Shown here one piece after another: positions 1-64,000 of a DNA stretch of 64,000 nucleotides (positions are counted from its first letter, which is position 1; each line of letters begins with the position of its first letter). Location of the stretch: NCBI RefSeq assembly GCF_009914755.1, contig NC_060928.1; one strand, written 5' to 3'. The notes beneath the pieces were generated by a model. It was not told the origin of the DNA, made no database searches, and saw nothing but the letters and a program-made list of their open reading frames with translations. The stretch comes from the human T2T-CHM13v2.0 reference genome, Homo sapiens. The position numbers and the translations under genes are program-made.

Positions 1-2037
1 ATGTTGTGTGTGCTCTGACTGCTCCACCAACTCACTGGCCATTCCCCCATCCCTCTCCCTCTCCTTGGAGCTCCCCATTCCCTGAGACATACAACAATAC
101 TGAAATTAGGCCAATTAATAACTCTACAATGGCCTTTAAGTATTCAAGTGAAAGGAAGAGTCCCTCATCTCTGACTTTAAATCAAAAGCTAGATGTGATT
201 AAGCTTAGTGAGGAAGGCATGTCGAAAACTGAGACAGGCCAAAAGCTAGACCTCTTGCAACCAAACAAGTAGCAAAGTTGTGAATGAAAAAGAAAAGTTT
301 TAGTGAACACATGTATGATAAGAAAGTGAAAACAGCCTTATTCCTGATATGGAGAAAGTTTGAGTGGTCTGTACAGAAGATCAAACCAGCCACAACATCC
401 CCTTAAGCCAAAGCCTAATCCAGAGGCCTTAATGCTCTTCAATTCTGTGAAGGCAGAGAGAGTTAAGGAAACTACAGAAGAAAAGTTAGAAGAGAACAGA
501 GGTAGGTTCATGAGGTATAAGGAAAGAGGCCATCTCCATAACATAAAAGTGCAAGGTGAAGCAGCAAGTGCTGATGTAGAAGCTAGAGCAAGTGATCCGG
601 GAGACCTGGGTAAGATCATTGATGAAGGTCGCTACACTAGATACCAGAGTTTCAGTGCAGATGAAACAGCCTTCTATTGGGAGAAGATGCCATCTAGAAC
701 TTTCGTAGTTAGAAAGGAGAAGCCAAAGCTGGCTTCAAAGCTTCAAAAGACAAGCTAACTCTCTTGTCAGGGGCAAATGCAGCTGGTGACTTTTAAGTTG
801 AAGCCAATGTTCATTTGCCATTCTGAAAGTCCCAAAGCCCTTAAGAAGTATGCCCTATAAATAGAGCAACAAACCCTGGATGACAGGACATCTGATGACA
901 GCACATCTGTTGACAACATGGCTTACTGAATATTTAAAGCCCACTGTTGAGACCTACTGGTCAGAAAAATAGATTTCTTTCAAAATACTATTGCTCGCTG
1001 ACAATGTACTTGGTAGCCCAAGAGTGCTGATGGAGATGTACAAGGAGATTAATGTTGTTTTCATGCCTGCTAACACAATACCCATTCTGCAGCCCATGGG
1101 TCAAGGAATAATTTTGACTTTCAAGTCTTATTTAAGAAATACACTTCATAAGGCTACAGTTCCCATAGATAGTGATTCATGTGATGGATCTGGGCAAAGT
1201 CAACTGAAAACCTTCTGGAAAGAATTCACCCGTCTAGATGGCATGAGAAGATTTCTGATTCATGGGAGAAGGTCAAAATATCAACATTACCAAGAGTTAA
1301 GAAGAAGTTGATTACTTGTGGATAACTTTGAGGGGTTCAAGATGTCAGTGAAGGAAGTAACTGCAGATGTGGTAGAAACGGCAAGAGAATTAGAATTAAA
1401 AGTGGAGTCTGAAGATGTGACTGATTGCTGCAATCTGCTAATAAACCCGAACTGATGAGGAGTTGCTCCACTGATGAGTAAACAAAGTGATTTCTTGAGA
1501 TCGACTCTACTCCTGAAGAAGATGTGAATACTGTTGACATGACAGCAAAGGATACAGAATATTACATAAATTTAGTTGATAGAGCAGCAGCAGGGTTTGA
1601 GAGTACTGACTGTAATTTTGAAAGAAGTTCTACTCTGGGTAAAATGCTATCAAACAGCACTGCATGTTACAGAGAAATCTTGAAAGGAAGAGTGAATCAG
1701 TGTGGCAAACTTCATTGCTGACTCATTTTAAGAAATTGCCGTAGCCACCCCAACCTTCAGCAACCACCACCCTAATCAGTTAGTAGCCACTGACACTGAG
1801 GCAATACCTTCCACCAGCAAAAAGATTAAGACTTGCTGAAGGCTCAGATGATTGTTAGCATTTTTTAGCAATAAAGTATTTTTAAATTTAGGTATGATCA
1901 GTATTTTTTATATAATGTTATTACACACCTAATAGACTACAGGGAAACAAAACAATTCATGTGACTCATTTTACTGAAATATTAGCTTTATTGCAGTGGT
2001 CTGGAACTCAACTCGCAATATCGCCAAGGTACACCTG
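1..2037 (+). mobile_element. Tigger1 DNA transposon (TcMar-Tigger/pogo), 5' end outside the window, decayed transposase
   Basis: ORF fragments carry CENP-B-like HTH and pogo DDE-region motifs ([41 protein letters not shown]). Terminal sequence ...gcaatatcgccaaggtacacctg. Confidence 0.92.
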
Positions 2038-2106
2038 GATATTAAGTCACCCTGTGATTTCTTTTTTGAGGAAAATAAAACTTTCAAAAATTAAATCTGG
2101 ACATAC

Positions 2107-2198
2107 CTCTAACATTAATTGTGTAAACTCTTCATTACTAAGGAATGTAGGTTTCCAGTCCTGTCGAATTTCACTAGCATCTGACTGTGCAGTGATTT
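2107..2198 (-). CDS. CLOCK: CLOCK coding exon (c.257-348): (E)[30 protein letters not shown], end of bHLH linker / start of PAS-A
   Basis: Minus-strand translation matches the CLOCK protein. AG acceptor at 2200-2199, GTATG donor at 2106-2102. 92 nt; phase fits the preceding exon. Confidence 0.97.
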
Positions 2199-3414
2199 CT
2201 GTAAACAGATTGACATATTAGTGGCATACTCCAACCACCGGAGGAGTACAAAAGCCCTACAAGTTATCTTGTCTCTTCCCATTCTAATTAAAGATGACAA
2301 CCGTAGGCATTAACATTTATTGGGTAGATATCAAGAGGTCCAGGTTTTGGTATGATGAAATATTTGAGATAACATGGCAAGTTATCTCCTTGGATTTGGT
2401 CTCTTGGTAATACCAGTCTCTTCGGTTTTTCTCTTGGTACTCTGATAGTTATGTTGCTGATGGGCCTGAGATTGCTTCCTATTTGACACAATGACCAAAG
2501 AAGATTTTTGCTCCAAGAATTTTGAAGCAATTCTTTTTTTCCTTTTCCTTCCCTTGCCATTCAAATAGCAATGTCTAGAGCAGCACTAGGGAAATTAGCT
2601 GAAAAAGGCCAAAGAGGTCACTAGGTTTGCTTTCAACAAAGAATGCCTTAGGCCTGCCTACTGCTGGGCAAAAAGCTTCTTCCCAACATTAAGTGCTCTA
2701 TCTTAATTAATCAAAGAGACTAAATTAATATTTTATGCAAAAACTTTACTACAGTAATATTCCCACAGTGATTTTTCTTAGTGTCCTCCTTGTACAACAG
2801 TAGAGAGATGGTGAAAAATTTGGAGATCCCTGCTGTGGGACATATGTTTGTCACAATTATTACCATTTTATTTCACTACATACTTCTAATAGATTTAGTT
2901 ATGAAAAAGCTATTCATAAATGATGAAACCTAGTAACAAATGTTTTTCTATTTTTTAATGTAGACATATTAAAACAAGCAGGCAGAATAAAAATCTATGT
3001 CATAGACTATATTCTACAAAATATACTCTAATTTGTAGTAAGAAGTATAAACTAAATTCTGATTTTATCATCAGATAGAGAAATACAGCATACTGTCCCT
3101 CATCAAAAGTTAGCATATTAGAAATGCCTGTAGTGGAATATGAAGAGTAACTAAGAAGTAGAGCTACTAAATGTGCGGAATACAGTTGTGTTTTTCAAAT
3201 TCACATCAATTATATACATTTGGGAAAAGGATTTAAATCCACAAACAAATCCAATCAAGTTTCATTAAACATAGGCCTATTTTAGGATGATACATATATA
3301 AAATCCTTTTACCTTAACAGAAATACTATTTTTGTGAGAATTATGTATCTGATTTTGAAAAAAAAAATTACCTAATGCCACAATTCATCCTCTATTGACG
3401 GGGAAATATATGCA

Positions 3415-4820
3415 TTTCATTTCATTCAACAACCATTTATTGAACTCCTAGTATCTTTGGACTGGTTTCAATGAGTGTGCCATTTAACAATAGGCACTGA
3501 GGTTAGTGAGATACTATCTGTAGAGGTAAAATGTAATAATAGTGGTGGCAATAAATATTGACACATTTACGAAAGAATCAACAGAATTTGGCAACTGTGA
3601 TATGGTGCTAAGGAAGCTGAAAAAAAATCCTAAAATTTTTTCAGGTTTAAGTCTTAGGTGACTAAAAGGATGGTGGTATAAAAATGAAAAAAGGCAAGTT
3701 AAGAGAAAGAGGTAACTTGACAAAATGAAAATAAATTCAATTTTAGATGCACTGAGTTTGAGGACATGCAAAAGAAAGATCTAGAAGTTATCTGGAAATA
3801 CATGGCTAAAATGTTTGCATCTAAAAATAGAAATCTGGTAGGTTAATAGAGACACAATAGCTGAAGCTATGGAATGAGATAAGCAAGAGAAAGAGTGTAC
3901 AGAAAGCAAGAGAACAAGGATAAGACTTAGGAATGTCACATTTAGAGGGTAGAAAGAGAGGAAAGAAGTTAGTTTCAGTTAGAAAAGGGGAGGAGAAAGT
4001 ACAATATAAGGGAAGCCAAGGGAGGAGGGATAAAAATTTCCAGTGCTGTACAGATGCAGAAGAAGATGCGGTATAAGAAAAAGCTATTGCTTTATTGAGG
4101 GATAGGAAGGTAATGTCATTAGTGAAATTAACAAAAACACTTTCAACGAGTGGTGGAGCATAAACCAGTCCTGTAAGGCATTACCAACTGAGCTAGGCAG
4201 AAGTAAAACAGAGGCACTAATTACTAACTGTCCTGAGTTTTACAGTTTCATTTGCATTTGAAAAAGGAAATTTCCTTTTACAGGTTTTTTTTAAATCTAT
4301 TATTATCTGTTACCAAAATACTTAATATTCTTTAAATTTTCTTTCCATGACTCATTTGTCAAGATGATTTTCTTCTATTAACAAATACTTTATTTTATAG
4401 TGTTGATTTACTAGATATACATTGAAACCTTTTAAAATGACACATAAGAACTTTATACTATCCAGCTTTTTCCTTTCTTTCAAATACACCCATAATTTTC
4501 CAACACAAACATGCTTCAGTGACAATGAAGTCTCCCTGCCTCTCTGCTTTTGCACATATTCCCTTTGTGTGACATGCTGTCTTCCTTAATCTAAAAGACT
4601 CAGTTGAAAAATCAACTATTTTAAAAGTCTCCCTGACATACTCTTTCCTGTGTTTTTGCTGCAAACAGTTTACAAGCACTACTCACATTTGTAATTATGT
4701 GCTTACATGTTTGTCTGCCCTGGCTTGACTTAACTTCAAATCCAGGACTGTTACCCTGCATCATGAGGATTTAGCATGTAGTAGGCACGGAATAAATGTT
4801 TGTTGAATGAAAGAATGAAC
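3415..4820. mobile_element. Old L2 LINE fragments
   Basis: L2 3'-end signatures ttcattcaacaaccatttattga (~3420) and aataaatgtttgttgaatga (~4790); purine-rich decayed body. Confidence 0.55.
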
Positions 4821-4958
4821 ATATTAGGAAACCTTTTAAAATGCAATTGATTTCTCTCTCTTAAAAAAGCCAAGGAAGCATCCAATCTTAAGCATCTCTG
4901 CCAAGATTCTAACTAATGCTTTGAGAGTCTGTTCCATTTTACAGAGTTAAAAATTTAC

Positions 4959-5107
4959 CTTTATGTTTTCGTAAAAAATCAATGCTTTTCTGCAGAACAG
5001 TAGATTTGTCCATCTTTCTAGCATTACCAGGAAGCATGGATCCCAGTTCTTTAATGAGAACATTAAATTGATCTCTACGTTTCTTTTCAGATTTGTTTCT
5101 AGATACT
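4959..5107 (-). CDS. CLOCK: CLOCK coding exon (c.108-256): bHLH domain [49 protein letters not shown]
   Basis: ORF-track 4939..5130 contains the CLOCK bHLH. CAG acceptor (AG at 5109-5108), GTAAA donor at 4958-4954. 149 nt. Confidence 0.98.
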
Positions 5108-5783
5108 CTGATGAAATGAAAAATATGCATTTTTTAAACAATCCATTTAATTACACAAGTAGTTTAATACAATGTTAATTTAGACATGACACAGCATGTA
5201 CTTCTATCAACATAGATGGTAACAAATATCTTCCAGGTTACCAATATACAGTTAATTTGGGCAATAATTTTTCAGCTCAGTTTATTACTAAAGAAAATTT
5301 TACAAATCATACATTTGACAAACATGTTTTTATGAAAATGCCAATAAGAAAAACTGCATTCAAATCACAAGTTTTATTCAATCTAATACTTCCAGTGATT
5401 GTTAACTTACATGGTTATTATAAATATATGTACTAAATGAATAAAGACGCTATTCTATGTGAAGCAGTAACCAGTAAACAAACAGCTATTGAGAAAAACT
5501 TGATTATTTATAAAACAATCATTTTATGATACCTGTAATTATCTGCTTTGAAGTCAGATTTTCTAATTCAGTTTCTGTTTAAGCAAAGCATAATACTTTT
5601 CCAAAAGGTCAGAAGATATTTAATTTATAAACTACATACCAATATTCTAAGTTCTTCCACCTTGCTAATATATCTAAACTCCTAAAGCACATAGCTTTTG
5701 GAAATCATTTATTCACTATTTATTTACCATTATATTTATCTATTATTCATTCATTTACTATTTTATATCTCTAATCAAACTAC

Positions 5784-5843
5784 CTTTTCGCTTTGTCCTT
5801 GTCATCTTCTTCCACCAACCCATCAAAAATACTACTGTCATCT
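5784..5843 (-). CDS. CLOCK: CLOCK coding exon (c.48-107): (R)DDSSIFDGLVEEDDKDKAK(R)
   Basis: Minus-strand translation matches CLOCK. TTTTAG acceptor, GTAG donor. 60 nt, phase 2/2. Confidence 0.97.
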
Positions 5844-6399
5844 CTAAAAGAAAGCGGATAGAGAAAGTAAGAGCAGACTCACTAAGCAACAGCAATACTA
5901 AAGTGACATGTAAATCAACTCAGTTATGCCCTATGATTTTTGTAAAGTTAATGAGTTATAACATTCAAACTACTAACCTATTTCCTAGTAAACATTCAAA
6001 AATCAAAATTCAGTAATAATTATATTTTTAAGCTTATTACATAAATTGTAAAAGTATTTATACTTAGCTATATTATGAACACATCATGCTAAACAAGAAT
6101 TTAACCAGTTTAAATATCTTGTTTCAAACTTTTAGTAACGGTAAAAACGTATAGAAAGTCAGTGTTTGCCATTATATAAAATTATTTTTAACTATAACAG
6201 CATAATTTAAATTTTTTCTTAGATATTTACTTTCTAAAACCACAATTACTCGTAAACATCACAATGTAATGCATTAACTTATATTAATACATTTCATTCA
6301 TTTACTAATTCATTTGACAAATATGTATTAGCACTCATGTGCTCTGTTCTGGACATGTTTAGTAAGCAATGAATAAGACATTTAGCTGCTTTCCTACAG

Positions 6400-6709
6400 T
6401 TTTTCCTTCTTTTTCCTTTTTTTCTGGAGACAGGGTCTTACTCTGCTGCCCAGACTGGAGTGCAGTTGCACAAACATGGCTCACTGCAGCCTCAACCTCC
6501 TGGGTTCAAGAAGTCCTCTTGCCTCAGCCTGCTGAGTAGCTGGGACCACAGGTACATGCCACCATGACTGGCTAGTTTTTTTATATTTTTGTAGAGATGG
6601 GGTCTTGCTATGTTGACCAGGCTGGTCTTGAACTCCTGGGCTCAAATGACCTTCCTATCTCAGCCTCCTAAAGTGTTGGGATTACAGGTGTGAGCTGCCG
6701 TACCCAGCC
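6400..6709 (-). mobile_element. Alu (AluJ-like)
   Basis: Reverse-complement Alu dimer with T-rich tail. Confidence 0.9.
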
Positions 6710-6739
6710 TCATTTTCTAGTAGATAGAAACAAGTATAA

Positions 6740-7066
<327 letters not shown>

Positions 7067-8237
7067 TTAAAGGGGTGATGTTTTAGTAACTGCAGTCTGA
7101 GCGGTTAGTGGGGGACACGTGAGCTAGGATCTAAGTGACAAGAAGGGGCTGGCTATGGGAAGATGTAAGGAAAGACCATTCCTAAAAAATAAAATCAAGA
7201 GCATTGGTGGCTAACTCAACCCTAGGAGCAATATTAAAGTTTCTGCTGATTTATGAAGTTTTACATAAATTCCCTATTCACTCCTTTAGCCACACCTTTC
7301 TATGGCCTATAAAGGCCTATATGCTATAAAATGGAGTCACTATTGAGATCACCTGTAACACTCATATCATGGTGGAGGTGCATGTATGAACTTGGGGATT
7401 CCATGTAGGCCCTGAAATTTATAAAAAATTGTTATATGTATATGAATTTTCCGAGAACAGAGTTCATAACTTCCATGACATTCAGAGATAAGGAACCCAT
7501 ATTAATAATCACTGCTTTATGTCTGAAAATACAAATGTCATCCCTAGGTGTCATACTATCTAGAATGGGAAAAGCATAATGCCAAATTCATATTTTATCC
7601 ATCAAAGGCAGTGAAGAAATATCTTTTCCAAGAAAAAGACTATCATTAATTCCGCCTGTAACTATGGCACAGTTCAAAGCTATTGACATGGTGCAGGCAG
7701 GCTTCTTTAAGGAAGTTTCTTGCTCCTCACATCTTAAGTTCTGGTGGAGTATACATCTTTACTATCTAGCTCATAAAAAGGGAGAAGAGCTGTCCCCAGA
7801 TGTCAAAAGTCACTTCTGTGTACAAGTCTAGCTGCAAAACTCTTAAAGAATCCCAATGGATGGAGCACACCGAACAGTGCAATAAACGCATTAACAACTT
7901 TAATGTCAGACAAACCAACACAAGTAAAAATTCCAGATCATATCTTACTAGCTATGTGACTTTAAACAAGTTATTTAACCTCTCTGACCTACAGTTTTCT
8001 CATTTGTAAAATCTTGCAGAATTATTGAGGTTAAATAACATGTAAAAAAGTATTCTGTACATTTGCTGTCAGAGTAGATGCTTTAAAAATGTTGTTGGAT
8101 TATATCAAATTTAAGATATTATTGACTGTTAAGATCACCACTATTTTATGTGCCCTTAAGAAAGAAAAAAAGAGTGCTACCAATTAAATTATGATAAGAG
8201 ATGCTAAAATGTAAAAAACAAAGACAACTTAAAGTCT

Positions 8238-8400
8238 TTTCTTTTCTACTTTTACTTTAGGTTCAGGGGTACCTGTGTAGGTTTTTCATGCGGGTAGACT
8301 ACGTGTCGCTGAGGTTTGGTGTACCAATGATCTCACCACCCAAGTAGTGAGCACAGTACCCAATAGTTTTTTAACCCTCACTGCCCCCTTCCACCCTCCT
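8238..8400 (-). mobile_element. L1 3'-end fragment (L1PA/PB-like)
   Basis: ttttactttaggttcaggggtac...cccaagtagtgagcacagtacccaatag matches the reverse L1 3'UTR. Confidence 0.7.
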
Positions 8401-8882
8401 CCAAAAATTTCAAGTATTAAAATCAAAGGAATATGGAGATTTACCCTTTTCCCAAGAGTATGATGTAAAGATTACAATTTTAACTAATGAAATCCTAATT
8501 ATAGTTACTTCTTATCAGTCACAAATGCTAAGATGCTTGAAGGGATGAAGTTAGATAAGAAGAAAAAGGACTCCAGAAGGTTCCAAGGAAACATTTGCAA
8601 CTGTCAGAATTTCCTTCAGAGCAGCTATGACCAAATCACTAAAAATTACAAGTCAGGACTCATTTAAAACACACAAGCCATATGCTGCTGACTTTGCCTC
8701 TGGAAAATACTGATATACCTTACTTATTTTTTTATACTATATTTGTTTAATACAGAAACTGAATGCAATAGTAATTATGTTTAGGCATAAAATTCCTTCT
8801 ATCAATTTCATATAGACCATTATTCTAATAGTGCATTTTAAAATAATTATATATAACTTAAAATAAGTCTTCAAAAACATAC

Positions 8883-8929
8883 CTGTCAACAATCGAGCTC
8901 ATTTTACTACAGCTTACGGTAAACAACAT
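8883..8929 (-). CDS. CLOCK: CLOCK first coding segment (c.1-47): MLFTVSCSKMSSIVD(R)
   Basis: ATG at 8929-8927 gives the known CLOCK N-terminus. GTATG donor at 8882-8878. Confidence 0.96.
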
Positions 8930-8972
8930 AACATACTACGTTTTCGTCTTGTAGTAGACATTTGTACTTCTC
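8930..8972 (-). other. CLOCK: 5'UTR portion (43 nt) of the CLOCK start-codon exon
   Basis: Polypyrimidine tract and AG (TTTTTCTTTTCACCTAAG) ending at 8973. Exon totals 90 nt. Confidence 0.9.
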
Positions 8973-10050
8973 CTTAGGTGAAAAGAAAAATAAATGGTCA
9001 TTAGTTTTCTAAAAATGTTACTTCCACAAACTTATCTTGAGAAATACTATATGTTATCACAGAGACTTCAAAACGTTTTGTTTGTACTGAAGATCAGAAC
9101 ATTATTTTCAAGCAAATACCTATGGCTGAGGTACATTTGAGGCTTCTTTTCCCCTCCTAAAAAACACCTACAAGAAAAAAAGTAATTCAGGCTCATATTA
9201 ACTTTCTCTTTACTATCAATCAAAATAAAATGGACATTCTCAATATTCAGTATATATTTGACTATATAACTACAAATAGTCTGTAATAACACCATCTATT
9301 CAGCAATAAATATTTGTTGAAAGCCTATTTTCTGCTAAACAGTACAGCAGGCTTTGGGCACATAACAGTGAAAGACACAGTCCCTGTAGGAAAAATTTGC
9401 AATTGAGCAGGAAGATAGATATCTAAATAATTATAATAAGAGGTATAATGAAGGTATATACTGTGTAATGCTATCACTGGGCAAGGAACAATTATGTCTA
9501 CCCGTGGGAATTAGAGAGGGGAAACGAGGAAATATTCTTGATGACAGTAAGTCTGTCAGGGAGTCAAAATTCTTTTTTAATGCAAATATGGTGCAGGGAT
9601 GGGCAGCATCACCATCCTCTGAGAGCTTGTTTTCAAAGGCAAAATCTTAATGAACCAGAATCTACATTTTCACAAGGGCTCCACGTGATAATGTATGACC
9701 ACTTAAGTTTGAGAAGCAACAGGCTGGAGGACAGAAACAGATAATAGGTGAAAGAATTTTAAGCGACAGGAATGGCAATTTGTAAAGGCACAGGCCTTAG
9801 TGAGACAAAAGAATATCGTATTTGAGAAACTAAGAGGTTTAGCATTTTCCTTATGAAAAACCTGGGATGTTACAATTTAAAGTTATAATTACTAGACCAT
9901 AAAGTTTGAGAATACAAGTGGTAAACTGGCAAAGGCAAGTCAAGTACAGGAGAGTCTTACTATAAAGAGTCTCATACCCAAATTGAAGGAAGTAAAACTT
10001 ACTGCTTTAAAGCTGGATCACAAGCCTAAAATTTGTCTCTCTATATTCTA

Positions 10051-10165
10051 TAGGTTGAGTATCCCTAATCTGAAAACCTGAAATCCAAAATACTCCAAAA
10101 TCTGAAAGCTTTTGAGCATCAACATAATGTTCAACATTCAAAGGAAATGCTCAACGGAGCATTTC
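10051..10165 (+). mobile_element. Tigger4/MER46-like fragment
   Basis: taggttgagtatccctaatc terminus, the same as the complete copy at 52086. Confidence 0.7.
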
Positions 10166-10329
10166 TAAACCAGAGAAGATTAAAGATATTACAAGAACGT
10201 GAGATTCTAAACATTCAGTCACTGTTTTCAAATGCACCTTCATGAAAGGAAAGGAGAATAACCCTGGCAACATTGCTGCATTGCCTGTATGGTTATGGCT
10301 GCAGAAGTAGAACTGTGAGGGGCTCAGAA

Positions 10330-10500
10330 TATTTTTTTTTCTTTTTGTTTTTGAGATGGGGTCTTACTCTGTTGCCCAGGGTGGAGTGCTGTGGCATGAT
10401 CATAGCTCACTGCTGCCTTGAAATCCTGGCCTCAAGCAATCCTGCCACTTCAGCCTCCTGAGTAGCTGGGATTACAGGTGCTCGCTACCATACCCAGGGC
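10330..10500 (-). mobile_element. Alu monomer / partial Alu
   Basis: Reverse Alu arm. Confidence 0.8.
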
Positions 10501-11090
10501 TAAGAGTTCTTAAAAGAAAATGAGTGACAGAGTCAAAGATAGAAATAATAAAATAAAAAGGACTAACACCAGGATGAAAAGTTGTGATTTTAAGTGTCTG
10601 AGGTAGTATCAGCAGATGGAACACAGAACTACAGAATTTTAGAGGTAGAAGAGAATTTAAAGACCACCTAAGTACATTTCTCTGGTCCAACAGACATATT
10701 TATCTTCATGGTAAGAAGTGAGGCTGATTCTATCACTAGAAGAGGAAGAACAGTATAAAAGTAATAGGGCAAATTTCAGTGAATTCAAAAAGAATTGTTA
10801 AGAGTAAAAAGTTCAAAAGGCCAGATCTGAGCCTTATAAGGCACCCAGTAAGTATGGCTTAATTATCAAAAGGTAGAAAATAAGACAAACTACCAAAAAA
10901 AGGGCAGGGGGTGGTGGCGGGGACTAGGCAACGCCAAGAATTAAGGGTTATACTACAGGAAAAGCCTTGCTGACTACTAGAAGGGTGAATCCAATATAGT
11001 TTAGAAGATGCAGGCTGATGCTTTATTAGGCTGTTTTACTATTGTTGTTAACAATATTCTTCCAAAAATTATTTGTCGTCCAGCTAATAG

Positions 11091-11407
<317 letters not shown>

Positions 11408-11864
11408 CAGATATAACTCTTAACAGTCTAGCACAAGATCTTCATCTTTCCAGCCAATTGACATACACATTTTACTTAAGGGAAAGGAGTAAGTAAAATA
11501 GGCTGGACATGCACCCTAGAGCAAATGTTAGAAGATTTCCCTAAACTTTTAAAAATGGTGTCAAATTAACTTTAACAAGACAAACTGGTAAGGTGGAACA
11601 GCCAAAATACTTTGTTTGCAGACTACTGCAAGTCCCACGCTTTCAATTCAGAAAGAGACTAGCTAGAGTCACACTTGTCCATGCTGTGGAGTCTAAGGAT
11701 ACAGATGCCATGCCACTTCCCTACACAAGCTGAAGTGGAATGTCAAACATATAATCTAATATAGAATACATTTCATTATTTTTTAAGTTCGACATTAGAC
11801 CACAAAGATATGCAATGTCTTCAAAAGGATCAGTTGCAGTTACTGGAATCCAAAATTCACCAGT

Positions 11865-12056
11865 TTTATTTAAAAAAACTAAAATAGTATAATTGGATTG
11901 TTTATAACACAAAGGATAAATGCTTGAGGGGATGACATCCCATTTTACATGGCATAATTATTACATATTGCATGCCTTTATCAAAACATCTCATGTACCC
12001 CATAAATAAATATATATACTAGGTACCCACACAAATTAAAATTAAAATTAAAAATT
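11865..12056 (+). mobile_element. L1MA-type 3' end
   Basis: gtataattggattgttt...aaaggataaatgcttgaggggatg...catctcatgtaccccataaat followed by an A-rich tail. Confidence 0.75.
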
Positions 12057-12149
12057 CCAAAAAACAAAGTTCCCCAACTATAAAGGATCAAGTTACAGCT
12101 AGGAATCAAATGCTCCTTTACTTAAGCAACTTGAGATCAGAGTCATCTG

Positions 12150-14130
12150 GTGATATGACTTCCCAGCTCAACATGTATCACATTACTATTTTATTCATAC
12201 ACATGCACATTTCCCCAATTTCTCAATATCATAATTTTGGTTAGGTGGTTATATTTGGAGTTAACATCATTATGACTCCGTAAATGCCAATTCACAGCTA
12301 AGCCATATAGTATACTATAATTACTTTTCCTTTTGAGCAGTTTTTCCTAGAGTTACCATTTTGTTGTTTACCTAGTTTTGTTTATACTTACTACCAACTT
12401 AACTACAAATTCTTCCCTGTCTGTATCTACTATTTCTTCAAACACATTACACATTCTACCAATTTCACCTTCTCACAGTAGTATCTCTAGAAATCTTCCA
12501 ACCTGTTTCTATTGGGACTGGAAACTATCTACTAACCTGAGGACAAGCTGTCTTCTTGTGATCATTATTCATCATCATCCTGGTGATTCCCTGGGTCTCT
12601 AGTTAGGTCATATTCCCTGTTACTTGTATCCTATGCCTTCATCTTTTTTAGTTTACTTCTTTATTTTTGTTGAGTAATTCCTCCAATAACTGCCTAAGAA
12701 AGGGGACATGACAGGTAAATTTTTTAAGGCTTCGTAAGTCTAAAACTGTCATTAGTCTATCCTTAATCAACAGTTTAGTTGGATACTGAATACCTGGTTG
12801 AAAATCACTTTTCCTTCTGAATGCTGAAGACTCCACTATCTTCTAGCTTCCAGTGTGGTGTCAAGAAGTGCAAAGCCATTCTGATTACTGATCCTTTAGA
12901 TGTGACCTGTTATTTATTTCACTCTGGAAACTCCCTTGTTTTCTAAAATTGAACAGTGATGTGCCCTGTTTTGGCTTTTTATATCTGTACTGGTCACTCA
13001 ACAGGCTTTTCCTAACTGGTAACTCATGTCCTCTAATTCTGGAGAGTTTTCTCGAGTTGTTCTCTATTCTTTGTTTTTCCCCTCTGTTTCCTCTCTCTCC
13101 TTCTGGAGCACTTATTTGAACATTGGAGATCCTGGACAGTTGTAATTTTCTTATTTTTTCTCTACCATTTTCCATTTCTTTGGCTCTTTGCTCTACTTTC
13201 AATAGATTTTATTTTTCAACCTTTCCAATGAATTTTTCATTTCTAATTTCATTTCTTACTGTTTCTCGTTCATACTTCATGGATATAGCATCCCTCTTAC
13301 CTTTATGTAAGGTTTGTGTTTAATTTTCGCCCACCTAACTGCTCTCCATTTCCCCTAACTTGGTGTTTTACCTTTTGGTTTGGCCTTTGTCTTGCACATA
13401 AGAGGTTTTTCCTCAGCTGTCTACTGATCTCTGAACATGAGCTCACATTTAAGGGTAAGCGCTAAAAAAACTGAAGCTCTGTGTGATACAGCTTGCTGAC
13501 TGTTAACTTTACTGTAGGGCTATCAGGTTGAAATATTTCTTTGGGGAATTCTCAATGTCAGAATCTTTAGATCTTTTAAGATGATTATAATTCAGAGAAA
13601 ATAATTATGTATCTTCTCAACTCTTGCCTGAAGAGTATAAAAACCTGGTACCCTGGGTTCTTAACCCTTCTATTTTTAACATGTCACCCCCATTCTCAGC
13701 CATGTTTGTGGCTCCTTTATTTTATCCTTACTAGGGAATAAATCTCCAGACTTCTGCTAAGATAGGAAAAAGGTGGCTGCCTTGGTTCCAAAGTTAAGAA
13801 AAGGATCCATGGAATATAATTACCCCTTAAACAGATTTGCAACAAATCATCCTGTTTTAGTTCCACCATCACTCCTATTTCCAGAAATAGTTTTCAATTC
13901 ATGAAAATTATAGAGGTTCTACAGTGCCAAGAAGTTTGTTTCAGCTTTCCCACAGCAGGCTTAGGATCCTGGGATTTGCAAGAAAGTTACTATGCTCCCT
14001 TTTGCAGTCCCAAATTTTGTTGCTACTGTTTCTTCTCCATTCTCTCTGTCCTGTTATGTCTTTCGTAAAAATCTTCTTACTTTAGCTTCAGTGAGGTTTC
14101 AAGAGAAAATAAAATTTAATTGTATTGTTT
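12150..14130 (-). mobile_element. Old L1/HAL1 ORF1-region remnant
   Basis: ORF-track peptides 12648..12836 (DFQPGIQYPTKL) and 12885..13202 (MENGREKIRKL...SNVQI...PEGE) resemble L1 ORF1p. Confidence 0.6.
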
Positions 14131-14881
14131 GCCATCTCTAGCAGTTTCCCATATTCTTTCATCACTCTTAATTAGGCTTTCATCCCCACCACTCCACTCA
14201 AATTGCTCACTCTTATTAGTTATCCCAAATCTCCATATTGCCAAGTCTAATGGCTGTTTTATTCTCTATTTGACCGTTAAGCAATATGTGATGTAGACGA
14301 CCACTTCTGCATTTATTAAATACCTTCTTTTCTTGATTCCAGTGACAGAATATTCTCCTGCTTTTGTACTCATCTTGCTGGCTGCTCCTTCTCCTCTAAT
14401 TAATACTGGCATGTGCCAGGGCTGAATCCTTCTAAATCTGTATACACTTCCTAGATAAATCACACTTCTACATGCCAATGACTCCCAAATCCACACCCCT
14501 AGAATAGATTGTCAAATGCAGTCAGATATCCAACTGCTTTTTAGACATTTCTACAGATTTTAAAGGTGTCCAAAATGTCATATACTTAAAACAGAACACT
14601 TAACTTTCTTCTGTAAATTTGCTTCTCTCCCAGTTTTTTCCCCCAACCTGATCTCCATATATTCTCCCCATCATTTACTGTATTCCAGTCACATTATGCT
14701 CTTTATGTTCCTCAAACATTTCATTGTCTTTCTTGTTCTCACTATCTATAAAGCTCTTCTCTCAGATCTTCACACAGCTGGCTCCTTTTGCCATTCCGAT
14801 CTCAATTAAAATTCCCCTTTTTCAATTAGGCTATCTCTGACTGCCTAATGAAAGCAGTCACCAGTCTCTACCACATTATCC

Positions 14882-15178
14882 TTTTTTTTGTACACGTAAG
14901 ACAAGGTCTCACTCTGTCTCCCAGGCTGGAATGCAGTGACACAATCACAGCTCACTGTAGCGTCAACCTCCTAGGCTCAAGTCCTCCTGCCTCAGCCTCC
15001 CAAGTAGCTGGGATCACAGGCATACGTCATCATGCCCAGCTAATTTCTAAATTTTTGGTGGAGATGGGGTCTCACTATGTTGCCCAGGCTGGTATCAAAC
15101 TTCTAGGCTTACACAATCCTCCCACCTCAGCCTCCCAAACTGCTAGGATTACAGGCACAAGCCTTACAGTGCCCAGCC
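14882..15178 (-). mobile_element. Alu (AluJ-like) inserted in an L2 remnant (~14150-15380)
   Basis: Reverse Alu dimer with L2-like flanks. Confidence 0.85.
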
Positions 15179-15517
15179 TTACACTATCCATTTATCCATT
15201 TTAATTCTCTGCACAGTACAAACCACAAATTTCTCACTTGTGTATTATTTGTGTTTCTCACTTGTGTATTATTCTTCTTCTAGAAGGCGGTTCTCATGAC
15301 AGCAGGGACAGCTTCTGTCTTGTTCATCACTGAATCCCCAGTATCTAAAGTAATTATCGGAACATAGCTGGTACTACGTTTGGTGGTAAATTAACACACA
15401 AAAATTTTTTTAAATTAAACTTTCCTTAAATTAGTGTGTCAAAATAGTTGATGAATTCTTTTATTTTTCTGGAAAAATATCATTTTACGATGCATTCTAA
15501 GATGCACCTTTCTTTAC

Positions 15518-15609
15518 CTTTTGTACTCCTTGGATCTTTTAAACTGATTCTTCAGGAAACTATAGGTTCAAGGTACTCTTCTATATGACCAACCATAAGT
15601 CTCAGAATT
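15518..15609 (-). other. CLOCK: CLOCK non-coding 5'UTR exon (92 nt)
   Basis: TTTTTTCTTGTTTAAACAG acceptor and AAG|GTAAAG donor. Unique sequence matching my recollection of the CLOCK mRNA leader (...GATCCAAGGAGTACAAAAG|GAGAAG...). Confidence 0.88.
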
Positions 15610-15739
15610 CTGTTTAAACAAGAAAAAATGTTAGATTTATTCAACTTACATAGAAGTTTATCATTAAAAGGGTTTTAAAATAATTTTTAAAAATAAAATT
15701 TAGAACTGTCACAAAAATGTATATAACCAATTTTAAATT

Positions 15740-18550
15740 CTATAAATTGTTTCTAAAAGAAAACAAAATAACTTAAAACATGAATAAACTAAAACAATCA
15801 CTTAATTCTGGTACAGAAGTTAAAAGATAAAAGTATTAAAAAACTGTAACTATAAAAATGTTAATGAGTATACAACATAAAAGGATAACATTGTGACATC
15901 AATAACAAGGGAAGAGTAAGAAAGTTACATTTTTATATGCAATTGAAGTTAGATTGTTATACGCTTAAGACAGACTGTTTTAACTATAAGGTGTTTTTAT
16001 ATATAAGCCCCATGGTAATCACATGTGAGGACTGACACAAGAAAATGAGAGGGGAGTCAAAGCACAACTACAAAAAATAAAGAAAGAAAGAAAGAAACAC
16101 AGAGAAAAACAGGAGGAAAGGAAAAGAGGGACAACAGCACTACAAGAAAGACAGCAAGCCCTTCTCTATCAGTAATCACTTTAAACGTAAATGGATTAAA
16201 CTCCTCAATCAAAATACATGGAGTGGCTGAATGGATTTAAAAAAAAAAAGAAAGATCCAACTGCATGTTGTCTCCAAGATTCACCTCAGATTTAAGAACA
16301 GAAGCTGAAAGTGAAAGAATGGAAAAATATATCCCATGCAAATGGCAGCCTAAAGAGTATAAGTGACCATACTTAGATAAAATAGATGTAAAGTCAAATA
16401 CAAGAGACAAAGAAGGACATTATATAGTAATAAGAGTCAATTCATTAGGAAAATATAGCAATTATAAATATATATATATATACACCCAACATCAGAGGAC
16501 CCAAATATATTAAGCAAACATCAATAGAACTGAAGGGAGAAACAGCAGATACAATAGTAGCAGGAGATGTCAATACCCCACTTTCAATAATGGACAGATA
16601 ATCCAAGAGAAATCAAGAAGGAAAGCATAGATTTAAACAGTGTATCAGTACAGTCATCCTTTGTTATCTGACATGGACTGGTTCCAGGACCCCCCACCAA
16701 ATATTAATACCAAAATCTGCAGATGCTTAAGTCCCTTATATAAAATGATGTAGTATTTGCCTATAACCTATGTGCCTCCTCCCCTATACTTTAAATCATC
16801 TCTAGATTACTTATAATGCATAATACAATGTAAATGTGATGTAAATAGGTGTTATACTATATTGGTTTCTTAAATTTGTATTATTTGTAAATGGTTTTAT
16901 TCTCTGAATATTTTTATCCACAGTTGGTTGAATCCACAGACGTGGAACCTTCAGATGCAGAAGGCCAACTGTATAGACCAAATGGACCTAACAGACATAC
17001 ACAAAACATTCCACCCAACAACAGCAGAATACACATTATTCTCAAGTACACAGAGAACGTTCTCTAGGACAGATCACCTAATAGGGCACAGAACAAGTTT
17101 TAACAAATTTAAGGTTGAATTATACTAAATATCTTCTCTGATCACAGTGAAATGTCAGAAGGAAAACTAGAAAATTCATAAGCAGATGAAATTTAAACAC
17201 ACTGTTGAATAACCAAAGAGTCAAGGAAGACATCAAAAGAGAAATTAGAAAACATCTTGAGACAAACGAAAACACAACATACCAAAATGTATGGGATGCA
17301 GCAAAAGTGTTCTGACAGGGAATCTTATTTCAGTCAATGACTGCATTAAAAATGAAGAAAGATTCCTGCAGGTGTGCTAAAAAAAAAAAAAAAAAAAAAA
17401 AAGGAAAGATCTCAAACAATGCAACTTTATACCTCAAAGAACTAGAAAAAGAAGAACAAAGCCCATAGAGAGCAGAAGGAAGGAAATATGATTAGAGTAG
17501 AAATAAAACAGTGAATAGGAAAAAAAAAAAATCAACAAAACTAAGAGTTGTTTCTTTGAAAAGACTAACAAAATTGACAAATCTTTAGCTACACTAGGAA
17601 TAAGAGAAGACTCAAAATCAGAAATAAAAGGAGAAATTACAACTGATGTCACAGAAATAAAAAAGTATTTTTTTGAGACAACTCAATAAATATACACCAA
17701 CAAATTAGATAACCTAGAAAAAATGGATAAATTCCTAGAAATATGCCATCTACCACGAAGGCTGAATCATGAATAGAAAAATGTGAACAGAGTTCACAGC
17801 AGATTTATTCATAATGGTCTAAAACTATAAACAATCCAGATGTTCATTGACAGTACAATGGATAAACAAAATGTGGTATTCATATAATGGAATGCTATAC
17901 AACAAAGAGAAGACTGCATGCAACAGCACAGATGACTTTACAAGAGAGTACATAGTTTTTTTAAGAATAGACAAATTAATCAGTAAGTCAGAATGATAAA
18001 ATAAAAAAAGAAAATCTGAGCAGACACATATAACTTGTAATTATATTGAATCAAAAACTTCCCAATGAAGAAAAGCCAGGACCATATACATGACTTCACT
18101 GAAGAATTCTACCAAACACTGAAAGAATTAATACCAATCCCCCTCAAATGCTTCCAACAAACTGAAAAGGGAACATTTTCAAACTCTTTATGAAGCCAGC
18201 ATTATGCTGATATCAAAGCCAAAGACACCATAAGAAAAAAACTATAGACCAATATTCCTTATGCATATTGATGAAAAATTCTCAACAAAATACTACCAAT
18301 CCAAACGCAACAGTAAATTAAAAGGATTATACCACATGACCAGGTGGTATTTATCCCTGGGATTTGAGCAAGGTTCAACATATATTAATAAAACCAATCC
18401 ATGTGCTACACCACATCAACAAAACCAAGGATAAAAATCGTATGAGGGATCTCAATTGATGCAGAAAAAGCATTTAACAAAATCCAACACCTATTCATGA
18501 TAAAAAAAAAAAACGCCATTCAACAAACTAGGAATAGAAGGAATTTATAA
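15740..18550 (+). mobile_element. L1M ORF2 (endonuclease / RT 5' part) remnant with nested insertions
   Basis: taaatggattaaactcctcaatcaaa and IDQMDLTDIHKTFHPTTAEYTLFSS...TFSRTDH, L1 endonuclease motifs. Confidence 0.88.
16651..16971 (+). mobile_element. MER2 (TcMar-Tigger MITE) inside L1
   Basis: TA-flanked, with inverted termini cagtcatcct.../...aggccaactg; L1 sequence resumes on both sides. Confidence 0.8.
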
Positions 18551-18663
18551 ACCAAGAAAAGGAGGAATTTCTCTTTCTTAAAAAATAAATTGGTTTGAAA
18601 ATTATGCCCTTTGACTCAGTAATTTCACTTTGAGAAATAATAAAATAATCAAAGATGCATCTA

Positions 18664-19021
<358 letters not shown>

Positions 19022-19456
19022 CTAGAACAAATTTAAATGTCTAACTGCATTAACAGTGGCATGAAAATATATCAGACATAAACCTGAATATAGCAAAAGT
19101 ATCAACTGTGATTGCTCCTAGGTAGTTTATGGATGGTGTTTTTTGTTCTTTCTTTAGTACTTTCTAAAATTTCTCCCATGAACATGCATTACTTTTATAA
19201 TCAGAAAGCTTAAGTGCTGCATTTTTTTTCTTTTTCTTTTAATTGTCCAATACTAGAGGCCTAGCTATACATGAGGAGGCAAATAAGATAAAACACAACC
19301 TGTTATCTATTCCAGAGAACAAAAACTTAACAGAGACTATTTTTCTAGCCATTTAAAGAAAACAAAGTTTCATCTAGTTAATAATTTTAAAATTATTAAT
19401 TAAAAATGGCTAACTCAGGAATTTGAATTTTAAAAATTAAAACTACAGTTTTTCCC

Positions 19457-19491
19457 TAACCTAATAACCTACTGACCCACTGACCTACTTT
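19457..19491 (-). promoter_or_regulatory. RORE / RevDR2 nuclear-receptor element followed by two further DR2-spaced half-sites
   Basis: Minus strand reads AAAGT-AGGTCA-GT-GGGTCA-GT-AGGTTA-TT-AGGTTA. Function is inferred from the motif only. Confidence 0.6.
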
Positions 19492-20420
19492 GGAATTTAG
19501 GTTTGTTAATTCTGATACCACAGGTATTTCGGGAACTGACGGATCTATTAACATTAATTAAAAGTAGTGCTGAAATTTAATTGACCGGTATAATACAAAA
19601 CCTAAGGAACAAACCTTAACTACTTTTATTACCACTTATGAAAAATTCTAACTTGCTTCTGCAGATTACTGATTTTGTATTATAACTGAAACAGTAATTA
19701 TTTCTAAGAGAAAAACTATTTTAACTTGCAAAGAAAGGCCCAAATATTTAATACTTTTTAGATTCGTTGTTTAATGTACGAGGAAAAAATGAAATTAAAC
19801 AGTGGTTCTCAATTTATTCAATATTGAATGTATTAGCCACCTCTACAACCGATATAAGATATTGGCAAAATAAAACACATATTTGGTTTTACAGCTATCT
19901 CTACAATCAATTTAAATTTGAAAACTGACCTGTAAGAATAAGAACCACATCCCAAACCAGTTTTATGAACCAGACCTCTTAAAACCAGAGAGGATTCTGG
20001 CTCAAGACAAACATCAACTGACACTATAACTCTAGCCTGCTGAATGTCAAGATGTAAGATATTCACTAAACCTCATTAAATAAACAAAAACTAAAAAATT
20101 AATACAGTTCTCTTAGTGGGACAATACTATTCCAACGATTCAACTAATATATATTTTTCAAGTAATGTCTGAGCTTTGTATTCATATAACAGACTGATCT
20201 TGCCCACAGAGTATAGGAGCACCTTATCCCCTTTTCAGAGATAAGACTAAGGCCTACATCTGTCCTCAGCCCCAAGTAAGCCCCACATAAAACCTGAAGG
20301 TGGAGGGAGAGCACAAGCCTCAGAATGAATTTCACATGTAATCAGGTACCATAAACCTGAAGCTATACGACTCTACACCTGGCCTTCATCCTGACACCAG
20401 CAGGAAGAAAGAGGGAGCCC

Positions 20421-21140
20421 TGTGGTAGGCAGAATAACAGCCTCCGAAGAATGTCCATTCCCTCTTCCCTGGACCTTATGAAGATGTTATGTCACATGGC
20501 AAAAAAGGACACTGCAGATGTGATTAAGGATAAGGATCTTGAGATGTGGAGATTATCCTGCATTATCCAAGTGGGTCCAAAATAATCACGTGAGTTCTTA
20601 AGAGGAAAGGACCTTTCCTAGCTGTGGTTTGATATATCAGAAAGAACGGTCAAAAAGATGGCAAGTTAAAGGCATAAGAATGATACAATGGACCATGGGG
20701 ACTCGGGGAGAAGGGAAGGATAGGAGGGGGGATGAGGGATAAAAGACCATACATTGGGAACAGTGCTCAGGTGATGGGTGCACCAAAATCTCAGAAATCA
20801 CCACTAAAGAACTTATCCATGTAACCAAACACCCCCTGTTCCCCAAAAACCTACTGAAATGATAATTCTTTTAAAAAGATGCAAAGTTGCTGGCTTTGAA
20901 AGTGAAAGAAGGTGGCCACAAGCCAAGGAATTCAGGTAGCCTCTACAAGCTGGAAAAAACAAGGAAACAGATTTTCTCCTGAAGCCTCCAGAGAGAAATG
21001 CAGCCCGCTGACACCTTGGGTTCAGGTCAGTGAGATTTGTGTTGGCCTTCTGAGCTGCAGAACTGTAAAACAATAAATTTGTATTGTCTTAAGCCATTAA
21101 GTTTGTGGTTATTTGTATGGTAGCAACAGAAAACTATACA
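20421..21140 (+). mobile_element. MLT1-type MaLR LTR interrupted by an L1PB-like 3' end (20668-20872)
   Basis: tgtggtaggcagaataa... start and ...gcaacagaaaactataca end. The insert is flanked by aaaaagatggcaagtt / aaaaagatgcaaagtt TSD. Confidence 0.8.
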
Positions 21141-21974
21141 GAATCCGGTTTCTCTCGATAAACCTGGCTCTCACCAACACTTCCCTTTCAGTATTTACAG
21201 CAACCTGCATAGGAGATCATCAAAGAGAATCCCATTATGCCCTCCATTCTTTTTACATCAGTCAACAAGAAATGCCCAAGACTCCCAAGTCATCCCCCAT
21301 CCCTATATACTTTCATCCCTATATACTCTGTATGTCCCTACACTGACCCCTTTTCTCTTCCTCCCCCAATTCCCGAAATCCTTTCGCAGTGTCTTCTGGA
21401 ACTCATGGTACACATCGTCGTTAAAATATCCTATTTCCTCAGTATTGTTGTTGCACACTCTTCACCTTACTTGCTCCCAGCTGTAACCTCTCTCCCCTCT
21501 GGGAGTTCTGCTCTAACTCCAGCCCTTTCAAACAATGGCTTCTCTCTCATGTGAGATAAAATATATTTACTCTCCCATATCTCAGATGACCAAGCCCTGT
21601 TGGTGGGGTGAACTTCCTTGTAACTCACTGTCATTTCTGAATTATTCTCTCCCTCCCTAAAACCTTAGCTTTGACTCTCATGCCACCAGACTACATCAGC
21701 TATTATCCCCTCCTTATTGTAGTCATTCACAAACCCCAGGATAAGCCCCTTCACTCCACGAAGGGTGTGACCCTCTCCAATACCTCTTTTGAATTTCAAT
21801 GTACACAAAATGATCCCCCAAAACTGGCCAGTGAGTTCCTTGATCTCTTCTGCAACAATTTTGTGTTCCACCCCACCTCCCACTCATTCTGCTAGTGTTA
21901 CCCCAGAATTCACCATTACTAATATCCAAAAGACCCTCCGTATCCTCAATTTTAAGCATCTAAGCCCTCTCTCA

Positions 21975-22370
<396 letters not shown>

Positions 22371-23149
22371 ACTGACAATATAGCTCTAACTTATTTATGT
22401 TGGGTCTTTAAAAAGAAAAAAAAAACTGTGCCAGCTCATAATCTTTGTTGGAGCCTCAGTTTCTCTTCCTAGTAAAGGCACAAGGGAGTAAAGCAAGTTT
22501 ATTTGACATGGTCGGGAAGACTAAACATAGTGACAGTCAATGATTGGTTATGTTGTTAATTACCTTCTATGAGAAATGCTTCATTCTTTTTCATGTTTCT
22601 CTAAACTCTAGCCTTCCTTTTGACCACTGAGTCCTTTATACACTTATCATATTGATAAGCTATTCTGTGGCAAAATGTAATGATTGCTTACCACTTTAAT
22701 ATAGTTCAAGTTGTGCTGACTATAAAAACTTTTTAAAATTCCAATTTACAGTATTTACTAACACAAACACATATAATGCAAATAATGAAAAACTTGTTCA
22801 GGGCTCTAAGGCTTCTGAAGATTATTTATCACATTCCAAGACACCAATTTTCCTTTCTAGCTTTAGTCTTATTTCTCCTTCCTCATTTCCCATTCTACTT
22901 TACTGTACACAGACTCCTTATTCTCCAGCTACACTAAGGAATCACGTCACCATTCCTAGATAGTAGAAAATAAAGACCTCTACGTAAAACAAAGGTTTGT
23001 CCACCAGTACCCAATATATTATCAACATAAATATCTTAATACAATAAACTGGAATTGACCTTCACAGAAAATCATATTGTCATTCACATCAAGATTCAAC
23101 TAATCATGATATAAACTTTATGTTATTAGTGAAAAACTGAAGAGGTACT

Positions 23150-23623
23150 ATGTGCTTCCTATGGCCTCTATAAAAATTATCACAAAGTTAATGGATTAAA
23201 ACAACACAAATTTACTATCTTACAGTTCTGTTGGTGAGAGCCCAATATAGGTCTCACTGGGCTAAAATCAAGGTGGGCTAAAACCGAGGTGTTGGCAGGG
23301 CTGAATTCCCTCCTGTAAGCTCTAGCAGAGAATGTTTCCTTGCCTTTTCAAGCTTTAGAGGCCACCCGTATTCTTTAGCTCATAGCTCCCTCTACTCCAT
23401 CTTCAAGCCAGCAGGAGGCCAAGTCCTTCTCGGGCTGCCATTTCTTCTGCCTCTTTCTTCCCTTATTACATTAAGCCCACATAGATAATCTAAGATAACC
23501 TCCATATTTTATGGTTAACTGATTAGCAACCTTAATTATTCCTTGCCATGTACCCTAACATAGTGGCAGGTTCCAGGAATCAGGATATGAACCTCTCTGA
23601 AGGGTCAGTATTCTGCCTACCAC
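23150..23623 (-). mobile_element. MLT1-type MaLR LTR
   Basis: ttaaaacaacacaaatttactatcttacagttctg...gggctaaaatcaaggtg...attctgcctaccac. Confidence 0.75.
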
Positions 23624-24748
23624 GTACCATGGACCAAAAAGTCTCTGTTTGGCAAAGACAAAATCAAATATTTTTTGAGGGGAAAGGTGAAACATCAAAG
23701 GATAATTTGATCTATTAATAGATAAAAGACTACAGTACTATGCCAGTAGTTCTTAACTTCTGAACTATCTTAACCTTTCATATTTCTTAAAGGGAATTGG
23801 AAAATAATGTGTATGACAATTCAGGCTGCATGCGTTCAACTGTAACTAAAGTCTAACTTTATTGCTATATGGTAGCAACAGGCTCTAGGGATATTCTTCT
23901 GAACGGAAAAATCTGTCAATGTCCAAATGAATACTAGCACATATTTCCCCTTTTGGAAAACTAATTGTTACACCATAAACACATATGATGTAATTTATAT
24001 GCACTAAACAGATTGTCCAAAAAAGATGAATTAAACCCCAGACTTTGTAGAAGCCTATTTTTTAAAAGGGCAAATGTATATAGATTTCTGAGATGGATCT
24101 CCAGAAAAAAAAAAAAGAGATACAGAATTTTAGCAACCTAAAAGAAGTACAGAATTTCATTAGTACTATAAATCCTCTAGGGACCTCTTAGGAAATCGGA
24201 TTATTAAGTAGTACTTTGACAATGCTAGGTTTAGAGCTAATTCATGAGTTGTTTAATAACATACAACTAATATGTATAAATATAATGACAATGTTTGACA
24301 TATTATGTACTACATCTATGAGGTCACCAGAGCCACTTAAAACACCACCAAAAAATGCATCAATTTTCAAGGCCACAAGTATTCCCCTTTGTGCAATAAT
24401 CATTTCACTGAAAAGACAGTTGTTTTGACTTATTAAAACTCGGGTAAACTGCCAGCTGCTTTTGTGTAGCCAAGTAGGCCCGGCAAATTCAAAATCATCT
24501 GAAAAGTATTTCAAAGAAGTTTAGATGCATCCTGAACCACAGATAATTCAGAAAAAAACTACCATAAAGCATGTCTTCTTCACTAAAATAATCATTATAT
24601 CTAAGTTTATATTTAGGAAAAAATGTAATCCCTTTGAACTAGAAGATTTTGCAATATATAATTTATACATATGTTACCCATTTCTGCTTTTCTGTCCCTA
24701 TTTACTTTCAAAGCTTTCAAATTTAAAAAATTGATCTATCTAGTTCCT

Positions 24749-24770
24749 TATTATTATTATTATTATTATT
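24749..24770. repeat. (TTA)n microsatellite
   Basis: ttattattattattattatt. Confidence 0.9.
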
Positions 24771-25451
24771 TTAACCCACTGACTGTTTGATCCTTACCCT
24801 AAAATGACAAGGTGTGGAAAATGGCAGGCCAAGACCATATCTCAATCTGTGGAGTGGCAGGGGAGATGGGGCTCAAACTGCATAGGTCTTTGCATCACGT
24901 AAGTAGGAGTAAATATAGGATAAATGAGGACGTGTAGGTAGTACAAGAATCCACCAGCCAGAAGGCCTGTGACCAGGTTTCACAGAATCCAACATGGACA
25001 TAACAAGTATATTATAGAACAGACATATACTCTTGATACAGAAGACACGAGATCTGATGGGATTTCTACTGATTCATCTTTAAGCTCACTGACTCTTCTG
25101 TCATCTCCATTGTTACTGAGCCCATGCAGTACATCTGTATTTCATATATTGTATTTTTCAGCTCTGAAATTTCCATTTGATTATTTCATATAGTTTTTAT
25201 TTTTCAGAGAACTATTTTTACACTCCTTTCAGAAGTGTTCACTTTTACCTCATGAACATGAGTACTTTAAGGCTTTTTTCTGATAATTCCATCATCTGGA
25301 TCATCTCAGAGTTGTCAACTGGCTTATGTTCTTTTTCCTTTAAAAATGGTCAGATTTTACTGTTTCTTTGTATGTCAAGTAATTTTGGATCATATCCTGG
25401 ACATTCTAGATATTAAGTTATGAGATTCTAGGTTCCATTAACATCCTCTAA

Positions 25452-25810
25452 AGCAGCAGTCCTCAACCTTTTTGGCACCAGCGACTGGTTTCATGCAATA
25501 CAATTTTTCCATGGACAGCGGGGATGGTTTCTGGACAAAACTGTTCCACTTCAGATCATCACACTTGTTAGGGATGGTTTCTGGACAAAACTGTTCCACT
25601 TCAGATCATCACACTTGTTAAGTTAGATTCTCATAAGGAGCATACAACCTAGATCCCTTGCACTCGCAGTTCACTGCAGGGTTCACGCTCCTATGAGAAT
25701 CTAATGCTGCTACTGATATGACAGGAGGCGGAGCTCAGGCGCTAATGCTCACTAGCCAGTCACCTACCTCCTGCTGTGCGGCCTGGTTCCTAACAGGCCA
25801 CAGTACCAAT
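25452..25810 (+). mobile_element. MER1B-like hAT-Charlie MITE containing a 50-bp tandem duplication
   Basis: gcagtcctcaacctttttggcacc...ttagattctcataaggagc...ggcggagctcaggc...ttcctaacaggcca. Confidence 0.8.
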
Positions 25811-26469
25811 CGTTGTTTCAGTTTTCAAAGCGTTCACAATGCTGCTTAAATCTATCCTCCGCATGCATCTCTCAGGGGCAACTCTGGGATTTGAGCAGTG
25901 GTTTACACCATAGTTCAGCTCTCTAGGTCTTTGCCATGTTTCTTTCGCTCTGTTCCATGTACGTGTAGCTCATGGATGCAGTAGGTAGGACCTTTGTGTG
26001 TTCATACATGCAATTAGGGAATCTCCCCCCAAACTAGGTGTCTTCTCTTTGAGACTTCCAAAGCATGCTCCAGCTTCCAGAGTTCTCTTTCCCAATTCCT
26101 CTGGCCAGAGAGACGGCTTTCTTCTTGGGATTTTAAGTACATATACCACTATGGCAATGTAATTTTACAAATGGAGATGGTCTCAGGGCACAGCTGGGAG
26201 AGAAAAAAAGGGGGGAATTTTCTTTGTCCTATGACTAGAAATAAAGGGTTTCTCTTGGAGTTTTTGCTAACTGCTGCACTCAACATGTACTTCTACAACC
26301 CAGCCTACCATTTGGTTAAAGCTGGATAACAAAAAGAAAAAAAAAATGGTAAGCTAAGCACTACACAAGCTATTCAGGTTTTGACTTCCCTTCTCAGTTT
26401 GCCTATTACTGTTTACTTTCGAAAGTCTTCAGATAATTGTTTTTGTTTCTATCTAGAGGGTTTTTGTTG

Positions 26470-27297
<828 letters not shown>

Positions 27298-27526
27298 TCC
27301 AATGTTACTTAATAGCTACAATTCTTCTAAAGATATGCTTTCCCTCTTAACTATTTGGTAGTCCTGGAATATAATCTCTACAGAAAAAGATTAATAAATG
27401 GTTGACTTTTTCCTTTCACTTACCAATTATTTTCAGAATAATAAATTGGTGTATATGAGGGTTTTTTAAAACAATTATTATGAATTCTTGAATTACTACA
27501 TTTTTGTGTATTTCAGTGTACTATAA

Positions 27527-27852
<326 letters not shown>

Positions 27853-28179
27853 ATAGTACACTTTTTTAAACCTATTTTTATGGGAAATTACAAATATACA
27901 CAAAGTTAGAATAATAATATAATTAATCCTATATATCCTTCACCCAGTTTCCATAATTATCAACTCATGGCTAATCAATCTTGTTTCATCTGTTCTGCTC
28001 CTTCCCTTCCTCTCCACTCTTTCGGATTATTTGAAGCAAATCCCAAGTACTGTATCATTCCATCTGTAAACAGTCCAGTATATTTGTATAAACTACAAGG
28101 GCTTTTATAAAACATAACTACAATATCATTATCATATCTTACGAAGTCAACAAAAGACATATAAGACCTGTTTTTACAC

Positions 28180-29760
28180 GTAAAATAACAAAACGCCCTG
28201 AGAGAAATTATAAAAGTCTAAATGTAAGAAGGCATACAACCTTGCAATTGATTGGAAGTCTCAACACTGAAAAACATCCAATATCTCCAAATTGATTTAT
28301 AAATTCTACACTAAGCTAGACAAAATCCAATCAGGTTTGTGGCGGGTAGTGCGGAGGACTGCTTATAAGCTGAGTGCAGAATTTTTATTGAAATTCAAAG
28401 GATCACGAAAGCCAAGGTAATTCTGAAGAACAAATTAGAGGATTTAAACTATCAGATATCATGACTTATTATAAAGCTACAGTAATTAAAAGAGTATGGC
28501 AATGGCATGACAGACCAACAGAATAGAGTCCAAAAATAAATCCATGAATAAACAGTCCCTTGCATTACAACAAAAGTACTACTGCATTACGGTAGGGAAA
28601 GGATGATCTTCTCAATAAATACTACTGGAACAACTGGACTTCCACACGGAAAATAAAATGAACTATGAGGCTTACATATATCACACATAAACCTAAATGC
28701 AATAGTTGTAACAGTCAAGTTTATAGAAGAAAACATAGATAACATCTTCTTGGCTTTAGGGTAGGCAAAGATTTCTTAAATGAAACATAAAAAGCGTTAA
28801 CCATAAAAAAATTTGATAAAATGGACTTCATTAAAATTAAGAAATTATCTTAATCAAAATACACTACTAGAGTGAAGAAGCAAGCCAAAGACTAGGAAAG
28901 ATATCTTCAATACAACTGAACAACTGAAATTATCTATTTCTGGGGTAATCAAGACAACCAACTCAACAGAAAAATCAGCAAAAGACATAACAGTCATATC
29001 CCCAAAGAGGATATTCAAATGGTCAACAGGCATTTGAAAATATTCTAAGCCTTTTAAATCATCAGGGAATTACGAATTAAAACTACAATAGACCTTTACT
29101 ACATATGCTCCATAAGAGCTAAAATTAAAAACACTAATAATTTCAAGTGTTGGTGAGGATGTAGAACAATGAGAACTCTTTGTACACTGCTAATGGGAAT
29201 GTAAATTAATTTAACTACTTTGGAAAACTAGGATAATCTCCTAAAGCTAAACAGCCAGATACCTTAAGACCCAGCAATTTCACTCTTAGGTGTCTACTCA
29301 ACAGAAATGTGTACACATGTGGACCAAAAGACACGCTCAAGAATGTTCACAGAAGTATTCTTCATAACAGCCAATACTAGAAACACCCCAAATGTTCATC
29401 ACAGTAGAATAAATACTGACATATCCATACAATGAAGTATTTCACAGCAACAACAGAAAAGATGAACCACTGCTACATGCATCAACATGGATGAGTCATA
29501 AACAAGATTTTAAAAGGCTAGGCACAGAATTCAAAAATAGACAATACTGAATGAGTCACATAATAGTTATCTTTGGGAGTGTGTAATAACTGTTAAGGGG
29601 CATGAAGGAGGCTCCTGGGTTGACGAAAATGTCCTATATCTTATTCTTGATATTAGTTAAATGGGTGTTGACTTCATAAAAATTCATCAAAATGACACTC
29701 AGGATTTATGCACTTTATAATATGTGTGTTATAATTTGATGAAAGAGTAAACAAAAAAAA
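28180..29760 (+). mobile_element. L1M ORF2 3' end and 3'UTR remnant
   Basis: ttattataaagctacagtaattaaaagagtatggc, gtgttggtgaggatgtagaacaa, gacccagcaatttcactcttagg. Confidence 0.8.
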
Positions 29761-30147
29761 GTTAGTGATATCATGTCAGTCCCTTGATTTTTTAAATTTA
29801 ATTTTTTTTGGTTATTTGACTATGAAATTAAAAAGTCTAGTAAAGCTAAGTTCTACATCAGCCTGCCTCTTTGTGGGTACTAAAAGTCATGTTCACGTTC
29901 TTTCTTAACACAATTACTGAGGAATTGTCTTGGTATGTGGATCCTTCCCATAACATGAGGTCAACAGAAAGTCTAGCTTGAAGCTAGAGTTATCCAATAT
30001 TCACAAACTAGAAAATTGTAACACTGCAGGTACTTCTTCTTAGTGTAATTATAAACAATCAATTTTTCTTTATTACATTCCAGATCACTAGTTTCCACAG
30101 TTTCTATTTGGCAAAAAGAGGTAAAAAAAAAAAAAAAAAAAAAAAAA

Positions 30148-30452
<305 letters not shown>

Positions 30453-31048
30453 CACAACTTGAGGCTTCACATCTAAGCTTAGTTTTAGCTGGAATTGAAA
30501 ACACTCAGCAAATCAAGGCAATGTATCACAATAAGGTTGTCATAAGAATGAAATAAATATTAAATGTAAAGTGCTTAGAATATAATGCCTCAAAGTAAAT
30601 GCTCAAAATTGTATTAATACCGTTCTAAGAAACACATGTAACAGACCCTTATTCTTGAATTTCCTTCAAAATATAATAAATATATGGTAGTAAAACCAGA
30701 CCCACTTTTAAACAAAGTATTTTTATGGAGCTGAGAACAAAATCAATTTTTAATGAATCTGAACTGAACATATTAAAGTACAGGATCAATAAAAACTTAG
30801 TAAATTGTACTCAAGAATTTTTTAAGTTCTAAATTATACTTATTGGTATTTAACTATGACCCTACGATTAAAATAACTGAGATAATCAGGAAAAATACTG
30901 CTAATATAAAGAGCTCATCTTTGCATTGTATTTTTTACATTTGCAAAGTTGTATTTCATTTCATTACCATATTACTATAAAATAATTAAACCTATTTTAT
31001 AAAACTTAAGTCATAAACTTATTAAATCCAGCAAAGAATCGCAGAACA

Positions 31049-33774
<2,726 letters not shown>

Positions 33775-34692
33775 CTTTTTAAAAAAGGATCTACAGAAAA
33801 TTACTATTTTCATCAAAATTCTCTCCTCCAGTTAACAAAAACACCCAGTCTCAATAAGCAAACCTTTAAAGAATGGGGAATGATTTTGATCATGCATAGA
33901 CATAACAGTTATTGGAACTGGCACATACCTTGTTCTTTCACTGGACACTTACTGTGTGCCAAATATGTGCCAGGCCTATGCTAACTGTGGAGTTGAGAAA
34001 TCCAGTGGTGAGCTAAAAAGGCACAGAACCCACTCTTAGGAAACTGGTAATTTAGCAAACCACCAAGACTCCTGTTTTCAGACAGTAAAGGTATTAGTTT
34101 TCCCTAATTTGGAAATGAAGCAATTAGATTCAGAGTGGTAAATGTGCCCCGAGTCACATAACTAAGTGTTCTCAAGGGACAAAGAAGGTAAACACAAAAA
34201 TTATGGTCTTCTATCTCCTAATATAGTACTTAACCTGCCTGTGTCTGACTACAAAAGAGTTACTTAACCATATCCTTTAGGCCTATCCATTGACTCCAAA
34301 GGGACAGTGTACTTTCATCTCCAATGAACTACTTTTGTTTCATTGAGTCAGTCATCAACTAATCTTTTAAGTACTTAAGATGTTAGGTATGTAAGGTATT
34401 ATAGTAACATTAAAACTTGGTTAAAAACAGAGCAGCATACTAATTTTCTTTCTACATATTCCCACATATTCATTTTAGAATAAAAATAATAGAAGAATCC
34501 ATTTCCCCTGATTTACTATTTTAAAATGACACAGGTCAATATAATTAGAATATGTGTAATACTTTCCACTAAAGAAAAAAGTATAATTAAGTCACTGAGA
34601 ATTGGCATGGACTCCTATCTCTCTCTAATTTCCCCCCAATTCATCTCTTAAACCATAGCACTCAAATCTATAAATACTCCTTCAGCCATGTA

Positions 34693-35640
<948 letters not shown>

Positions 35641-36056
35641 GGCCTGCTTGTAAAGAGGAGCTGCAGTCTGGCTCTTCTTTTACCTCAGTCAGCTGACACT
35701 TTATCTCTATAGCTAAGGCCTGGCAGGAAATAATTCTTACTCGACTTTCAGTCATTTGCAAATCATCTTCCTTAAACTCAGGAAAAGGTAAGTTATGACT
35801 CTTACTTTTGAGCACTAGTTTTGAGAAATTTCAGGAATTGCTAAAATACTTTACATCTGGATTTCAATTATTTTTCCCAATAAATAACCTTCTTACTCCT
35901 CATAAGAATGAAAATTCTAAAGATAAATAAAAGCTGCCAAGGAAAGTAGCAGATCATTACCCAAGTATTTTTATAATTCCTTGTCCTATGCTTCCACCGG
36001 TACACTGCAAATTCCACCCAACCATGATTAAGGGAAAAGAAACAAAGATAGCATAC

Positions 36057-36210
36057 CTTTGAGCTCAAAATGATGATTGAAGGTATCTAGTGAGACTTGC
36101 CAAGTTCTAAAGATTCATTTAAGAGGACTGTAGAATTATCCAAAGGCATCTTACAATGTGATAGAATCAGCTTCTGAGCTCCAGCAGCTTTGCAGGAACA
36201 AGTAAAAATT
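36057..36210 (-). other. CLOCK: CLOCK non-coding 5'UTR exon (154 nt)
   Basis: TTTCTTTGCAG acceptor and AAG|GTATG donor. Unique sequence; joins as ...GAGCTCAAAG|AATTCTGAG... in the recalled mRNA leader. Confidence 0.85.
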
Positions 36211-36488
36211 CTGCAAAGAAACAGTACTTACTGAAATAATGCTAACCAATTTAAGTAACATTATTATCACTAGTATTTTTGTTTCATCGACGTATAGAAC
36301 ATTTATTGCGAGCCTCCTCTACGTGCCAAGAATTGGGAATGTGTCAATAAATAGATCAGATCTCATCAACCCCTCTGGGAACTCAACCGTAAATGGGACA
36401 AAAAGTTTGAAAAATCACGATGGTGTGAAGGGAAAGCATAACAGAGATACAAACCAGTTTGCTGGAAATTGGTTAGAAAAGTTCTCCT

Positions 36489-36975
<487 letters not shown>

Positions 36976-37619
36976 TCAGAATGAAACAGGAAATGAGAAA
37001 GGGCATTTCCTGAGACAAGATGGGCAAAGAAAGAAAGCAAAAGGTGAAGCAATTTGCCCTGAATCACACAGGGCTAAAGGCAGAGCCCATTTTAAACCCT
37101 TACCACTTGACTGCAATATACTAGCCATTCTGAAATTCTAAGCAGGAAACTAAAAGTTCCTAGAGAGGAATTTCAGGGGACCTTTGCAAGAGCCCAAGGA
37201 ATGACTGCCCTGGGCCAATAGCTGACCTTGCCATGGATGGATAAAAGAATCAACTGATCATCAAGCGTCCATTGTGCAGAATGAGAAAAAAGTCTCATCA
37301 CAATTCTCAACTAATAATTAACAATTACTAAGCACTTTACTATGTGTAAAGCCCTGTTTTAAGCACTTGACATATATTTATTCAATCCTCACAACATCAC
37401 TATCAAGCAAGTGCTTTCATTATCCTATCTATCTAATTTTAATGACACAGTCCAATCATGGCTATTAATTTTCTTGTACTGACAACAAGAAATGTCAACA
37501 ATACTTCTTGACACAATATTGAAAGCACTTTAGTGACTCTTCTTTCAGAAAAGTACTGCTCAAATATCAACAAAAAAAGACTTTAGAACATTAATTTGGT
37601 TCCTTTAGCTTTTCTAATT

Positions 37620-43960
<6,341 letters not shown>

Positions 43961-44644
43961 CATTACTCTCATACATTGCTGGTGGGAGTATAAATTGATA
44001 TAAACTTTATAGAGAACATTATGTCAATACCCTTAACAAAATTACAAATGTTTTTACCCTTTGGTACAGAAATATAGGGGTTATAACCAGCATTTTAAAA
44101 ATGAAACATGGTGGGGGGTGGGGAGTCGGATCGCAGGACACCTAGTTATGGTAAAGGGTATTTCCTGAAACTGTTGTTTCAGATATGTGTGTATGAGTGT
44201 ACTAGGTCATAACATAAAATATATTTCTTACTATGAGTTGTGGTCATAGAAGTTTGGGAGCTATTGTTTCAGCTTTAAAAGGATAACCTGAGGCAAAAAT
44301 TATAAGCTGACACTTAGGGAAGGGAGGGTATAATGTCAGGATATGAAGAGAAAGTTAAATAAGGCAGATAAGGAGACAAAGCAAACGTGAAATATGACAT
44401 TACCAAGCTATGCAGAGCCATGAGAAAACTGGCCTATTTGGGGTAAATGCAGAGGAGAGAGGACGGGGAGAATTTATCTGACCAGTGCTAAAGAGACATA
44501 AGAGATCTGGCAAAGATTTTCCCACAGGGTATTAATCCCTAAACAAAAATGCCAAATATTTATTGTTTTCCTCATGACACTATCTTTGCTTAAAAGGTTG
44601 ACTGTAGACATTCATTGTGCTCAGACTTCAAAGAACTATATCAG

Positions 44645-44996
44645 TGCTATGGTCTAAATGTTTGTGCCCCTCCAAAATTCTTATGTTGAAACTTAATCCC
44701 CAATGTGACAGTATTAAGACATGGGGCCTTTGGATGGTGATTAGGTCATGAGGGCTCCACCCTCATCAATGAGATCAGTGCCCTTATAAAAGGCCTGAGG
44801 GAGCTTGTTCCCCTCCCTTTCCATCATGTGAGGACACAGCAACAAGGCACCAGAATGGGCCTTCACCAGATACTGCATCTACTAGCACCTTGATTTTGGA
44901 CTTCCCAGTCTCTAGAACTGAAAACAATAAATTTCTGTTGCTTATAAATTACTCAGACTAAGATACTTTGTTACAGCAGCCAAATGGACTAAGACA
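44645..44996 (+). mobile_element. MLT1A/MST-type MaLR solo LTR
   Basis: tgctatggtctaaatgtttgtgcccctccaaaattc...aataaatttctgttg...aatggactaagaca (TG...CA). Confidence 0.85.
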
Positions 44997-45191
44997 ACCG
45001 ACAAGCTATAAGAGGCAGTTCCAATGCCCCTGGATGACACTGAATCCCAGATCATCAATGAGTACCCTCATGTCAATACATTTTCCTCAAGCTAACCTTA
45101 TATTCTGCCCCCCACCCAATCCAACACCTTTCAAAACATTCTCATACCTGTTTCCTTGGTTTCTCCAGATGCTTATTATTCAAGTCCTGCA

Positions 45192-45954
<763 letters not shown>

Positions 45955-47261
45955 ACGTCATTGAACATTTATGGGGTCACTGCACAGTCTTCAAGCAATG
46001 ATGACAGGAGGGGTGGCAGGGGGTCTTTCCTCTGCCAAAGGGAAATGGGATGCTTCTCCTTGCCAGGAAGCTTCAGCATGAATTGTAGGATTAAAAATTC
46101 TGAAGTACAGGGATCCACTCTTTCCCTATTAGGGCCCTGACTTAGACACACAACACCTGCAAAGGTTGCATATTTAGTCTTCTCTGCAGTTGTATCACCT
46201 TAATAATCCGATTCAAGGCCAACATTTTAGCATAGTCTCCCTGAAGTCAACAGGATAAGATTCTGTTATCCTATAAAACTGTCATAGAAGCCCTCTGGGT
46301 TCCACAGTATGCCTTAAATTGGCAATTAGTTGTGCTAAATCTAACCACCTTTTTAAGGCCACCAACAAAAACAACCTCATACCACAATCCTTAAAATTAT
46401 CACTGCCCCCACACCGATCAAGTGAAGTATCTGTTTTCTCCCAAAACCTTGACTTCTATGAGCCTCACTCCCATTAATTACAGATGAAAGCTTTAGAATT
46501 ACAATGCCAACTGTATCCAAGGGTCATCAACACCTCATTTACTAACAGCAATAGTTTCCCCTAATATGCAGATGAACTGGTGAAAATTCAACTCCAAAAA
46601 TGGCATTATGAGGATCTGCTTTTGTAGTATGAACTACTCCTAGAAAACAACACCTGAGGCAAAACAGACTGTTGACACAGGTATCCCACAGCTTCAAATT
46701 TATATTAATTTTACAATATACATTTAAAATAAATAAATCCACAGTAGACATACAGGGTTTTTCTCCCTCCCAAATCTTTTTAATACTAAGGTTCAGTTCT
46801 AAGGAAACAAAGTGAGGTAATGTTAAACTCATACAAGCTACAAATTTTAGAGGTATTTTAAATACTCTTTCTCCCTTACTCCTTCACAATTTTCCCAATT
46901 CTGTGACTGGAATTAATCTTCATAAATTCCTCCTCCCATCCCCTGCCTCCAGCACCAGCCCTCTTGAATCCATCCCTTGCTTTATATCAGAAGACTCTAA
47001 CATTCATATTTGATCATGTCACTCAAATTCCTTGAGATATAAAAATTGCTCCCTATAACAACTCCTTTGTGAACTCCAGATTTAGTCCCCAAGGTTCAGC
47101 CTTATCTCTTTCAAGTCTCTCATGATTTAACCTTTTCCATTTACTTGCTATTCCCTACATACATCAAATTTTGTCACACCTCCAAGTCTATGCTCACTGT
47201 TTTTTCAGTCTACAATATTTTTACAGATATTCTTACAAAAGTGCAATTTTAACGTTGGTAA

Positions 47262-47662
<401 letters not shown>

Positions 47663-49158
47663 CAAATTACTATGTTTTATAGAGCTCACCTTATAGATTT
47701 TAGATGTGTGCTGCTACTCTCAAAATTCTGATTCTTGCTATGGTTATACCATACCATGGTGGTAACACCCCATGAATTATTGGCCTTCACAAATATGCAA
47801 AGGAAAGAAATGGGCCTCAGACTCAGACATACTTGAGCAAATTATTCACTTTGCTTGAATTTCAGTTTCCTCACCTCTGAATTCTCTCTAAATACATCTA
47901 TGGATGCTATGCAATTTTTACTAATATCTTATATTGATTTGTGTCCATATGGTATGCATATATGAGTGTGTATGTAACTAGACAAACTGATCTTAGTATT
48001 TATGTGGAAGAGCAAAAGGCTAAGAATAGCTACAATAATTTGAAGAAGAAAATGGAGAGAGCAGTCCTACAAATAATCAAGCCTTATAATATGGGTCTTT
48101 CAAAACAGAGATAGAGAGATCACAAATAGAGTCATATGTATATTAAAAAGGCAGCATTATAAACAAAGAGGGAAAGGATGGACTATCCATTAATGGTAGA
48201 GACAACAGGTACCCAAATAGGGCAAAAAGTTATACCGGATTTCTTTCTTACCACACGTAAACATAAATTCCAAGTGCTTCAGACCCAAATATGAAGGCAA
48301 AACATATCAATTTTTAGAAGAAAACACACAATACCTTCATATCTATAGAGGAGAAAATAACTTTCTTAAACTATCATAAACCTTAAAGGAAAACAAGCCA
48401 AGCACAAACTTTAAAGAAAAAAAATAATATATTTGGCTTCATTCTAATTCAAATCTGAAGTCTAATTTAATTTAAATTTTTAATTTTTCTAATTACCAAA
48501 ATATCCCATAAACAAATGAAAAGACAAACCACGGACTGAGAAAATATACCACAGAAGATTAGTATCCAAAGTTCGTAACAAGATACTACATATCAGTAAG
48601 AAAAAAAGATAAACAAAAGATGCCAACCAGTAATAAACTGTTTTTTTTTTAAAAAAAAAGAAGCATAAAGAACGAATAAACATAAGAAAACATGCTAAAC
48701 TTTATGAACAGAATAAGTAGTTGGAAAAATAGGTAACTTAAACAGGTATCCTACCCCTTAAGGAACAGTAAGATTAACAGCCATATATTCTTAACCTAGA
48801 TTCATCAACTGTTAACAATTTGCCACATCTATACTCTTTCCACCATATATATGTATGTATTTGTAAATGCACACTTTCCCTCTCTCATATATATGTATGC
48901 ATCTCCATATACAACATACAAACATGCACATGTACACACACAAATACACACACTCATTTACTTCTGAACCATATAAAATGACTAACTCTAAGCTTGAAAG
49001 CAAGGAAGCTATCAAAACCTAATATGGTCATATAAAAAAGATTTAGAAGCAAATCTGAAGGGGCTCCTACTGGCCAGAGACAGGCCAGGTTGAATAAAAA
49101 GAAATTGTGAGGCACAGTAACATATAATGTGTATTGTTTAGCATAAGACAAACGAACA

Positions 49159-49463
49159 GGCTGGGCGCAGTGGCTCATGCCTGTAATCCCAGCACTTTGG
49201 GAGATGGAGGCGGGCGGATCGCGAGGTCAGGAGATCGAGACCATCCTGGCTAACACGGTGAAACCCCGTCTCTACTAAAAATTAAAAAAAAAAAAATTAG
49301 CTAGGCATGGTGGTGGGCACCTGTAGTCCCAGCTACTTGGGAGGCTGAGGCAGGAGAATGGCATGAATCTGGGAGGCGGAGCTTGCAGTGAGCGAGATGG
49401 CACCACTGTACTCCAGCCTGGGAGACAGACCCAGACTCTGTCAAAAACAAACAAACAAACAAA
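49159..49463 (+). mobile_element. Alu (AluY-like)
   Basis: Full dimer with (caaa)n tail and agacaaacg TSD. Confidence 0.92.
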
Positions 49464-49529
49464 ACCAGACAAACGGACAAATGTAGAACTCTCACTTGTG
49501 ACCAAAGAGTAGCTAGAGTATCAAGTCAA

Positions 49530-52063
<2,534 letters not shown>

Positions 52064-52085
52064 TTAATACGAAAATGTTTAACTA

Positions 52086-52302
52086 TAGGTTGAGTATCCC
52101 TAATACAAAAATCCAGAATCTGAAATGCTCCAAAATATGAAACTTTTTGAGCAATGACATGACACTCAAAGGAGCATTTCAGATTTCAGATTTTCGGGAT
52201 ACTCAACTGAAAAGTATACTATAAATATTCCACAATCTGAAAAAATACGAAATCTGAAACGCTTCTAATCCCAAGCATTTCAGATAAGAGATATTCAACC
52301 TG
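52086..52302 (+). mobile_element. Tigger4/MER46-like MITE
   Basis: TA-flanked, with inverted termini taggttgagtatccct.../...agatattcaacctg. Confidence 0.82.
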
Positions 52303-52809
52303 TAACAGGAAATTTACAAAGCATTTTCCTTGACTGGCCTGTCAAACTGTATTTCAAGGTAGGCAAAGGGACCAAAGTACTGAAAGCTACTCCTTTAAAG
52401 AAAAATTTCAACTAAGAAGAACAAAAGAAATGACATAAATAGGCAAAAATCATCAATCCTAAAAACCCCATCAGGAGAAAAAGTAATGGTAAATTTCACA
52501 ATGGATCATATTGTCACCAACTGAATTCACTGATCAATCTTAACATCTTTAACACTGGGACAACCACATATCATGATATAACATGTAGTAATAGTACTAC
52601 TTACAGAATATTCTTGTTAAGAGTCAAACTAGAATCTATGAACCTTTAGATCATACATTCTCAACAGTAGCAATGTCACATTCAAGAAGGCAAAGAAATC
52701 TTAAACAGTAAATTAAGACAGTTTCTCATCCTCCAAATCATACTACTGTGTCTGCCCCCAGGTCTGGGGAAAAGGTGCAGTGTAGACAGTAAGGAAAAAA
52801 AAAGCTCTA

Positions 52810-53164
<355 letters not shown>

Positions 53165-53904
53165 TCACATCCAATTTCCAGTTACATGAATACAAGAAAG
53201 TAATAAGTAAAATGACATCAAAAGGAATAAGAAAATGCAGAATGTGAAACGTTATAAAGAAAAATTGACCCAGTTACTTCAACATGGAGGGTAAAAAGAC
53301 TTTACTGCGGTAATCATATTTAGAAATATACTTTAAAATATTAACAGATAAATAATATGTGGAATATACTTCAAAATAGTATTAGAAGAGGGTAAGGAGA
53401 TTAAGATATAGATGAAACGAGAGTTGTTGAGTAAATAAATCACTAAAAGTAGGTGATGGGTACATAGGAGTTCATTTTACTATTCTATATACTGTTGTAT
53501 ATGTTTAAAACATCCTGTAAAAACAAAAGCATGTTTGGGGCACATTTTGCTTTCTTAGGATATTAGAGAGAACAAAACTATACAACACATAGCTTGCCCA
53601 TATATTTTCTATCAAAGGTGATCTACAAACTGATGTCATTCCTCTCCCAAATAATACCTTTTTTAAAAAAAGATTCAATCATTATATAGGCATGACTGAA
53701 AATGAGAAAATAAAATAAAAATTTTAAAAGACTAAAAAAACATAACTGGGAGGTATGTACCTGATTCAAATCCTGATACAAATAAAGCAACAAAAAGGCA
53801 TTTTTGAAAAAGCTGAATATGAACTAGGTGTTTTATGATATTAAGGAAGTATCGTTAATTTTGTTAGGTGTGGTAATGATACCGAGATTATGAAAGAAAA
53901 TATC

Positions 53905-55607
<1,703 letters not shown>

Positions 55608-56019
55608 CCAAGACAAATAAATAGATCAAACTGACTTCAAAAAAATCATAGTTTATTCAGGACATAGAAGAAATCTCAAAATAGAACAAAATATTCTCAA
55701 AGGACTACTGAAGATACCGCATTCAATTAAACAAAAATAGGTATATTTAACAAATAATAATACAAGAGTCCACTATGCCAAGAACTGTTACAAATGCTTA
55801 ATAAATATGAACTCCTTTACTCACAAGGTAGGTATTATTATCCTCATTTTGTAGACTAGAAACTGAGGACAAAGAGATTAATCATTTGCCCATTGTCATG
55901 GTTTTGAAGTTGTGGAGCTGGGATCTAAACCCACACAGTCAGGAAGTCTGGTTCCATTGTCAATGCTTTTAGCTACTATCCTGTGTTGTCTCTTGAAATG
56001 ATACCAGCAGAAAATAAGC

Positions 56020-59590
<3,571 letters not shown>

Positions 59591-59774
59591 ATATGATATT
59601 ACTAATTTATTTTATGATGACCTAAAAGTTTTGATTTCCGAATATTTTTTCAACACTTTTTAATTAAGTATTTTAGATACATATTAGAATATTTTTCTGC
59701 CTAGAAAGTAATTCAAACCATATCACTGACTAAAGATTTTTGGGATTGTTTGTAAATCCGTGAAAAAGTGCTTA

Positions 59775-60188
<414 letters not shown>

Positions 60189-61085
60189 TTAAAACATTAA
60201 TGTATAAAGAACCCAATAGTAATAAAATGTTTTGTACATTTGTTTGCCATTTAATCTAGCTTGTACTACCCTATGATTAACAGCACTGAAGGAATTAATA
60301 ATTACAGTTGTAATATGCAGCGAGTCAAGTGGAGCATCAGTGCAACAATACCAAACTTGAAACGAGTGCTTATTCTACTCTCAACTATCACCAAGCCAAT
60401 CCTCCTCAAACTCTTCCAAAGAACTAAATGTGAGAGAACATTTCCAAACTCATTCTAAAAGGCCAGCATTACCCTGATATCAAAATCAGACAAAGATACC
60501 ACAAAAAAAGAAAGCTACAGCAATAAACCTAATGAATACTGATTTTTTTACCCTTAAAAAAATACTAGCAAACCAAATTCAACAGCACACAGTCTATGTG
60601 CTGTTGTACTGCAGAATCTAATACTCCTGGGTATTTTTGTTATAGCAGCCAAAACTAAGATATCCATTCTATCCTCACATGCTAATAGACTCTAATCCCC
60701 TACACCTTGATTTGGTTTTCTCTACAATACAAATATCCATCTAGCATATATTTAACTCACTAGTTTCTCATCTGGTTTCCTCAGTTAGAACATAAGCTCC
60801 CTGAAGGCAGGGCTTTGTTCCCCAGCAGACAGAATAGTAGCTGGCACAGAACAGAAAGCTCAATAAATACTTGCTGAATGAACAAGATGAAGACCACCAT
60901 TAAAGGTATACTAAAAGACTTCAAAGCAAAGACTGAGAAAAATGAAAGGCCTAAATGAATGGAGAGGTATACTGTGTTCAAGGATCAAAGGACTCAATGT
61001 TGCTATCAGTTTTCTTTAAATTAATCTATAGAGTAAATACAACCCTAAACAAAATCTCAGCAGCCTTTTCTGTATAAAGTGAGAA

Positions 61086-61990
61086 TTTTTTTTTTTTTTT
61101 TTTTGAGACAGTCTTGCTCTGTCATCCAAGCTGAGTCCAGCAGCACAGTCAATGGCTCACTGCAACCTCAACCTCCTGGGCTCAAGCAATCCTCCCATCT
61201 CAGCCTCCTGAGTAGGTGGGATCACAAGTGCATGCCACCATGTCTGGCTAATTTTTTTCTATTTTTTTGGAGAGCCAAAGGCCTCGCTATATTGCCACTA
61301 CACTCCAACCTGGTCAATACAGAAAGACCTCTTATCAGTATAAAAAAAAATTTTTTTGCTTCTTGATTATGGTGATAAGAATGTTTAGGTTTGTCAAAAC
61401 TCAAGCTGCATACTTAAATTGGGCAGATTTTAACATATATACATTATACCCCAATAAAAATCAATTTTAAAAAATATACATCAAAAACTGAAACCCAACA
61501 ACAAAATACCTAAAGAACACTACATAAAACAGCTCATAAATATTGAGTATTCTGCATACCTTTAAAAAATGACAGGCGCCAGCTAAAGTGGCTCATGCCT
61601 GTAATCCTAATAATTTGGAAGGTCAAAGCAGGAGGATCACTTGAGCCCAGGAGTTCAAGACAAGCCTGGGCAACAAAGTCAGATCCTATCTCTGCAAAAA
61701 TAAATGACAATAATAATAATAATAGGAAATTGTCTGCACTTAGGTAAAATGAACTAGTTTGAAGCAGGCCAATATTCTTGCTAAGAACAACTTAAAAAGC
61801 TAAATAAATTATAAAAATCATATTTTTAAAGTTAGTGAGGAGCTGTGGAAGCATGGGAAAGAAGGTCTAAAATTCCAGTGATGGGAGAATCTTTTTTTTT
61901 TTTTTTTTTTTTGAGATGGAGTCTTGTTGCTCTGTCACCCAGGCTGGAGTGCAGTGGCACAATCTTGGCTCACTGCAACCTCCACCTCAG
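61086..61990. mobile_element. Partial Alus: chimeric 61086-61349, + monomer 61578-61724, - fragment 61893-61990
   Basis: Alu arm fragments. Confidence 0.8.
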
Positions 61991-62473
61991 AGATGGGGAG
62001 AATATTTTAAAGGTATTTAGATGACCAGTATCTGTCTTTTCCCTGGGAGTATTTCCTAATTATTGCTTGGGTTAGAGGCTGAAAATTGAGGCCTGACCTG
62101 TATAAAATATTGTTGCTGAGGAACACAGAAGCCAGGACAGCTTTTGGTGTTCACACAGGGCTGGAATAACAACACTAGGAGACTAATTCTCCTAAAAAGT
62201 TTCACGCAAGGACCTCAAGCTTAAAGGTGGTATCTCCCCTCAGCATATTTGCTGAATTTTAAAACCGTGCAGGGTAAAAGGCTACAAAGTCAACTAAAAA
62301 ACTTTGAAAAGCAAAGTGAAATTTCCTACCTTTGGCATTGCTAAAGGGACAAGACCAATAGGCTTTGAAATGAATGCCTTAGAAGACAACATCTGAAAAA
62401 ACAAGGAAAAATAAGGATAGCAAACTATTAAAATAGCAACCCAGCCTCCACATAATTTAAGATGATGGGCTCC

Positions 62474-62882
62474 TGATATGGGTTGGATGCTTGTCCCCTC
62501 CAAATCTCATGATGAAATGTAAATGTAATTCCCAATGTTGGAAGTTGGGCCCAGTAGGAGGCAACTGGATCATGGGGGCAGATCCCTCATGAATGGTTTA
62601 GTACCATCTCCTCGGTAATAAGTGAGTTCACACAAGATCTGGTTGTTGAAAAGTCTGGGACCTGCCCCACCTTGCTCTCTTGCTCCCACTCTTGCCTTGT
62701 CATGCACCTGCTCTCCCTTCACTTTCAGCCATGACTAGAAACTTACTAAGCCTCACTATAAGCAGATGCCGGCACCATGCTTCCTATACACTTTGGAGAA
62801 CCGTAAGCCAATTAAGCTTCTTTTCTTTATAAATTACCCAGTCTCACGTATTCTTTTATAGTAATGCAAACAGACTAATACA
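62474..62882 (+). mobile_element. MST-type MaLR solo LTR with a perfect 5-bp TSD
   Basis: TG...CA termini (tgatatgggttggatg...agactaataca) flanked by gctcc at 62469-62473 and 62883-62887. Confidence 0.9.
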
Positions 62883-63029
62883 GCTCCCTAGCCTATCTGC
62901 ATAGAAAATGAACTTCCCCTTCCCCCACCCCTCTCCCAACCCGGCAAAATGTACCATTACCTGGTAATGCTTACTTAAGTTTTTTACTACACAATGCCTG
63001 GCATTCAATAAAAAATTATGAGACATAAA

Positions 63030-64000
63030 CAAAACAATCAACAGACTTGACCTAACTGACATTTGTAAAACACTCCACCTAACAACAAAACACACATTCT
63101 TTTCAACTGCACATGAAGAACACTTACAATGATAGAATATATTCTAGGCCATAAAATAAATCCGAATAAATTTAAAATTATCTCATTACAATGGAATTAA
63201 ATTAAAAATAACAATGATCTCTGGAAAATCCTCAAATATTTGAAAACTATATAACACACTTATAAATAAACTATAGACCCAGTAAGACATCAGGAAAGAA
63301 ATTATAAAGTACTCTGAATGGAATGAAAATGGAAACATATCAAAAACTGGAAACGGCCAGGAGTGGTGGCTCACATCTGTATCCCAGCACTCCAGGAGGC
63401 CAAGGAAAGAGGATTGCTTGAACTGAGTTCAAGACCAACATGGGCAACACAGTGACATCCTTGTCTTCAGAAAAAATTGTAATAAACTCTGGCCAGGTGT
63501 GGTGGCTTACACCTGTAATCCTAGCACTTTGGGAGGCTGAGGCAAGTGGATTGCCTGAGCTCAGGAGTTGACGACCAGCCTGGGCAACATAGTGAAACCC
63601 TATCTCTACAAAAAATACAAAAATTAGCCAGGCATGATGGCACGCGCCTGTAATCCCAGCACTTAATAGACTCTGGTGCGAGGATCTCTTGAGCCTGAGA
63701 CGTCGACACTGTGGTGACCCCGTGATTGGGCCACTGCACTAAAGCCTAGGCAACGGAGTGAGACCCAGTCTCAAAAAAATAAAAATAAAAATAAAAAATT
63801 AGCCAGGCATGGTGGCACATGCCTGCAGTCCCAGCTACTCAGGAGGCTGAGGTGGGAGGATCACTTGAGCCTGAGAGGTCAAGGCTGCAATGGGCCATGA
63901 TCACGATACTGTACTGCCTGAGCAGTAGTGAGACCTTGTCTCAAAAAACAAATAAATAAATTATAAACAATTAAAGGGAAGTTTATAGCATGCTTACATT
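63030..64000 (+). mobile_element. L1 endonuclease-region remnant interrupted by a tandem Alu cluster (63355-63960)
   Basis: gacctaactgacatttgtaaaacactccacc; Alu left arm, full Alu and right arm; L1 resumes at ttaaagggaagtttatagca. Confidence 0.82.

What the first reader, a model, noticed from the sequence alone, without database searches (positions are those of the whole stretch)
19457..19491. Four-half-site DR2 array (perfect RORE + RevDR2) inside a CLOCK 5'UTR intron
Seen: the minus strand reads AAAGT AGGTCA gt GGGTCA gt AGGTTA tt AGGTTA, four direct half-sites in exact 8-bp phase, in AT-rich DNA that is neither Alu nor L1. Established: WAWNTRGGTCA is the ROR/REV-ERB monomer site, RGGTCA-NN-RGGTCA with an A/T-rich 5' flank is the REV-ERB dimer site (RevDR2), and REV-ERB/ROR regulate core clock genes including CLOCK. 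Inference: this is a candidate high-affinity intronic feedback element, ~10.5 kb upstream of the ATG and >40 kb from the first exon, distinct from the promoter-proximal site I recall being described. It may have been seeded by an ancient repeat that I cannot name.
Basis: partly seen in the sequence, partly recalled or inferred. Interest (0 to 1): 0.8.

Follow-up and report, generated by a model that had tools for sequence, protein, structure and literature searches.

The report
Perfect REV-ERB dimer site in CLOCK intron
A short eight-base tandem repeat inside an intron of the human CLOCK gene happens to spell a textbook binding site for the clock repressors REV-ERB and activators ROR, which makes it a reasonable but still untested candidate for an extra feedback switch on CLOCK.

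Summary
It is an 8-bp tandem repeat (3.9 copies, 82% matches, TRF score 41) in single-copy, AT-rich DNA of CLOCK intron 2, not in any detectable repeat family. Only the two 5' units are canonical half-sites; together with the AAAGT flank they form a perfect extended RevDR2. That 19-base pattern occurs 30 times in the 3.1-Gb genome, no more than a reversed control (29), so the motif as such is not beyond chance, but about 0.001 copies are expected inside CLOCK. It is distinct from the published CLOCK RevRE, which is promoter-proximal in intron 1 and absent from the window. No paper text holds the sequence. An exact twin of the 19-mer lies 191 kb upstream of the NPAS2 promoter, with unrelated flanks. 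Occupancy, open chromatin and conservation could not be tested with the tools here. Verdict: a sequence-perfect, undescribed candidate REV-ERB/ROR element, about even odds of being functional; a new member of a known kind.

The parts
19457..19491 (-). Whole array: AAAGT + four 8-bp-phased units (AGGTCAGT, GGGTCAGT, AGGTTATT, AGGTTA)
   Evidence: Read directly; unique in the genome as a four-unit pattern
19473..19491 (-). Extended RevDR2, AAAGTAGGTCAGTGGGTCA: A/T-rich 5' flank, two RGGTCA half-sites, 2-bp spacer GT
   Evidence: Matches WAWNTRGGTCANNRGGTCA; one of 30 such sites in 3.117 Gb; one of 12 for the stricter pattern
19481..19491 (-). Monomer ROR/REV-ERB site (RORE) AAAGTAGGTCA
   Evidence: with the next base it equals the 12-mer AAAGTAGGTCAG of the human BMAL1 RevRE EMSA probe printed in PMC3066191
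19457..19470 (-). Two degenerate units AGGTTA TT AGGTTA (C to T at half-site position 5); probably decayed repeat copies
   Evidence: not RGGTCA
19459..19489 (.). Period-8 tandem repeat, 3.9 copies, 82% matches, score 41
   Evidence: TRF
19023..20400 (.). Surrounding single-copy, AT-rich (28-33% G+C) intronic DNA without other clock elements
   Evidence: only weak hits at 19127-19210; composition and motif scan

Best explanation
The stretch is a short octamer tandem repeat in unique DNA of CLOCK intron 2 whose two 5' units, with the AAAGT flank, make a sequence-perfect RevDR2. Most likely it is a real, so far undescribed REV-ERB/ROR response element. Proposed working: two REV-ERB (NR1D1/NR1D2) DNA-binding domains sit head to tail on AGGTCA-GT-GGGTCA, the upstream one also reading the A/T-rich flank; the dimer recruits NCoR-HDAC3 and represses CLOCK transcription when REV-ERB is abundant; ROR binds the 5' monomer site at the opposite phase and activates. 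It would act as a distal intronic partner of the known promoter-proximal intron-1 RevRE, as the intronic ROREs of CRY1 do. The two AGGTTA units are decayed copies that add little. Shown here: sequence, phase, tandem-repeat origin, single-copy context, rarity in the genome, distinctness from the published site. Inferred: binding in cells, corepressor recruitment, any effect on CLOCK.
For: Perfect match to RORE and RevDR2 as defined in PMC7568238, which also reports that these motifs dominate REV-ERBalpha binding in mouse liver and that RevDR2 or paired ROREs recruit NCoR/HDAC3. Only 30 such 19-base sites in 3,117,275,501 bases, so 30 x 118,990 / 3.117e9 = about 0.0011 are expected in CLOCK by chance. 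CLOCK is an established REV-ERBalpha target: knock-down raised CLOCK mRNA 3.2-fold, agonist GSK4112 lowered it about 55% in HepG2 (PMC3066191). The 5' 12-mer equals that of the BMAL1 RevRE probe bound by REV-ERBalpha in EMSA. An exact twin of the 19-mer, in unrelated single-copy flanks, lies 191 kb upstream of the promoter of NPAS2, the CLOCK paralogue and also a REV-ERB/ROR target. Distal intronic ROREs have a precedent in CRY1 (+23 kb mouse, +66 kb human; PMC3458568).
Against: The genome holds as many matches to the reversed control as to the motif (29 against 30; 30 against 12 for the stricter pattern), so perfect sites are not generally kept by selection and most are chance. 6 to 7 of the 30 come from one dispersed repeat family. 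The site stands alone in 28-29% G+C DNA: no second RORE, E-box or D-box within 18001-21000 except one CACGTG inside an old repeat at 20587. RefSeq lists an enhancer at 25606-25900 but nothing here (hub table). Takeda et al. 2012 state that Clock contains one RORE, and a human-mouse conserved perfect site might have been noticed earlier; this hints at, but does not show, lack of conservation. A tandem-slippage origin needs no selection. No occupancy, accessibility or conservation data were seen.
Confidence: 0.5

Rival explanations
1. A neutral by-product: replication slippage multiplied an octamer that happens to resemble the nuclear-receptor half-site; the site is buried in closed, AT-rich intronic chromatin, is not occupied, or is occupied without consequence.
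For: Period-8 tandem repeat; the reversed control four-unit pattern is found 5 times against 1, so such arrays arise readily from tandem duplication; motif count equals control genome-wide; no neighbouring regulatory motifs; nothing in print; no RefSeq functional element at the site (hub table).
Against: About 0.001 perfect sites expected in CLOCK by chance; the exact twin near NPAS2 is hard to credit to chance twice: 29 other sites x 400 kb / 3.117 Gb = about 0.004 for any of them to fall within 200 kb of the NPAS2 promoter, before asking for identity.
Confidence: 0.4
2. A DR2 element used mainly by other nuclear receptors that accept direct repeats of RGGTCA spaced by two (RAR-RXR, COUP-TF/NR2F, TR2/TR4), linking CLOCK to retinoid or other signals rather than to the REV-ERB/ROR loop.
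For: The core AGGTCA-GT-GGGTCA fits the DR2 class; that these receptors accept DR2 is established knowledge recalled by me, from no call.
Against: The AAAGT flank and the T before the second half-site are the features specific for ROR/REV-ERB (definition; the role of the spacer T is recalled); nothing seen here points to retinoid control of this intron.
Confidence: 0.07
3. An RNA-level feature: on the sense strand of the CLOCK pre-mRNA the units AGGUCAGU, GGGUCAGU, AGGUUAUU read as a run of near-5'-splice-site sequences (one mismatch, at +3, from AG|GURAGU) that could bind U1 snRNP as decoys or cryptic donors.
For: The array is on the transcribed strand (hub table: CLOCK on the minus strand); the likeness to the donor consensus is my own reading from recalled knowledge.
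Against: C or U at +3 is rare in real donors (recalled); no RefSeq exon ends here, the nearest alternative exon is 17283-17371 (hub table); no splice-site scoring tool was available.
Confidence: 0.03

Closest known systems
CLOCK intron-1 RevRE (Crumbley & Burris 2011, PMC3066191; same region as the +511/+827 Clock RORE of Takeda et al. 2012, PMC3458568)
   Same: Same gene, same receptor family, intronic, RORE-type extension AAAGT before the half-site.
   Different: That site is a single half-site (AAAGTGGGTCA), promoter-proximal, reported as human-mouse conserved and tested by ChIP, EMSA and reporter; it is absent from this window. The present site is a dimer-type DR2, 53.5 kb from exon 1, untested.
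BMAL1 (ARNTL) promoter ROREs
   Same: The 12-mer AAAGTAGGTCAG is shared with the human BMAL1 RevRE probe; same receptors, same proposed logic.
   Different: BMAL1 uses two separate monomer sites in a promoter; here two half-sites are fused as a DR2 in a distal intron.
RevDR2 of the NR1D1 (Rev-erbalpha) promoter and the RevDR2 class found in REV-ERB cistromes
   Same: Two direct half-sites, 2-bp spacer, A/T-rich 5' flank; dimer binding and NCoR/HDAC3 recruitment (class definition from PMC7568238).
   Different: The NR1D1 autoregulatory site is, as I recall and from no call, an imperfect match; the CLOCK site is perfect but has no binding data.
CRY1 intron-1 ROREs
   Same: Distal intronic ROR/REV-ERB elements of a core clock gene (+23086/23141 in mouse, +66014/66068 in human; PMC3458568).
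   Different: Two monomer ROREs about 50 bp apart, conserved and bound in ChIP-seq; deletion of the intronic enhancer changes behaviour (listing of PMC5900709). None of this is known for the CLOCK site.
NPAS2 promoter ROREs (Takeda et al. 2011, PMC3113563)
   Same: Paralogue of CLOCK under ROR/REV-ERB control; I located the human pair at C2:101277857 and 101277884, 21 bp between hexamers.
   Different: Promoter-proximal monomer pair; the exact twin of the CLOCK 19-mer lies 191 kb further upstream and is not described in any text I saw.

Membership tests
RORE (ROR/REV-ERB monomer response element) | RGGTCA core half-site | tested here: met
   AGGTCA at 19486-19481, minus strand
RORE (ROR/REV-ERB monomer response element) | A/T-rich 5' extension (WAWNT) | tested here: met
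   AAAGT at 19491-19487; definition
RORE (ROR/REV-ERB monomer response element) | Binding by ROR or REV-ERB in vitro | not testable with these tools
   Indirect only: same 12-mer as the BMAL1 probe bound in EMSA
RevDR2 (REV-ERB dimer element) | Two direct RGGTCA half-sites with a 2-bp spacer | tested here: met
   AGGTCA GT GGGTCA, 19486-19473; definition
RevDR2 (REV-ERB dimer element) | A/T-rich flank 5' of the upstream half-site | tested here: met
   Full 19-base pattern matched
RevDR2 (REV-ERB dimer element) | Cooperative dimer binding and NCoR/HDAC3 recruitment | not testable with these tools
   Needs EMSA and ChIP
Functional circadian RRE enhancer of a clock gene | Occupancy by REV-ERB/ROR in chromatin, open chromatin | not testable with these tools
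   No ChIP or ATAC tracks held; text searches found no mention
Functional circadian RRE enhancer of a clock gene | Conservation across mammals | not testable with these tools
   Only the human assembly is held (header: no relatives)
Functional circadian RRE enhancer of a clock gene | Clustering with further clock or tissue factor motifs | tested here: not met
   No second RORE, D-box or E-box near; one CACGTG 1.1 kb away inside an old repeat. Motif list was short and recalled
Transposon-derived nuclear-receptor site (as in Alu DR2 elements) | Lies within a member of a dispersed repeat family | tested here: not met
   Self only for 19300-19700; nothing at the site for 19023-20400; positive controls: 73-85% repeats seen at 20421-20800 and a repeat family carrying another RevDR2 form. 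Very old or rare families cannot be excluded; no Dfam here
Short tandem repeat | Head-to-tail copies of one unit | tested here: met
   Period 8, 3.9 copies, 82% matches, score 41, below the default cut-off 50

The most novel reading that the evidence does not exclude
CLOCK and NPAS2, the two alternative partners of BMAL1, each carry the same 19-base optimal REV-ERB dimer site (AAAGTAGGTCAGTGGGTCA) at a distal position, in the sense orientation of the gene and in otherwise unrelated DNA. The two copies would be kept, or reached independently, by selection for the highest-affinity NCoR-HDAC3 docking site, giving REV-ERB a matched distal handle on both partners beside the known promoter-proximal ROREs.
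Probability: 0.25. Interest if true: 0.6.

Novelty: new member of a known kind. Interest (0 to 1): 0.4.

Why it matters
CLOCK mRNA cycles weakly and its control by REV-ERB rests on one promoter-proximal monomer site. A distal dimer-type site would explain corepressor recruitment at CLOCK, since a REV-ERB dimer or two nearby sites are needed for NCoR/HDAC3 (PMC7568238), and would give a defined 35-bp target for deletion in human cells. If the NPAS2-upstream twin is also bound, the pair would point to coordinated distal control of both BMAL1 partners. If neither is bound, the case is a useful warning that even a 19-base perfect consensus in the 'right' gene can be a by-product of tandem slippage.

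Tried and rejected
Ancient-repeat origin: rejected at the sensitivity available. Identity with the published CLOCK RevRE: rejected. Common ancestry of the CLOCK site and the chr2 twin: rejected; flanks match at 50 of 200 and 43 of 200 positions in register, as random, and G+C is 0.29 against 0.52; the twin is upstream of NPAS2 while the CLOCK site is intronic. Twin inside NPAS2: rejected; it is 191 kb upstream of the promoter RORE pair. Literature on occupancy: searches and passages of PMC7568238, PMC3458568, PMC6105032 gave nothing on this position. Papers not held: Kumaki 2008 by DOI, PMC2975162, PMC3367514, PMC4613749. Supplementary peak tables of the ChIP-seq papers were not opened and could bear on mouse occupancy; figures of all papers are not held. 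A local motif scan for partner elements found none.

Full report
1. The observation. By the hub's table the window is T2T-CHM13 chr4:58962001-59026000, so the array is chr4:58,981,457-58,981,491, which one search confirms. CLOCK is on the minus strand, so the array is in the sense orientation. One search confirms the start codon at 8929 (MLFTVSCSKMSSIVD). The array is 10,528 bp upstream of the ATG, 3,848 bp upstream of exon 15518-15609, 16.6 kb downstream of exon 36057-36210 and 53.5 kb from the first exon. In NM_004898.4 it therefore lies in intron 2, a 5'-UTR intron.

2. Chance. In the window the DR2 core RGGTCANNRGGTCA occurs once against 0.02 expected, and 2 of 100 shuffles had one or more. 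The monomer pattern WAWNTRGGTCA is not enriched: 4 found against 2.23 expected, and 18 of 100 shuffles reach 4. In the whole assembly (3,117,275,501 bases) the 19-base extended RevDR2 pattern occurs 30 times against 29 for the reversed control. A stricter 16-base pattern occurs 12 times against 30; its label as a published consensus is recalled and comes from no call. The four-unit pattern occurs once, here, against 5 for its reversed control. So the motif is rare, but not more common than composition and tandem duplication give. What is unlikely is its place: 30 x 118,990 / 3.117e9 is about 0.0011 perfect sites expected in CLOCK.

3. What the DNA is. TRF reports 19459-19489 as a period-8 repeat with 3.9 copies, 82% matches and score 41, which is under the default cut-off of 50. 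Given one DR2, two further in-phase RGGTYA units are far beyond base-composition chance. The reversed control array is at least as frequent, which is what slippage of short units produces. Only units 1 and 2 are canonical half-sites. Units 3 and 4 carry T at half-site position 5 (AGGTTA).

The surrounding DNA is single copy:
- A genome search with 19300-19700 found only itself.
- A search with 19023-20400 found only weak hits at 19127-19210 and an AT-rich palindrome at 19375-19402.
- Tiles 19001-20800 had 0-1 look-alikes in 254 kb of human DNA.

The method can see old repeats: one search found copies at 73-76% identity for 20421-20660 and at about 81% for 20667-20800. The flanks have 28-29% G+C. 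Between 18001 and 21000 they hold no other RORE, D-box or E-box, except one CACGTG at 20587 inside the old repeat.

4. What is in print. Crumbley & Burris 2011 (PMC3066191, whole text) found REV-ERBalpha and NCoR on the first intron of CLOCK in HepG2. Their single conserved RevRE has the core AAAGTGGGTCA.
- REV-ERBalpha knock-down raised CLOCK mRNA 3.2-fold, and GSK4112 lowered it by about 55%.
- That sequence has 0 matches in the window at up to 2 mismatches.
- Takeda et al. 2012 (PMC3458568; passages; supplement text) place the Clock RORE at +511/+827 with a GGGTCA core, and say that Clock contains one site.
- The BMAL1 RevRE probe printed contains AAAGTAGGTCAG, the same 12-mer as the 5' end of the present site. 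Binding of at least a REV-ERB monomer in vitro is therefore very likely (inference).
- A text search for four strings of the site in about 8.4 million papers and preprints found 0.
- Searches for a CLOCK intronic REV-ERB enhancer found none.
- Hunter et al. 2020 (PMC7568238; passages) give the definitions used here. They report that RORE and RevDR2 motifs dominate REV-ERBalpha binding, with chromatin accessibility being permissive.

5. An unexpected twin. Among the 30 genome-wide sites, one at C2:101086748-101086766 (+) has the identical 19-mer. At up to one mismatch the genome holds 3 copies (2 exact) against 6 for the reversed control.
- The CLOCK bHLH exon peptide finds its paralogue at C2:101383848-101383988 with 85% identity.
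- The only CpG island in C2:101.20-101.39 Mb is 101277101-101279900.
- That island holds two AGGTCA hexamers 21 bp apart, at 101277857 and 101277884, as Takeda et al. 2011 describe for the conserved NPAS2 promoter ROREs (PMC3113563, passages).
- The twin is thus 191,091 bp upstream of that pair, in the sense orientation of NPAS2.
- Its flanks are unrelated to those of the CLOCK site: 50 of 200 and 43 of 200 identities in register, with G+C 0.52 against 0.29. It is single copy.

Three other identical pairs exist among the 30. One search shows that 6 of the 7 sites of the form TAWTTRGGTCATGRGGTCA share long flanks. They belong to one dispersed repeat family, which explains those pairs but not this one. 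For any of the 29 other sites to fall within 200 kb of the NPAS2 promoter, I compute about 0.004. This is a post hoc figure and should be read as a lead.

6. Mechanism and odds. I put 0.5 on a real REV-ERB/ROR element:
- a REV-ERB dimer on units 1-2 recruits NCoR-HDAC3;
- ROR binds the 5' monomer site at the opposite phase;
- units 3-4 are inert remains.
This would work like the distal intronic ROREs of CRY1. The sequence facts are shown; binding and effect are inferred. I put 0.4 on a neutral slippage product without function, 0.07 on use by other DR2-binding receptors, and 0.03 on an RNA-level reading as a run of near-donor splice sites.

Against function stand the following:
- the motif count equals its control;
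- partner motifs are lacking;
- the hub's RefSeq table has no functional element at this position;
- earlier human-mouse comparisons named only one Clock RORE.

7. Limits. No ChIP-seq, ATAC or conservation data and no second vertebrate genome were within reach. Four key papers were not held. Supplementary peak tables were not opened, and figures are not held. The structural roles of the flank and of the spacer T, and the receptor range of DR2 elements, are recalled knowledge.

8. Verdict. This is a new, untested member of a known kind of element, and of moderate interest. The identical site upstream of NPAS2 raises that interest somewhat.

Noticed in passing
L003:501-519 (G000:C2:101086748-101086766, + strand): Exact copy of the 19-base RevDR2 of the CLOCK intron, in unrelated single-copy flanks, 191 kb upstream of the NPAS2 promoter RORE pair and 297 kb upstream of the NPAS2 bHLH exon; a further inverted GGGTCA lies about 40 bp downstream.
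   Followed up: partly
L023-L029 (seven genome sites): Seven of the 30 perfect extended RevDR2 sites have the form TAWTTRGGTCATGRGGTCA; six of them share long flanks and so belong to one dispersed repeat family that carries a ready-made RevDR2. The C1:83.3 Mb and C7:78.2 Mb copies are nearly identical over 319 bases. I did not name the family.
   Followed up: partly
window 19375-19402: AT-rich palindrome (TTAATAATTTTAAAATTATTAATTAA type), 28 bases, 93% self-complementary, about 60 bp from the array.
   Followed up: no
window 17201-17500: Tiles here have 78-103 look-alikes in 254 kb, like the Alu-sized blocks at 18601-19000 and 21901-22400; the hub's table puts an alternative CLOCK exon at 17283-17371, so that exon probably lies in a high-copy repeat.
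   Followed up: no
L011 (G000:C2:101277101-101279900): The only CpG island in 190 kb upstream of the NPAS2 bHLH exon; holds the 21-bp-spaced AGGTCA pair at 101277857/101277884 and further ROREs at about 101277125 and 101278048 on the minus strand.
   Followed up: partly
window 19457-19467, minus strand: The 3' end of the array with its flank reads TTAGGTTAGGG, i.e. one and a half telomere-like units; probably chance.
   Followed up: no
window 20421-20800: Two old dispersed repeats (73-76% and about 81% identical to many genomic copies; 2380 first-look candidates), the first holding the only CACGTG near the site.
   Followed up: no
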